Numbered from the stretch's first letter, positions 1 to 64,000 are shown. The stretch is DNA of 64,000 nucleotides from an uncultured delta proteobacterium (GCA_963827685.1 CAWHBU010000001.1:224001-288000), one strand, 5' to 3'. The notes: generated by a model not told the origin, from the sequence alone. Translations and numbers: made by a program.

Positions 1-23
1 GTATCCCCCATCTCCCTATCGCC

Positions 24-2126
24 CTATCTATCTCTTCTGAGCAGGCGCATGGAGCTGAGGATGACAAGGAGTGAACTGGCTTGGTGCATCACAGCGCCCA
101 GGATCATGGTCACCCATCCCTGGGCTGAGAGAATGACCATGATTGTATTAAAAACGAGTGCAAAGATGAGGTTTTCCTTGATCACCCGGAGGGCTTTCCG
201 AGAGAGTCGAACGACAGTGGAAATCTTCCCGAGATCATCGGCCATCAGGGCGATGTCGGCTGTCTCAATGGCCACATCCGTTCCCACCGCTCCCATGGCG
301 ATACCGATGTCGGCTGCGGCGAGGGCGGGGGCATCATTCACACCGTCACCGACCATAGCCACCACTTGACCTTGCTTCTTCCACTCCTTCACCCTCAGCA
401 CCTTCTCTTCGGGAAGAAGTTTCGCTTCGTACCTTATACCCAACTCTCTTCCAATGCGGTCGGCGACCAAAACACTGTCGCCCGTAAGCATCCAAATTTC
501 GGATACCCCTTGCTCCCTGATCTTATCGATAGCCTCCTTGGCTCCTTCCCGCAATGTATCGGCAATGGAAATGATTCCCAGAAGACGGCGATCCAATGCG
601 ATGAGGAGGGAGGTCATCCCTTCCGATTGCTTTGACACCAACAACCCCTTCGCCGATCCCGGAATTTCAACCCCTTCGTTTTTCATCATTTCAGAACTCC
701 CCACGATAATGGTCTTGGAGTTCCACTGAACCTTCACGCCTTTCCCTCTAAAATTTTCGAAGGACTGGGGATGAGGAATGCTCAAACCTAACTCTTCTGC
801 TTTCTCCGTGACGGCTCTCGCTAAGGGGTGTTCAGAACGTTTCTCTGCAATCGCCGCCCAAGAAAGGACTTCTTTTTGATCCATTCCATTTAAAGCATTT
901 ATCTCTACAACTTTTGGTCTTCCGTGTGTCAAGGTTCCGGTTTTATCCATCAAGAGGGTTTCCAATCTTCCCATCTGTTCCAGATAGACTCCTCCTTTGA
1001 TCAAGATCCCCTGCCGGGCTGCATTTCCAATGGCAGCCACCACGGCTGTGGGTGTACCCAGAACGAGTGCACACGGACAGGCCACAATGAGGATGGTGAT
1101 CGCCCGAATGATCTCCCCTGTGATCAGGAACGTGGCGAAGGCAATCAGGATGATCGCTGGGATAAAATACCGTGAGAAGCGATCCATAATCCTTTGGGTA
1201 GGAGATTTCTCTGCTTGGGCTTCTAAGATCAAACGTTTGATCTGGGCCAACTTTGTATCCTCGGCCACCTGTGTGGCTTCGATTTCGCAAGAGCCGGATT
1301 CATTGAAGGTTCCGCAGTAAACCTTATCCCCGGCCTCTTTTTCCACTGGAATCGACTCTCCGGTTAGAGTGGACTGATTGATCGAGCCACAACCAGAGAC
1401 AATTTTGCCATCCACGGGGATTCTCTCCCCGGGTCTGACAATCACAACCTCTTTGGGCTTCACGTCCTCAATGGGAACCTGAATTTCTTTATTCTCTCTT
1501 TTCACCCACGCCGTTTTCGGAGAAAGCTGAATCAAGGAAGCAATGGCCTTCCGAGTTTTTCCCACAGTAACCCCTTCCAAGAATTCACCCAGAAGCATAA
1601 TGAAAATCACTGTCGCGGCTTCCCGATAAGCCCCTACCGCAGTGGCTGAAATAGCAGCAATGGAGACCAGGGTATCCACATTGAGATCGGGGATAAGGAG
1701 CGTCTTCACGGCACTCTTCACAATCGGGTAGCTGCCAAGAATCAAGGAAGCGATGGCAAGGGCAGTCGGGAGGTAGGAGGGGCTCAAACCGATCCACACG
1801 AAAATCCAAGAGAGGCCGAGAGTAACTCCTGAGAGACCCAGGAAAACAAAGGATCTCCTCTCCTTCCAGAAAGTCCAAGTTCTCTCTGCGAAGGTCTCCC
1901 TGACCGCATAACCAGGTTTGGTAATTGCTTTTTTGATCCGCTCTTCTTCTACCCGATGGGGGTCGTAGTAGATGGTGGCTGATGAGAGAACATAACTGAC
2001 CTCTGCTGAGAGGACTCCGGGGACATGTTCCACCGAGCGTTCGATATTCAGGGCGCAATCACCGCAGTGGATGTTCTCAATGTTGACGACGATCTTCGAC
2101 TTGCCTTCGAACTTCTTTTCTTCCAT
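24..2126 (-). CDS. Heavy-metal translocating P1B-type ATPase
   Basis: N-terminal HMA domain (IHCGDC), TGES, CPC, DKTGT phosphorylation motif, HP, GDGVNDAP. Confidence 0.95.
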   Translation of the reverse strand: MEEKKFEGKSKIVVNIENIHCGDCALNIERSVEHVPGVLSAEVSYVLSSATIYYDPHRVEEERIKKAITKPGYAVRETFAERTWTFWKERRSFVFLGLSGVTLGLSWIFVWIGLSPSYLPTALAIASLILGSYPIVKSAVKTLLIPDLNVDTLVSIAAISATAVGAYREAATVIFIMLLGEFLEGVTVGKTRKAIASLIQLSPKTAWVKRENKEIQVPIEDVKPKEVVIVRPGERIPVDGKIVSGCGSINQSTLTGESIPVEKEAGDKVYCGTFNESGSCEIEATQVAEDTKLAQIKRLILEAQAEKSPTQRIMDRFSRYFIPAIILIAFATFLITGEIIRAITILIVACPCALVLGTPTAVVAAIGNAARQGILIKGGVYLEQMGRLETLLMDKTGTLTHGRPKVVEINALNGMDQKEVLSWAAIAEKRSEHPLARAVTEKAEELGLSIPHPQSFENFRGKGVKVQWNSKTIIVGSSEMMKNEGVEIPGSAKGLLVSKQSEGMTSLLIALDRRLLGIISIADTLREGAKEAIDKIREQGVSEIWMLTGDSVLVADRIGRELGIRYEAKLLPEEKVLRVKEWKKQGQVVAMVGDGVNDAPALAAADIGIAMGAVGTDVAIETADIALMADDLGKISTVVRLSRKALRVIKENLIFALVFNTIMVILSAQGWVTMILGAVMHQASSLLVILSSMRLLRRDR

Positions 2127-2181
2127 CTTTCTTGGTTTCAGATTCTGAGTCTTTCAATCTGCCATCTGCTTTCTGTAATTT

Positions 2182-2808
2182 TCAGTCTCCCCAACTCCAT
2201 AAACCCGTGTTGTGAAGACTATAATACTGGTCATTGAGCAACTTCTCATGGAGAGCCTCTTCATTGGCCAATCTTTTGTACATATCCCTTCCGCGGGGGT
2301 CCTGGGTCAACTCAGCCATGGATCGATAGTAGGCCTGCGCTTTCTTCTCTTCTCGAACGGCTATTTTCAAGGCATCCATATCCGTCAACTGCTCTTGACC
2401 TTTGGGTTTCTCCGTCTTTAAGGAGAGGGCCTTCTTTTTGAGAGACGTCCCTTCGTAGAGAATCCACTCTCCTTTCTCCTGAAGTGATTTGAGGAGGTCT
2501 TTCAATTTCTGGTAATGGTTCATCTCGAATTCGGAGAGTTGTTGAAGCATATCCCTGCCTTTTGGATTTTTCGTCTTCTTCGCTGCCTTCGAATAGGCCT
2601 GGTAAGCATTCATTTCTGCCTCCATGGCTACCTTGACAGCCTTGATATCCTCTCTCTTTGTCCACGGAACTTCCTTCCCACATTTTTTGCATGGGAGTTT
2701 CTTCTCCCTTTGGATGACATCAGCCACACTCTCAAAGCCCTCAAGCGTGATATCTGCCTCAGCACCGCATTGCTGGCAAGTCAAGGTTTCTTTTTTGCCA
2801 CTCCCCAT
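2182..2808 (-). CDS. Rubrerythrin/ferritin-like protein with N-terminal Cys4 (Zn/Fe ribbon) extension
   Basis: Two ExxH diiron half-sites (FEMNHY, EEALHE); N-terminal CQQC...CKKC. Confidence 0.85.
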   Translation of the reverse strand: MGSGKKETLTCQQCGAEADITLEGFESVADVIQREKKLPCKKCGKEVPWTKREDIKAVKVAMEAEMNAYQAYSKAAKKTKNPKGRDMLQQLSEFEMNHYQKLKDLLKSLQEKGEWILYEGTSLKKKALSLKTEKPKGQEQLTDMDALKIAVREEKKAQAYYRSMAELTQDPRGRDMYKRLANEEALHEKLLNDQYYSLHNTGLWSWGD

Positions 2809-2832
2809 TCTTGTCTCCTTTCCTATCCAGGG

Positions 2833-3354
2833 TTATTTGGCTAACGCCTCGATCATCTCCCTGCAGAAGGCGGGCAGATCATCGGGTTTCCTCGAGGTGA
2901 TCAGGTTTCCGTCTCTGACGACCTCCTGATCCACATAATTTGCTCCAGCGTTGACCAAGTCATCTTTGATTGCGAAAAAACCCGTCACTTTCTTTCCCTT
3001 CAAAATCCCAGCAGAGACGAGCATCCAACCCGCGTGACAGATGGCGGCAATCACCTCTCCCTTCTGATGGGCCTCTCTGACAATCCTTACCATCTCTGGA
3101 TAACGTCTCATCAGATCTGGTGCATAACCTCCCGGGATGACGATACCGTCGTACTTAGACATATCGATCTCTTTCGCCCCTTTATTCACTTCCACAGGAT
3201 ATCCATGCTTGCTGGTATAGGTTTTACTGCTTCCTGTTCCCACGATCGTGACCTCTGCCCCTTCCTCCTTCAATCGAAAGTAAGGAACCCATAGTTCCAT
3301 ATCTTCATAGTTATTCTCTGCGAGGAGAACTACTTTCTTCCCTTTGAGCCGCAT
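2833..3354 (-). CDS. PfpI/DJ-1 family (type 1 glutamine amidotransferase-like) protein
   Basis: YEDMEL, IPGG, AICHAG nucleophile elbow, ITSRxPDD. Confidence 0.93.
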   Translation of the reverse strand: MRLKGKKVVLLAENNYEDMELWVPYFRLKEEGAEVTIVGTGSSKTYTSKHGYPVEVNKGAKEIDMSKYDGIVIPGGYAPDLMRRYPEMVRIVREAHQKGEVIAAICHAGWMLVSAGILKGKKVTGFFAIKDDLVNAGANYVDQEVVRDGNLITSRKPDDLPAFCREMIEALAK

Positions 3355-3412
3355 GAAATTTCTCCCTTCTAGTTATTCCATATTGGATCGATCCCTCCAA
3401 CCTTCGATGAGA

Positions 3413-3598
3413 TTACTCATTCATAGGTTTATCCTTTTTGCCTACAAGCCGCGGGTCAATATTACCCGTTCCTCCGCAATCCGGAATATAGCAGGTCACA
3501 TCACTGAAGGTACAGGCTTGCTTGCAGGAAGGACATCGCTCGGGCACGGTATCGCTTCCAAACGTGTAATCACAATTTGAACATTTCCATTGAGTCAT
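3413..3598 (-). CDS. Small rubredoxin-like protein
   Basis: WKCSNC...CPSC plus CYIPDCG tail; RBS GGAGG upstream of ATG 3598. Confidence 0.8.
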   Translation of the reverse strand: MTQWKCSNCDYTFGSDTVPERCPSCKQACTFSDVTCYIPDCGGTGNIDPRLVGKKDKPMNE

Positions 3599-3617
3599 TA
3601 TTTTCACCTCCTCGTTC

Positions 3618-4037
3618 TTAAAGAAAAAATGTAAGAAAAATCACACCCAGGACGATTTGAATCAGAACAAAGAAGAAAGTACTGTAATTGATGACCATAT
3701 GAATCAGGGCAAGGCGATCTGTTCCCTTTCCCTTAGAAAGCTTCCATCCCAGGACGACCCCGATGGAGAAGAGAAGGAGGATGAGAATCGCCATATAGGC
3801 GTGGACGCCAGAAGTAAAAATTTCCCCCTTCAGATAGAATAGAGCCCCGCCCCCGAATAAAAAGCCAATCCAGAGGAGGATATAAAATCTTTTTCCAAAT
3901 CGAATATGCCTCTGCCATGGGAAATCCGAAGCGGATCCACGGCCCTTTTTGAATTGGAATCGTTTCCAGCCCAAGTAACCCGTATAGGATCCTGAAAGGA
4001 CCGCCATTAGGATGATGATGGGGTGAACGAACGCCAT
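3618..4037 (-). CDS. Four-TM membrane protein with conserved His (DUF4079/cytochrome b561-like)
   Basis: Four hydrophobic helices each with a His (VHP, RHIR, VHAY, IHM); directly downstream of the cytochrome c gene. Confidence 0.6.
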   Translation of the reverse strand: MAFVHPIIILMAVLSGSYTGYLGWKRFQFKKGRGSASDFPWQRHIRFGKRFYILLWIGFLFGGGALFYLKGEIFTSGVHAYMAILILLLFSIGVVLGWKLSKGKGTDRLALIHMVINYSTFFFVLIQIVLGVIFLTFFL

Positions 4038-4038
4038 C

Positions 4039-4993
4039 TCACTTTCCTCCCTCAATTTCTGCATTCCAACTGACGACGGATTGCTCGGGTCTTCCTTCGA
4101 CCTGGTAGAGAAGGGTTGAATTCACCTTGTATCGTTTTCCTGTTTCTAATGAGATCGGGTACTCGAAGGTGACCCCTTTTTGAGGAGGCACCCCATTTTT
4201 CTTAAGGGTCGAAAAGCTCTCTTCCTTAGAAAAGATTGTCTTTCCATCGGTATCCTTCACCTGGGTATTGAGGACAATCCGATAATCTCCGTATTTTCCA
4301 GTGGGCATGTTATGACCCCCCCCCTCGGTTCGTGAGAGATATTTTGACCGATCCCTTTCCTGCCTCACCCGTGATCAGGGCTGCCTCTTTGAGAAGTTTC
4401 TCGTAACTCTGCGTATGTTGGCCGACCATCCTATTCGGCACAAACATAGAAATGGGAAAACCCTGTACCGCTTTCCGCTCCACTCTTGGCATATGGCATT
4501 CCTGACAGGTCTTTTTTGAACCGCTCGCTTGCCATTCCTGAAAGGTCGGCATGTGGCACCCTGCGCAGAATTCGGATTTGAGCATTGATTCATCCTGCTC
4601 GGATTTGTGCTTGGCAGTGAGCTTATAAGGGCCATAGATCATATTATTTTTGAGATGGCAGGTGGTGCAGTTGACCCCCTCCTCCTTGTGGACTGGCCTG
4701 GTCTTTAGATTCTTCTCATCGGCAATCTCTTGAGCCGCATGGCAACTGATACATTCTTCCGCCCCATAGTTCTTCGTTCCTTTTTTAAATGGATCATTGA
4801 CAAAAGCCCTGGAGTGGAAATCCTTTGACCACTCCGCGTAGATCAGTTTATGACATTCATTGCACTCTGAAGATTTCACGGTCTTGTCACCCATCTCAAG
4901 CAGGTAATCGTATTTAGCGGCCACCAAGAACAGCGAAACCAAAACCAATCCTAAAAAAATCCATTTTCTATTTCTCATCATTTTCCTCTCCAT
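4039..4993 (-). pseudogene. Pentaheme c-type cytochrome (c554-like) frameshifted at a G9 tract (4316-4324)
   Basis: Five CxxCH in 4310..4993; removing one G joins ...LTNRGG to GHNMPTG... of 4039..4368, restoring the N-x-G-x-GH-x-x-PTG motif. Confidence 0.8.
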
Positions 4994-5005
4994 CTTATGT
5001 TGCTA

Positions 5006-5488
5006 TTAATCTTCGTAAAGATTGAGATCATAACCCAACTGAATCGCCTTCATATTCTCTTTGAGATAGGATTTGGGCAAGAGTTTTTCCAGCTCGACAT
5101 GAGAGATGTCGAGATCGATCAATCGAAACAGCCTGCCAAGAGCGATCATGTTGCCGAAGATCGCCTGACCGAACTTCTCAATTCCTATCATACCAAAAGG
5201 AACCTCTTCATCCGTGCAGAGTCCGGTATCGCAGATCGTCTTCTGGGCAATGAGTTGATCCCCTTTTCCGTGGAGACGGATGAGAATGTCTGCCTCATCG
5301 ATCATTGGATTTTCGATAGGCCTTTGATCATAAGTGAGGTAGGCACTGATCCGTGTATTGCGAATGGAGGAATCGTAGTCAAAGAGAAGAGCGACCTCAT
5401 AGCCCAACTCCTTCAACGCCATGGCAAGGACATGGGAAATGACCCTGACCGATTGCCCTCCCACTCCTGTAAAGACGATTCGCCTCAT
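5006..5488 (-). CDS. 2-oxoacid:ferredoxin oxidoreductase gamma subunit
   Basis: N-terminal GVGGQ, NMIALG, ENMKAIQLG; follows the beta subunit. Confidence 0.85.
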   Translation of the reverse strand: MRRIVFTGVGGQSVRVISHVLAMALKELGYEVALLFDYDSSIRNTRISAYLTYDQRPIENPMIDEADILIRLHGKGDQLIAQKTICDTGLCTDEEVPFGMIGIEKFGQAIFGNMIALGRLFRLIDLDISHVELEKLLPKSYLKENMKAIQLGYDLNLYED

Positions 5489-5531
5489 AGAAGTTTCTCT
5501 AAAGAACCCCTCGCTTGCCTAACATATACTT

Positions 5532-5698
5532 CAAATTCCAATCACCAAATCCCAAATAAGCTCCAATTTTTCAATACTCAAATTTCAAAACTTTAATTTA
5601 TTAAACAAGAATTTTGGTTATTGAAATTTTGGTCATTATTTGGCTATTGGTGCTTGCCCCGCACCGTATTAGGTACAGGGCTTGGAATTTGGTGCTTC
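5532..5698. repeat. Degenerate inverted-repeat element built from 7-8 nt periodic units, with a small nested hairpin
   Basis: CCAAAT-rich arm (5532-5590) mirrored by a TTTGG-rich arm (5610-5698); similar text at 30718-30785 and 63900-63990. Confidence 0.6.
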
Positions 5699-5739
5699 AT
5701 AACTCCTCAAGACGTTTTAAATAATCATTCAGCCTTTTC

Positions 5740-6774
5740 TTACTTCAACCTTCCCACCACAGGAAATTTAAAAACCATATCTTCTCCGTGGGGTGCGATA
5801 TCAATATCTTTTGTCAGATCCTTGCCTGCTATATGGCACCGCATCCTTTTCTCTCCTTGAAACAGAGGGCTTGCCGAAAGATCATAGACTTTTCCCTTAT
5901 AGGCAATGAAAATGGGTTTCCCCCCTGTGCCGTCGAAACGTTGGAGCTCCTCAAGGGTGAAGGGTTTTAGATCCTCCAACGGGATCTCAGGTTTTGCCTC
6001 CACCCTCTCGACCGGCTGGGGTATTTCCCCCAGCATTGCCTTGGCGATTCCCAATTCATCTTCTTGGAGATGGTCTCTTTCGCCTTCGACAATATGGAAT
6101 CTTTCATCGAACCATTTGAACATCTGATGAGCTGTTTTGAACCCCAGCCTTCTTCCGTTGAGCTCAATGCAGTCACTGATGATGTCCACAAAACTGAATC
6201 CTTTCCAGAGGAGGGCCTCACGAATACAGGTCTTGAAATGATTGAGGTGATAGGCCGTTGTCCGGGCATAAAAATAGGGAGCCTGTTGGGTGAGGAGGTG
6301 ACCCAACCGAAGGGGAAGATAAGGTTCTCCACGAGGCGAGGTAATAGTCTTCGTCCCTTTGGGCGTGGTCGGTCCAGCCTGGCCACCCGTCAATCCATAG
6401 ATTTCGTTATCGTTACAAAAGATAGTGATGTCAGGATTTCGGCGGGAGGTGTGGAGGAGGTGGTTTCCTCCAATACTTGCCAGATCGCCATCTCCGGAGA
6501 GGACAATGACATTGAGGTCCGGACGGACGGTCTTGATGGTCTCCGCCGAAGTCAGCACCCGGCCATGGGGAGTGTGAATCGCATCTAAGTTCATATATCC
6601 TGACATTCTTCCTGAACAACCGATTCCAGAGACGGCAACCGTATTTTTATCGTTCCAGCCGAGCTCTTTGATAGCCATGGCCGCATTTTTCAATACGGCA
6701 CCAATGCCGCAGCCAGGGCACCAGGTGTGAGGGAACCGCCTCATCTTTAGGAGTTCTTTATAAGAACGATCCAT
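5740..6774 (-). CDS. 2-oxoacid:ferredoxin oxidoreductase beta subunit fused to a C-terminal cytochrome b5-like heme/steroid-binding domain
   Basis: WCPGCG, SGIGCS, GDGD...N TPP motif, YGLTGGQ; C-terminus FTLEEL..DG..KVYD..H.AGKDLT..APHG. Confidence 0.88.
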   Translation of the reverse strand: MDRSYKELLKMRRFPHTWCPGCGIGAVLKNAAMAIKELGWNDKNTVAVSGIGCSGRMSGYMNLDAIHTPHGRVLTSAETIKTVRPDLNVIVLSGDGDLASIGGNHLLHTSRRNPDITIFCNDNEIYGLTGGQAGPTTPKGTKTITSPRGEPYLPLRLGHLLTQQAPYFYARTTAYHLNHFKTCIREALLWKGFSFVDIISDCIELNGRRLGFKTAHQMFKWFDERFHIVEGERDHLQEDELGIAKAMLGEIPQPVERVEAKPEIPLEDLKPFTLEELQRFDGTGGKPIFIAYKGKVYDLSASPLFQGEKRMRCHIAGKDLTKDIDIAPHGEDMVFKFPVVGRLK

Positions 6775-7820
6775 CACCCTCGCGCTCCCTTCACACACTC
6801 CTCGATCTGACTCTGAATCCATTTGAGTTTAAACCCGCCTCCTAGGCAGGGGACTTTCATCACTTTTCGGCAAATGGCGCATTCGACCCAACTCGCATAC
6901 TGACCATCACTCCCTTCAACGACAATGATGTCGCGATAAGATTGGGTCACTTCCTTCAATTCGTTCTCCAAGACAGGATAGATGCGGACAGGTCGAAATA
7001 TAGAGAAACGATCTTTTAGTGATGAAATGATCCTCGAGGTGATTCCAAAGGCGATGAGCAGGGTTTCGGAGTTCTTGCAGGGAAGATATTCAAAGAGGGG
7101 ATACTTCTCGGCAACACGATCATGACGGTCTTTCAACTCCCAGAGCCATCCTCGGTAGATCTCCGGATCATTGGTTTTCACATTTCCCATCTTATCATGA
7201 ACCGTCCCGGTGAAAAGCCTCTGGCCCCTGCCCAAAGGTTCTTTTGAGCGGGGAACGACCTCTATCGCTATGCCATCAAGATCCACTATCTCATAAAGGT
7301 GGGAAAGGAAGGCGTCCGCAAGGAGGATGACCGGTGAGAGAGATTCCTCGGCTGCATTGAAGGCCGTAGCTGTTAGACGGAAACATTCCTTTACTGAATT
7401 TGGATAGAAGGCGATAGGGTAATAGTCTCCTGCGCTTCCTGCTTTGATTTGAAGGAGATCCGATTGAGCGGGCTGAGTGGGCATCCCGGTCGATGGACCC
7501 ACCCGCATCGAATTGACGAAGACACAGGGAGCCTCCACGACATGGCCCCATCCCAAGGCCTCCTGCATCAACGAAAATCCTGGCCCTGAGGTGGCGGTAA
7601 AAGATTTAACTCCAGCTAATGAAGCAGAGATCGTGGCAATGGCCGCAGCAATTTCATCCTCGGCCTGGAGAAATCGAAATTCGGGGTTTTCATCTGAATA
7701 GAGAGCGGCCTGTTGTAGAATCTCTGAGGTCGGACTGATGGGATAGCCAGCAAAGTAGCTGGCACCGGCCCGAACCGCACCCTGAAAGATGGCTTCATTT
7801 CCAGAAACGAGGCCCTTCAT
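6774..7820 (-). CDS. 2-oxoacid:ferredoxin oxidoreductase alpha subunit
   Basis: GNEA, AGYPISP, QAEDE, TATSGPG, GPSTGMPT. Confidence 0.93.
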   Translation of the reverse strand: MKGLVSGNEAIFQGAVRAGASYFAGYPISPTSEILQQAALYSDENPEFRFLQAEDEIAAAIATISASLAGVKSFTATSGPGFSLMQEALGWGHVVEAPCVFVNSMRVGPSTGMPTQPAQSDLLQIKAGSAGDYYPIAFYPNSVKECFRLTATAFNAAEESLSPVILLADAFLSHLYEIVDLDGIAIEVVPRSKEPLGRGQRLFTGTVHDKMGNVKTNDPEIYRGWLWELKDRHDRVAEKYPLFEYLPCKNSETLLIAFGITSRIISSLKDRFSIFRPVRIYPVLENELKEVTQSYRDIIVVEGSDGQYASWVECAICRKVMKVPCLGGGFKLKWIQSQIEECVKGARG

Positions 7821-8017
7821 CCTTTTCCCTTTTCATCCATCACCTCGATGGCGATGTCAGGACAATAGCGTTCACACTGGTAACACTGGATACATCCGTC
7901 TTTCTCCATGATCTCATTCTTCTCAAGAGAGAGGACCTGAACCGGACAGACCTCTACGCAGAGGAGGCACCGTTTACAATAGATTTCATTCCAGATTACA
8001 TGGAGTCTCGGCTTCAT
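7817..8017 (-). CDS. 2x[4Fe-4S] ferredoxin (OFOR delta subunit)
   Basis: Two CxxCxxCxxxCP motifs; overlaps the alpha start. Confidence 0.92.
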   Translation of the reverse strand: MKPRLHVIWNEIYCKRCLLCVEVCPVQVLSLEKNEIMEKDGCIQCYQCERYCPDIAIEVMDEKGKG

Positions 8018-8592
8018 GGATTCCGAACAAGCCTCCTTCCAACGTCAAAGGCCTGTTGGAGTGCCTCCGGATGTTTTAAAATATCGCCCTTGGCCTCAAC
8101 GCCCCGGAAGACAAGTTCACCTAAATATTCTGCGTTGAGGACATCAAAGAAATACTTGACCGTGAGAATGGCTCCATCGAAAACTTTCTGTCCTTTTGTC
8201 GCTCCCACGGAAATAAAGAAACCTTTTCTCTTTTTTCCTTCTTTCCCTAAGGAGGGATCTTTGAGGAGATATTTTCTTGCCCAGAGAGCCTGGGTTCGAT
8301 CAATCAGGGCCTTGGACCAGGCGGTGACACCGTAAAAAAAGATCGGCGAAGCAAGAATCACAACATCTGCCTTCAGCAGTTTGGGATAAATTTTTCCCAT
8401 ATCGTCCAAAATGATACATTTTCCCGTTTCGTCACATCCATGGCATTCTTTACAAGGGCTGATGGTAAAATCGCTGAGATAAAGACGCTCTACGCTCGCT
8501 CCCTCCTTCTCGGCTCCCTTAAGGGCCTCTTCCAAAAGAATTTCTGTATTGCCCCCTCTTCTCGGGCTGCCAAAGAGTCCCAGAACTTTCAC
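8014..8592 (-). CDS. Flavodoxin family / iron-sulfur flavoprotein
   Basis: GSPRRGGNT, CxxCxxCx5C, ASPIFF; GTG start overlaps the upstream stop. Confidence 0.9.
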   Translation of the reverse strand: MKVLGLFGSPRRGGNTEILLEEALKGAEKEGASVERLYLSDFTISPCKECHGCDETGKCIILDDMGKIYPKLLKADVVILASPIFFYGVTAWSKALIDRTQALWARKYLLKDPSLGKEGKKRKGFFISVGATKGQKVFDGAILTVKYFFDVLNAEYLGELVFRGVEAKGDILKHPEALQQAFDVGRRLVRNP

Positions 8593-9797
8593 CGAAGCCT
8601 CCAATCTCCCTCCCCTTGGACGGGCCATGGGATCGAACCGAGATCTCTCAGTCCATCCAATTGAGGCTGATCAATCCCTTTATGCTGGACCAGTACTTTA
8701 AAAACTTCACCCATTCCCATCTCCGGTTCGATCAGGTGCTTCAACGAAAGCCTCAATTTTAGTCCCTCCAATTCAGATCTCTCCTTCCCTAAAGCCTCCA
8801 TTTGTTCGAGGATACCAAGCCCGATGAGAAAATGATATTGTGGAACGAGGCCAGTGAACTGGAGGCCAGCTTCTTCTCCCTTTCGGATCAAGCTGGTAAA
8901 GTTGACATGGGAGGTGATGTCCTGTTCCCCCAGCCGTTCATAAGGATTTTCTGAGGTTTGATGTTGAAAATAACAGAGGAGTGTCCCCTCTCGTCGATGG
9001 GGAGCATAGAGTTCCTCAGAGAGATAACCATAGTCGATCGTCAGGACGAATCCTCGCTCCAAGCACCGGGCCACCTTTTCCATCCATTCCAAGGCCCGTA
9101 GATTCACCTCTGCCTTCTGGCCCTCTTGCAGAGTGACGTCCATGGATTGGAAATAACCAGAGATCCTTGGATCAGAAGGTTCACCCCATCGCTCTTCAAA
9201 TTGGCCGTTTTGTTGAGTGACATAGAGTTCTTTTAAATTTCCTTGATCGAGGATTACTCTGTGAACAGGAAAGGCGTCAACGAGTTCATTGGAGAGGAAA
9301 CATCCTTGAATGCGAACCTTCCCGTCACTGAACTTTTTTGGGTCCATCCAAAAAACCTTTCCTTCTCTTTCTTTTTCAGAAAGTCTTTCCCTCTGCTCTT
9401 TTGAAAAAGGAGGGGCGGTCTCGATGAGGTGATAGCGGAGATGTTGGTAGAAGGCCGGTGAGCTCTTCTTCGCCCAATCTAAGATGTCCTCGCAGAGAAA
9501 CCCACTACCTCCTCCCATCTCGACCGCATCAAAATTTTCTCCTCCCAAAATCTCTGCCATCTGGAAGAGTTGTTTAGCGATCAAATGTCCGAAAAGAGGA
9601 TTGACAGAGGGACTCGTATAGTAGTCCCCCTCTTTCCCGATCCTTGTCTCATCGGATTGGTAATATCCATATTCGGGATGGTAGAGACACCACTCCATGA
9701 ATTGAGAGAAGGGAATGGGTCCCCCTTTCTCAATTTGAGAGAGAATAAATCTCCTCAAACTCTCTCCCCGGTTTCCTTTCTCTTCTTCCATATACAA
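8589..9797 (-). CDS. MidA/NDUFAF7-family SAM-dependent methyltransferase
   Basis: GYY...GDYYTSP, EMGGGSG, SNELVDAFP, IDYG, QDITSHVNF; true start may be TTG 9758. Confidence 0.92.
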   Translation of the reverse strand: MYMEEEKGNRGESLRRFILSQIEKGGPIPFSQFMEWCLYHPEYGYYQSDETRIGKEGDYYTSPSVNPLFGHLIAKQLFQMAEILGGENFDAVEMGGGSGFLCEDILDWAKKSSPAFYQHLRYHLIETAPPFSKEQRERLSEKEREGKVFWMDPKKFSDGKVRIQGCFLSNELVDAFPVHRVILDQGNLKELYVTQQNGQFEERWGEPSDPRISGYFQSMDVTLQEGQKAEVNLRALEWMEKVARCLERGFVLTIDYGYLSEELYAPHRREGTLLCYFQHQTSENPYERLGEQDITSHVNFTSLIRKGEEAGLQFTGLVPQYHFLIGLGILEQMEALGKERSELEGLKLRLSLKHLIEPEMGMGEVFKVLVQHKGIDQPQLDGLRDLGSIPWPVQGEGDWRLR

Positions 9798-10009
9798 AGG
9801 AGTTCCCTGGTGTGGTATCCGGATTGAACCAACTCCCAGCCTTCCTTTCCTTTCTCACGAAAGAGATCTTCCAGCCATTCAATGCCTCCTGGAAAGACAT
9901 CGTGGACAAAACAGAGGCCGTCCTGATCGCATTCGATGGTAGGCTTCTCTTTCCCGGCCTGCCGCTCTGGCAGTTCGTGAATCGTAATCTGATATTCCCA
10001 TTGGGTCAT
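9755..10009 (-). CDS. Small DUF4177-like protein
   Basis: WEY at the N-terminus and GxEGWELV pattern. Confidence 0.65.
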   Translation of the reverse strand: MTQWEYQITIHELPERQAGKEKPTIECDQDGLCFVHDVFPGGIEWLEDLFREKGKEGWELVQSGYHTRELLCIWKKRKETGERV

Positions 10010-10079
10010 AGATCCTTCCTCTTTCTTGATTATTCAGGGTTCTTCACCCTGCGTGAACCCTATATATAAAGGAACCTTT

Positions 10080-10270
10080 GAATTTCAAATGACAAAGCTC
10101 AAAGGAGATGCCGAAATCCTTAGATCCTGAATTAAATTCAGGACCTGGTTCGGCATGACCAACGTGTCATTCTGAACTCGTTTCAGAATCCCGTTTTTGA
10201 AATTTGACATTCATTTGAACTTGATTCACCTTCGGTTCATCACTTCGTGCGAGCCCTGATATTTGACATT
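10080..10270. repeat. Nested REP-like palindromes inside a CAAAT/TTTGA periodic inverted repeat
   Basis: ATGCCGAA...TTCGGCAT, TCCTGAAT/ATTCAGGA and TTCTGAA/TTCAGAA hairpins. Confidence 0.6.
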
Positions 10271-10282
10271 GCTTTATTATGT

Positions 10283-10495
10283 CTACGCCTCGTAGGTCAA
10301 GACCCGGATTAAACCGGTTGTAGCACCCGTATTGTCCGTAGTCGTCGTATCGCTGATCGAGACGACCTTCTTCACTTTGTTTTCAGCGATGAAGTGATTT
10401 ACTTTTTCATCCAAGACCTCTAACTCTCTTATCGTTTGAAAGATTTTTAACTCGGTGGCAAAAGTTTTGACTTTCCAACTCTTTTTCTCTCCCAC
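10283..10495 (-). CDS. Hypothetical small protein
   Basis: 70-aa ORF with AAGGA RBS, co-oriented with neighbours. Confidence 0.65.
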   Translation of the reverse strand: MGEKKSWKVKTFATELKIFQTIRELEVLDEKVNHFIAENKVKKVVSISDTTTTDNTGATTGLIRVLTYEA

Positions 10496-10605
10496 TTTAG
10501 AGTCCTTTCTCCTTCCTCCTGCCTACAGCAAGTAGGCAATCAATGGGGGCACACCATTTTTAAAGAGTGTAGCATCCCGGTGAATGCCGGAACGGAACTT
10601 CTTGT

Positions 10606-10953
10606 TCAATCGTCACTGTGATGTTTAAGAGGACCCTCCTCAAAGGCTTGATGAACCCAATTCAATGCGGCGATCATTTTTGGAAATCCAATGGTGGTCA
10701 GCCCAAGCAGGACGGCATGTCGAATCTCATCTTGAGTGACCCCCATGGCTATGGCTCTTCGGGTATGAGATTTGATGGCCCCCTCTGATTCCGAACCAAT
10801 AGCGATCCCCAGCTTGATCAGCCTCCGCATCTTTTCGTCAAGGGGCCCAGAGGCATGACATTTCTTGGCGAGACGATCATACTCCTTTTCAATCTCTGGG
10901 AATTCTTTCCTCAGACGCTTGTAGGAAAATGGAAGAGAATCCTTCTTTGGCAT
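10606..10953 (-). CDS. Carboxymuconolactone decarboxylase (AhpD-like) family protein
   Basis: GPLDEK..RLIKLGIA..SH..A...G.T.DEI...IGFP. Confidence 0.88.
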   Translation of the reverse strand: MPKKDSLPFSYKRLRKEFPEIEKEYDRLAKKCHASGPLDEKMRRLIKLGIAIGSESEGAIKSHTRRAIAMGVTQDEIRHAVLLGLTTIGFPKMIAALNWVHQAFEEGPLKHHSDD

Positions 10954-10970
10954 TTTTCCCTCCTTTCTCC

Positions 10971-11915
10971 TTATTCAAACGTAATGGAATATTTATTGAC
11001 CAGGTGATGAGGGAAATAAGACTCCTTTGCCTTCCTCAAACCCTCCTCCCCTAAATCCTGTTCCCGATTGACATAGGCGTATCCTGACCATTGATGTTCC
11101 AAAAAGGCCTGATGGATCGTAGGATAGAGTCCCTCGTAAGCTGGGTTCGCCTTTTCAATGTGGATGACAACTGTTTCTGGATTGAGCGGATCTCCCAAAG
11201 TAAAGGCCTCCACTTTTCCATCGATCAGGATCACTCCCCCCTTCACTCCTAACGCTTCAAAATGGGTGAAGGCCTCTTTGACGGCAAGGGATTCGTTGAA
11301 CAGACCTGGGCTCGCCTCACAATGCCGGAGATCACACCACTCCGCCTCCAATTGAAGACATTGTGGAATCCATTCAGGAGTGAGGGGGATATATTGATAG
11401 GAATATTTTTCCTGAAATTGTTTGATATGATTCCTTTTGCGATGGTATTTTCTACCCTTCAATTCAATCAAATCCTGGGTGAGATAGACATAATCGCATT
11501 GATTTCGATCCAGTTCGGCCCTCATCCCTGATGTCTTCCAATCGATCTGTTCCGCCATCGCTTCAGGCATCCGAGCGATTTTTGGGATCGTCACTTTTCC
11601 TTCAAGATACTGAAGCAGACTCTGACAACATTCTACCATATCCCCCTTTCCAATGGGAGGAAAGAAAAATGAACTCTCTCCCTTCTCAGAAAGGAGACAT
11701 AGAAGATTCTGAAAACGACTGATTTTGATCTGATAGGCCTGTCGCCAGATGAAAAGGTTGGTAAAGGTAAATTCTGAGATCTGAGGAGGAAATTGGGTGA
11801 AGGCTTGATGAAAGAGAGGCTTGTTTTCGAGGGTTAAATCTCTAAATTGAGGAAACTCTGGCACATCGCGCCATAATTCATCCATATTGGGCAAGACTCC
11901 TTCTCTCCCTTTCAT
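10971..11915 (-). CDS. DUF2156 / phosphatidylglycerol lysyltransferase C-terminal-like (GNAT) protein
   Basis: SEFTFTNLFIW, DYVY...L.G.KY..KRNH, HIEKA, NREQDLG..GLRKAK.SY.P. Confidence 0.9.
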   Translation of the reverse strand: MKGREGVLPNMDELWRDVPEFPQFRDLTLENKPLFHQAFTQFPPQISEFTFTNLFIWRQAYQIKISRFQNLLCLLSEKGESSFFFPPIGKGDMVECCQSLLQYLEGKVTIPKIARMPEAMAEQIDWKTSGMRAELDRNQCDYVYLTQDLIELKGRKYHRKRNHIKQFQEKYSYQYIPLTPEWIPQCLQLEAEWCDLRHCEASPGLFNESLAVKEAFTHFEALGVKGGVILIDGKVEAFTLGDPLNPETVVIHIEKANPAYEGLYPTIHQAFLEHQWSGYAYVNREQDLGEEGLRKAKESYFPHHLVNKYSITFE

Positions 11916-11918
11916 CTC

Positions 11919-12275
11919 TCATCGGGTCAAATGGTCGACCATCGTGCAGACTTCCTGGAGGTTAAAGGGTTTATAAATAAAACCATAAACGCCTGCATCG
12001 ATAGCCTCTTTGAGGAAGGGGTCCCCCCTTTCTGAGACGATCAGAAGGATTCTTGGCTGGTGGAACTTCTGAATCTCGAGCAGTAGCCCTTTTTCCTTAA
12101 CTCCAGGGCTATCTAAATTTAAGATGAGGATACTGAAATGAACTTCAGAAAGGTAAGGTTTGATCTGATAACCGCTATCTAATGTGGTAACCTGGTGCCC
12201 TTCTCTCTCCAAGCATTCTCTTAAATAACCTCGACTGGCTAGATCATGGTCGACAATACAAATCTTAATCGCCAT
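11919..12275 (-). CDS. Single-domain response regulator with atypical receiver (Asn at the phosphoacceptor position)
   Basis: REC pattern IVDHD ... ILILNL ... KPF. Confidence 0.8.
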   Translation of the reverse strand: MAIKICIVDHDLASRGYLRECLEREGHQVTTLDSGYQIKPYLSEVHFSILILNLDSPGVKEKGLLLEIQKFHQPRILLIVSERGDPFLKEAIDAGVYGFIYKPFNLQEVCTMVDHLTR

Positions 12276-12328
12276 TGATTATCCCCTTCCAAATGGAGTT
12301 CGCTGAATTAGCCTTAGGGAAGGGAATA

Positions 12329-12472
12329 CTAACGTTTCTGCTCGAGTCGATTCTCCAAGATCACCTTATCCACGATCTCGCCACAGAAAATGCATCGCCA
12401 TCCGAAAAACTCTTCACATATTCCATAGAATTTCTCGAATACCATTGTTCCGCCGCACCGATAACACTTCAT
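12329..12472 (-). CDS. 47-aa zinc-ribbon protein (not in the ORF track)
   Basis: Manual translation MKCYRCGGTMVFEKFYGICEEFFGWRCIFCGEIVDKVILENRLEQKR; two CxxC; GGGGG RBS. Confidence 0.8.
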   Translation of the reverse strand: MKCYRCGGTMVFEKFYGICEEFFGWRCIFCGEIVDKVILENRLEQKR

Positions 12473-12507
12473 TATGGACCCCCATTTGTTGGTTTGCCTG
12501 ATTTATC

Positions 12508-12523
12508 AGCAATTTTTATACCA
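12508..12523 (-). promoter_or_regulatory. Sigma54 (-24/-12) promoter
   Basis: TGGTAT-AAAAA-TTGCT on the minus strand upstream of the Zn-ribbon ORF; AT-rich upstream region; adjacent enhancer-binding-protein gene. Confidence 0.7.
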
Positions 12524-12712
12524 AAAGACAGATTTACCCAGAAAATTGATAAGTTAACGATTTTAAAGAAATGGAGGATTGCGAAGAAATATTGTTTTGG
12601 GATAAAATTTGTATAATTTTAAACAACAGATTTTAGTATTCGACCGTTATTATTAAAAAATATTTATATTTTTAATGGGTTACAGATATGTTTATTTTTA
12701 AACACTTTTGTA

Positions 12713-14125
12713 TCAATTTTGTTCTTTTTCCAACCCATAACGTTTCATCTTTCCATAGAGGGTAGAACGATTAATGTTCAGTCTTTTTGCTGCCTTATGT
12801 TTATTCCAATTGGTTTCTTGTAGAGTTCTTAAGATTAGGTTCTTTTCGTAATCTTGAAGGGTTGTGAATTCTTGAGCGGGCAAAGGTCTTTGGGAAAGGA
12901 TTTGCGGGAGATCTTTTGGTAATATCTTATCCTGTTTGGCGATGATGATCGCGTGGTCAATGACATTCTCTAATTCACGGACATTTCCAGGCCAGGAGTG
13001 GGCAAGGAGTATTTCCATGACTTCAGGAGAAAAACTGATCACCTCTTTTTTCCTTTCTTGGCTGAATCTTTGTAAGAAATGAGAGGCCAAAAGGGGGATA
13101 TCATCTTTTCTCTCACGAAGAGGGGGAACGAAAATAGGAATGACATTGAGCCGATAATAAAGGTCTTCTCTGAAGGTTCCCTTCTTCATCTCTTCGGTCA
13201 GATTTTTGTTCGTCGCAGCGATCACCCTGACGTCCACCTCCAGGGTCTCCTCTCCGCCGACCCTCTCAAAACGGTGATCTTGCAAGACCCGGAGGAGCAG
13301 GATCTGCGTGGGAGGAGAAACCTCACCAATCTCATCGAGAAAGATCGTTCCTCCATTAGCCATTTCAAAACGGCCAATCTTTCGCCGGATGGCCCCGGTG
13401 AAAGACCCTTTTTCATGACCGAAGAGTTCGCTTTCCAGAAGGTTCTGAGAATAGGCCGAACAATTGGCGACAACAAAGGGTTTGTTTTTCCGGTGGCTGT
13501 TGAAATGGATCGCCCTGGCGATCAACTCCTTTCCGGTGCCGCTTTCACCCTGAATGAGGACGGTGGAATCCGTGTTTGCAATGTCCGAGATCAATTCAAA
13601 GATCTCTTGGATCCGGGTATTGTTCCCGAGGATGTTTCCGAAACTGTATCGTTTCTCCAACGCCTGGGTGAGGAGAATATTCTTATCCTTCTCCCTTTTC
13701 AGTTCGTCATGGAGATCTTTAATCCGAAGCATCACCCTCACCTTGGCAAGCAATTCTTCATTAATAAATGGCTTAGTGAGGTAGTCGTCCGCTCCCAGAT
13801 CGAGGCTGTTGATCTTATCTTGAAGACTTGATCGAACGGTGAGAATGATGACCGGGATGAATTTTAATTTTTCATTCTCCTTGATCTTGAGACAGATATC
13901 CCTTCCATCTGTATCGCCCAGCAGGATATCGAGGAGGATCAGATCGACAGGCGTTTCCGATTCTGGAACCTTTTGGCTTTCGGCCTCTAAGATTCTCATC
14001 GCCTCATCCCCGGAGAGGGCGGGGAGGACTCGATATCCCTCCAACTCCAGGAGCGCGGTGATCATCTCCACGGTATCCTTCTCATCATCGACAACCAGTA
14101 TTTTTTTTGTCTCTCTATCTTTCAT
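12713..14125 (-). CDS. Sigma54-dependent response regulator (NtrC family)
   Basis: REC domain, GESGTGKE, ESELFGHEKGSFTGA, FLDEIGE, WPGNVREL, Fis HTH. Confidence 0.95.
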   Translation of the reverse strand: MKDRETKKILVVDDEKDTVEMITALLELEGYRVLPALSGDEAMRILEAESQKVPESETPVDLILLDILLGDTDGRDICLKIKENEKLKFIPVIILTVRSSLQDKINSLDLGADDYLTKPFINEELLAKVRVMLRIKDLHDELKREKDKNILLTQALEKRYSFGNILGNNTRIQEIFELISDIANTDSTVLIQGESGTGKELIARAIHFNSHRKNKPFVVANCSAYSQNLLESELFGHEKGSFTGAIRRKIGRFEMANGGTIFLDEIGEVSPPTQILLLRVLQDHRFERVGGEETLEVDVRVIAATNKNLTEEMKKGTFREDLYYRLNVIPIFVPPLRERKDDIPLLASHFLQRFSQERKKEVISFSPEVMEILLAHSWPGNVRELENVIDHAIIIAKQDKILPKDLPQILSQRPLPAQEFTTLQDYEKNLILRTLQETNWNKHKAAKRLNINRSTLYGKMKRYGLEKEQN

Positions 14126-14287
14126 CCCTATTCCTAATATCCCAATAGTACCGTCACGTTAACCCAAGACAATATCGCTGAAAGATTATTGAATGTCAAT
14201 TGGTATTTGGACTCTACGCGCCCCTTTTCGGAAAATTGACAAAAGATTCGTAAAATATTAAATATTGTTATTAAACTGGAGGCACGA

Positions 14288-14551
14288 ATGGAATATCGGT
14301 TTTTCGAGGCTCATCGCGGTACGCGGATGAGAACATCTTTTCGATCTCTCCACATTGGAATCTTAGGGTTGTTGTTTTTAACGTTCTTTTCTTCAGCTTG
14401 TTCCAATGATAAATCCAAGCTCGTCCCCACCGCCATACCGGTTACCGTAGACACAGCGATCCAGAAAACAGTTCCTGTGCAGCTTCGCGCCATTGGAATT
14501 AGTAGAGGCATGTTGGGACGGAATAAAGAGATAAGGGACAAATCTCTGTAA
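14288..14551 (+). pseudogene. 5' remnant of an MdtA-like membrane fusion protein
   Basis: Lipoprotein signal (SAC), then IPVTVDTA.QK.VPVQLRAIG; homology continues frameshifted (VEA) and ends near 14512. Confidence 0.7.
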
Positions 14552-14681
14552 TTTTTTTCTAACAAGACAAGCATGAATGTTCGTTGCCATTTATTGGCCT
14601 GTTCCACTGTGGATGATAAGAACCTTACAACCAGGAAAACATGAAATGTAGATATTTCAATTAAAATCGTAGAGGTGTCCT

Positions 14682-15887
14682 ATGCAAAAGGATTGCAGGG
14701 TCAGGCTGATTGTCACTGTCTTAGTTCTCGGAGGCCTCATACCGGTCGGCTGTAAACAGAAGCAGCCGCCCCCATCGGTCATTCCGGAGGTTGCCATTGT
14801 GACAGCCCAGTTACAGCAGGTCGTGCTAACCACCGAATTGCCGGGTCGCACAAGCGCCTACCTGGTAGCAGAAATTCGTCCGCAGGTGAACGGTATCATT
14901 CAAAAGAGGCTGTTTGAGGAAGGTTCTGATGTCAGGGCCGGAAAAGTACTCTATGAAATTGATCCGGCGCCGTATCAGGCGGCCTACGACAACGCCGTCG
15001 CCGCGCTTGCGAAGAGTGAAGCCAATCTCCCACCCGTCCGATTGAAAGCCGAGCGTTACAAGGAGTTGATTGCCAAAAAGGCGATCAGCCAGCAGGATTT
15101 CGATAATGCGGAAGCTGCCCTCAAGCAGGCCGAGGCCGATATCGAGTATTCGAAGGCCGCTGTTGAATCGGCCCGTATCAATTTGGCATACACGCGCATT
15201 ACGGCGCCGATCACGGGCCGTATCGGGAAATCCATTGTCACCGTGGGCGCCCTCGTGACCGCTGGAGGACCGACTCAGCAACCCACGGCTTTGACTACTA
15301 TTCAACAACTGGATCCCATTTACGTCGATGTGACCCAATCCACCAACGAACTGTTACGTTTGCGACGCCGAGTGGAGGAAGGCCGCCTCCATAATAACGG
15401 AAAAGACCGGAGTAAGGTCCGACTCATCCTGGATGATGGCACCACGTATCCCTTGGAAGGAACGCTTAAGTTCCGCGACGTCACCGTGGACTCGACAACC
15501 GGCTCGGTCACTCTGCGGGTGATCGTTCCCAATCCAAAGAGCCTCCTCCTGCCAGGCATGTTCCTGCGCGCCGTGGTGCAAGAGGGTATCAATAACGAGG
15601 GCATCCTGATTCCCCAGCAGGCTGTGTCGCGGGATCCGATGGGGAATCCCGTTACGCTCATCGTAGACAGCGAGGGGAAGGTCGCCCAGCGGACACTTAC
15701 CCTCGATCGAGCCATCGGCGACCGATGGCTCGTAACCTCAGGGCTTGCACCGGGCGAGCGCGTCATCGTCGAGGGTGTTCAAAAAGTGCGGCCCGGGACT
15801 AGCGTAAAGGTTGTCCCATTTCAGGCGGGCGGAGCAAGCAGTGCGGCGCCTAAAAAGACGGCTGAGCCGGCCCCAAAATCGAAGTAA
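14682..15887 (+). CDS. acrA: RND periplasmic adaptor (AcrA/MexA family)
   Basis: Lipobox VGC, TELPGRT..AEIRPQV.GII, APITGRIG, DPIYVDVTQS. Confidence 0.92.
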   Translation: MQKDCRVRLIVTVLVLGGLIPVGCKQKQPPPSVIPEVAIVTAQLQQVVLTTELPGRTSAYLVAEIRPQVNGIIQKRLFEEGSDVRAGKVLYEIDPAPYQAAYDNAVAALAKSEANLPPVRLKAERYKELIAKKAISQQDFDNAEAALKQAEADIEYSKAAVESARINLAYTRITAPITGRIGKSIVTVGALVTAGGPTQQPTALTTIQQLDPIYVDVTQSTNELLRLRRRVEEGRLHNNGKDRSKVRLILDDGTTYPLEGTLKFRDVTVDSTTGSVTLRVIVPNPKSLLLPGMFLRAVVQEGINNEGILIPQQAVSRDPMGNPVTLIVDSEGKVAQRTLTLDRAIGDRWLVTSGLAPGERVIVEGVQKVRPGTSVKVVPFQAGGASSAAPKKTAEPAPKSK

Positions 15888-15899
15888 CGGAGGCGTGTA

Positions 15900-18800
15900 A
15901 TGTTATCAAGATTTTTCCTGGACCGTCCAGTCTTCGCCTGGGTCATTGCCATTATCCTGATGGTAATGGGTGGCCTGGCGATCTACAAGTTGCCCATTGC
16001 GCAGTATCCCTCGATCGCCCCGCCTTCGATAAGGATCGGCTGCCTTTATCAAGGGGCCTCGGCGGAGACAGTGGTAAACAGTGTGACGCAAATTATCGAG
16101 CAGCAGATGACCGGCCTGGACAAAATGCTTTACATGTCCAGCAGCAGCGATTCGTCTGGCATCTCCAGCGTTGAGTTGACCTTCGCCCCGGGAACCGATC
16201 CGGACCTCGCCTGGGCCAAGGTGCAGAACAAGCTCCAGCTTGCAATGGCAGGACTGCCAGATGAAGTGCAGCGCCGGGGCATCTCGGTCCGCAAATCCAC
16301 CAGGAACTACCTGATGATGGTGGGCTTGATTTCCGAAGACGGCAGCATGACGGATATTGACTTGGCTGACTATCTTATGACCACCGTGCAGCAGGTGCTG
16401 GCGCGGGTGCCGGGCGTTGGGGAGGTGGAAGGATTCCGTGGCGAGTATGCCATGCGTATCTGGCTCAACCCTGACAAGTTGACCAGTTACGGCCTGACAG
16501 TGGACGATGTGACCCAGGCGATTCAAGGTTACAACGTGGAGGTCTCCGGCGGCCAGTTCGGCGGGGCGCCGGCGGTCGAAGGCCAGCGTCTCAACGCCTC
16601 CATTATCGTCCATAATCTGCTTAAGACCCCCGAAGAGTTTGCCGACATCCCCGTCCACATGAATCCCGACGGCTCCATCGTACGGATCAAAGATGTAGGG
16701 CGAGCGGAGCTTGGGACCGATCTTCCCGATACCATTAATAACTTCAACGGAATGCTGGCGGCTGGGCTCGCCATCCGGCAGGAGCCCGGCGCCAATGCGT
16801 TGGAGACCGCCAACCGGATCCGGGCCAAGATGAAGGAGTTAAGCCGGTACTTCCCTCATGGCATGAAGGTCGTTTATCCCTTCGACACCACTCCTTTCAC
16901 CGTGGTGGCCATTGAAGAGGTGTTCAAAACCCTGCTCGAAGCGATCCTGTTGGTATTTCTGGTCATGTACCTTTTCATGGGAAACATACGGGCCACCTTC
17001 ATTCCGACAATCGCAGTACCAGTGGTCCTTCTCGGCACCTTTGCGGTGCTGGGACTGTTAGGGTTCTCCATCAATATGCTGACCATGTTCGGCATGGTGC
17101 TGGCCATCGGCCTGCTGGTGGATGACGCCATCGTGGTGGTGGAAAACGTCGAACGTATCATGAGCGAGGAAGGACTCCCGCCCAAAGAAGCTACCGCCAA
17201 GTCCATGGACCAGATCACCCCCGCCCTGATCGGCATCGGGTTGGTACTGTCGGCAGTCTTTGGACCGATGGCGGTCTTCACCGGGTCCACAGGGGTCATC
17301 TACCGTCAGTTTTCCGTAACCGTCATCTCCTCCATGCTCCTTTCGGTGTTGGTGGCCTTGATCCTGACGCCGGTCCTCTGCGCGCAGTTCCTCAAGCCGG
17401 TTCCGAAGGGGCATGAAGCAGCGGAGGGCGGCATATCTTTGCTTCGCCCGTTTTTCAGATGGTTTGATCGCGTTTTTTTTCGAGTCCGAGACCTGTACGT
17501 GAGACTGGTCGGTCACTCGTTAAACAAGAACTTACGCTATGTGTTTCTCTACGTGGTCATCGTGGCGGCGATGGGATTCCTGTTTCTTCAGTTGCGTACG
17601 AGTTATCTCCCGGATGAAGACCAGGGGATATTGCTCTGCCAGGTTACGCTTCCGGCGGGTTCCACGCTGGAACAGACCGAGGCGGTCATGGGGAAGGTCA
17701 GGGACCAGTTCCTAAACAAGGAAAAAGATGCGGTGGAATCCATTATGACGATTTCCGGTCAGAACCAGACCGGCCGTGGCCAGAACATCGGTATGGCCTA
17801 TGTCAGGCTCAACGACTGGAAACTGCGCGCGCGGTCGGAACTGAAGGCTACCGCCGTGGCCAACAGGACCATGGAGGCATTTTCACAGATCCGCGACGCC
17901 ACGGTATTCGTCTTCCCGCCGCCGGCGGTCACCGAACTGGGCAATGCCAAGGGAATTGATTTTCAATTGCAGGACCGCGGCGGTTTGGGTCATGCCGGTC
18001 TGATGGCGGCCCGCAACCAACTCCTCGACATGGCAGCCAAGGACCCAAGGTTGGCCCGGGTGCGGCCTAACGGCCTGGATGATGTTCCAGAATACCGGAT
18101 CACCGTAGATAAGGAGAAAGCGGGCGCCCTGGGAGTTCCGATCACTGCCATTCACGACACCATTTCGACGGCCTTTGGCAGCTTCTATGTCAACAACTTT
18201 CTCAAGGACGGACGGATTAAGCACGTGGACCTTCAGGCCGATGCTCCCTACCGCATGCTGCCCGGGGACCTGGAAAAACTTTACGTGCGTAACACGCAGG
18301 GCAAGATGGTCTCCTATTCCACTTTTGCATCGGGCCGGTGGACCTTCGGTTCTCCCAAGCTGGAGCGCTACAATGCCTTTCCGTCCATCAACATCTGGGG
18401 CGAGGCAGCACCGGGCAGGAGTTCCGGTGAGGCAATGCAAGCCATGGAGGAATTCGCCTCGAAGTTGCCCAAGGAGATCGGTTATGACTGGACGGGGATT
18501 TCCTACCAAGAGCGAGAATCCCGTGCCCAGACCGCCCCGCTCTACGCCTTTTCCATTCTGATTATTTTTCTGTGCGTAGCGGCCCTGTACGAGAGCTGGA
18601 CGATCCCTTTTGTCAACCTGCTGATGTTGCCGCTGGGGGTCTTTGGCGCGACGGCGGCGACATGGTTGCTCGGTATGCCGAACAACGTTTACTTTCAGAT
18701 CGGATTTCTCACCACCCTGGGATTGTCCACTAAAAACGCCATCCTGATCATTCAGTTCGCACAGCATCGCATGGAACACGGAGAGAAGCTGGTCGAGGCG

Positions 18801-19064
18801 ACCCTGGGAGCGGTGAGAACCAGGTTCCGGCCGGTGATCATGACCTCGATGGCGTTCTTCTTCGGCGTGTTGCCGCTTGCCATATCCAGAGGCGCCGGAG
18901 CGGGAGCCCAGAATGCCATCGGGACGGCGGTTGTCGGCGGGATGCTTTCGGCCACGTTCATTGACCTCATTTTCATCCCGCTTTTCTTTGTCCTTGTATC
19001 CCAGAAATTCAGAGGAAAGAGGGCGAATCAAACAACTGAGCCTCGCCCGGGTTCCATCCTCTGA
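15900..19064 (+). CDS. acrB: RND efflux permease (AcrB/MexB, HAE1)
   Basis: [42 protein letters not shown]. Confidence 0.93.
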
Positions 19065-19495
19065 CCATTCTCTCAGGGCTTCCGTCGGCCGGATTCGGGG
19101 CTTTAGTAACGCTGCTCATTTTTGAAACCGACTTGAACATCTACTCGATGGTAGGCATTGTCATGTTGATCGGGATTGTTAAAAAAAATGCCATTATGAT
19201 GATCGACTTCGCTTTGGACGCGCAGAGAAATCAAGGGAGAAGCCCTGCTGATGCGATTTATGAGGGTTGCCTCATCCGATTTCGTCCCATTATGATGACC
19301 ACCATGGCAGCCATCATGGGCACGCTGCCCATTGCTCTCGGCTTTGGTGCGGGTGCGGAAGCACGTCGCCCCCTTGGACTTGCTGTAGTCGGTGGTTTAG
19401 TCTTTTCCCAGCTCATCACCCTCTATATCACTCCTGTCGTTTACATTTACTTGGAGGCAGCCCGGGATAAGGTGAAGCGCTGGAGACGCAAATAA
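19055..19495 (+). pseudogene. 3' remnant of an MdtB/MdtC-like RND permease
   Basis: In-frame [17 protein letters not shown]...[14 protein letters not shown]...RFRPIMMTT from 19055; no start codon; overlaps the acrB stop. Confidence 0.85.
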
Positions 19496-19560
19496 AGTTC
19501 GGAGTGGTTAGTTCGGAGTTCGTAGTTTTTTACTCCGAACTCCGAACTACGAACTGAGTT
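19495..19560. repeat. Heptamer-periodic hairpin (AGTTCGG)n/(CCGAACT)n
   Basis: gttcggagttcgtag ... actccgaactccgaactacgaact; may act as a terminator. Confidence 0.75.
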
Positions 19561-19562
19561 AA

Positions 19563-19736
19563 GATGGAGAGCTGCAAACCTAGCCCAAGGTTCAGAAGAG
19601 GAAGAGTGCTCACCCCGGCTCAGTTCGGTGTGCCGATGCAAGAACCCTGACCTGAAAGGAGATCTCTGCAACTCCAGGAGGGTTTTGGGCTTTTTTAGCA
19701 AAGAAGACAGCGGCCCGACTTCCACTATTTAGATGT
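19563..19736. mobile_element. Possible orphan IS110-family noncoding end (bridge-RNA-like), no transposase
   Basis: Closing stem AGCCCAAGG/TTTTGGGCT and terminal TAGATG; family resemblance is from memory only. Confidence 0.35.
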
Positions 19737-20092
19737 TAAGAGTTGAATCATTAGAAATCGGAAATCCTCCCCGCCGCAGAGAATATCGGGACATCTAAGC
19801 GAATCTCCGAAAACTGGTGAGAGTCCAGATTTATCCTTCTTTTCAGCTGAAATTCAACAACGCTGAATGGAGGTTACTCCCCGCACTTAGGCCGAAAATG
19901 AGTGGAAGTCGGCGTTTAAATACAGTCCTTTCCTTCACAAAATACCGTATTCCCCTTATTCAATTTTCAACTTATTCAAAATAAAATGACAACACGATCG
20001 TGCTACTTGGTTAAGTACTGCGGTCGTTTGTGAATTCTGCCGACCACCTCAATAAGGAGAGTAGAAAACAGGGAAGCGTGGAGAATTCAGTC

Positions 20093-21685
20093 ATGTCACA
20101 CAAAGGGCGTAGCATGATTCATGATGGGGGACTTCGTCCCCTGGTGTTCGTCATTATTCTTCTCCTTTGCGGCTGTGCCGTTGGACCTGATTTCGCTCGT
20201 GCTCCGGTAAATGTTTCGAAAACCTGGCTGGATGCAGGTGATCAGCGTGTGAAGCCAGAGCCGACGGAATACCGCAACTGGTGGCGCGTATTCAACGATC
20301 CGGTCCTCGACCGGCTGATTGACCGCGCTTACAGGGAGAACCTATCTCTCAGGATCGCGGGTGTCCGGGTACTGGAAGCCAGGGCTCAGCTCGGCATCGC
20401 CGTTGGGGAACTTTTCCCTCAGACCCAGCAGGCCTTCGGTTTCCTGCAGTATAACCGGACGAGCGAACGTGCCCCCAACTTTATCTCTTCTCTTTTGAAC
20501 TTCCGGCAATCCGAGATCGGGCTTCAGGCCGTCTGGGAACTTGACTTCTGGGGAAAATTCAGGCGGGCGATTGAGTCAGCCGATGCCAGTTTACTCGCAA
20601 CGGTCGCCGACTACGACAACGCGCTAGTGAGTCTTACGGCGGATGTAGCCAGTTCATACGTCGTGATCAAGACCCTCGGAAAACGGATCAACATTGCCCG
20701 TCAAAACGTAGAAACCCAAGAGGAGAACCTCAAGATCGCCGAGGCCCGGTTTAAGTATGGCACCACCTCGCAATTGGATGTGGAGCAGGCCAAAACGATA
20801 CTCAATGATACGCTGGCTTCCATCCCTGTCCTTGAAACCCAGCTGCGGCAGGCTAAGAACGCCCTTAGCGTATTGCTGGGTTTGCCGCCGAGCGGTTTGG
20901 CGGAGATTCTGGAAGGCTCTTTGGAGATTCCTGTCTCACCACCTGAAGTAGTAGTGGGCATCCCTGCCGACCTCCTTCGACGGCGGCCGGATATTCGGAG
21001 TGCAGAACTTCGGGCAGCGGCTCAATGCGCCCAAATCGGTGTGGCCAAAGCGGATCTCTATCCCGCTTTCTCCCTCAGCGGGAATTTCGGGTTTCTCTCG
21101 AGTGATGTTGGGAAATTTAATTTGAGCGACATGTTTCAGTGGAAGAGCCGTACTGCACAGGCTGGGCCTTCCGTCCAATGGAATATCCTCAATTATGGCC
21201 GGATCACGAACAATGTTCGGGTCCAGGATGCCAGGTTCCAGGAGTTGCTCATCACTTATCAGAATACTGTTCTCACAGCCCAACAGGAGGTGGAGGACAA
21301 TCTGGTAGCTTTTCTGAGGGCTCAGGAGCGGGCCGAATTTTTGGCCCGGAGCGTAGCAGCCGCCAAGCGTTCTCTCGATCTCGCAGTCCTGCAGTATCGA
21401 GAAGGCACTAAAGATTTTACGACCGTCCTGATCGCCCAGCAAGCTCTTTTGAATGAGCAGGACAATCTAGCAACCACCCTGGGCAATGTTTCAAGCAGTC
21501 TTGTGGGAGTTTACCGGGCCCTGGGTGGCGGTTGGGAGATTAGAGGAGGAAAGGACTTGGTGCCCTCTGAAATCAAGGGGGAGATGGCAAAGCGCACCAA
21601 CTGGGGGAAATTGCTCGCTCCGGCATCATATAATCCGCCAGTCTCCGAGGAGCCCAAATTCCTTATCCGGCCTCCCGATTGGTAA
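20093..21685 (+). CDS. RND outer membrane factor (NodT/OprM family)
   Basis: Lipobox LCGCAVGP, WW.VFNDP.L, WELDFWG, RRPDI, ALGGGW; start uncertain (20030-20114). Confidence 0.93.
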   Translation: MSHKGRSMIHDGGLRPLVFVIILLLCGCAVGPDFARAPVNVSKTWLDAGDQRVKPEPTEYRNWWRVFNDPVLDRLIDRAYRENLSLRIAGVRVLEARAQLGIAVGELFPQTQQAFGFLQYNRTSERAPNFISSLLNFRQSEIGLQAVWELDFWGKFRRAIESADASLLATVADYDNALVSLTADVASSYVVIKTLGKRINIARQNVETQEENLKIAEARFKYGTTSQLDVEQAKTILNDTLASIPVLETQLRQAKNALSVLLGLPPSGLAEILEGSLEIPVSPPEVVVGIPADLLRRRPDIRSAELRAAAQCAQIGVAKADLYPAFSLSGNFGFLSSDVGKFNLSDMFQWKSRTAQAGPSVQWNILNYGRITNNVRVQDARFQELLITYQNTVLTAQQEVEDNLVAFLRAQERAEFLARSVAAAKRSLDLAVLQYREGTKDFTTVLIAQQALLNEQDNLATTLGNVSSSLVGVYRALGGGWEIRGGKDLVPSEIKGEMAKRTNWGKLLAPASYNPPVSEEPKFLIRPPDW

Positions 21686-21744
21686 AGAAATAAGGACCGG
21701 GATATAACCCCCCAGAAATGGACTTGGGATCTGGAGGTTTAATA

Positions 21745-22950
21745 ATGAGTTGCAAAAACGGTGATAAATCCAGGTGGATCCGAGTGGCTTTAGATCGGGG
21801 GATGTTTTTGATCTTCTTGTTTCTTCTGGTAGCCTGCGGAGAAAAGGCAAAGCAGGCCTTACCGTCTCCACCCGTAGTAACAGTTGCTCAACCCGTACGG
21901 CGGCTGGTGACGGACTACCTCGAACTGACCGGTAATACACAGGCCATCAAGACGGTGCAACTGGTCGCTCGGGTGGCAGGGTACCTGGATAAAGTCTTCT
22001 TTCAAGATGGACAATTCGTAAAAGAGGGTCAATTGCTCTTTCTCATTCAGCAGAACACGTACCAGGACAACCTGCGGCAAACCGAGGCAGCAATTTTACA
22101 GCAGAAGGCCCAGCTGGAGTATGCCGAAATTCAATTGGCCCGTTATTCTAAGTTGGTTCAGGAGAAAGCGGCTTCTCAAACCGACGTAGACAACTGGCGG
22201 TATCAAAGGGATTCCGCCCAGGCCAACCTGGTTTCGGCGCAGGCAAAACGGGACCTGGCAAAACTCGACCTGATCTACACGGAGGTCAGAGCCCCTTTTG
22301 ACGGCCGCATAGACAGAAGATTAAGAGACCCTGGCAACCTGGTGGGTTCGGGTGAAAATACGGTCCTGGCAGAGATCAACCAGATCAATCCCATCTATGT
22401 CTATTTCAACATCAGCGATGCGGATCTTGCCCGCCTGATAGGAGAGGCTCATTGGACGCCAGGCCAGGCTCGTGCCATAAAATGGCCGGTCTTCGTGGGC
22501 CTCCTTACCGAAAAAGAGTATCCTCACAAAGGCCAGCTCGATTTTGCATCCATTAGCCTCACTCCCACCACCGGTACCTTGCTGATGCGCGGAGTCTTCT
22601 CAAACCCTGACGGGAAGATCCTGCCGGGACTCTATGCCCGGGTGCATGTGCCTGTTAAGGAAGGACCTGCTTTTCTGGTGCCTCAGGAGGCTATCGGATA
22701 TGACCAGCGCGGATCATATGTGCTGGTGGTGAACGAAAATAACGTGGTGCAACGTTCCAGCGTCAGAATTGGCATACTGGTGGACCATCTGCGTGTCGTC
22801 GAAGAAGGTCTAACGGGAAAGGAATGGGTTGTCATAAGGGGCGTGCAGAAAGCCATTCCCGGACGACCCGTGACCCCGGAGAGGCAGGATTTACCGACAT
22901 TCGGTGCAAGCTCCCGTCAATCCACAAGCGAAATGAGGGAAGGGTTATGA
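21745..22950 (+). CDS. RND periplasmic adaptor subunit
   Basis: Lipobox VAC, ARV.GYL, APFDGRI, NPDGKILPG; GGAGG RBS before 21745. Confidence 0.92.
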   Translation: MSCKNGDKSRWIRVALDRGMFLIFLFLLVACGEKAKQALPSPPVVTVAQPVRRLVTDYLELTGNTQAIKTVQLVARVAGYLDKVFFQDGQFVKEGQLLFLIQQNTYQDNLRQTEAAILQQKAQLEYAEIQLARYSKLVQEKAASQTDVDNWRYQRDSAQANLVSAQAKRDLAKLDLIYTEVRAPFDGRIDRRLRDPGNLVGSGENTVLAEINQINPIYVYFNISDADLARLIGEAHWTPGQARAIKWPVFVGLLTEKEYPHKGQLDFASISLTPTTGTLLMRGVFSNPDGKILPGLYARVHVPVKEGPAFLVPQEAIGYDQRGSYVLVVNENNVVQRSSVRIGILVDHLRVVEEGLTGKEWVVIRGVQKAIPGRPVTPERQDLPTFGASSRQSTSEMREGL

Positions 22951-25900
22951 TCTCCCGGTTCTTTATTGAGCGGCCGATCCTCGCTAATGTCGTCGCTTTT
23001 GTCACCATCGTTATCGGGATAGTAAGCTATTATCACCTGGCAGTAGAGCAGTATCCTCCGATTACGCCGCCGACGATTCAGGTAACCACCAGGTATCCGG
23101 GAGCGAGTGCCGCAGTCATTGCAGACATAATAGGAGTACCCATCGAACAGGCGGTCAACGGTGTTGAGCATTCCATTTACATGTCCTCCAAAAGCAGTAG
23201 CGACGGCTCCTATACTCTGACCATTACCTTTGACGTGGGGACCGATCTTAATACATCTCTTGCCCTCGTCCAAAATCAGGTTAACACCGCACTGGCACAG
23301 CTGCCGCCAGCCGTTGCGCAGCAAGGGGTTAACGTAAAGAAAGTTTCCACTAACATCTTGCTAATTATCAGTTTATACTCCGATGACAACCGGTTTGATG
23401 AGGCCTTTCTCTCCAACTACGCCATCATCAATATGCAGAATCCACTGGCCCGGCTGGAAGGCATTGGCCAGGTAAGGGTTTTTGGGGCTGGCCCTTATAG
23501 TATGCGAGTCTGGTTGGACCCAAAGAGACTCCAGGATTTCAACCTTACCACCCAGGATGTCCTGAACGCCATCGGAGACCAGAATATTGAGGTCGCGGCA
23601 GGACAACTGGGTGCTCCCCCTGTACCAAAAGATCAGGTCTTTCAGTTCACCATTAACAGCCTGGGCCGGCTGTCCGATGCCAAACAGTTTGAAAACGTCA
23701 TTGTCAAGAGCGGCCGCGGCGTGACTGCCCAGATTGTACGATTGCGCGATATTGGGCGCGTTGATCTGGGCCAACAGTATTACTCAAACTTTGCTAATAT
23801 GCGCGGACTCAGCTCAGCCCAGATCCCCGTCTTCGCCCTTCCCGAGGCCAACGCCATCGCCGTCGCTAACCAAGTTTACAAGGCTGTGGCCGAGATGAGC
23901 AAGGATTTCCCCGAAGGTCTGAAGTACGCGATCCGCTTCGACACCACCACGTTCATCCGTCAGGCAGTATCCAAGGTGTATGAAACGCTTTTCGAAGCGG
24001 GCATTCTGGTCCTTATCGTGATCATGGTATTTCTGCAGAGTTTTCGGGGAATGCTTGTTCCCGCCACTACTGTGCCGGTGACCATTATCGGCGGTTTTGC
24101 TGCTATGATCGCGCTCGGATTCACCATTAATCTTATGACCTTATTCGCTTTGATTCTGGCCATTGGCATCGTGGTCGACGACGCGATCGTCATTGTGGAA
24201 AACAGCGCCTATTATATCGAGAAGGGTCTATCTCCAAAAGACGCTGCGATTAAGGCGATGAGCGAGCTGACCGGCCCGATTATGGGCATTACCATGGCAC
24301 TGGTCTCGGTCTTCCTGCCCGCGGCCTTTTTACCCGGCATCACAGGACAGATCTTTCGGCAATTCGCCCTGGTCATTGCTTCGACTGCGGTGATCAGCGC
24401 CATTAATGCCATGACCTTAAAACCGGCCCAGTGTGCCCTGTGGCTCCGGCCCAGAGGGGAGAAGCGGTTAAATTGGTTTTATCGTGGTTTCAATAAAGTT
24501 TATCAGGATATGAAGGATCCCTACATGGGGATGGTTCGCTGGATGGTGAAGCGGGCGGGACTTGCGGTCGTGTTTTATTTCGTCATCATCGCCATTTCTG
24601 GCTGGCTATTTGCTCGTTGGCCCACTGGATTTCTCCCTACCGAGGACCAGGGCTATGGTATTCTCTTCACCCGTCTGCCGGACGGGGCCGCTCAGCCGAG
24701 GGCGCGGGAGGTATCAGAGAAAATCGACGCTATCCTCAAGAAAACCCCCGGTGTCATCAACTGGATTACGATCGGTGGTTATTCCTTCCTGGACGCGGCC
24801 AATGTCTCCACGATTTCAAGTACTTTTGTCACTTACAAAGACTGGAGTGAACGCGGCTCTGCCCTAAGTCAGGATAAGATTGTCGCCCGTCTTAACCGCG
24901 ACCTTTCTGCCATCCAGGAAGCGGTGGCGTTTGTGGTGATTCCACCGCCCATCAGAGGGTTAGGCCAGACGGGTGGATTTCAGATGATGGTGGAAGACCG
25001 GAAAGACATCGGTCCCCAGGAACTCCAGAGGGCCACAAATGACCTTATCCAGGCGGGTAACTCCCAGAAGAGTTTACAGAACCTCACCACCACCTTTAAC
25101 ATCAACAGCCCCCAACTCTACCTGGACATTGATAGGACGAAGGCTCAGTCCTTTCAAGTTCCGCTGAATAACGTGCTTGAGACGCTCCAGGACTACCTGG
25201 GCTCCTCCTTCGTCAATCTCTTCAACAAGTTCAATCAGGTGTACCAGGTCTACATCCAGGCAAACGACAGCTACCGGGTGAAACCGGAGGACATCAAGAA
25301 CCTCTATACCCGAAATGCCAATGGGGAAATGGTACCCCTCGGCAGCGTTTTAGAGGTCAGACGTTCCCAGGGCTCCGAATTGATTACTCGCTACAACCTT
25401 TATCCGGCAGCCGCCATCTTTGGATCCGCTGGTTCAGGATTCACCTCGGGACAGGCCCTCAAACTGATGGAAGAACTGGGGACGAATGTTCTGCCGCGGG
25501 GAGCCGGCTATGAGTGGACCGCTACGAGCTATCAGGAAAAGAAGGTTGGCCATCAGGCATACTTCATTTACGCCCTCTCCATCACCTTGGTCTTCATGGT
25601 GCTGGCCGCACTGTATGAGAGCTGGATATCTCCAGCGGCTGTCATTCTGGCAGTACCCTTGGCATTGGTCGGGGTTCTCCTCGGTCTCATCATTCGACGA
25701 CTTGACAACAATCTCTACACTCAAATAGGCCTGGTGCTGATGATCGCCCTGGCCAGTAAGAACGCCATCCTCATTGTTGAGTTTGCACGGGACCTGCAAC
25801 GGGAAGGCATGTCTTTGACCGAGGCGGCCATCGAGGCAACGAGCCGGCGCTTTCGCCCCATCGTGATGACTTCCTTTGCCTTCATCCTGGGAGTGGCCCC

Positions 25901-26117
25901 CCTGCTATTCGCAAGGGGCGCTGGCGCTGCTAGCCAAGAGGCCATCGGTACAGTCGTCTTCGGGGGTATGATTGCGTCTACGCTGCTTGCCATTCCGTTT
26001 GTGCCGGTTTTCTACGTGGTGACGCAGCGGTTGAGCGAACGGCGAAGAAATGGTAAAACCTCTTCACTGCCAAGACCGGAGATACCAAGTACCCAAAGCG
26101 GAAAGATCAAGGAATGA
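22947..26117 (+). CDS. RND efflux permease (HAE1)
   Basis: MISRFFIERP start overlaps the upstream stop; GIVVDDAIVIVEN, KNAILIVEFA, RPIVMTS. Confidence 0.94.
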   Translation: MISRFFIERPILANVVAFVTIVIGIVSYYHLAVEQYPPITPPTIQVTTRYPGASAAVIADIIGVPIEQAVNGVEHSIYMSSKSSSDGSYTLTITFDVGTDLNTSLALVQNQVNTALAQLPPAVAQQGVNVKKVSTNILLIISLYSDDNRFDEAFLSNYAIINMQNPLARLEGIGQVRVFGAGPYSMRVWLDPKRLQDFNLTTQDVLNAIGDQNIEVAAGQLGAPPVPKDQVFQFTINSLGRLSDAKQFENVIVKSGRGVTAQIVRLRDIGRVDLGQQYYSNFANMRGLSSAQIPVFALPEANAIAVANQVYKAVAEMSKDFPEGLKYAIRFDTTTFIRQAVSKVYETLFEAGILVLIVIMVFLQSFRGMLVPATTVPVTIIGGFAAMIALGFTINLMTLFALILAIGIVVDDAIVIVENSAYYIEKGLSPKDAAIKAMSELTGPIMGITMALVSVFLPAAFLPGITGQIFRQFALVIASTAVISAINAMTLKPAQCALWLRPRGEKRLNWFYRGFNKVYQDMKDPYMGMVRWMVKRAGLAVVFYFVIIAISGWLFARWPTGFLPTEDQGYGILFTRLPDGAAQPRAREVSEKIDAILKKTPGVINWITIGGYSFLDAANVSTISSTFVTYKDWSERGSALSQDKIVARLNRDLSAIQEAVAFVVIPPPIRGLGQTGGFQMMVEDRKDIGPQELQRATNDLIQAGNSQKSLQNLTTTFNINSPQLYLDIDRTKAQSFQVPLNNVLETLQDYLGSSFVNLFNKFNQVYQVYIQANDSYRVKPEDIKNLYTRNANGEMVPLGSVLEVRRSQGSELITRYNLYPAAAIFGSAGSGFTSGQALKLMEELGTNVLPRGAGYEWTATSYQEKKVGHQAYFIYALSITLVFMVLAALYESWISPAAVILAVPLALVGVLLGLIIRRLDNNLYTQIGLVLMIALASKNAILIVEFARDLQREGMSLTEAAIEATSRRFRPIVMTSFAFILGVAPLLFARGAGAASQEAIGTVVFGGMIASTLLAIPFVPVFYVVTQRLSERRRNGKTSSLPRPEIPSTQSGKIKE

Positions 26118-26125
26118 AGCCGAGG

Positions 26126-26605
26126 TTAGCTTGTCTCGCAGGGGGGGATTTTTTCAGTAAGTTTTTTCTTCTTTGCTGACGTAAGTTCCTCTTTTACCTC
26201 CCAGTCCTTTTTGGCAAAGGAATCCTGTCCCTTGATGAGAAGCCAATCTTTGCCACTTCCTCTTCCTCTCATTAGGATGAGGGAAAAGCTGCCCTTTAGT
26301 TTTTTTCCATTTAAGGTGAAACTGAGTCTTCCTTTTTTCAGGGCGGATTCGGAATCTCCCTCTACTTGAAACTCGCCCGAGTCCCAGATGAGGACCGGTC
26401 CGGCACCGTAGTGTCCCTGAGGGATAATTCCTTCAAACTCACCATATTCAAGGGGATGATCATCCACCATGACGGCGAGCCGCTTATCCGACGGGTTCAT
26501 GGAAGGTCCCTTGGGAATGGCCCATGATTTGAGGACCCCGGCGATTTCCAACCGAAAATCATAGTGGAGACGGGTTGCATGATGCTCATGAACGACGAAT
26601 CTCAT
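26126..26605 (-). CDS. Stand-alone LigD 3'-phosphoesterase domain protein
   Basis: FVVHEHHATRLHYDFRLE..GVLKSWAIPKGPS, RLAV..DHPL.Y..FEG.IP...YGAG...WD.G. Confidence 0.93.
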   Translation of the reverse strand: MRFVVHEHHATRLHYDFRLEIAGVLKSWAIPKGPSMNPSDKRLAVMVDDHPLEYGEFEGIIPQGHYGAGPVLIWDSGEFQVEGDSESALKKGRLSFTLNGKKLKGSFSLILMRGRGSGKDWLLIKGQDSFAKKDWEVKEELTSAKKKKLTEKIPPCETS

Positions 26606-26629
26606 CCACGTCTTCTCTTTCTTTTATCC

Positions 26630-26810
26630 GCCTACGCAGAAGACCACGGCCTTTGGCCGTGGATGAATGCGTAAATCGTTGCAGAATCTATCATCAGCGG
26701 AAATTTAGTTGCTCCGGCGGATTTCGCTGCTGGCGGATAACCCGCCGAAGCCTTGGCGTAGGCGGCTATCTCGCGGGAGGTACCACGGGCTTTGCCGGTG
26801 GAACTCCATC
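26630..26810. mobile_element. Non-autonomous IS200/IS605-type element (two subterminal hairpins)
   Basis: CCACGGCC-TTT-GGCCGTGG-ATGAA at left and CCACGGGC-TTT-GCCGGTGG at right; nested CCGCC..GGCGG palindrome. Confidence 0.55.
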
Positions 26811-26850
26811 TCTCAATAGGAGAAAGCTACCCATTTCTTTCTCTTAAGAT

Positions 26851-28236
26851 TTATTCCATCTTTTCCAGGATCTTTTGAAAGGGCCTTATCATTTGCTCCT
26901 TTATTCTCTTACGATAGATTTCTCTTCTCATCGAGGGGATCTTAGTGAGAAGAATTAAAATGGAGTTGATCACACGGGCCTTGTATTTCCGGTGAGGAAA
27001 ATCATAGAGACGGTGTTTTTTGTAGAACTGATGATCTGCCTGGAAGGGAAACCGGAGTTTTCCCCAAACATCATCCCTAAGAACCTTCATTCCGCCGACT
27101 CCCAGAAAGGTGATTGGTTTCTTGTAGTTCTTCTCAGCAAGATGAACGACTCGTTGAGCCAAAGATTGGAGGCGGGCATCTAACTCTTTGGCATTACCAA
27201 CTTCATCCGTGACGATGTCGACAAGGTTGGCCTGTTGCCATTCGGCATAGGCTTCTAAGATCTGCCGGAGGTTAGGGATTTGTCTTAAAGGACCGGAGAG
27301 AATCACTCCGACCTGTTTTCCCGTTAGGGAAGGGGTATGAGTGTGAAAGAAACTTCTGTCGAAAAACATCTTCCATCTGGAGGATAAATACCTGTCCTGA
27401 ATTGTCCCTGTGAAAATTAGGATATCCGCGGCTTTCACTTGATCTTTATAAAATTGAACATATTCATCCTGATCCCCGTAGGAACACTGATAATCGTAAC
27501 CGCATTGAATACAGCCTAAGCACCCACCCTTTATGTCAAGATGGTGGAGATTGGTCACGTTTACCTCCTCGACAAAGGAGTTTCTGAATCTCTCGATCAT
27601 CTTACCTAAATTGGTCTGAGGGCCTTTCAGGTCCGTAAGGATCAGCACCCTTTTCCCCCGGATACTTACCTTCTGTCCCGCAGAACCCGGAACGTAATCA
27701 AAGGCCTGATCGAGAATCGGGGAGAATCTTTTTGCGGTGGGCGCATGGGTTTGAATCCCTTCGAAGAATTCGGAGGCAAAAAGGATCCATTTTTCTCTCC
27801 CCTTTCCACTCAACAGATCGTACATGGCGGCTGAGAAAGACCCAAAATATTTCATATCCAGATCATCGCAAATCGCATTCATGTAATTGTGAGCGGTGTG
27901 GTCGAAGAAATGAATGGAGGTCGATAACACGGCGGTATATTTATTCTTAAAAACATCCGCTGTCTCTCTCTCCCAGATGAGCTCAATGAACCGCTTATAT
28001 TGGGAGGGGACGAGAAGATAATAGAGGGGGAAAGCCCAGAGCACCCCATCAGAGGATTTTATTTCCTCCATGACTTCTCGGAAGGTCTTTTCTTCCCTTT
28101 CCATTCCCCTGATCTGCTGGGCCACGTTGAAGATCTTCAATTCATGCTGAGGAAACTTCTTCTGAATGAAATGGACATACTGCAAGGTGACGCTCAAGTC
28201 ACCTTTAGGGCTTCCGTTGAGTACGATTATTTTCAT
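26851..28236 (-). CDS. Tandem flavodoxin-like NAD(P)H-dependent oxidoreductase / iron-sulfur flavoprotein
   Basis: LNGSPKG N-terminus; second domain with CLGCIQC.....C. Confidence 0.82.
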   Translation of the reverse strand: MKIIVLNGSPKGDLSVTLQYVHFIQKKFPQHELKIFNVAQQIRGMEREEKTFREVMEEIKSSDGVLWAFPLYYLLVPSQYKRFIELIWERETADVFKNKYTAVLSTSIHFFDHTAHNYMNAICDDLDMKYFGSFSAAMYDLLSGKGREKWILFASEFFEGIQTHAPTAKRFSPILDQAFDYVPGSAGQKVSIRGKRVLILTDLKGPQTNLGKMIERFRNSFVEEVNVTNLHHLDIKGGCLGCIQCGYDYQCSYGDQDEYVQFYKDQVKAADILIFTGTIQDRYLSSRWKMFFDRSFFHTHTPSLTGKQVGVILSGPLRQIPNLRQILEAYAEWQQANLVDIVTDEVGNAKELDARLQSLAQRVVHLAEKNYKKPITFLGVGGMKVLRDDVWGKLRFPFQADHQFYKKHRLYDFPHRKYKARVINSILILLTKIPSMRREIYRKRIKEQMIRPFQKILEKME

Positions 28237-28377
28237 CGTGAGATCCTTTCAATTCTGAATAAACCATGAAACGGGCATTCGCAATCGAATTCCTTTCCCT
28301 CCCAAAAACTCATGCCCATCCTCTCAATTTCTCACCAAACCTACCTTATTCTACAATAATGTTATCCTCTAGGAAAC

Positions 28378-29241
28378 TTACTTGTAATTTAAAGCCTTTT
28401 TCCGAAGGGCAACTAAAATTCCAGCAAAGATCGAAATTCCTCCTAAAATCTTCCAGACCGTCAGCCCTTCTCCAAGAATGAGGTAGGCAAGGATAGTTGA
28501 CCCGATGGGTTCTCCTAAAATTGTTATCGCCACCATCGAGACTGGAAGATATTTAAGGGCCCAGTTGAAGGTGGTGTGGCCAATCAATTGAGGGACCAGG
28601 GCGAGGAGAAAGAGATAGAAATAGGTAGACGATGAATATCCGAAAAAGGGTTTTTGAAAAATAAGGGAAAGGAGAATCAGGATCAATCCAGCCGTTGAAT
28701 AGACAGGGAAGATATAAGAGAAAAGATCCTGCTCCTTTCTCATTTTTCTTCCCACAAGCAAGTATCCGGATGCAGCCATAGCCCCTAAAAGGGCAAACCC
28801 ATCTCCCATCAAGGCCTCTTTCGAAAGGGTCATGTCTCCATAGCTGATCAATCCACTCCCTAAAACCGAGAGAACGATCCCTAATATTAAATTCAACCCA
28901 AGTCGTTCCTTTAAAAAGACCAAGCCTCCGATACCAACAAAAATGGGGTGGGTAGTGACTAAAACCACAGAACTGGCCACAGAGGTGTATTTCAGAGAGG
29001 TTATCCAGAGGGCAAAGTGGAGGCTTAGGAGGAGGCCGGAGAGAAGAAACCATCCCAATGTGTTCCTCTCCCATCCTCTCCAGGTTTTCTTATAATAAGC
29101 GGAAGGGGATAGCATCAGGGAAGCAAGCATGAGCCGGTACGTGGCGATGATCAGCACCGGCGCATCGCAGAGCTTGATGAAAATCGAAGCCGTAGAGATA
29201 GCTATGATCCCAATAAGAAGAAATATACAAAGGCGAACCAT
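28378..29241 (-). CDS. DMT/EamA family transporter
   Basis: Ten hydrophobic helices, HF.LW..SL.YTSVA, GHT.FNWAL, GEPIG. Confidence 0.92.
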   Translation of the reverse strand: MVRLCIFLLIGIIAISTASIFIKLCDAPVLIIATYRLMLASLMLSPSAYYKKTWRGWERNTLGWFLLSGLLLSLHFALWITSLKYTSVASSVVLVTTHPIFVGIGGLVFLKERLGLNLILGIVLSVLGSGLISYGDMTLSKEALMGDGFALLGAMAASGYLLVGRKMRKEQDLFSYIFPVYSTAGLILILLSLIFQKPFFGYSSSTYFYLFLLALVPQLIGHTTFNWALKYLPVSMVAITILGEPIGSTILAYLILGEGLTVWKILGGISIFAGILVALRKKALNYK

Positions 29242-29325
29242 GTCAACTAATTTATCGCAATCAGAAATGATCTTCAAGAGCCCTTGCGATCCTCCCACCC
29301 CAAGGAGCCTGCGTTAGAATCCCTA

Positions 29326-29551
29326 TTCGTCATTGCGAGCGATCCCGCCTGAGCGGGAGAACGTGCCTGCACGCCGGAGTGCCTTCCTCAAGCGAAACGC
29401 TTTGTGCAGATAAATGTTTCGGCACGCAGGCGTGCCTGCGCGCTGAAGCGCTCCGGCGCGCAAGCGTGGCAATCTCTTTGGTTTGATTCGTTGTGAGATT
29501 GCTTCGGTCGTTTCCTGCCTGCCGCAGGCAGGCACTCCCTCGCAATGACGT
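29326..29551. repeat. REP-like element GTCATTGCGAG...CTCGCAATGAC with nested insertions
   Basis: Terminal inverted repeats, inner GCAATCTC/GAGATTGC, nested CCTGCCTGCCGCAGGCAGG. Confidence 0.75.
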
Positions 29552-29701
29552 TGTGGCGCGGTCTCAAGGGAGCAAGTTGACAGGTGGATGAAAAGGTGAT
29601 ATTTTTTTCGATAGCCTCGGTTAAGTGATTCGTGAAAGGTTTAAACATTAAGGGTTATGCGTTGAGCGTTCTCGTTGAGGCATTGAAAAAAGAATTTTAT
29701 T

Positions 29702-30697
29702 ATGTCAAAAAAACTATACTTCATTTCGATCCTATTACTCATTATCTCCCCTGCCATCTCCTTTGCCCAGGAAAAAACATCTAAGAAGATAATACCAAGA
29801 ATCGGCGTCACTCAGACCGTCTCCTATCCAGATTTCGACGCAGACGCCAAGGGGTTTGAGAAGGCTCTCGCCGAAGCTGGCTTTAAAGAAGGCATCCATG
29901 TTATTTATGACCGGCAAAGTGCACAAGGAGATGTAAGTCAAACGCAGACCATTGCCCATAAGTTCTTAAATGATGATGTGGATCTGATCCACAGCATTGC
30001 TACGCCCTCTTCACGGGCGGTGATAAAGATCATCAAAGATATTCCTATTGTCTTCTCCTCTGTGACTGACCCTGTCTATGCTGGACTCATATCTAAGAAA
30101 AGCCCCCTGGGAACAAAAACCCGAACAAATGTTACCGGCGTCAGTGATCGATGGCCTGTGACGCTACAGTTTGAGATGTATACCAAGTTTTTCCCCAGGG
30201 CAAAAAAGTGGGGAACGATTTATAGCGCGGGAGATCCCAGATCCATTCTTTATATTAGAGAGATGCGTGAAGCTGCCAAGAAGCTGAAAGTGGAACTGAT
30301 CGAAGTAACAATCTCCAGTAGCGATGAGGCCCTGCCCGCTGCTCAATTTCTTGCAGGAAAAGCTCAGACCATTTTTATCACCTACGATCATATCGCCCTC
30401 TCTTCTTTTGATGACATCGTGAAGGCCTGTAAGGAAAAGAAAATCCCTCTCTTTGGGGGTGATCTCAAATGCGTCACAAAAGGTGCGATGGCTGCTTATG
30501 GATGGGATTATTTTCAAATCGGCTATGCTGCAGGGAGGAAGGCTGTTCGGATTCTAAGGGGGGAGAAACCGGGAGACATTCCTTGGGAACTTGGAGGAAA
30601 ATTGGTTCTCTTGATCAACGAGAAAGCCGCCAAGGCCCAAGGAGCCATTGTCCCTCCTGAGCTATTGAAAAGGGCAGATAAGATCGTCCAGGAATAG
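29702..30697 (+). CDS. ABC transporter substrate-binding protein (ABC_sub_bind family)
   Basis: Signal peptide, IATPSS, PIVFSSVTDPV, NVTGVSD, IL.GEKP.DIP. Confidence 0.9.
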   Translation: MSKKLYFISILLLIISPAISFAQEKTSKKIIPRIGVTQTVSYPDFDADAKGFEKALAEAGFKEGIHVIYDRQSAQGDVSQTQTIAHKFLNDDVDLIHSIATPSSRAVIKIIKDIPIVFSSVTDPVYAGLISKKSPLGTKTRTNVTGVSDRWPVTLQFEMYTKFFPRAKKWGTIYSAGDPRSILYIREMREAAKKLKVELIEVTISSSDEALPAAQFLAGKAQTIFITYDHIALSSFDDIVKACKEKKIPLFGGDLKCVTKGAMAAYGWDYFQIGYAAGRKAVRILRGEKPGDIPWELGGKLVLLINEKAAKAQGAIVPPELLKRADKIVQE

Positions 30698-30783
30698 ACC
30701 GGATATGAAGCACCCATCACCCAATAAATTCCAATAACCAAAATTTCTTAGATTATGTTTGATCAATGGTGATTATCTGGTTA

Positions 30784-30928
30784 CTGGTGTCGTGAATCAT
30801 AAGTCCCTTTCTTTTATTCGTCATTCCGGGGTTGACCCGGAATCCAGTGATTTTCATCTGGATTCCTGCTTTCGCGGGAATGACGGCCTCGGAATCAGTG
30901 TAAAGAAGTGTTAGATTCACTACACTAG
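30784..30928. mobile_element. MITE-like element with terminal inverted repeats enclosing a GTCATTCC...GGAATGAC REP
   Basis: CTGGTGTCGTGAATC / GATTCACTACACTAG outer arms; inner GAATCCAG/CTGGATTC. Confidence 0.6.
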
Positions 30929-31021
30929 GATTTCGTTATTGAAGTTTATTTCTTGGGGTGGATGGCTTGATGATTTGTTGCACTTAATATTAACAATTCT
31001 CGGTTCTTGTAAGGAGCTCCG

Positions 31022-31903
31022 ATGATCTCAATCGATGGAAAACGATGCAATTTATGCGGCCTCTGTGTTCCAGTCTGTGTCAGGGGGATATTGAAAGAGA
31101 GGGATAAGGGAGTGGTGGTTACGGAGCCAGAGTTGTGTATCTTCTGCGGACATTGTAGAGCCGTCTGCCCGACGGATGCACCGAGTTTCTCTCACCTCAA
31201 TGAGAATGAATTTGAGCCTGTCCTAAAGGGGGATAAACTTCCCGATCCATCCGAGTTTCTCAGGTTTCTTCGTCGACGTCGGAGCACAAGGGTTTATAAG
31301 AAAAAGCCAGTGGAAATTGAGAAACTAAGGATGATCTTGGAAGCAGGCCGATTTGCTCCGACAGGAGGAAATCGGCAGCCCTGCGAGTATATGGTCGTCA
31401 GAGGTAGAGAACTTTTGAATCAGGCATCCACATTGACAATTCAGACTTTAGGTAGGATAGGAGAATTGGTGAAAGAGGCCTTCCGCAGGCATGATCAATT
31501 GGGAGAGCCTTTACCCGAGGAATTCATCCCCATTCAAAATTATCCACTGGTTTGGGAACGGATTGCGAAAAAATGGGAAGAAGGGGTGGACCCGATCTTC
31601 TATCATGCTCCTGCGCTGATCCTGATTCAAACGAAACGGGGCGCAACGACGAGCGCTGACGTGGATGCGGGTCTCTCAGCGATGCACATGATCTTGATGG
31701 CTGAAACGATGGGCTTGGGGACTTGTCTCAATGGTTTCTTGGTCACTGCGCTCAAGAATTCGGAAGAGTTGAGAGGGGTACTGAAAATTCCTGACGATCA
31801 TCAGGTTCATGTGACATTCACCGTAGGCTATCCGGATGTTGAGTTCCTTCAAACGGTGGCACGGAATCCGGTGAATGTAAAATGGCTGGGCGAACCTGCA
31901 TAG
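31022..31903 (+). CDS. Nitroreductase family protein with N-terminal 2x[4Fe-4S] domain
   Basis: Two ferredoxin motifs, RRSTR.Y, APTGGNRQP, GLGTC. Confidence 0.92.
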   Translation: MISIDGKRCNLCGLCVPVCVRGILKERDKGVVVTEPELCIFCGHCRAVCPTDAPSFSHLNENEFEPVLKGDKLPDPSEFLRFLRRRRSTRVYKKKPVEIEKLRMILEAGRFAPTGGNRQPCEYMVVRGRELLNQASTLTIQTLGRIGELVKEAFRRHDQLGEPLPEEFIPIQNYPLVWERIAKKWEEGVDPIFYHAPALILIQTKRGATTSADVDAGLSAMHMILMAETMGLGTCLNGFLVTALKNSEELRGVLKIPDDHQVHVTFTVGYPDVEFLQTVARNPVNVKWLGEPA

Positions 31904-31958
31904 GAATTCTGAATCTGTACTTCAGATTGAATACATATCTTACAGAAAGGAGTGAAAG

Positions 31959-32150
31959 ATGCCTATTGTTCAGATCAGCTTGGTTCCAGGGAGGACTCCG
32001 GAAAAGAAGGAGGAACTGATTAAGAACGTCACCAATGCCATTGCCGATACGCTTCGGATTCCAAAAGAACGGGTTCACATCGTCCTGAACGAAGTCCCAA
32101 AAGAAAATATCGGCCGTGGTGGCGTGCCTCTTTCTAAAATAGATCAATGA
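31959..32150 (+). CDS. 4-oxalocrotonate tautomerase family protein
   Basis: N-terminal Pro, GRT.EKK, length 63 aa, AAGGAG RBS. Confidence 0.92.
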   Translation: MPIVQISLVPGRTPEKKEELIKNVTNAIADTLRIPKERVHIVLNEVPKENIGRGGVPLSKIDQ

Positions 32151-32253
32151 CGCCGATTCAACGGAGGCCAAGGAACAGGTGGATTAAAACAGCTATTGCA
32201 TTATTTTCTGAATTCTGCTGTTCTGAATTCAGAAAATAATGTGGAGGTGCGAA

Positions 32254-32541
32254 GTGCAAACAGCAAGATCCATCACAGCAGAAATTAAGTCCCGTGGCCA
32301 GTTGACCATTCCTAAGAAAATTAGGGTCATGAGCCATCTCGAAGAAGGGCAAGTCGTCTCAATCATTCCGGTGGGCGATTCGGTCATTATTACCCCCAAG
32401 AAACTTGAGCTCGACGAAGCAAGAAGAGAGATCAGAAAGATCGTTAGAGCGGTCGGCCTTACTCCTGAAGATCTCCTGGTAGGGCTCAAGGAAGAACGAG
32501 AAAAGTTATATCAAGTGACCTATGGGAAAAAAAGTCGTTAG
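32254..32541 (+). CDS. AbrB/MazE-type antitoxin
   Basis: RGQLTIPKKIR...LEEG; GGAGG RBS before GTG 32254. Confidence 0.85.
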   Translation: MQTARSITAEIKSRGQLTIPKKIRVMSHLEEGQVVSIIPVGDSVIITPKKLELDEARREIRKIVRAVGLTPEDLLVGLKEEREKLYQVTYGKKSR

Positions 32542-32638
32542 GGAACTCGACAAGTATCCATTTCATGTCGTGACCCCCTCAGAATTTATTGATTCAATTC
32601 TTCCTGAGGTTCTAAAAGGACTCGAAGAAAAAGAATGA
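32522..32638 (+). pseudogene. Internally deleted PIN-domain toxin remnant
   Basis: MGKKVVR start overlaps the antitoxin end; joined out of frame to a ...P.EFIDSILPEVLKGLEEKE* tail. Confidence 0.45.
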
Positions 32639-32727
32639 ATAAAGGTTGGTTCTCCTTACACCTCACGCCTCACGGTGTTTGATGCGTTATGCGAGATTCT
32701 GTATGTGAGAAACGGAAAGTTTGATTG

Positions 32728-33318
32728 ATGAATAAGACTAAAAAACCCAGTCTCTATGTCATCGCCGGCCCAAATGGCTCGGGGAAGACAACCTTTTCCA
32801 AAAAGTTTCTTCCTGATTATGTGGAATGTTTGGAATTTGTCAATGTTGATCTTATCGCCAAAGGTCTCTCTCCGTTTACCCCGGGAAGGGCGATGCTTCA
32901 AGCAGGAAGGATTATGCTAGAACAAATCCATTCTTTGGGTAACCGCGGCATTGATTTTGGTTTTGAAACGACGCTTGCCGGAAAGACCTACCTTAGACTG
33001 CTGAATGAATTGAAACAGAAAGGCTACTCTATCCATCTTTTCTTCCTGTGGATTAAAAGCGTAAAACTCGCCCTGGAGCGTATTGAATTACGTGTTCAAC
33101 AAGGGGGACATTCTATTCCAGAAGCGACGGTTCGGCGTCGCTTTCGAAGAGGAATTCTTAACTTTTTCAATGAGTACCAACCTATTGTTGATTCATGGGT
33201 CATTTTTGACAATTCAGAAGACATTCCTAAAATGATTGCATTTAAAGAATCCGGAAAATTAGAAATCCTTGATTCTGCGTCATTTGACATGTTATTAAAA
33301 TATAAGGATCAAAAATGA
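32728..33318 (+). CDS. Zeta-toxin-like / AAA P-loop protein
   Basis: IAGPNGSGKTT, VNVDLIA, FETTL, RV.QGGH.IPE, FDNS. Confidence 0.88.
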   Translation: MNKTKKPSLYVIAGPNGSGKTTFSKKFLPDYVECLEFVNVDLIAKGLSPFTPGRAMLQAGRIMLEQIHSLGNRGIDFGFETTLAGKTYLRLLNELKQKGYSIHLFFLWIKSVKLALERIELRVQQGGHSIPEATVRRRFRRGILNFFNEYQPIVDSWVIFDNSEDIPKMIAFKESGKLEILDSASFDMLLKYKDQK

Positions 33319-33530
33319 AGACCCGCGGGAAAAAGAACCATAAGTTTTTAGCCTACATGGCCGAAAAAGCCTTTAAAGAGGCTGTTGCTGAAGCGATTGA
33401 TGAACACCGGCGGAACGGTGTTCCGATTGCCGTATGGCGTAATGGGAAAGTCGTGCTTGTACCTCCTTCTCAAATGATGGTCCGTGAGCCTCAAACCGAA
33501 TATCTCGTCTCAAAAAAAAAGAACCGCTAG
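33315..33530 (+). CDS. Small partner protein of the zeta-like ATPase
   Basis: ATGA overlap; AV.EAI.EH...G.PIAVWRNGKVV. Confidence 0.75.
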   Translation: MKTRGKKNHKFLAYMAEKAFKEAVAEAIDEHRRNGVPIAVWRNGKVVLVPPSQMMVREPQTEYLVSKKKNR

Positions 33531-33863
33531 AGTAGAAAGGCATCTGCCTTCGGCACTCAGCATCCGGGTGTCAGCGATCAGGAATTAGGGATCAACTGTC
33601 TGCCGTCGGCGTTCAGGTATATCTCCGCGCCTCCTCCATTCCGCAATCCGCAATCCGCATTTGGGATGCTCCAGAAAAATAGAAAGGTGAGGGTGGATGG
33701 GTTAATTCAACTTTCAAGACCATGACACCTTTGACTGTTCCAAAGTTGCATTTCAATAAAAAGATAAAAAGTGACATTTATTGTCGGCTCACCGATAGAC
33801 ACTTCATCCCGCTATACGTGATACATCTTGTTTTCTCTTATGATATTGATACCTTTAACTACC

Positions 33864-33879
33864 TGGCATCATTCTTGCT
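33864..33879 (+). promoter_or_regulatory. Sigma54 promoter
   Basis: TGGCAT-CATTC-TTGCT upstream of ORF 34089. Confidence 0.65.
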
Positions 33880-33930
33880 GAGAAAAGAATAGAAGTAAAA
33901 CGAGGAGAACAAAGCCAAACGGCGAGTAAT

Positions 33931-34041
33931 CGACCCATTCGACTTTTCGGTCTGAAGCCCGGGGTATGCTCAGGGTTGATACTGAGCGGCGCTTTCCCAC
34001 CCCGATTTAGAAATGGGGTTTGGCGCCGTCGAACGTATCAA
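33931..34041. repeat. REP/MITE-like element (TTCGAC...GTCGAA arms, CTCAG/CTGAG) with nested hairpins
   Basis: ccattcgac...gctcagggttgatactgagc...ACCCC/GGGGT...gtcgaacg. Confidence 0.5.
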
Positions 34042-34088
34042 TGGGGCCCTGTGTGACCGGTGTATCTGAGCGGCCAAGTTTGAGGTAG

Positions 34089-34991
34089 ATGGTGGAGCAA
34101 GGGAGTTTTCAAGGAATTGCGGCAGGCGTAGAACGAATCATGGAGAATGCCCGTTCCGACCTGAGAGAGGCGATGGACCAATTTGAGGAACTATGCTTGA
34201 CGATTACCGAGGAGAGGGATGTTCCAATAGATATCATTACCGAGACCCGCCAAACCTATAAAAAAATTCAGGATCAACTCACGAAGATCAGCGGAGCCAG
34301 GCAACTCTTAGAAGGCAAATACAGGCACTATTATCGCCGTAACTATCAGCGCGAAAAAGAAATCATGCAAATTGCATTTTTGGCTAAGAGTTTGTACCTG
34401 ACATTCGAGGAAACAGAAGCAAAGCGCAAGCTAAAGGGTATGGAAGAATATTCTGAGGCGCACAGTCAGCCAATACCGTTTCCATGGTTTCAATCCAAGG
34501 AAAATCAGATCCTTCTTTTAAGAAATCTACGCAATCTAGACGAGTTGGACTATAAAACCAAATTTGAATTGGGATTTGAGCGGAGACAAGAGGTAATCCA
34601 GAACGCGATTCGAAGCATCTTCCTCTTTGCCTTATTAGGGGAGGCAAAGTTGATCGATATCCTTCAATCCCGCATGCGATTCCGAGAATATGATATCACA
34701 GAGCGTTATAAAGAGGACGAGTTCCGTGGGGCTTTAACCCGCTTAAAGGAGGTATCTCCTTCAGAAGTACAGAAGGTCCTTCGACGCATCGTAGGCACCA
34801 GTGAATTTTTGAAACTGAAATGCTTGCTTCTTAGGATTCAATCTCAAGATGATCTCAAAAAAGCGACCGTACGTTCTGCAGAAGATATTTTACGAGGGAT
34901 GGGCTCAATCATCTCAACCATATTGAAAAGTCAGTACATCACAGGAACCCACATTGGGTGCCAGGTCTATACTATTGATAGATCATTCTAA
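34089..34991 (+). CDS. Hypothetical helical protein
   Basis: 300-aa ORF with GAGG RBS and sigma54 promoter; no motif recognised. Confidence 0.65.
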   Translation: MVEQGSFQGIAAGVERIMENARSDLREAMDQFEELCLTITEERDVPIDIITETRQTYKKIQDQLTKISGARQLLEGKYRHYYRRNYQREKEIMQIAFLAKSLYLTFEETEAKRKLKGMEEYSEAHSQPIPFPWFQSKENQILLLRNLRNLDELDYKTKFELGFERRQEVIQNAIRSIFLFALLGEAKLIDILQSRMRFREYDITERYKEDEFRGALTRLKEVSPSEVQKVLRRIVGTSEFLKLKCLLLRIQSQDDLKKATVRSAEDILRGMGSIISTILKSQYITGTHIGCQVYTIDRSF

Positions 34992-35165
34992 TTTGGGATG
35001 TTCCTACATTCATTGAAACAGTTTAGGATAAGGAAAGTAACAAAGGATAAATGAAATATTAGGATTTCAAAAGAGGCTGTTATATACTTTAGGTTTTCCT
35101 TCCCAATGTTTTTTACAAGATGTCTACAAACCTTGAGAAAACGATAAAATGCGTGTTGAGCAGGG

Positions 35166-36479
35166 TTATGTCCCTTGATCCTCCAGAGGCCCCGTCAACA
35201 GTGAGTCCTGCAAAATGATCCCCTTCTCCGCATAAATGGGGTGGACCATTTTTCTCAAAGAGGGAAGTTTTTTGGCAAAGAGGACCGAACCAAAAATACA
35301 TAGGATGCCGCCGATCATCGTCGTCCCGGGTGCTCCGATTGCACTCGCTAAGCTGCCAGCGAAGAGACTGCCAAAAGGAACCATTCCCATGAAGGCCATG
35401 GCATAAAAACTCATCACCCGTCCCCGCTTATCCTCGTCCACAATGGTCTGAAGCAGCGTGTTTGTCGAGGTCATTTGAACCATCATTCCAAATCCTGTGG
35501 GGACCATCATCGCCATGGATAACCAAAACAGGCGAGAGAAGGAAAATCCTATGAGCCCGATTCCAAAGAGGCTCGAAGCGATGATAACAATTCGTCCCAA
35601 GCCGAGGACACTCCTCCGTGACGCAAGAAAAATGGCTCCTGCCAGAGCTCCCACGCCCGTAGCCCCGAGAAGAAAACCGAGCGTTTGCGGTCCACCGTGA
35701 AGGATCTTTCCCGCAAAAACAGGCATGAGGACGGTGTAGGGCATTCCCATGAAACTGATGAGCGCAAGCAGAAGAAGCAGGGACCGGATGGGGACAAATC
35801 CGAAGGCGTAGCGATAGCCTTCTTTTAAACCCTGCCATAACGGAGTGCTCTGTCTGTCTTTCTTTTTCGGGGTAATTCGCATCGCTAAAAGGGCTGCGAT
35901 CACCGTGATAAAGCTCAATCCGTTCAGAAGGAAACACAATCCTTCCCCCAAAGCAGCGATCAGCATCCCTGCCACCGAGGGGCCGACCAAGCGGGCACCA
36001 TTCACCATTGAAGAGTTAAGGGCGATGGCATTCCCCAGATCCTCCCGCCGCTCGATCATATCCACGACAAAGGATTGACGAACAGGGATATCAAAGGCGT
36101 TTATTAGACCGAGAAAAAAGGCCAAAGCGATGATTTGCCAGATGACAATCGTTTCCGTCAGGACCAGGGCTGCCAGGATCAGCGCTTGAATCATGGAAAG
36201 GACTTGGGTGGCCACAAGAAGGTGGTGGCGATTCCATCGGTCCACGAGTACGCCGGCGAAAGAGGCAAGTAGGAAAGTGGGAATCCGACCGGCGAAGCCC
36301 ACCACGCCCAGTAGAAAGCTTGATTGTGTTAATCGAAATACCAACCAGCTGATGGCAGTGAGCTGGAGCCAGGTGCCGATCAACGAAATGCTCTGGCCGC
36401 CAAAGAAGAGGCGGTAATTTCGGTGCGAGAGGGCACGGAAGATCAGGCCTAAGCCTTTGGGATTCGGGGAAAAATTCAT
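35166..36479 (-). CDS. MFS transporter (MFS_3-like)
   Basis: RNYRLFF.GQ.ISL.GTW, G.L.DRW.R, D.P.RQSF, RGRVMS. Confidence 0.93.
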   Translation of the reverse strand: MNFSPNPKGLGLIFRALSHRNYRLFFGGQSISLIGTWLQLTAISWLVFRLTQSSFLLGVVGFAGRIPTFLLASFAGVLVDRWNRHHLLVATQVLSMIQALILAALVLTETIVIWQIIALAFFLGLINAFDIPVRQSFVVDMIERREDLGNAIALNSSMVNGARLVGPSVAGMLIAALGEGLCFLLNGLSFITVIAALLAMRITPKKKDRQSTPLWQGLKEGYRYAFGFVPIRSLLLLLALISFMGMPYTVLMPVFAGKILHGGPQTLGFLLGATGVGALAGAIFLASRRSVLGLGRIVIIASSLFGIGLIGFSFSRLFWLSMAMMVPTGFGMMVQMTSTNTLLQTIVDEDKRGRVMSFYAMAFMGMVPFGSLFAGSLASAIGAPGTTMIGGILCIFGSVLFAKKLPSLRKMVHPIYAEKGIILQDSLLTGPLEDQGT

Positions 36480-36568
36480 TCCTTATTCCTATTTCAATTT
36501 TTTCAGTATATCCGATAGGTGACCATGAATTCAATGGATGGCCTGAACCAAGGGTTATCGAGGGGATA

Positions 36569-36622
36569 GGGTCAGGTCTTGCAATCACACAGTTCATAAA
36601 ACAAGAGAGGTGTCATCCATAA
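36569..36622 (+). repeat. Array junction repeat, copy J1 (lacks GTTGGC)
   Basis: GGGTCAGGTCTTGCAATCACACAGTTCATAAAACAAGAGAGGTGTCATCCATAA. Confidence 0.9.
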
Positions 36623-37025
36623 TAGGGCAGATGGGGGGACGCGGAGATACGGTGAACAGAGATGAGGAGATATGGAAACATCTAGGATTGCGGAGTACGG
36701 AGTTAATAAAACAACGAATGAATAAGTTATCGGGTTACTAAGTGATTAAGTGTCTTTGCCAGAATTTGGGTTGGCGGACAGTATCAAGACAACCCCTCCT
36801 GCAATTTCACCTGCTACTGTCCGCTCCCGACAGATCAACTTTTCTAGGCTTTTTTTCAGCCTACTTTCTATGCTCCTCCTCCCCTCTTCCAGATTTTCCT
36901 TGAGACTTTTGTAGTTGTCTTTGTTGCTGAATAGTCTTTGGGGTCAAAGCTACATTATACACTTTGCTTGATAGAGATCAGAGGGGGCGTCCATAAGATT
37001 ATAAGAATCTTAAAAGGGATTTAGC

Positions 37026-37046
37026 TCATCCATAAAAAAGTTGGCC
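37026..37046 (+). repeat. Array junction repeat, copy J2 (3' half only)
   Basis: TCATCCATAAAAAAGTTGGCC. Confidence 0.85.
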
Positions 37047-37426
37047 CATTCGAATGCGGAATGCAGATTGCGGATTGCGGAATGCAAATTGTAAACGCGA
37101 ATTCCAGAGTCATTGGATCATTTGGGATATTCCAAAAGTAAGTCCTGGTAGAACTCCGAAGACAACTTAAAAATAGATAGAATGTCAACCTTGTTCAAAA
37201 TAGGATTCTCAACGCAGAGACGCAAAGGACGCGGAGAAGAGGAACTGGCATGAAGATTGGGATCATCGGGAATACGAGAGACATCGTGAGGAAATGTGGG
37301 ATACCAAATTCTATGGGGTCCAGTGGATTCAGACTTGAAAATTGAGATTCGCGGTAATCTGTATGGTGGAACTTGACGGTCAGACAATCGGAAAACGTCC
37401 TAGAAAATGATCAGTCACTATTTCCT

Positions 37427-38032
37427 ATGGAGCCTATAAATCTAAATCTCATCCAAGAAATTTATCACCTCTGGGAACCAGTTTACCCCTATTTAGGCCA
37501 ACAGATCCACGAACTTTATCACCGCCAAGATGGAAACATTCTGGAAATTGGGCCATTCAGTGGCGTCATTTTTAATTTACAAAAAAGGAATATAGGCAGT
37601 TCCTTCTTAATTGCAACTTTCCCGTCTGGAATGGGTAATTATTTTCAAGAAGAGGCAATAAAACAAAAGGTGAATGATAAGATCAGGGTCATTGGAACTG
37701 ATCCAGCTTTAACCGGTATAGAAGAAAACAACATAGACCTTGCTATTTTCAGAGGAGCTTTTTTCTTTCCTTCGCTGTTTAAAGTTAATTTTTCAGTAAT
37801 TTATCGAATTTTAAAAACAAATGGGATTGCATTTATTGGAGGAGGATTTGGTAAATTCACCCCAAATAGCGTCATTAAGGACATTGGAAAGAGGTCACGG
37901 GAACTCAACCTTCAGATTGGTAAGATTGAGATAAACGAGGATAGATTACGACAAGATATCCAAATTGAGGGTATAGAAGGGGAAATCAAAATTATCTCTG
38001 AAGGGGGATTATGGGTTTTGATGAAAAAGTAG
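37427..38032 (+). CDS. Class I SAM-methyltransferase-like protein (divergent)
   Basis: ILEIGPFSG motif-I-like, DLAIFRGA, YRILK.NG.AFIGGGFG; AT-rich. Confidence 0.7.
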   Translation: MEPINLNLIQEIYHLWEPVYPYLGQQIHELYHRQDGNILEIGPFSGVIFNLQKRNIGSSFLIATFPSGMGNYFQEEAIKQKVNDKIRVIGTDPALTGIEENNIDLAIFRGAFFFPSLFKVNFSVIYRILKTNGIAFIGGGFGKFTPNSVIKDIGKRSRELNLQIGKIEINEDRLRQDIQIEGIEGEIKIISEGGLWVLMKK

Positions 38033-38040
38033 TGCGGATC

Positions 38041-38100
38041 AGGGCTGCGGGGTCAGGCTTGGGATATTGCGATTTGGTGGCCTCCATAAAAAAGTTGGCC
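38041..38100 (+). repeat. Array junction repeat, copy J3 (variant middle)
   Basis: AGGGCTGCGGGGTCAGGCTT...GGTGGCCTCCATAAAAAAGTTGGCC, 8 nt after the stop codon. Confidence 0.85.
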
Positions 38101-38472
38101 GTACCAAAGGTATTCGATGAAAAAACAATGGTAAAAATTGGGATGATTTCACGCCGTGAGCCATTCAAAAAGTTTGACGAAGAATAAAAAGGAGCAATGA
38201 GACAAATCGAATATTGACATTTTTCGCTAATATCCTTCCAAAATTTCCAAGTTTCTAGATAACAGCATTATCTTTAAACTCTTGTGTGTGGTTCTAAGGC
38301 TCGAATATTATTGTTTTTTTAGATTTTCCTAATTCTTATATTGAATTGGCACAAGATGTGCTATATTAAATTTGTTTCCGCCATTAATATTTATTGACCT
38401 AATCAGGATTATTGTGATCTTTTGTTTGTACTCTGATATATCTTCGGTTAAAATTCCATTAGAGATACAAGA

Positions 38473-39054
38473 ATGATGCATATGCAGGATGTAGCGAAAG
38501 AGAAAAGAATTAACGCTATCCGTTATTTTTGCAAGAATACCAAGGACCTTACCGAAACAAAACTTTACAAGCTTCTTTATTTTCTAGATTTCCTTCATTT
38601 CAAAGAAGTTGGAAGACCGGTCACGGACCTTGAATATTTTGCCTGGAATTACGGCCCTGTCCCAGCGAAACTTTTTTTTGAAATAAAAGAGAAAAAGGCT
38701 CCTAAGGAAATATTGATGTGCATCATAGAAGAGAAGGACGCAGAAACAGGCAAAAAAGTGAAGACTTCTTTTAAATCCTTGCAGGCTCCTGACCTAAATG
38801 TATTCTCAGAGAGAGAGATTGAAATTTTGGAGAGGGTAGCATTTATTTTTAAGGATGCCAAAGCCAAGGATATGACTGAAATAACTCATTTAAAAAATGA
38901 ACCTTGGCATAAAACTCTTGAGTCGAAAGGGGAAAAGTCAAAGATAGATTTCTTATTATCCCTGGATAAGGATGCGAAGATTGATAAAGACCTAGCAACG
39001 GAGCGTCTGCAATTATCAAATGAGATGAAGCAGCTTTTTGGAAGTGAAAAATAA
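38473..39054 (+). CDS. Panacea (DUF4065/SocA) antitoxin-domain protein
   Basis: KLYKLLYFLDF.H, Y.AW.YGPVP, ITH.KNEPW. Confidence 0.88.
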   Translation: MMHMQDVAKEKRINAIRYFCKNTKDLTETKLYKLLYFLDFLHFKEVGRPVTDLEYFAWNYGPVPAKLFFEIKEKKAPKEILMCIIEEKDAETGKKVKTSFKSLQAPDLNVFSEREIEILERVAFIFKDAKAKDMTEITHLKNEPWHKTLESKGEKSKIDFLLSLDKDAKIDKDLATERLQLSNEMKQLFGSEK

Positions 39055-39063
39055 GGGAATAGA

Positions 39064-39468
39064 TTGGAAAAGGGAACCATTCTATTTCACGAAAAATTTA
39101 GATTTGTTAATGGGGAATTAGGTGAGAAGTTATTAATCATTTTAAACACCCCAGACCCTAAAGTAGAACCATATCTCCTTTGTCGAGTCACTTCTCAGGA
39201 AAGCAACAAACCAAAGATCTTTGGGTGCCACCAAGACTTGTCCCTCTTTTTTCTTCCTGCCAACCATGATTTTTTTGAAAAGGATACTTGGGTTCAATTT
39301 TATGAAATTTTCCCGTTTGAGGCAACCACACTTCTTCGGGATCATTTCAATAAACAATTAAGCGTATTAGGGAAACTTAAGGATTTGACAATCCAGCAAA
39401 TGATGAATTGCATCCGAAAGATTAAAGATATATCAGTGATACATAAAAAAATGATTTTGAAAAAATAA
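39064..39468 (+). CDS. Putative toxin partner of Panacea (possibly PemK/MazF-like fold)
   Basis: 9 nt after the antitoxin; G.IL...F.F..G..GEK.LIILN...TSQ pattern. Confidence 0.6.
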   Translation: MEKGTILFHEKFRFVNGELGEKLLIILNTPDPKVEPYLLCRVTSQESNKPKIFGCHQDLSLFFLPANHDFFEKDTWVQFYEIFPFEATTLLRDHFNKQLSVLGKLKDLTIQQMMNCIRKIKDISVIHKKMILKK

Positions 39469-39480
39469 ATCAATATCTTG

Positions 39481-39553
39481 AGGGCTCTGGGGCCAGGTCT
39501 TGCAATCACACATTTCATAAAACAAGAGAGGTATCATCCATAAAAAAGTTGGC
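39481..39553 (+). repeat. Array junction repeat, copy J4 (full)
   Basis: AGGGCTCTGGGGCCAGGTCTTGCAATCACACATTTCATAAAACAAGAGAGGTATCATCCATAAAAAAGTTGGC. Confidence 0.92.
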
Positions 39554-39632
39554 ACAGATTTCCCAGGTGAAACCTTCGGTGTCCTTATAATATAAAGGGC
39601 CTGATCTGCAGGCTGCCAATTCTTAAATCCAC

Positions 39633-40142
39633 TTACCACAAGGAAAGCTTCTCTACTGCCAAACGAGCGGCTTTTTCTATATCTGTTGAGAATAAGGAAT
39701 TCATCTCAACCATCGAACGGCCCAATACCCGACCCGTTTCGGTATCGATGATCTTCACCTGAAGGTACCAACTCAAAAGGCTTGGAGAGTAAATCATTCC
39801 CGTTATCAGGGCCTGGGCACCCACCCTCCTACCAATCTTTAATCTGGTTGCATCATCCAGTTGGTTAAGATTGAATTTCTCTTCTTGAGGGTTGTCCAAG
39901 AACTGCCGCCCGCCCAAAATTGAAATCTGCGGGAATCTCTCGTGAAAATTCCGGGCAAAGGCCTTAGCCACTTCGCCAGTATCATCTCCTTCAAAGGGAA
40001 GGACTGCAATGTTTTCGTATTTTAAGAATTCTTTTCTGAGAAAACCACCCCCACCTGGCTGGGCACAGCCCGTGACAGAGAGAACGATCAATAGAAACAA
40101 ACAGAGAGAGATACAGACTTTCCCCTTCCCTTTTCTTTTCAT
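39633..40142 (-). CDS. Lipoprotein, CsgG/FlgO-like fold
   Basis: Lipobox VTGC, IAVLPF, KIG...GAQALITG, KIIDTETG. Confidence 0.75.
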   Translation of the reverse strand: MKRKGKGKVCISLCLFLLIVLSVTGCAQPGGGGFLRKEFLKYENIAVLPFEGDDTGEVAKAFARNFHERFPQISILGGRQFLDNPQEEKFNLNQLDDATRLKIGRRVGAQALITGMIYSPSLLSWYLQVKIIDTETGRVLGRSMVEMNSLFSTDIEKAARLAVEKLSLW

Positions 40143-40476
40143 TCCGGTCCTCCTAAAATATTGTAACTCCCCTTCTCTTTTCCCTCAAGAGCTACAGCCT
40201 GGGGGTCAGGCAACGGTAATTCGGTATTGGCGTAAATCTTGAGAGAAATGTAACGATTGAAGAATTGCCCCCATGATCCACTTTTTCTTCCTGAAAGAGT
40301 GATTTTCAAATATTGCTAGGCCATCCAACATTTCACTTGGTAATCCCGAAAGCCGAAGCTTACGCCCTTACGCTTTCTTAAAAGCCAACACTAATACCAA
40401 AATCAAAAATTCAATCGTCCTTAAACAATTTTGACTTTTTCACTCAGGGTCGGCTAAAATTGGTTCGAGCATTAGG

Positions 40477-41382
40477 ATGGGGCACTCTCTCATGGTAGAA
40501 AAAATGGGAATGGAACCTTCCAAATATACAATTCTTGTCGTGGATGATAAAGAGTTATTAAGAAACCTAGTCGACACTTTTCTATCCAAACTGGGACATT
40601 CATGCGTCACAGCAATTGATGGAGTTGATGCTCTGGAGAAAATGAAGGGAAATAAAATCGATGCCGTAGTAACAGACATGAGAATGCCCAACATGGATGG
40701 AATTACTCTTACAAGTAAGATTTCAATACAATACCCTGGACTCCCGGTAATGATCATGACAGCGTTTGACGAAGGAGATACTGCAGGATTAGCAATTACT
40801 GTTGGGGCTCGAGAATTTATAAGAAAGCCATTCTCTCTAGATGAGTTTTCCGTTAGATTACATAAGATGATCAATGACTCGGAAGCTCAAAGGGGAATGA
40901 AGAAGGATAAAGACATAGATAAGTTTATCGAAGAATTTATGAATGAGTTAGAGCCTCCGAAGCAAATGAAGAGGGAAAAGGGTGTAGAGGATGGGTCGCG
41001 AGAACTTTTAGATGAGTTAGACCCCCGTCGTTATGCCCACAAAGAAATGAATAAAGACACCGATGCCTTTTTGCAACATTGTCGGCAGATCCATTTACTT
41101 GCCCTACGATTGGCAGAACACAACATCTCTATTTATAGCCATTCCTTCGATATGCTCGCATTTGGCAGCTGGGTTCTTGTCATGGGAACGCGCAAGGATC
41201 GTATTAGGGTTACTTGGGAGGGAAAGGACGGTATCCTTAAAACCGAAAGAGCTTCAATCCCAGATTCTGAGACTATAATCCGATGGCAAGAAATAACATC
41301 GGAAATAGAAAACACCTTGCCAAATGCTGAAAGCACATTCAAATCTATTGAAGAATTTGTTAAGAAAAACATCAAGGCATAA
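40477..41382 (+). CDS. Response regulator receiver fused in frame to an unrelated 111-aa ORF (41047-41382)
   Basis: ILVVDD, VTDMRMPNMDG, MIMTA, KPF; C-terminal part bracketed by GTTATGC/GCATAAC. Confidence 0.75.
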   Translation: MGHSLMVEKMGMEPSKYTILVVDDKELLRNLVDTFLSKLGHSCVTAIDGVDALEKMKGNKIDAVVTDMRMPNMDGITLTSKISIQYPGLPVMIMTAFDEGDTAGLAITVGAREFIRKPFSLDEFSVRLHKMINDSEAQRGMKKDKDIDKFIEEFMNELEPPKQMKREKGVEDGSRELLDELDPRRYAHKEMNKDTDAFLQHCRQIHLLALRLAEHNISIYSHSFDMLAFGSWVLVMGTRKDRIRVTWEGKDGILKTERASIPDSETIIRWQEITSEIENTLPNAESTFKSIEEFVKKNIKA

Positions 41383-41383
41383 C
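41030..41383 (+). mobile_element. Integron-like gene cassette remnant
   Basis: GTTATGC (41030-36) 11 nt before ATG 41047; its exact complement GCATAAC (41377-83) overlaps the stop codon. Confidence 0.55.
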
Positions 41384-41389
41384 AAGGGA

Positions 41390-41462
41390 AAGGCTGGGGG
41401 GCCAGGTCTTGCAATCACACATTTCATAAAACAAGAGAGGTCATCCATAAAAAAATTGGCCC
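41390..41462 (+). repeat. Array junction repeat, copy J5 (full)
   Basis: AAGGCTGGGGGGCCAGGTCTTGCAATCACACATTTCATAAAACAAGAGAGGTCATCCATAAAAAAATTGGCC. Confidence 0.92.
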
Positions 41463-41531
41463 TGCAAACAAGAGATCGCAAAGAGCATGGCGCATAGAGC
41501 AGAGTGTCATTTGTAAAGAGAGTGAAAAAGT

Positions 41532-41777
41532 TCAGCCTGATAGGTTTTTTATTTTTATCCCTTTACCTTTCTTAAGGCTTTCCCTGGCGGATGCAACTCG
41601 CGCTAAGAACCTGGGATCGTGCTCTAACCTGTAGTCAAACCAGTCCTCTTCGGACCCGAAGCCAATTAAAACACCGGCCGGTTTTCCATGACGTGTGATG
41701 ATAATCTCTTCTTTTTCCGCCAAATCCAGGTATTCTGAAAGGCGGCCCTTAACCTCTGACAGTGCAATCCTTTTCAT
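41532..41777 (-). CDS. Phd/YefM family antitoxin
   Basis: LSEVK.RLSEYL..AE.EEIIITRHGKPAGVL. Confidence 0.9.
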   Translation of the reverse strand: MKRIALSEVKGRLSEYLDLAEKEEIIITRHGKPAGVLIGFGSEEDWFDYRLEHDPRFLARVASARESLKKGKGIKIKNLSG

Positions 41778-41990
41778 TTCTTCTCTCCCATTTCCTCCAG
41801 CCACTCAGTGGCTTTGGACTTCGGTATAATTGCCAAGACTTCTACCGTCGCTTCCACAACCATAAAAAACCCTGATTTCATCGACTCTCAATCGATACTG
41901 TGGTCGACTGATACCCTGTAACTTTTTTATCCGACTCTTGCTTATTTTTTGCGGCTCAAACCTTAGATGTTTTTCGATCGCCTCTATGAG
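41774..41990 (-). pseudogene. RelE/ParE toxin, 5'-truncated and frameshifted
   Basis: IEAIEKHLRFEP..ISKSRIKKL.G...PQYRLRVDEIRVFY / VVEATVEVLAII; cut off at junction J6. Confidence 0.8.
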
Positions 41991-41991
41991 T

Positions 41992-42020
41992 GGGTGGCAT
42001 CCATAAAAAAGTTGGCCCTG
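41992..42020 (+). repeat. Array junction repeat, copy J6 (3' half only)
   Basis: GGGTGGCATCCATAAAAAAGTTGGCCCTG. Confidence 0.85.
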
Positions 42021-42157
42021 CCCATTAAAGTGAAGATGGGGTATTCAATTGCGCCTGCCTGCCGGTAGGCAGGGAATGCGGATTGCCGAATGCGGAATTT
42101 AAAACTAAAAAGAGCATAGAGCGGAGCGTTTAGACCCCTTGCGCTTCACGCCTGGAT

Positions 42158-43192
42158 TTATTTCTCTCGCAGCCTTTTGGACACTTCTGCGGTCAACTCA
42201 CAAACCTTTTCAGCCAAAGGAATAGGAAGTGACGCAGCTCCACAACTGGGGGTGATGATGGTTTTTTGAAGAAGGATTGGGTCAATTCCTTTCTTTGAGA
42301 GAGTTTCAATTCCTTCTTTGAAACGTTTGATCAGACTTTGCACATCCTCTTTTAGAATAGCCTCACTCGTTGGGACGATGCCCCAGGCTAAGATGCCTCC
42401 TCTTTCTAAGAATGCTCTTAAGTCCTTTGGATAAAGAGAAAGTGTCTCCAGATATTCATATGCGTCGAAGCTGAGAATATCGAGATGCGTCGAGAGAAGC
42501 ACACTCCAGTCGGTATTTCCACAGCAGTGAGTTCCCTTTAATCCTTTCACAGCATCAAAACATTCATTTAATGAATGAACGACATCCTCCCGATTCAGGC
42601 CTGAGAAGGCAGAGCCAAATGAGGAGAGGGAGGGTTCGTCAAAAAAGAGTATCGTTGGGATCCCGGGAAAGAGGTCATTGAACTTCTTTTCCATCCATCG
42701 TGCTTTCAATGAAAGGTGTTTGACGAGGATGTCTCTTAAAGACGGGTCGTAAAAGATAGGTTTCTGCTCCTGATCGGCTAAGGCGAGACCAAACGTGACC
42801 GGCCCTGTGATCTGGCCCTTGATATATTTTATCTTCTTTCGGTGGTCTTTTGACGAGAGGGTTTTTAAGATCCGGAGCCCCCTTGCAAAATCCTCCGTGA
42901 TTTGAAAAGGGTCAAGATCGCCCTCCTCGAAACGTTGGTAAAATTTCTCGATTTCTTTCTCAAATCCCTGAGACGTCTCTATCCAAACCCTTTGTTCCTT
43001 TTCATTCCATCTTAAGGAAGGAAACCCTTCAGAATATTGAACGACCATACCTTCCAGAAAAGACCGCTTTGGCAGTTGGGGCCAGAATGGGATTTCGGGG
43101 AAGTTCTTGAAGATGAGTCCGAAGACCTCCTTCTCATCCTGATGAGGGAAGGACCCGATTCCTGTTGTGATGAAAGGGTATTGAAATTCCAT
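42158..43192 (-). CDS. Core (catalytic-domain-only) MetE-like methionine synthase, MesB-like
   Basis: TGIGSFPH, KGQITGPVT, FDEP, Zn-ligand pattern HCC...D...TPSCG. Confidence 0.8.
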   Translation of the reverse strand: MEFQYPFITTGIGSFPHQDEKEVFGLIFKNFPEIPFWPQLPKRSFLEGMVVQYSEGFPSLRWNEKEQRVWIETSQGFEKEIEKFYQRFEEGDLDPFQITEDFARGLRILKTLSSKDHRKKIKYIKGQITGPVTFGLALADQEQKPIFYDPSLRDILVKHLSLKARWMEKKFNDLFPGIPTILFFDEPSLSSFGSAFSGLNREDVVHSLNECFDAVKGLKGTHCCGNTDWSVLLSTHLDILSFDAYEYLETLSLYPKDLRAFLERGGILAWGIVPTSEAILKEDVQSLIKRFKEGIETLSKKGIDPILLQKTIITPSCGAASLPIPLAEKVCELTAEVSKRLREK

Positions 43193-43253
43193 AGCTTTTC
43201 ATAAAGGGATTTGACACAAAAAGTCAAGGAAATTTTGTCGAGCCCTGTTACTT

Positions 43254-43493
43254 CTCGGTCTCGGGTGCGGTTGGATCGGGGTGGTCTCCCCTCCGAAATC
43301 TCGCAAAGCGGATCATTGGAGAGAGGGGAATGGGCGGGCGGTGCTGAAGAGGCTGTTTTAAGGGTATTTACGCCTTGGCTCATCGCTCAAATGTGCCGCT
43401 TCCCGTGGTCGGGTCTTGTCGACAAGTTTTCTCCGGGGAGACCGCCCCGATCCTGGGCGTAGGATCTCCGCCCATCGCTGAGGGATTACCGAG
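43254..43493 (+). ncRNA. Unassigned highly structured element (~240 nt)
   Basis: 19-bp stem 43273-91/43435-53 and outer stems with several G-U pairs; CGAGCCCT direct repeat at both ends. Confidence 0.45.
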
Positions 43494-43526
43494 CCCTTGA
43501 TAAACAGTGGATTCCAAATGTGAAAC

Positions 43527-43555
43527 TTGACAATTTAAAATTCGACGGTTATTTA
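43527..43555 (+). promoter_or_regulatory. Sigma70-like promoter, probably the original groES promoter
   Basis: TTGACA-17 nt-TATTTA immediately left of the IS200. Confidence 0.55.
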
Positions 43556-43560
43556 TAAAA

Positions 43561-44095
43561 AATACCTGTTGAATACCGCCCAGCTCTGCTGGGCGGATGA
43601 AAACAGGTTCGCGAAGCGATAAGACATGGTATAAGTACTGCATGAGCTCGATAAAAAGAACAAGCCATGCGGTCTACGATTTGAAATATCATATGGTATG
43701 GGTTCCCAAATATCGGAAGATGATATTGGGAGGTGAGTTGGCAAAAAGGCTTAAGATGAGTTTTGAGCAAATATCGGAGAGGTACGAGTTTGAGATAGAT
43801 ACGATGGAGGTAAAGGATGATCATGTTCATTTATTTTTGTCTGCCCCTCCTCGGTATTGTCCGGCAGAGATTGTGCAGATCATAAAGAGTATCTCGGCGA
43901 AAATGGTGTTCAAGCAGTTTCCAGAGGTGAAGAAAGAGCTTTGGGGTGGAGAGTTTTGGAGTGATGGGTATTTTGTTCGGTCTGTTGGAGACAAAGTTAC
44001 CTCTGAAGTCATACGTCGCTATATAAAGTATCAGCAACAGGAGCAATTAAGTTTTGAATTTTAATGCCCCGCAGCTCTGCTGCGGGGTTCTTTAC
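43561..44095 (+). mobile_element. IS200/IS605-family insertion sequence (tnpA only)
   Basis: Subterminal hairpins CCGCCCAGC-TCT-GCTGGGCGG and CCCCGCAGC-TCT-GCTGCGGGG flank tnpA; exact ends approximate. Confidence 0.88.
43642..44064 (+). CDS. tnpA: IS200/IS605 Y1 transposase
   Basis: YH.VW.PKYR, DHVH (HUH), FWSDGYFV, YIKYQ. Confidence 0.95.
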   Translation: MSSIKRTSHAVYDLKYHMVWVPKYRKMILGGELAKRLKMSFEQISERYEFEIDTMEVKDDHVHLFLSAPPRYCPAEIVQIIKSISAKMVFKQFPEVKKELWGGEFWSDGYFVRSVGDKVTSEVIRRYIKYQQQEQLSFEF

Positions 44096-44131
44096 TTTGA
44101 ATAAATTTTAACAGAAGGGAGGTCTGTCTCT

Positions 44132-44419
44132 ATGAAGGTAAGGCCACTTCACGATCGGCTCATTGTTCAAAGATTGAAGGAGGAAGAGAAAACAAAAGGA
44201 GGAATCATCATCCCTGACACGGCCAAAGAAAAACCTATCGAGGGAAAAGTGATCGCCGTCGGGGCGGGAAGGATCAAGAAGGATGGGACCAAGATTCCTC
44301 TTGAGGTTAAGAAAGGCGATCGGGTCCTGTACGCAAAGTATGGAGGGACCGAGGTAAAGATCGATGGAGAAGAATATCTCATGATGAAAGAGGATGATAT
44401 CTTCGCCATCATTGAATGA
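44132..44419 (+). CDS. groES: Co-chaperonin GroES
   Basis: [25 protein letters not shown]. Confidence 0.97.
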
Positions 44420-46054
<1,635 letters not shown>

Positions 46055-46178
46055 CGAAGATTAATGAAAAAATATGGGGGCGGATTTCAAAACCGCTCCC
46101 ATATCGATTAAACAATTACCCTGAGACATGAGGGGGTTAAAACAATGGTGGCGCCGTTTATCCGAACGAAGGGCGACG

Positions 46179-46946
46179 CTACTCCCCTTTGAATACCGGT
46201 TCGCGCCTCTCCAGGAACGCCGTCATCCCTTCCCTCGCGTCATCGCTCTGGGTGAGCTTCTTTGACCATTCCCTGTCAACGCGGAGCCCCTCTTCAAGGC
46301 CCTTTTCGAGGCCCACGCTCATCCCATTCAGCACGGCTTTCACGGCAACGGGCGGCCGCTTGGCCAGCGCCAGCGCAAAGGTCATGGCTTCCTTCATTAA
46401 GTCGGCCGCGGGAACGACCCGGTCCGCAAGGCCGACGGCCAGCGCCTCCTGCCCCGAAAGCCTTTTGCTGAAAAGAATCATGTCCAGCGCCTTCGACTTG
46501 CCCAGCAGGCGCGGCAAGCGCTGTACGCCGCCCCAGCCTGGGGTGATGCCGAGATTCAATTCCGGGCATCCGATGACAGCCTTGGGATTGTCCGTCATAA
46601 AACGGAAATGACATACCAGCGCGAGCTCGCATCCGCCGCCAAGCGCGTATCCGTTGATGGCGGCGATCACCGGCTTGGAGAAACGTTCGATGTGGTTGAA
46701 TATGTCGTTGCCGTTGGGCCCTTTCTCGAGGTTCGCTATGTCCGTCACGTCCATTCCGGCACTGAAGCCCTTGTCGCCAGCGCCGGTGATGATAACGACC
46801 CTGGTATCCTTGCTCTGTTCCAGCTCAATGACAGCGCGGTTCAAGTCTTCGCGTATGCCGAGGTTTACTGAGTTGGCGGGGGGACGGTTGAGTGTAATAG
46901 TGCTCACAAAATCCTTCGTCGTTACGATGATGTTATTATAGCTCAT
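46179..46946 (-). CDS. Enoyl-CoA hydratase/isomerase
   Basis: FSAGMD, AAINGYALGGGCEL, PE..LGI.PGWGG; GGAGG RBS before 46946. Confidence 0.93.
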   Translation of the reverse strand: MSYNNIIVTTKDFVSTITLNRPPANSVNLGIREDLNRAVIELEQSKDTRVVIITGAGDKGFSAGMDVTDIANLEKGPNGNDIFNHIERFSKPVIAAINGYALGGGCELALVCHFRFMTDNPKAVIGCPELNLGITPGWGGVQRLPRLLGKSKALDMILFSKRLSGQEALAVGLADRVVPAADLMKEAMTFALALAKRPPVAVKAVLNGMSVGLEKGLEEGLRVDREWSKKLTQSDDAREGMTAFLERREPVFKGE

Positions 46947-47372
46947 AGATGACCTCCAATCTGTTTTGGTTGGGAAGAATATACGAGAACTGGAGTTAAC
47001 TGTCAAGCATATCAGACCACAAAATTCCGCTTGACAACGTTTTTTTGTCCTGCTATCGTTCAAATCCGTAAGTTTCCCTGGCACATAAAAAATTCCAATC
47101 CGAACTTTACTCTTCTGGTGAATAAGATGAGAAGGTGTGGTCGTCAGAAGGTACCAATAGGATGCCTCCAGGGGAGATTGTTTTACTCCTTTGGAGGCTA
47201 TTGTATCTTAGTCGCCGATAAAGTTTAGCCGCTCAATAGGCTGAAACAGAAGGCTATGGGTTTAAATGATTTCTTTTCCTTCACGTTGGGAGTTTTAAGG
47301 GGATGATAGATTTTCCCTTTTTATTCGCCATCGGAGGATTGTACCATTTTGAGGATAAGGAGGAGGATGGAA

Positions 47373-49229
47373 ATGAACTGTAAAAAAAGATCTGCTCTTT
47401 GGTCCAGTGTCACTGTCTTGGTTCTTACCGTTGCAGTATTTATTGTAAACCCAGCTCAAACATGGGCATGCGACGATTACAACACGGTTGTCAAGACAGA
47501 TTATGGTAAGCTGAGAGGTTATGTGAATGAAGAAGCTCTTGTGTGGAAAGGTGTTCCCTATGCCAAGCCGCCAGTGGGTGAGCTACGGTGGAAGGCACCT
47601 CAGGATCCAAAGCCCTGGCACGGTGTTCGCGATGCGATTATACCGGCCGACAAGTGCACCCAACTCAATACACTCGAGGAATGGATTAACACCGGAGAAG
47701 TGGACCCGAACAGTAGTGAGGATTGCCTGTATGTCGATATATATCGTCCGAAGCGCTACACAAACCACGGGGAAAGACTGCCAGTCTATGTGTGGATTCA
47801 CGGAGGCTCCAACTACTTCGGGTCCGCCTGGCAATACGACGGCACGGCCCTGGCGACCCGATCGGATGTGGTCGTGGTGGTCGTCCAATACCGACTCGGT
47901 CCCATGGGGTGGTTCTATCATCCGGCGGTTCAGACCGGCGGTGCGGACAAGCATACCGATTCAGGAAACTTCGGAACGCTCGACCACGCCCAGGCCCTCA
48001 AGTGGGTTCGGGAAAACATCGACGCCTTCGGCGGCGACCCCCATAACATAACCATCACCGGCGAGTCCGCGGGTGCGCACAATGTGATGAACATGGTGGT
48101 GTCTCCTCTCGGCAAGGGCCTCTTCCGCCGGGCCATGTCCGAGAGCGGCGGGATGCGTACCGTGCCCCCCATAACGACCACGGACCCAAAAATCACGCCT
48201 GGGCTCACACAGGCAAATGACATCATTGAGAAGGTTATAAGATTAAAAGAGGGAAAAACCGCGGCAGAAGCAGCGGCGCGCCGCATAGACATGGAGAACG
48301 CTCATACCTTGGAAGCCTACCTGAGGTCGACAACTGCCGGGGACTTCTTCCTGGCTATGAATAAATATGGAACGTTGCCGACTTTCCCCGCGATCGAGGA
48401 CGGCAATGTCATCCCCACAGGAGGCTGGATTCCGGCAATCAAGGCGGGGAAACACAACAAGGTGCCGATCATTTTGGGGGCCAACGAATATGAGAGTAAG
48501 TCGTTTATGCCGCTCTTTGGGTCGTCCATCAAGCCTCTTGGGGTGCCTTCTGGCCCCTACACCTGGTTCGACCTGATCCATGTTCTGAGTAAAGATACAA
48601 CACCGCTCCTTACCGTGGACGACGTCCTGCCCACACAGCACGACAGAGACATCTACGAGCTAACGGGGTATTACGGCAGCAGGAACTGGAAGGCAAAGTA
48701 CGTGGACACGGTGGCCCATGAGCTCGCCAAGGTTCAGGACGACGTGTACGCATACCTCTTTAAGTGGGGTGGAGTCGGCTCAGGGCCGTCCCCATTTGAT
48801 TTCATCTACGGCGCGGGTCACGCCGCAGAGATCCCCTTCTTTTTCGGGAGTGACCAGGGCCTGTTCGGTTATCCGTTCGTCCCTGCGAACGAGGCCGGCC
48901 GAAAGCAGCTCCAATACGCCATGATGAAGTACCTTGCGAACTTCGCCTGGACTGGTAACCCGAACCACGACTTTTCATCTTACCCACGGTGGGAGAAATG
49001 GTCCCATTTCTTGTATCTCCCGAAGTGGAAGGAGTGGTCCAACACCCCGGGAGCGCCCAAGGCGATTGTCTTCGATGCCGATTTCCATCAGGCGCACATT
49101 GCGATGATGACCGAAGAACTGACCATAGAAGGAGTCACAGACGAGCTTGAAGCGGCGATGACGAGTAAGAAGCTGTCTCTCTATGAAGAGTTGGCAGCGC
49201 TCGCCTTCCAGTTCTCATCGCCCTGGTAG
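47373..49229 (+). CDS. Secreted type-B carboxylesterase
   Basis: Signal peptide, GVPYA.PP.G.LRW, SEDCLY, HGG, GESAG, H..E. Confidence 0.93.
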   Translation: MNCKKRSALWSSVTVLVLTVAVFIVNPAQTWACDDYNTVVKTDYGKLRGYVNEEALVWKGVPYAKPPVGELRWKAPQDPKPWHGVRDAIIPADKCTQLNTLEEWINTGEVDPNSSEDCLYVDIYRPKRYTNHGERLPVYVWIHGGSNYFGSAWQYDGTALATRSDVVVVVVQYRLGPMGWFYHPAVQTGGADKHTDSGNFGTLDHAQALKWVRENIDAFGGDPHNITITGESAGAHNVMNMVVSPLGKGLFRRAMSESGGMRTVPPITTTDPKITPGLTQANDIIEKVIRLKEGKTAAEAAARRIDMENAHTLEAYLRSTTAGDFFLAMNKYGTLPTFPAIEDGNVIPTGGWIPAIKAGKHNKVPIILGANEYESKSFMPLFGSSIKPLGVPSGPYTWFDLIHVLSKDTTPLLTVDDVLPTQHDRDIYELTGYYGSRNWKAKYVDTVAHELAKVQDDVYAYLFKWGGVGSGPSPFDFIYGAGHAAEIPFFFGSDQGLFGYPFVPANEAGRKQLQYAMMKYLANFAWTGNPNHDFSSYPRWEKWSHFLYLPKWKEWSNTPGAPKAIVFDADFHQAHIAMMTEELTIEGVTDELEAAMTSKKLSLYEELAALAFQFSSPW

Positions 49230-49266
49230 GTGATCGAGAGCATGAGACACCTGGTTGAACTCTCTG

Positions 49267-49297
49267 GAGGGCAGGGGAAAAATCCCCTGCCCTCTTT
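49267..49297 (+). terminator. Intrinsic terminator
   Basis: GAGGGCAGGGG-AAAAAT-CCCCTGCCCTC-TTT. Confidence 0.7.
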
Positions 49298-49405
49298 CAT
49301 TCCGCTAACTTGGTTTTGCGATGTGGGTGAAAGAGTTGGCCAACACCTCATTTGGCAATGTCAGTCAGAGCAAAGCTCAATTTTCACAGAGCTTCACATT
49401 TGACA

Positions 49406-51379
49406 CTACGTCACACCCTTCAGATCTTCCAACTCCAGGGCGAGGGATTCCCAAGATTGAGTAAGTTTTTTTACCTGTTCTTTAACTTGTTTATGGGTCT
49501 GAACGGTTTCGTAAGTCTCTTGCTGATTTAGATAGAGATTGGGGTCAGAAAGCCTTTGATTCAGTTGATCCAGTCTTTGAGTGGCTTCATGTAAAGATTT
49601 TTCTACTTCCTGAAATCTTTTTTCGAGGCTCGACAGTTGCCGTCGGAATTGATCCATCTGTCGAGCCTTTATTCTCCTCTCCTCCTTAGCCATAACCTTT
49701 GACTTCTTTATCGCAGATCTTTCTTTTTCCTCGACCTCGGCTTGAACCTGAACCTCTTTCTTCACCTCTTCTTTTTGGATCTGTTGCTTTTTATAAAGGT
49801 AATAGTCGTAGTTTCCAGGATAGAGATGAGGGATGCCTTGATCGATTTCGATGATTTTGTTGGCTATCTCATTAATTAAATGGCGGTCGTGAGTAATTAA
49901 ACAGATTGTTCCCTGAAATTGTTTCAAGGCTATCTCCAAAACATTTCTGGACGATATGTCGAGATGGCTGGTGGGTTCGTCAAAGAGAAGAAAGTTGGCA
50001 GGCTTTAAGAGGATCTTTGCCAGAACCAGCCGGCTCTTCTCCCCACCGCTTAGAACCGAGACCTTTTTTTCAATCTCATCTCCGGTAAAAAGAAAAGTGC
50101 CTAAGAGTGTTCGAAGCTCGGTTTGACTTTCATCCGTGGCGATGGAGAGCAATTCTTCAAAGACTGTATTTTCTGGACGGAGGATATCGAACTGATGCTG
50201 GGCAAAGTAGGCACGGGTCACATCCTTTCCTAAAATGACTTCACCTTGTTCGAAATCGAGAACGCCGGCTAAGATCTTGACGAGGGTGGACTTTCCTGCT
50301 CCATTGGGACCCACCAAAGCCACTTTATCTCCCCGGGAGAGAGTGAGATCAATGCCTTGATAGACAACCGTTTCCCTGTAACGTTTGTAGAGATGTTTAA
50401 CCTCCACCACTTTATGGCCGCTTCGCTTCGGCGCAGGGAAGTGAAATCGGATCTCTTTTTTTCCTGCTGGAAGTTCAATCCGCTCTATTTTTTCGAGCAT
50501 CTTGATCCGGCTCTGGACCTGACTTGATTTGGTATTTTTAGCCCTGAATCGCTCGATAAACCGTTCCGTTTGCTCAATCTTCCGCTGTTGAGTCTTAAAA
50601 GTGGCCTGAAGAATTTGTCCCCGGGCTTCTTTCTCCTCCCAATAGTGGTCATAATCACCGTAATAGAGATCGATCTGTTGAGCTTCGATCTCTGCAATCC
50701 GATCGATGAGATGGTTAAGAAAAACCCGATCGTGTGAGACGATCACCATGGCACCCGGGTAATTGATCAAGAATTCCTCCAGCCAGATAAGCGAGGCCAG
50801 GTCCAGATGGTTGGTTGGTTCATCGAGCAGAAGAAGGTCAGGAGATTGAAGAAGGATTTTCGCCAAGGCAATTCGCATCAGCCAACCCCCGCTTAATTCA
50901 TCGGTGAGCCGATTGAAATCTCCCTCCTTAAATCCTAATCCTTGAAGGATGCGCTTTGCCTCAGCTTCCAGGCCATATCCTCCGAGGATGGTATAGCGCT
51001 CCTGGAGCTTTCCATATTCCCTTGCCAGCCTCTCCTGTTCTTGGGGATCCTCAATGGTTGAAAGTTCTTCCTCCAATATCTTCATCTTGTCCTGGAGGGA
51101 GGTAATGCTGGTCAGGCTTTTTAAGACTTCGTTAAGAACAGTATTGCCTCTAAAGGAAATCACTTCTTGAGGGAGATAGCCAATCTTTACCCCTTTGGCG
51201 ATGAGGATCTCGCCTTCGTCAACGGATTCCTCCCCTAAGATCATTCTGAAAAGAGTCGTCTTCCCTGAACCATTGGGGCCGATGAGGCCGACCCGATCCC
51301 TCACTCCAATTTGAAGGGAGCAATCCTTGAAAAGAACTTTGCTTCCAAATTGTTTCTGAACATGGTTGAGAGTGATCAT
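49406..51379 (-). CDS. ABC-F family ATPase
   Basis: Two NBDs (GPNGSGKT, LSGGW, DEPTNHLD; GPNGAGKS, LSGGE), no TM segments, C-terminal coiled coil. Confidence 0.95.
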   Translation of the reverse strand: MITLNHVQKQFGSKVLFKDCSLQIGVRDRVGLIGPNGSGKTTLFRMILGEESVDEGEILIAKGVKIGYLPQEVISFRGNTVLNEVLKSLTSITSLQDKMKILEEELSTIEDPQEQERLAREYGKLQERYTILGGYGLEAEAKRILQGLGFKEGDFNRLTDELSGGWLMRIALAKILLQSPDLLLLDEPTNHLDLASLIWLEEFLINYPGAMVIVSHDRVFLNHLIDRIAEIEAQQIDLYYGDYDHYWEEKEARGQILQATFKTQQRKIEQTERFIERFRAKNTKSSQVQSRIKMLEKIERIELPAGKKEIRFHFPAPKRSGHKVVEVKHLYKRYRETVVYQGIDLTLSRGDKVALVGPNGAGKSTLVKILAGVLDFEQGEVILGKDVTRAYFAQHQFDILRPENTVFEELLSIATDESQTELRTLLGTFLFTGDEIEKKVSVLSGGEKSRLVLAKILLKPANFLLFDEPTSHLDISSRNVLEIALKQFQGTICLITHDRHLINEIANKIIEIDQGIPHLYPGNYDYYLYKKQQIQKEEVKKEVQVQAEVEEKERSAIKKSKVMAKEERRIKARQMDQFRRQLSSLEKRFQEVEKSLHEATQRLDQLNQRLSDPNLYLNQQETYETVQTHKQVKEQVKKLTQSWESLALELEDLKGVT

Positions 51380-51432
51380 TGATCGCTCAAAATGAGAGAG
51401 ACATTACTCGTCAATTTCTGGTATATCCTTAT

Positions 51433-51632
51433 TGGGCGGGGTTAGAAAACCCCGCCTATCGAGATAGGCGGGACATTCCTGTCCCGCAGGGGATATTGTG
51501 AAGCTTCCCGGCCGCCGGCCTGGGCTTCCCGGGCACGCAGTGGCGAGCGGGATGCGAGCAAAGGAAATATCGTTTTAGTGGTGCCCCTTGACCCCGCCTA
51601 AAAGGCGGGGCTTGCGGGGCACTTGCCGGTCA
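51433..51632. repeat. Cluster of REP/MITE-like GC hairpins
   Basis: GGCGGGGTT/AACCCCGCC, GCGGGACA/TGTCCCGC, CCCCGCCT/AGGCGGGG. Confidence 0.65.
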
Positions 51633-51651
51633 GATATGGATTCGAAGGGGT

Positions 51652-51996
51652 TTAAGTATCGTATTTATCAAAATGATAACCCGCTTTCTTATAATCCTCC
51701 AAGGCACGGGTTTTCAAATCCTCTCGTTTTGTTTTTTCCGCTTCCTTATCTGCTAATTCTGCCGCATGGCTCCATTTCCCCTCTTTTTCGTATTCCTTTA
51801 TCTTCCGATCTGTTTCGGCAACCGGACTTCCTTTGATGACCACCGCAGGGGCAAAGAGAACCCGGGAGATAGGATTCTTACATTTGGGGCAGAGGGTTAA
51901 GGCAGACTCCGTCATCCTTTGGATGACCTCAAAACCTCGTCTACAATGATTGCAACCCTTTCCTGAATCCACAGCTCGATACGCGTAGGTTGGCAT
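51652..51996 (-). CDS. FmdB-family zinc ribbon protein
   Basis: MPTYAY...C..C..FEVIQ.M....L..CP.C; GGAGG RBS. Confidence 0.85.
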   Translation of the reverse strand: MPTYAYRAVDSGKGCNHCRRGFEVIQRMTESALTLCPKCKNPISRVLFAPAVVIKGSPVAETDRKIKEYEKEGKWSHAAELADKEAEKTKREDLKTRALEDYKKAGYHFDKYDT

Positions 51997-52109
51997 TCTT
52001 CTTCCTCCGCCTGCATACAAAAAATAATACTTCCACTCGAATTGTCAAGGGGGAAAGCCCTGTGTTATAAAACAGTGTCAAATGTCAAAGCCCAAATGTC
52101 CAGATAATA

Positions 52110-52182
52110 AAGGTTGAGGCTGAGGTTAAGGTTGAGAAAAGATGCAATTCTTGACCTTAACGTTAACCTTGACCTAAACCTA
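52110..52182. repeat. Hexamer-periodic inverted repeat (AGGTTG)n/(YAACCT)n
   Basis: aggttg aggctg aggtta aggttg ... cttgac cttaac gttaac cttgac ctaaac. Confidence 0.75.
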
Positions 52183-52194
52183 ATTTTATCGACA

Positions 52195-53019
52195 ATGACT
52201 CCTTATCAAAACCTTTATATCTACGAGATTTCCGGAGAGATTTCGGATTCAAGGAATTTTTTTAAGGAAGATTACATCGGCTGTTGGAATGAAGGGGAAA
52301 CCTCCTTCCTTTTCTTTTCTCAACCCCACGATGTGGAGGTGGAGTCATTGATCGAAAAGAAAGGATGCCCTCTCCTCTCAAGAAATATCCTGGATTACAA
52401 GGCTTGGCAGGCCGGTGAAGAATTGAAACCTTTTAAGGTGGGTAATCTTGTCATCTCTCCTCCTTGGGAAAATGAAAAGGTTGAGGAAGGAGAGGTCTTG
52501 GTTCGTTTAGACCCCTGCATTGTTTTTGGTACAGGGTATCATCCAACGACCCGAAGCTGTCTTAGAGCCCTTTGGGAGATCTATCAAAAAGAGAGGCCGA
52601 AGAAAGTCTTGGACCTTGGAACGGGCTCAGGGATTCTTGCCCTGGCTGCCGCCAAATGGGGAGCTGAAAAGGTGCTTGCCATTGACTGTAATGAACTGGC
52701 TGTGGAGACGGCGCTGCGAAATGTCTTGTCCAATGGAGAATTTCAACGAATTGAGGTGAGGAGGGGAAAAGCTGAGGATTTTCTTGAAGAGGAAGGGGAC
52801 TTAATTTGTGCCAATATCCATCTTCAAGTCATCGAGTCCCTGTTAAAGAAAAGGGCCTTCTTCAAGAAAAGATGGTTCATCCTTTCAGGAATCTTTGAAA
52901 AAGATGCGGAGGAGATTGAGAGAAGATTGAAACGAAAGTCTGTTAAACTTGTTCAGAGATTACAAGAGAAATACTGGTTGACCTTAGTCGGCTTAAATGA
53001 AGGTGGCAAGGGCGGTTAA
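52195..53019 (+). CDS. prmA: Ribosomal protein L11 methyltransferase-like
   Basis: PPWE, DP..VFGTG.HPTT, VLDLGTGSGILA, ANI, LSGI. Confidence 0.82.
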   Translation: MTPYQNLYIYEISGEISDSRNFFKEDYIGCWNEGETSFLFFSQPHDVEVESLIEKKGCPLLSRNILDYKAWQAGEELKPFKVGNLVISPPWENEKVEEGEVLVRLDPCIVFGTGYHPTTRSCLRALWEIYQKERPKKVLDLGTGSGILALAAAKWGAEKVLAIDCNELAVETALRNVLSNGEFQRIEVRRGKAEDFLEEEGDLICANIHLQVIESLLKKRAFFKKRWFILSGIFEKDAEEIERRLKRKSVKLVQRLQEKYWLTLVGLNEGGKGG

Positions 53020-53037
53020 ATTTATGATGAATTTACG

Positions 53038-53308
53038 CTTGCCCGCCCCCAGTTTTTCCTCATCCTTTCCAGGCTGGATGAAATGGATATAACTTGTTAC
53101 CTGGCCAACCCCCTCCTCGAGGCTTCATAAGGCCGATTTCTTAGAGAGTAATTTGTAACCTGACCGAGGAACATTAGGGACTTCCTTATTACGTTGAGGT
53201 CCATGTGGCCAAGCGCGAAGCGGTGCGGCCTGTGAAGCCTCTCTGGGGGGCTCGGCCGGGGGGCATGTTCCCAAAAGCTCAGAGCTTCTAAAAATGGGGG
53301 AGGGCAAG
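53038..53308 (+). other. Unassigned long structured element (ncRNA or MITE)
   Basis: Terminal arms CTTGCCCGCCCCCAGTTTTT/AAAAATGGGGGAGGGCAAG; inner stem 53119-35/53226-41 with G-U pairs. Confidence 0.45.
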
Positions 53309-53468
53309 TAGATTTACGTTATTGACTTCAATTTTTGATTGTGTTAAAAAAAATCACGTTTTGCCCACACTCAAAATCCCAAAAATTTAAAGTTTCTCTA
53401 AATTTTGATGGAATAATCCTCGTTCTCATTTCAAGAGGGTGGAGTCAACCGTAAATTTTGGGGGAAAT

Positions 53469-55439
53469 ATGAAATCGATTTTTAAAAGATCAACCCTCAT
53501 TGGTCTCGTCATCTCTTTCTTGCTTTTTTTAGGCTCAGGAGTGTTGGGAGCGGCAACGCCCGTTTCTAAAAAAGAGGGTGCCAAGCCCGCAGGGGTGACC
53601 AAACCTTCTGATCCTGGAAAAAAGGCAGAAAAATTCATCATCAAAGGTCGGGAATACTGTTATGAATGTATCGACAACTCTGAATGTTTGGGTTGCCACA
53701 CTAAAATCAGCGAAAGGAAGTTTGCCCAGTCTGTTCATGGAGCCAACTCCTGCAACAGCTGCCACTACGATATCACAGATGTCAAAGCCCATGCCAAAGC
53801 AAAAGGCGCAAGAATTCATCCAGAGCCGGTCACCTGCCATCGATGTCATAAAAAAGAAGGGGCGGAACATTATGCGAGTGCCCATTTCATCAATGACATT
53901 CAATGTAAAGACTGCCATCAAGACATTCACCAGATGACTCCGTGGAAAGGGGATAAAGTCCGGGTCATCCAGAAATGCACGACATGCCACTCCGATGATG
54001 GCTACTCGGAGAGCGTCCACGGCAAATCCGCTCTCGAGGGAAACCCGGATTCCCCCGATTGTAGCGATTGCCATGGTCTCCATAAAATTCCTATATTAAA
54101 AGGGGACGAACCCAAGACCGTGGAATTCCGGAAGGAGTTCCATACCGAGGTTTGCCAAAAATGTCACGCGGATAAAGAGATGATGGAGAGAAACAAGGTT
54201 TTTCTCATTGCCACGCAAACCTATTATGAAAGTTATCATGGAAAGGTGGAGCATCTGGGTTACCCGAAATTGGTGGCGGGTTGCGCTGACTGCCATGGAT
54301 TTCACAACATTCTGCCTCAAGATAATCCAAAGTCTCTCATCTCGGAAAAACGCTTAGTAGAGACCTGTGGCAAGTGCCACACGAGGGCCAATACCAACTT
54401 CGTGCAATGGATTCCTCATGCGACCCATAACGATCCTGAAAGAGAACCCGTGCTCTACGGAACCTTCGTTCTGATGACCGGTCTTCTCGTTTCTGTGTTT
54501 GGAGTCTTTTGGTTTCACACCTTTCTCTGGTGGCGGAAAGACTTCTGGGAGAAGAGGGAGTTGAGGGCCAAGGGGATTTTCTTCCCGCAACATGTGAGGC
54601 CTGATGAAGCAGGTCAAATCTATCGCCGATTTAGCTCTTTTGACATCGTGATCCATTTTACAATGATGGTGACCTTTATCGGCCTTGTTCTGACTGGGCT
54701 CCCATTAAAATTTTCTCATGCCCCGTGGGCCATCGGTCTGATGCACTTTTTAGGAGGGGCGAGGATGGCGGGATTGATTCATCGTATCTGTGCCGCCATC
54801 ACGTTTGCCTATTTCGGAACGACCATGGCCTACATCTTCTATTTCCTCTTCTTCAAAAAGATCCATGGGAATCCCAATCCCTTGCAGAAACTTTTCGGCC
54901 CGGATTCGCTCTGCCCTCGTTGGAAAGACATTCAAGACATCATCGGGATGATTCGCTGGTTCTTTAACAAAGGGCCGAAACCTCGGTTTGACCGGTGGAC
55001 CTATTGGGAGAAATTTGATTTTCTCGCTGTCTTCTGGGGAATGTTCGCCATCGGACTTTCGGGATTGATGCTCTGGTTTCCAGAATTCTTCACCATCTTT
55101 TTACCCGGATGGATTCTCAACATTGCCACGATCGTCCATTCGGATGAAGCACTTCTGGCTTCCGGCTTCATTTTCACGGTCCATTTCTTCAACACCCATT
55201 TTCGGCCTTCGAAGTTCCCAATCGATACAGTGATCTTCACAGGAAGGTTTCCAAAATACGAACTGGTGGAGGAACGGCAGGAACAGTATCATCGCCTGCT
55301 GGCGGAGAAGAGATTGGAGACCTATCGGGATAAATATCCCAGTGTCATGACAGACCTCTTCTCGACGGTTATGGGATTTGCCATGCTGGCCATCGGGCTT
55401 CTGTGCGTCTTCCTGATTGCGTGGGAATTCCTTGTATAA
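53469..55439 (+). CDS. cbcL: CbcL-like nonaheme cytochrome c fused to a cytochrome b membrane domain
   Basis: Signal peptide, nine CxxCH, then TM domain with H..., TGLPLKF, HR, YWEKFDF.AVFWG, HSDEALLA, HFF. Confidence 0.85.
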   Translation: MKSIFKRSTLIGLVISFLLFLGSGVLGAATPVSKKEGAKPAGVTKPSDPGKKAEKFIIKGREYCYECIDNSECLGCHTKISERKFAQSVHGANSCNSCHYDITDVKAHAKAKGARIHPEPVTCHRCHKKEGAEHYASAHFINDIQCKDCHQDIHQMTPWKGDKVRVIQKCTTCHSDDGYSESVHGKSALEGNPDSPDCSDCHGLHKIPILKGDEPKTVEFRKEFHTEVCQKCHADKEMMERNKVFLIATQTYYESYHGKVEHLGYPKLVAGCADCHGFHNILPQDNPKSLISEKRLVETCGKCHTRANTNFVQWIPHATHNDPEREPVLYGTFVLMTGLLVSVFGVFWFHTFLWWRKDFWEKRELRAKGIFFPQHVRPDEAGQIYRRFSSFDIVIHFTMMVTFIGLVLTGLPLKFSHAPWAIGLMHFLGGARMAGLIHRICAAITFAYFGTTMAYIFYFLFFKKIHGNPNPLQKLFGPDSLCPRWKDIQDIIGMIRWFFNKGPKPRFDRWTYWEKFDFLAVFWGMFAIGLSGLMLWFPEFFTIFLPGWILNIATIVHSDEALLASGFIFTVHFFNTHFRPSKFPIDTVIFTGRFPKYELVEERQEQYHRLLAEKRLETYRDKYPSVMTDLFSTVMGFAMLAIGLLCVFLIAWEFLV

Positions 55440-55770
55440 GTCTGGCGTATTGAGTTCGCCTGCCTGCCCTGCCTACCGCAGGCAGGCACAGGGCTCAACT
55501 TCGCCCATCCCATCGCTGGTGTTGAATTGGACTTTGAGTGCGGCTTGAGGAAGAGGGCAAAGGAACAAATTGAGAAGCAGAATAGTAAAAGAAGCCAAGG
55601 ATTCATATTCCTTTGAATTTCAATTGAATCCCCCCGCCCTTCAATCTAATAAGTTGGTATTTCAAAATTAAGCCAATACAAGGGTCTTGGTTCATCTGTA
55701 AAACGGTCGCCCTTGAAATAATTTTGAAACTTTGTGAAAATGAAGCTTCAGGGGGACTCGGGGGTTCCTT

Positions 55771-57930
55771 GTGGAGACGGTAAAAGAATTTTATGATTTG
55801 GTAAAGACCTTTTGGATCGATGTGTTCTTTGCTTTCAGGAAGGGAACAGAAACTCACCTCAAGGCAATAAAGATTTTCCTTGTCTTTTGCATCGTTATCT
55901 TTATTATTCTCCTCGGAGTTGTTCTAAGATTTACAGAATCCTCCACTTTCTGCGGTCTCTGTCACCAGATGAATGCCTATATGGACTCCTGGAGAACCTC
56001 CAGCCACAGACATGTGGCATGCACGAAATGTCATTATGAGCCCGGATTGTATAATCATCTGAGGGGCAAATGGGTGGATGGCCAGGTATCTCTGGCCTAT
56101 TTCGTTTCTGGTAAAAGGCCGAGTACGCCCCACGCACAGATCAGCGATGCGAGCTGCCTCCAAAAGGGATGTCACAAGACCGAAGACCTCCAGGGGGATA
56201 TGATCTATAAGAATGTGGCCTTCTCCCACGGTAAGCATTTAGGCGAATTGAGAAGGGGAATGATGCTCCGCTGCGCAAGCTGCCACGCTCAACTTGTTCA
56301 AGGGTTGCATCTTACCGTTCATGAAATCAACTGCTTCATCTGTCACTATTATAAGGCTGGTCCCAAAGGGGAAGAGGAATGCATTTCATGTGCCATAGGG
56401 GGCTGTACTTCCTGCCATGTTGAGCCAAAAGGGGATATCAAGGTCAAAGGTTGGAGCTTCAATCACAGGAAGTATATTGCGAGAGGGGTGGCCTGTGAGA
56501 AATGCCACCTGAGTGTCGTTCAAGGGGATGGCCATGTGCCAGAGGGAAAATGTGTCGAATGTCATAATGAGCCTGTCCTACTGAGTACTAAGTATACCTC
56601 CCAATTCATGCATAAGAAACATGTCACCGACCATAAGATCGAGTGCTCAAGCTGCCATACTTTTCTTCGGCACGAGATCGGACAGATTCCCACCATTGCT
56701 CATGCCCCCTCCAATTGTGATAAGTGCCACAGCGGGGAGATCCATCTTGGGCCAAGAGAGTTATACCGCGGAACTGGAGGGATTGGCGTCCCAGACTCTC
56801 CCAGCCTCATGTTTACGACGAATGTGGACTGTATCGCCTGTCATCGAAGGGGCGAGGAAAGCCAAGCTGCACTCCATACCTCAAAATATGTCGAAAGGGC
56901 GATCGGTGAGGCCTGTGTCGACTGTCACGGAGAGGGATTCGATGAGACCTTGAAGCGATGGAAAACCCTCCTTGCCAAAGCCGAGAATGAGAGTAACCGG
57001 AGGGTCTTTAATGTTCAGAACGTATTATACGAGTTTGAAAAGGCCAATGGAAGCACGGCGGCCTTCAAAAGGGCCCAAAACCTGCTCAACGAAGCTCGGC
57101 ATAATTACAGCTTTGTCCTTTTGGGCAAGGGCGTTCACAATATCGAATATGCCTTCAAACTCCTCAACGCAGCGAACAATAAGACGGAGCAAGCTTTATC
57201 GATCATCGACAAAGATTACAAACCTCAGGAATTTCAAACCCGGATGACTTGCACGAGCCTCTGTCATGTTGGGATAGAGAAGCGGACTGTTTCTTTTAAC
57301 GATATCACATTTTCCCATGACACTCACATTGCAGGTGAAGGGCTGAAGTGTTTGAACTGTCACGCTCCTCGTGAAAACCACGGCAAGACATTTATGAAAA
57401 TTTGTGCTGAATGCCATCACGGGAAGGAAGTGAAGAAAGTCAAATGTGACGATTGTCATATCAACGTTAAGAGACTTATTCAGGGAAAGGGAGGCATCGG
57501 CGTCAAGGAGAGGCCGAGTAATAAATTGGATGTTGTCGAATGTATTGATTGCCATCGTGGTGTGCCAGCAAAAAAGAAGGACAAATTCGATGCAATAAAA
57601 AAACGTTGCATCGAATGTCATGATCAGAGTTATGGGGAGATGGCCGTCCGATGGAAAGCGATCTCTGAAGAGTTGTTGGAGAAGCTGGTTCCCAAGCTGG
57701 CCCAGGTCAAAGAGGAGATCAATCGGATTGATCGCCAGAGAGGCCATACGTTTGTCTATCGAAAGTTGTATGGAGAAGCAGAGTTCAATTACAATTTGGC
57801 AAAGAATGGAAAGGGAGCCCACAACCTGGAGTATATGGAGGACTTAGTGGAATTCGCCAATCGTAGGCTGGATGAAGCAATTAAACAGATAGCCAGGAGG
57901 AAGCAAGACATCGCTCAAGGAAAGATGTAA
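55771..57930 (+). CDS. Large membrane-anchored multiheme cytochrome c with NapC/NirT-like N-terminus
   Basis: N-terminal TM, FCGLCH.M..Y.DSW..S.H; 16 CxxCH plus CX4CH and CX3CH. Confidence 0.9.
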   Translation: METVKEFYDLVKTFWIDVFFAFRKGTETHLKAIKIFLVFCIVIFIILLGVVLRFTESSTFCGLCHQMNAYMDSWRTSSHRHVACTKCHYEPGLYNHLRGKWVDGQVSLAYFVSGKRPSTPHAQISDASCLQKGCHKTEDLQGDMIYKNVAFSHGKHLGELRRGMMLRCASCHAQLVQGLHLTVHEINCFICHYYKAGPKGEEECISCAIGGCTSCHVEPKGDIKVKGWSFNHRKYIARGVACEKCHLSVVQGDGHVPEGKCVECHNEPVLLSTKYTSQFMHKKHVTDHKIECSSCHTFLRHEIGQIPTIAHAPSNCDKCHSGEIHLGPRELYRGTGGIGVPDSPSLMFTTNVDCIACHRRGEESQAALHTSKYVERAIGEACVDCHGEGFDETLKRWKTLLAKAENESNRRVFNVQNVLYEFEKANGSTAAFKRAQNLLNEARHNYSFVLLGKGVHNIEYAFKLLNAANNKTEQALSIIDKDYKPQEFQTRMTCTSLCHVGIEKRTVSFNDITFSHDTHIAGEGLKCLNCHAPRENHGKTFMKICAECHHGKEVKKVKCDDCHINVKRLIQGKGGIGVKERPSNKLDVVECIDCHRGVPAKKKDKFDAIKKRCIECHDQSYGEMAVRWKAISEELLEKLVPKLAQVKEEINRIDRQRGHTFVYRKLYGEAEFNYNLAKNGKGAHNLEYMEDLVEFANRRLDEAIKQIARRKQDIAQGKM

Positions 57931-58024
57931 GGTTAAAAACCTTCAAAACGAAAATGAGCGGCGAGACACGTCATCAAGATATACTTGACAAAAAAGTGAG
58001 AATTTAATATTTTTTTCTCAAAAT

Positions 58025-58042
58025 TTGTGAAAGGAGTCACAA
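58025..58042. promoter_or_regulatory. Rex operator overlapping the rex RBS
   Basis: TTGTGAAAGGAGTCACAA matches TTGTGAA-N4-TTCACAA; TTGACA at 57985 upstream. Confidence 0.8.
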
Positions 58043-58044
58043 AA

Positions 58045-58710
58045 TTGAAGTACAAAAAAATACCTGAGGCTACGATTAGGAGATTATCAAGGTATTCGCG
58101 GTGCTTGGAAGGGATGGAAGAAAAAGGAGAAAAAGTAGTTTCTTCTGCCCTACTGGCCAAAAAATGCATTGTGAATGCAGCTCAGGTGAGAAAGGACTTG
58201 GCCTACTTCGGTGAATTTGGGATTCGGGGCGTGGGCTATTATGTGGAAGATTTGCTCAATAACATTAAGAGGATATTGGGATCGAATAAGGAATGGAAGA
58301 TGGCGCTGATCGGCATCGGGAATTTGGGCTCCGCTCTCCTTTCTTATAAGGATTTTCTGAAGCAGAATTATAAGATCGTTGCAGCATTCGATATCGACCC
58401 TCCAAAAGTAATTGGAAGGGTCTCGGAGAAGCTGGGCAAGCCAGCGGAGGTCTTTCATATCAATAGGATTAGAGAGGTAGTACAGGAAAGGAAAATTGAC
58501 ATCGGGCTCATCACAACCCCTCCTTCGGAGGCCCAGGGCGTAGCCAATCTGCTGGTGGAGGCGGGGGTGAGAGGAATTCTCAACTTTGCACCTGTGCAGA
58601 TTACAGTCCCCGAAGGATTTGTGGTGAAGGATGTCTTTTTCACCACGATCTTGGACAATTTGGCCTACCTTTTATCAACTGAGACAGGATATCCCTTAGA
58701 CAGAAAATAG
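58045..58710 (+). CDS. rex: Redox-sensing transcriptional repressor Rex
   Basis: IPEATIRRL..Y.R, QVRKDL.YFGEFG.RGVGY, GIGNLG.AL, ILNFAP; TTG start after AAGGAG. Confidence 0.96.
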   Translation: MKYKKIPEATIRRLSRYSRCLEGMEEKGEKVVSSALLAKKCIVNAAQVRKDLAYFGEFGIRGVGYYVEDLLNNIKRILGSNKEWKMALIGIGNLGSALLSYKDFLKQNYKIVAAFDIDPPKVIGRVSEKLGKPAEVFHINRIREVVQERKIDIGLITTPPSEAQGVANLLVEAGVRGILNFAPVQITVPEGFVVKDVFFTTILDNLAYLLSTETGYPLDRK

Positions 58711-58940
58711 AGTTTTCTATTCCTCCATCCTTACGTATCAACTCTGCCATATCCGCCTGTCTGCGCCTGCCCGCACAAAACCGCTACGGCACAGGCAGGG
58801 ATTCCTGATTTTTTCAACTCCAAACGCCTGTTTGGTTCCGGCTACGCCAGGTAGGGAATTTGATTGACTCGATGGTAAAAACTACCTATATTTAAATTAA
58901 GGTTTCTTATTTTATGTCGTAAGAAGATTTGGAGAAAAAT

Positions 58941-60320
58941 ATGGCAAAGAAAGAATTCTTATCTCCTTCTATTATTACTAAACTCCCGGGGCCTGAAGCC
59001 AAGAAGGTCCTGAGAAAGGATCAAAAATTCGTATCGCAATCTTACACGCGTGTCTATCCTTTTGTCGTCAAAAGGGCGAGAGGAACTTGGGTAGAGGATG
59101 CGGATGGAAATCGATTCCTCGATTTTACTTCGGGGATTGCTGTCTGCAATACCGGCCATTGCCATCCGAGAGTGGTGAAGGCCATTCATCGTCAGGCAGA
59201 GGAACTTATCCACATGTCTGGCAGCGATTTTTATTATGGTCTCCAATCGAACCTTGCTGCCAAACTTTCTGAGATCACTCCGGGGCCGAAAGAAAAGAGG
59301 GTTTTCTTTGGTAATTCAGGTGCCGAAGCCATTGAGGCAGCTCTCAAACTGTCCCATTATCATACCAAACGGCCTCGAATCTTAGCTTTCCTTGGGGCTT
59401 TTCATGGGCGGACCATGGGCGCCCTCTCTTTAACGGCTAGCAAAGTCATTCACGAAAAGGGATTTTATCCGCTCGTCCCTGGGGTCACCCATGTTCCTTA
59501 CGCCTATTGTTACCGCTGCCCTTATCATCATCGGCAATATCCCAGTTGCAGCACTGCCTGTGTCGATTGGATTCGAGAAGATCTCTTTAAACGGAGTATC
59601 CCCCCGGAAGAAGTGGCGGCCATTTTTGTTGAACCCATTCAAGGCGAAGGAGGCTATATCGTTCCTCCACCAGAATTTCATCAAAAGCTTTACGAGCTGG
59701 CAAAGGAGTTTGGGATCCTCTTTGTGGATGATGAGGTTCAGAGTGGAATGGGAAGAACTGGAAAGATGATGGCGATTGAGCACTGGGGAGTCGTACCGGA
59801 TATTATCGCCTTGGCAAAGGGAATTGCTTCCGGGATGCCCTTGGGAGCTACCGTCTCACAGAGCGAGGTGATGGATTGGGTTCCTGGTTCTCACGCCAGC
59901 ACTTTTGGCGGAAACCCCATCAGTTGCCGGGCCGCCCTGACCACCATCGAACTCCTCGAGGGAGGACTCATTGAAAATGCTGCACGCGTGGGGGCCTACC
60001 TCCTCGAAAAACTGGAGGAACTCCAGAGGCGATTCCCTCTGATCGGCGATGTCAGGGGAAAAGGGTTGATGATCGGGATAGAATTGGTTAAAGACCGGCA
60101 GACGAAGGAAAAAGCGATTGAAGAAAGAAGCAAGATTATTCAGGCCTGTTTTGAAAAGGGGCTACTCATATTAGGAGCCGGAGAGAATGTAATCCGTTTC
60201 AGCCCCCCTCTGATCATCACCCGGAAACAGGCGGACACCGCTCTCACCATCTTCGAGGAAGTTTTGAAGAAGGTTGAGAAGACATTAAAAAATCGTGCCA
60301 CCGTCTCAAAGAGAAAGTAA
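58941..60320 (+). CDS. Class III PLP aminotransferase (GabT/acetylornithine-like)
   Basis: NSGAEAIE, FHGRT, EPIQGEGG, DEVQSG.GRTG, AKG. Confidence 0.93.
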   Translation: MAKKEFLSPSIITKLPGPEAKKVLRKDQKFVSQSYTRVYPFVVKRARGTWVEDADGNRFLDFTSGIAVCNTGHCHPRVVKAIHRQAEELIHMSGSDFYYGLQSNLAAKLSEITPGPKEKRVFFGNSGAEAIEAALKLSHYHTKRPRILAFLGAFHGRTMGALSLTASKVIHEKGFYPLVPGVTHVPYAYCYRCPYHHRQYPSCSTACVDWIREDLFKRSIPPEEVAAIFVEPIQGEGGYIVPPPEFHQKLYELAKEFGILFVDDEVQSGMGRTGKMMAIEHWGVVPDIIALAKGIASGMPLGATVSQSEVMDWVPGSHASTFGGNPISCRAALTTIELLEGGLIENAARVGAYLLEKLEELQRRFPLIGDVRGKGLMIGIELVKDRQTKEKAIEERSKIIQACFEKGLLILGAGENVIRFSPPLIITRKQADTALTIFEEVLKKVEKTLKNRATVSKRK

Positions 60321-60343
60321 GAAAGGGTTATTCCTATAGACTC

Positions 60344-60952
60344 TCATTTTGATCCTAAAATTTGGGTCAATTCGTCACAGGTGATCAGGTAGGCGAAACC
60401 GAAGCCTAAATTCTTTAATGTGGCAAGGTGATGATCATCCTTTCCAGTGGCTGTCCCGTCGATCAGAAAAAAAACCCTGTAATCCCTCATGAAGGCATCC
60501 CGCGCCGTGGTCTCACAGCAGAGGTTTGTCATCACTCCTGAGATGATCAGGTCTTGAATTCCTTTTGATCGAAGGATTTTTTCAAGATCGGTCTCATAGA
60601 AGGCACTGTAGCGTTTCTTAGGAAGAACGATATCCTTTGACTCGATCGTCATTTCTGGAAGAAAATCCCAATCCTTTGTCCCATGAAGGATGACCTGACC
60701 CCACCACGGCCCAAGGACTCCGACATCCGAGCGAGGATCGGTGTGACCATGCTGGGTGAAGATGATCGGAATATTCTTCTGTCTACAGGATTGAATGACG
60801 TTCTGGATATTCTCCAAGACAGATCGGACAATTCGATGAAAAAAGTTCTGGATATCGATAACAAGGAGAGCAGCATGTTTCGGATCAATTACCGCCTTCC
60901 TCTCCCGATAGGGTTCCAATTCCTTCAAGATTTTTTCAAGATTGAGTTTCAT
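60344..60952 (-). CDS. Isochorismatase-family cysteine hydrolase
   Basis: LLVIDIQ, K.RYSAF, GVMTNLCCETTARDA. Confidence 0.93.
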   Translation of the reverse strand: MKLNLEKILKELEPYRERKAVIDPKHAALLVIDIQNFFHRIVRSVLENIQNVIQSCRQKNIPIIFTQHGHTDPRSDVGVLGPWWGQVILHGTKDWDFLPEMTIESKDIVLPKKRYSAFYETDLEKILRSKGIQDLIISGVMTNLCCETTARDAFMRDYRVFFLIDGTATGKDDHHLATLKNLGFGFAYLITCDELTQILGSK

Positions 60953-60964
60953 CTTTTTTCAATA

Positions 60965-61093
60965 AACGCCGTTAGAAATCCCAGCGGGGACATTAAACCC
61001 CGCCGGAATTTTTCTAAAATCTAACCCCGCTGCAGAGCCCTATACCGCATGGTGTACAGGGCAGAGCAGCAGGGCATTATTTCTAACGGGGTA
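60965..61093. repeat. CCGTTAGAAA...TTTCTAACGG element with a nested IS200-end-like hairpin
   Basis: Terminal inverted repeats; the right arm supplies the stop codon of the M20 gene. Confidence 0.7.
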
Positions 61094-62252
61094 AATAGTT
61101 CATGACGATTCGTCCATAGATATGGGCAGCATGGACCAACGCATCCACCTCCACGGATTCATCCGTCGTATGCGACTGATCCACCCCTCCTGGTCCAAAG
61201 ATGAGGGTCGGAATGTGACATTGATTGACATAAAAGCGGGAATCCGTGAATCCAGAGAACGCTCTCAGTAGTGGCTTCTTTCCCATCACCTCTTGGATGG
61301 CCTCCACACCCATTTTGACAATCTCCTCTTCAGGGTTGACTGCAGAGGGTTCAGCGAAATCAATCTCCTCCATTCGATATCGAAAAAAGGGATCCTGCGA
61401 CTGGAGTGAATCCAAGATGCCTTTCATCTCTCTTAAGACTTCCTCCCTATTTTCACCGGGCAACATTCGCCGATCCACCTCAATCTCGCATCGATCGGGG
61501 ACGATATTGATCTTCGTTCCCCCTTGAATGGTTCCGATACTGAGAGTTGCTTTTCCAAGCAAAGGATTTTCTTTTTCTAAAGGAATGGAATTCAATCGTT
61601 CCATCAGCTTCATCATCTTTTCAATAGCATTCACACCCAGATGAGGTCTTGAGCCGTGAACCGATTTTCCAAGTGTGGAAATCCTAAGCCAAAGAGCACC
61701 TTTTTGGGCGATTACGGGTTGGAGGTCCGTAGGCTCTCCGACAAGAGCTGCATTTCCTCGGATCCCTTCCTTTTGAGTTAAGAAACCCATACCTTGATGG
61801 CCATGGGATTCTTCATCAGAGACCAGATGGAGAATGACAGCGCCTTGGTGGAGATGGATTTTAGAACGCTCAATCGTGGAGAGGGCATGAATGAAAGAGG
61901 CAATCCCGCTCTTCATATCGGATGCCCCCCGGCCATAAATCCTTCCTTTGGAAAGCTTTCCCTGAAAAGGAGGATATTTCCATTGAGAGGGATCTCCAGC
62001 AGGAACAACATCGAGATGGCCATTGAAGATCAGCGCTCTTCCACCTCTCCCCCATCTTCTTTCGGCCATGAGGTTCCATCTCCCTTTTGGAGAGAGAACC
62101 GTTTTGATTTTGAAACCCATCTTTGAGAGGAGGGGTTTCAGAAATTGCGCGGCTGCCTTTTCATTTCCAGGTGGGTTTTCCGTGGGAATCTGAACTAATT
62201 GGATTGCTAGATCGACCAGTTCTTTCTTTCTGATGAACCGATGTAAGTTCAT
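61083..62252 (-). CDS. M20 family metallopeptidase (ArgE/DapE-like)
   Basis: NGHLDVVP, GRGASDMK, DEE, GEPT, H..DE. Confidence 0.93.
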   Translation of the reverse strand: MNLHRFIRKKELVDLAIQLVQIPTENPPGNEKAAAQFLKPLLSKMGFKIKTVLSPKGRWNLMAERRWGRGGRALIFNGHLDVVPAGDPSQWKYPPFQGKLSKGRIYGRGASDMKSGIASFIHALSTIERSKIHLHQGAVILHLVSDEESHGHQGMGFLTQKEGIRGNAALVGEPTDLQPVIAQKGALWLRISTLGKSVHGSRPHLGVNAIEKMMKLMERLNSIPLEKENPLLGKATLSIGTIQGGTKINIVPDRCEIEVDRRMLPGENREEVLREMKGILDSLQSQDPFFRYRMEEIDFAEPSAVNPEEEIVKMGVEAIQEVMGKKPLLRAFSGFTDSRFYVNQCHIPTLIFGPGGVDQSHTTDESVEVDALVHAAHIYGRIVMNYLPR

Positions 62253-62522
62253 CGTTGCATCCTCTTGCCCTTCCTCATCTTACAAAGAAAGGAAAATAAA
62301 GGCAACTTCCAAATTGAACCTCCCAAATCCAGAGCTGTGAAAAAACACGACTATACGCCACGCCCTCTCAGAAATCCCAAATTGAATCGTTGACATCCGT
62401 GATGAGGATGGATAAAATGACAGGCAATCAAGAAATAGGGGGGTAAAAAAAGGAGGTGAAGAAGAACAAACATTTTAATCAAGATTTTGAAAATTCCCAT
62501 TCTTTGTTCAAAGGAGGCCTGT

Positions 62523-63827
62523 ATGAAGACAACCAAAAGATTTTTTATTTTTTTCTCCGTTTCAATCTTAGCTATCATGACGGTTTGCTCCCCTGGATGG
62601 GCTGCTGAAAAGGAGATCAAGATTGGTGTGATTTATCCTCTTTCCGGAGCTCTGGCAACGATTGGAAGAGACCTGCAAAGGGCTGCGGAATTCACAGCAG
62701 AAAGCCTGGTAAACAATAAAAACCCTAATGTCGATGTTCTCATGTCGAAATGGGGAGGAATCCCAAACTTAGGGAATGCCAAGATCAAGCTGATCTTTGC
62801 CGACTCCCGAGGGGAGCCGGACCGTGGAGCAGATCTGGCTAAACGTCTCATTCTTGATGACAAAGTCGTCGGATTAATGGGCGCCTATCAAAGCGCTGTG
62901 ACCAAGACGGTCAGTGCGGTGGCTGAGCGGTATGGGGTCCCGATGATCAATGATTCTTCAACTTCTCCAAGCCTGACTCGAAGGGGATTCAAATGGTTCT
63001 GGCGTACTACTCCCCACGATGAATATTTTGACAAAGACCTCTTTGAACTTCTCAAAGGATTAACCGAGGGGAAAGTCAAGGGGGTTAAGTCTGTTCCCAA
63101 GGACCAGATCAAGAACTTGGTCTATGCCTGCGAAAATACAGAATGGGGGGCCAATGTCGCTAAGGATCTTGAGAAGTTTGCAAAGGAGTACGGATTCAAT
63201 ATTGTAAAAGGGCTCCTCTATGCTGGGAACTCACCTGATTTATCTTCTGAGGCGCAGGCCCTGGTTGCAGCCAAACCGGATGGCATGCTCTTTGCGTCCT
63301 ATCTTTCGGATTCGCTCCTTATGATTCGAACCCTGAAGGGAATGAAGGCTTCTCCCCGTTTCTTCTGGGGACAGGACGCGGGGTTTGAAATGGCTGACTT
63401 CACCAAAACCCTTGGGGCCGATACCAATGGGATCCTGACACGGACCGTCTTCATCGCAAAAATAGCAAAGGTGAAGCGAGTCGCCGGCCAGATTAATGAG
63501 CTCTACAAGAAGAAATACGGGGACGATCTGACCGGAGCAACCGCCCGGTCGGTGGTAGGAATTCAGACATGGGCGTATGTGCTGAACCGAGCCGGTTCAA
63601 CTGACCCTAAGGCCATTCAGAAAGCGTGCAATCAAATAGACATTCCAGGTTATGAGCTGGTGATGCCTTGGGACGGGATCAAATTTGATTCGACCGGTCA
63701 GAATATCAAAGGCAGGGGTTTGATCGGACAGTACCAGTCGAAAGAGGGGAAAGTCGAACTTGAGATCATCTACCCCTTTGACCTTGCCACAGCGAACATG
63801 ATCTATCCCTTCCCGGGATGGAAATAA
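62523..63827 (+). CDS. Branched-chain amino acid ABC transporter substrate-binding protein (LivJ-like)
   Basis: Signal peptide, IKIGV.YPLSG, GAYQS.VT, FWRT.P.D; GGAGG RBS. Confidence 0.92.
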   Translation: MKTTKRFFIFFSVSILAIMTVCSPGWAAEKEIKIGVIYPLSGALATIGRDLQRAAEFTAESLVNNKNPNVDVLMSKWGGIPNLGNAKIKLIFADSRGEPDRGADLAKRLILDDKVVGLMGAYQSAVTKTVSAVAERYGVPMINDSSTSPSLTRRGFKWFWRTTPHDEYFDKDLFELLKGLTEGKVKGVKSVPKDQIKNLVYACENTEWGANVAKDLEKFAKEYGFNIVKGLLYAGNSPDLSSEAQALVAAKPDGMLFASYLSDSLLMIRTLKGMKASPRFFWGQDAGFEMADFTKTLGADTNGILTRTVFIAKIAKVKRVAGQINELYKKKYGDDLTGATARSVVGIQTWAYVLNRAGSTDPKAIQKACNQIDIPGYELVMPWDGIKFDSTGQNIKGRGLIGQYQSKEGKVELEIIYPFDLATANMIYPFPGWK

Positions 63828-63834
63828 ATTGAAC

Positions 63835-63869
63835 AGCGGGGGTCATGAATTCATCGGGCCCCCGTTTTG
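63835..63869 (+). terminator. Intrinsic terminator
   Basis: GCGGGGGTC...GGCCCCCGT-TTT after the stop codon. Confidence 0.55.
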
Positions 63870-64000
63870 AATCTTAGCTGGTCTTGAATTTGGTTGTTGT
63901 GAAATTCCAAATTCCAAGCGCCTGCCTTCGCCGAAGCGGCTTCGCGCAGGCAGGCCAAGTTCCAAATAAATTTCAATCACCAAGATTCGAAACGAATATG

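Follow-up and report, generated by a model that had tools for sequence, protein, structure and literature searches.

A short directional site that bounds polar arrays of accessory genes in Syntrophales, a candidate border of mobile gene cassettes

The 64,000-nt stretch of DNA analysed here (the window; source genome G000, from a wetland bacterium) raises the question of what the short, repeated junctions between its unrelated accessory genes are. An earlier note had described six co-oriented copies of such a junction, and all six were confirmed in place on the + strand. Junction 1 (36569..36622) comprises a REP-like arm and a core truncated after CATCCATAA. Junction 2 (36938..37046), designated type B, is ~105 nt long, starts with TTGGGGTCAAAGCT and carries its core at 37027-37045, with an inner TCCATAA(G/A)A repeat 46 nt ahead of the core; the copy that had been listed at 37026 is the core only. 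The ~105 nt of type B are common to 7 genome copies, upstream of which the sequence is unrelated. Junction 3 (38041..38100) consists of GGGGTCAGGC, a variable part and a core at 38081-38099, its copy at 38041 having GGGGTCAGG with a differing middle part. Junctions 4 (39481..39554) and 5 (41390..41461) are of the full type A, with a REP arm and cores at 39535-39553 and, with one mismatch, at 41442-41460; in metagenome run X2, junction 4 was bounded by loose ends at 39488 and 39553. Junction 6 (41988..42017) has a short left part and a core at 41998-42016, and the copy at 41992 is again the core only. A 39-nt left part was matched with 0-1 mismatch at 36573 (1 mismatch), 39494 and 41403, compared with 0 expected. 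Three junctions had been said to begin 7-12 nt past ORF stops, and the measured distances were 8, 12 and 7 nt after the stops at 38032, 39468 and 41382.

The invariant part of the junctions was found to be a ~25-nt core, GGTGT-CATCCnTAAAAAAGTTGG-CC. The window contains 5 copies of the core and one truncated copy, compared with 0.05 expected; the 19-mer CATCCATAAAAAAGTTGGC occurs with 0-1 mismatch at 37027, 38081, 39535, 41442 and 41998, a count of 5 that was reached in 0/100 shuffles. In a family-wide logo the core carries 1.2-1.9 bits and drops to at most 0.5 bit past position +19. It is conserved across genera over 25 nt with sharp edges and one free position in the middle, a pattern that looks like a recognition site for a protein. 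Similarity had been said to stop within a few nt of GTTGGC; this held in the family-wide logo, and subsets of copies have generic downstream repeats in common (heptamer tracts CGGAATG/CGGATTG, or GCGCATAGAGC-type tracts). Within the core, TCCATAA resembles an L box and GTTGGCC an R box, with an A-rich spacer between them. Reading TTGGCC-N-TTGC as a sigma-54 promoter was rejected, the spacing being one base too long relative to the consensus. Rfam contained no matching family, and there were 0 exact matches in IMG/VR viral contigs. As for the other half, GGGGYCAGGTCTTGCAAT, it is a separate palindromic REP/MITE arm found across the genome in 43 copies, 12 of which have an inverted partner. Given that 35 of these 43 arms lie outside arrays and that many junctions have no REP arm, the junction is not the obligate composite that had been proposed; in the MazE-PIN cassette, just 8-30 nt precede the core. 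The core itself is neither palindromic nor dispersed, and only the left half belongs with REP/BIME sequences.

When the genome of G000 was searched with a core PWM (matches of at least 14 bits), 41 of 53 matches fell within five one-strand arrays that span 65.8 kb, or 1.3% of 5.23 Mb; a reversed-PWM control gave 2 matches. For the core, scatter across the genome, which the earlier note had named as part of what would refute its reading, was not observed. Its proposal of an array delimited by a short directional site extended to at least five G000 loci and across the family. The site is restricted to this one family, with the core present in 27/36 family genomes versus 0/13 sister-family genomes; core-bearing records are labelled Syntrophales/Thermodesulfobacteriota. 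Cores lay on a single strand in 22/22 multi-site loci and, in a second, overlapping set of loci, in 43/43 multi-core loci, and the core strand was the G-rich strand in 4/4 array-bearing contigs. The ORF upstream of the core was co-oriented with it in 99 of 119 cases and on the other strand in 20, core polarity being kept even where the adjacent gene is reversed. The median stop-to-core distance was 76 nt, the median core spacing was 1267 nt, and the cargo consists mostly of toxin-antitoxin or defence genes.

Mosaic intergenic repeats with REP and RAYT are known as BIME or RIP. The main rival explanation is that the core is a module of such a repeat, protein-binding or transcription-related, which has accumulated in accessory islands, and that homologous recombination between junctions of 25-105 nt shuffles the cassettes. 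Like BIMEs, the junctions are mosaics of REP arm, A-rich motif and other short repeats located 3′ of genes, and the genome is rich in modular repeats, including, besides the REP arms, 157 heptamer tracts, into which CCTGCC...GGCAGG hairpins were found inserted. Moreover, left and right junction parts swap independently of cargo, and the arrays have no linked recombinase. However, whereas the REP arm and the heptamers are dispersed, the core is restricted to a small number of polar arrays within accessory islands; its one-strand polarity is strict even with the reversed upstream ORFs; its conservation has sharp edges and a free internal position; it bounds horizontally exchanged blocks that were transferred between genera as core-bounded units (see below); and, in the one case read, it lies ~170 nt from the cassette promoter and so is not an operator. 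We regard this explanation as unlikely.

The cargo of the window array was examined cassette by cassette. Cassette 1 (37047..38040, + strand) contains a heptamer tract (37052-37095) and a 219-aa ORF (37373-38032); the latter had been called methyltransferase-like and gave no Pfam match at E≤0.01. Cassette 2 (38101..39480, + strand) encodes a Panacea-domain antitoxin (38473-39054) and a 134-aa partner ORF (39064-39468), and a metagenome contig of run X3 contains positions 38208-39478 in different surroundings. Cassette 3 (39555..41389, no single strand) contains a lipoprotein gene (39633-40142, - strand) and a response-regulator fusion (40477-41382, + strand); the lipoprotein block was found at 94-95% identity in G003 and G006, where it adjoins the flank gene without the response regulator. 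Cassette 4 (41462..41987, - strand) contains a Phd antitoxin gene (41532-41804) and shows 91% identity over 515 nt to a cassette of another genus (G015), where a core likewise lies ahead. The earlier assignments of Panacea (PF13274), the response-regulator receiver domain and Phd were confirmed, the lipoprotein had only a weak DUF3280 match, and the RelE/ParE-like partner of Phd turned out to be a 5′-truncated, frameshifted remnant. The upstream neighbour of the array is an MFS transporter gene (35166..36479, - strand). A conserved flank gene (42158..43192, - strand) provided the synteny anchor: of 14 other genomes of the genus, 12 have an orthologue (82-93% identity), and G013 and G014 have only paralogue-level matches (41%).

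Comparison of relatives revealed turnover of cassettes with borders at the site. An island of ~10 kb (32.1-42.16 kb), including the MFS transporter, is missing in G005, in which the orthologous locus measures 129 nt versus 10 kb in G000; G004, G010, G012, G002 and G006 have other cassettes there. Between G004 and G010, two indels (608 and 1142 nt) each extend from one core to another, with homology restarting exactly at a core start. In this comparison, which the earlier note had suggested, cassettes differ among relatives and common blocks end at the core. For 97 blocks common to different arrays (194 ends), left ends coincided with a core start in both partners in 6 instances (expected, 0.002) and right ends with a core in 8 (expected, 0.02); in wider windows, 49 and 77 of the 194 ends did so, compared with 8.1 and 10.5 expected. 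Blocks ending at cores were found between arrays, species and genera. For the MazE-PIN cassette, G000 and G026, which belong to different genera, are 93.3% identical (groEL, 82%), and the alignment of three genomes showed core-to-core homology with unrelated flanks. These comparative data favour cassette mobility, as judged from sequence. Counting against this reading, many block ends lie 30-150 nt off a core, the Panacea cassette is found elsewhere with both junctions missing, and the same 900-aa gene has three differing junction left parts in G000, G004 and G010; the left parts of junctions are not faithfully tied to cargo. No empty-site core (attB) was detected at the unoccupied locus in G005, G007, G008 or G011. 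In assembled metagenome contigs, most apparent joints were other repeat copies mapping twice; the joint 40232>41998 was seen in three runs, with only 26 nt on one side, and these contigs showed no circular or excised form.

Taken together, these data incline us, with slightly better than even confidence, to the explanation that the junctions are the borders of mobile gene cassettes belonging to a hairpin-free, attI-like site-specific cassette system. Site-specific catalysis, a crossover point and an enzyme are what we infer. The working part would be a double-stranded directional site of ~25 bp, and a cassette would run from just past one core through the end of the next, containing, in order, a low-complexity tract, its own promoter, genes, a variable 3′ tail (which may hold a REP arm or a terminator-like hairpin) and the core. 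Conservative site-specific recombination between a circular cassette with one core and a resident core would insert the cassette, duplicate the core and lengthen the one-directional array, and excision would be the reverse reaction. The recombinase would be supplied in trans, our best guess being an integron-integrase-like tyrosine recombinase acting on attI-like duplex sites. A broader proposal, which we advance tentatively and at rather less than even chances, is that Syntrophales possess a hairpin-independent analogue of the integron. In this analogue, a direct-repeat 25-bp duplex site at several chromosomal hotspots would serve the capture, excision and intergeneric exchange of toxin-antitoxin and defence cassettes, and the recombinase, encoded away from the arrays, would be an integron integrase that uses only attI-like sites, or else an enzyme so far unrecognised as a cassette recombinase. 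If a plain duplex site and a trans-acting enzyme are indeed involved, integron-style capture would be broader than attC-based searches such as IntegronFinder detect, defence and toxin-antitoxin islands of uncultured anaerobes may have an unrecognised mechanism of assembly, and the compact 25-bp site, paired with its recombinase, would be a candidate tool for genome engineering. With the site, natural cassettes and candidate enzymes now defined, the hypothesis lends itself to direct testing. A non-exhaustive literature search found no description of such arrays.

The defining trick of the integron is a folded attC hairpin next to an integrase, and arrays without an integrase are known as CALINs. 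Like these, the arrays described here have short, co-oriented cassettes (median 1.3 kb) that move as units, a site 3′ of the ORF with a GTT-box-like end, cargo in which toxin-antitoxin and defence genes abound, an array polarity that is kept by reversed toxin-antitoxin cassettes, and cassettes common to different arrays and genera. They differ in having a conserved 25-bp duplex site rather than a folded imperfect palindrome, and in that intI is neither adjacent nor co-distributed. Decay of classical integron arrays with diverged attC sites, built by the family IntI, would fit the GTTRRRY-like end of the core, the full intI found in 17/41 family genomes, and the intI C-terminal fragment that G000 retains (C3:782.9 kb; TIGR02249, 191 bits, positions 197-315), which lies 43 kb from the nearest core-like site. 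However, among 10 folds (5 junctions, both strands; z -0.55 to +1.36), none beat shuffles, and the junctions, which do not fold, are thus not attC sites, in agreement with the earlier view that the array is not built on classical attC hairpins. R''/R' complementarity is missing from the junctions, and some sites have only 8-30 nt ahead of the core. A crude attC finder was blank inside the five G000 arrays and returned 2 sites beside the intI of G026; the absence of an Rfam match likewise speaks against decayed attC. The family's classical integrons have ordinary attC sites, and no core was present in the 93 kb examined beside 12 intact intI genes; in one relative, classical attC hairpins stand beside intI instead of cores. 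Nor does intI presence track the core, full-length intI being found in 6/13 core-rich and 5/15 core-poor genomes. Decay of classical arrays is, in our judgement, highly improbable, and IntI was linked to the core neither by adjacency nor by co-distribution.

A further likeness is to attI. According to PMC12901181, attI is a duplex simple site with an L box, a spacer, an R box and a G|TT crossover; IntI1 excises and inserts cassettes with attI1 on both sides; and attI1-gene-attI1 units are rare and lie within class 1 or 2 integrons with the cognate integrase. TCCATAA-AAAA-GTTGGCC resembles this order of L box, spacer and R box, with TCCATAA similar to the attI1 L box CCCTAAA and GTTGGCC matching GTTRRRY, the consensus given there, at 6/7 positions. 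To this extent the site proposed earlier as attI-like does show a putative attI-like grammar, and the second, upstream TCCATAAAA copy of the type B junction is reminiscent of the attI DR1/DR2 repeats. Unlike the cassettes described there, whole chromosomal arrays at many loci are here formed from such sites alone, and the attI regions beside the 12 family intI genes are different from the core.

Two further explanations were weighed. If the cores were dif-like sites, IMEX or dif-module-like cassettes could be moved by the host XerC/XerD, which would account for a universal trans-acting enzyme; the genome has XerC/D-like genes (at C2:664.6 kb and C5:208.2 kb), and Acinetobacter dif modules, which are reported to carry toxin-antitoxin genes, are likewise small modules with short simple sites and an enzyme encoded elsewhere. 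Yet the family dif is a canonical 28-mer (C2:737718 in G000), in single copy in 22/41 genomes and unlike the core, which has neither a XerD arm nor the 11-6-11 dyad. All sites in every array studied are direct, chromosomal and spread over several loci, and the core is absent from sister families having the same dif. Alternatively, the junctions could be ends or targets of transposable elements of the single-strand (HUH) kind (IS200/IS605, RAYT) or of another kind, with insertion in a single orientation on the lagging-strand template. The core and 21 IS200 copies do have the same strand bias, the array has an IS200 copy 1.6 kb away (43597-44064), and the left motif is a REP arm that flanks RAYT-like genes, as the earlier note had suspected. 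Nevertheless, there is no hairpin within or beside the core and thus no subterminal hairpins with a short conserved target as in IS200/IS605 or PATEs, the core bears no relation to the ends or flanks of IS200, and terminal inverted repeats and target duplications are absent. RAYT-like Y1+HTH genes occur in 50/61 genomes, including 13/13 core-free sister-family genomes, were not found in G004 and G009, which have the core, and were rejected for lack of any link to the core. We consider transposable elements quite improbable, and dif-like sites to have the slimmest chance of all the alternatives weighed here.

Finally, recombinase genes were sought around the arrays. As noted earlier, no tyrosine recombinase was found in the window; PF00589 matches on contig C1 lie at 55.9-57.6 kb, outside it. 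Neither PF00589 nor TIGR02249 matched in the window or flanking the five G000 arrays, no recombinase flanks these or 11 arrays of relatives, and 136 further ORFs (at least 160 aa) near cores yielded 0 matches to PF00589 or PF00239 at E≤1e-12. Short (~200 aa) stand-alone tyrosine recombinases, with three paralogues in G000, were rejected, being found in only 6/61 genomes, absent from four core-rich genomes (G007, G010, G013, G021) and present in G027, which has no core. A serine recombinase was likewise rejected, with 0 PF00239 matches in G000 (94.5% complete) and a control search that matched 12/14 genomes; a search for IS91 Y2 gave 0 matches, as did its control. As a separate observation, of the four ORF6N genes in G000, three are found 3-5 kb upstream of the arrays on C5 and C7. 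The arrays on C1 and C4 have none, and the domain is non-catalytic; with two relatives showing the same arrangement, these genes are still a lead.

Six co-oriented junctions had been reported between positions 36,560 and 42,020 of the window, and this observation was confirmed. A 19-mer, CATCCATAAAAAAGTTGGC, was found with 0-1 mismatch in five of the six (at 37027, 38081, 39535, 41442, and 41998), compared with 0.05 matches expected, and none of 100 shuffles attained five; the first copy ends early, after CATCCATAA. A 39-nt left part was present in three window junctions (0 expected), and the + strand stop codon described 7-12 nt before the junction start was also found at three. When sites were collected from the genome under study (G000, a MAG with an estimated contamination of 7.98%) and from 23 loci of relatives, a logo of the 106 unique sites among the 129 collected gave a 25-nt directional core, GGTGT-CATCCnTAAAAAAGTTGG-CC, in which position 5 is free and outside of which (-5 to +19) information collapses.

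The earlier note had described the junction as a composite with a REP-like half, and this part was not supported. The arm, CAGGTCTTGCAAT, is a separate element: allowing at most one mismatch, G000 contains 43 copies (3 for the reversed control), of which 35 are situated outside arrays. An inverted partner occurs within 160 nt of 12 copies, and a core follows downstream of only 7. It forms palindromic units of 45-125 bp and also flanks a RAYT-like gene. The left parts vary by junction, with a 105-nt type B (7 occurrences), a terminator-like hairpin in some, and merely 8-30 nt in others. Nor are they faithful to cargo: one 900-aa gene had a different left part in each of three genomes. Many cores are followed on the right by heptamer tracts, an intergenic repeat found throughout the genome (157 tracts), about 15 of which adjoin a core by a loose test. 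These tandem heptamers (CGGAATG/CGGATTG; in the window at 33637-33661, 37052-37095, and 42074-42103) often occur as inverted pairs directly after stop codons, and some tracts contain CCTGCC...GGCAGG hairpin elements.

A position weight matrix was then applied to the 5.23 Mb of G000 and returned 53 sites at ≥14 bits (2 for the reversed control). They are not scattered genome-wide, and 41 of the 53 fall in five arrays making up 1.3% of the DNA: C1 261.0-266.0 kb (the window array), C4 503-536 kb, C4 726-729 kb, C5 55-70 kb, and C7 180-190.5 kb. Cores occupied one strand at every multi-site locus (22/22, and 43/43 in a second, overlapping set), and on all four array-bearing contigs of G000 this was the G-rich strand. 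With up to two mismatches, the 19-mer was detected in 27 of 36 genomes of the family, in none of 13 genomes of two sister families, and as single weak matches in 2 of 11 more distant genomes. An exact 21-mer matched 72 stretches of a species-representative collection, nearly all in records labelled Thermodesulfobacteriota, delta proteobacterium, Syntrophales or Syntrophaceae, and had no match among the viral contigs searched.

The cargo of the arrays is chiefly toxin-antitoxin and defence genes (PIN, MazE, Zeta, Fic, HEPN/MNT, DarT-Macro, AbiE, Phd/YoeB/ParE, Panacea, restriction-modification, CD-NTase, BrxL, NERD, and Mrr), together with some metabolic genes. At C4:726204-729127, a type II restriction-modification pair (N6/N4 methylase and Bpu10I-like endonuclease) lies between two near-identical REP-plus-core junctions and looks like a cassette recently inserted or duplicated. 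In two relatives of different genera (L055 of G026 and L066 of G034), core arrays occupy one hotspot directly upstream of obg-proB-proA with differing cargo, BrxL/PIN in one and DUF1156/HEPN/DUF499 in the other.

Exchange of cassettes was examined through comparisons that were all between species. The orthologous locus was followed across the genus from a conserved gene at window 42158-43192, and its content differed between relatives. In place of the 10-kb island of G000, G005 has 129 unaligned bases, with no core seen at this unoccupied locus; in G003 and G006 the lipoprotein block was the sole common part; and other genes, in arrays of 2-7 cores, occupy the locus in G004, G010, G012, and G002. 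Absent from G005 along with the array is the core-free upstream island at window 32100-36500 (Zeta-like toxin, Phd-like ORF, 300-aa ORF, and MFS transporter). G004 and G010, a close pair, differ by two core-to-core indels of 608 and 1142 nt; homology restarts exactly at the core start, and the cores have two differences before GTT and none in the following ~36 nt. An all-against-all array comparison yielded 97 shared blocks, whose left ends coincided with the core start in both partners 6 times (0.002 expected) and whose right ends coincided with a core 8 times (0.02 expected); in wider windows, 49 and 77 of 194 block ends lay at cores, compared with 8.1 and 10.5 expected. G000 and G026, which belong to different genera, share a MazE-PIN cassette at 93.3% identity, while groEL of this pair is 82% identical; in a three-genome alignment the homology of the cassette extends from the core before it through the whole of the following core, with unrelated sequence beyond. 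The Phd cassette of the window has a counterpart in G015 at 91% identity, likewise preceded by a core; in G000 the RelE-like gene of the cassette is truncated at core 6. These arrays are genuine and specific to the lineage, and they act as exchangeable cassettes with a short duplex site at their borders. Some observations fit this poorly: left parts do not follow cargo, the unoccupied locus showed no core, a metagenome contig carries the Panacea cassette but neither junction, and many shared-block ends are displaced by 30-150 nt from a core, a distance owed in part to the tracts after the core, which are hypervariable tandem repeats. The main rival reading, in which homologous recombination reshuffles a mosaic intergenic repeat, seems to us rather improbable. 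As a separate observation, groEL of G000 (window 44438-46054) matches that of G034, of another genus, at 92% identity and those of two same-genus genomes at only 85-87%, a pattern that hints at transfer or a quirk of taxonomy.

The proposal that the junctions operate without attC hairpins was borne out by folding five of them on both strands: 0 of 10 single-strand folds beat shuffled sequence (z -0.55 to +1.36). Rfam gave no match to the junctions. In a relative, the true integron located beside an intact intI carries GCCTAAC...GTTAGGC hairpins of the ordinary kind, unlike the core arrays; a crude attC finder recovered two of its hairpins and found no attC inside the five G000 arrays, and the core was absent from 93 kb adjoining 12 intact intI genes. 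The core is also unlike the lineage's dif, a canonical 28-mer that is single-copy in 22 of 41 genomes; the probable chromosomal dif of G000 lies at C2:737718-737745, and its conservation spans three families. In its grammar, the core resembles an attI simple site, with a CCCTAAA-like L box and a GTTRRRY-like R box. PMC12901181 gives these boxes as CCCTAAA and GTTRRRY and reports attI1-gene-attI1 units moved by IntI1. From these two points, our leading guess is that recombination would be carried out by an integron-type enzyme acting in trans. We lean slightly towards regarding the core arrays as a hairpin-free variant of the integron principle; no earlier description of such arrays was found in the portions of the literature searched.

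The search for the enzyme itself yielded none. In agreement with the reported lack of a nearby integrase, no recombinase flanks any array examined, and among 136 further ORFs near cores none had a tyrosine or serine recombinase domain; one was an IS110 transposase. No serine recombinase was found in G000. Its intI is a C-terminal fragment distant from any array (C3:782919-783275, TIGR02249 positions 197-315, adjoining a RarA-like gene); fragments of this kind, likewise C-terminal only, recur in 8 or more further genomes of the family and suggest an old, conserved remnant. Full intI was present in 6 of 13 core-rich vs 5 of 15 core-poor genomes. Two candidates, a set of three short tyrosine recombinases and the RAYT-like genes, did not pass phyletic profiling against the core. 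An element in which tyrosine recombinase genes lie side by side, and which may be of the recombinase-in-trio type, occurs in three identical copies (C1:55.9-57.6, C2:701.3-702.9, and C4:735.1-736.8 kb); the C4 copy is 6 kb away from the core pair at C4 726-729 kb. At four arrays, ORF6N-domain genes lie on the array strand 3-8 kb upstream of the first core (G000 C5:73.6-74.8 kb and C7:193.8-194.0 kb; relatives' loci L053 7065-7679 and L061 2678-3241), and three of the four copies in G000 are placed upstream of arrays. The window also holds a complete IS200-type element at 43560-44100, with hairpin ends and a Y1 transposase ORF (43597-44064). It is one of 18 copies with an identical transposase HMM score, besides 3 of a second type, and the strand of the copies tracks the GC skew of each contig.
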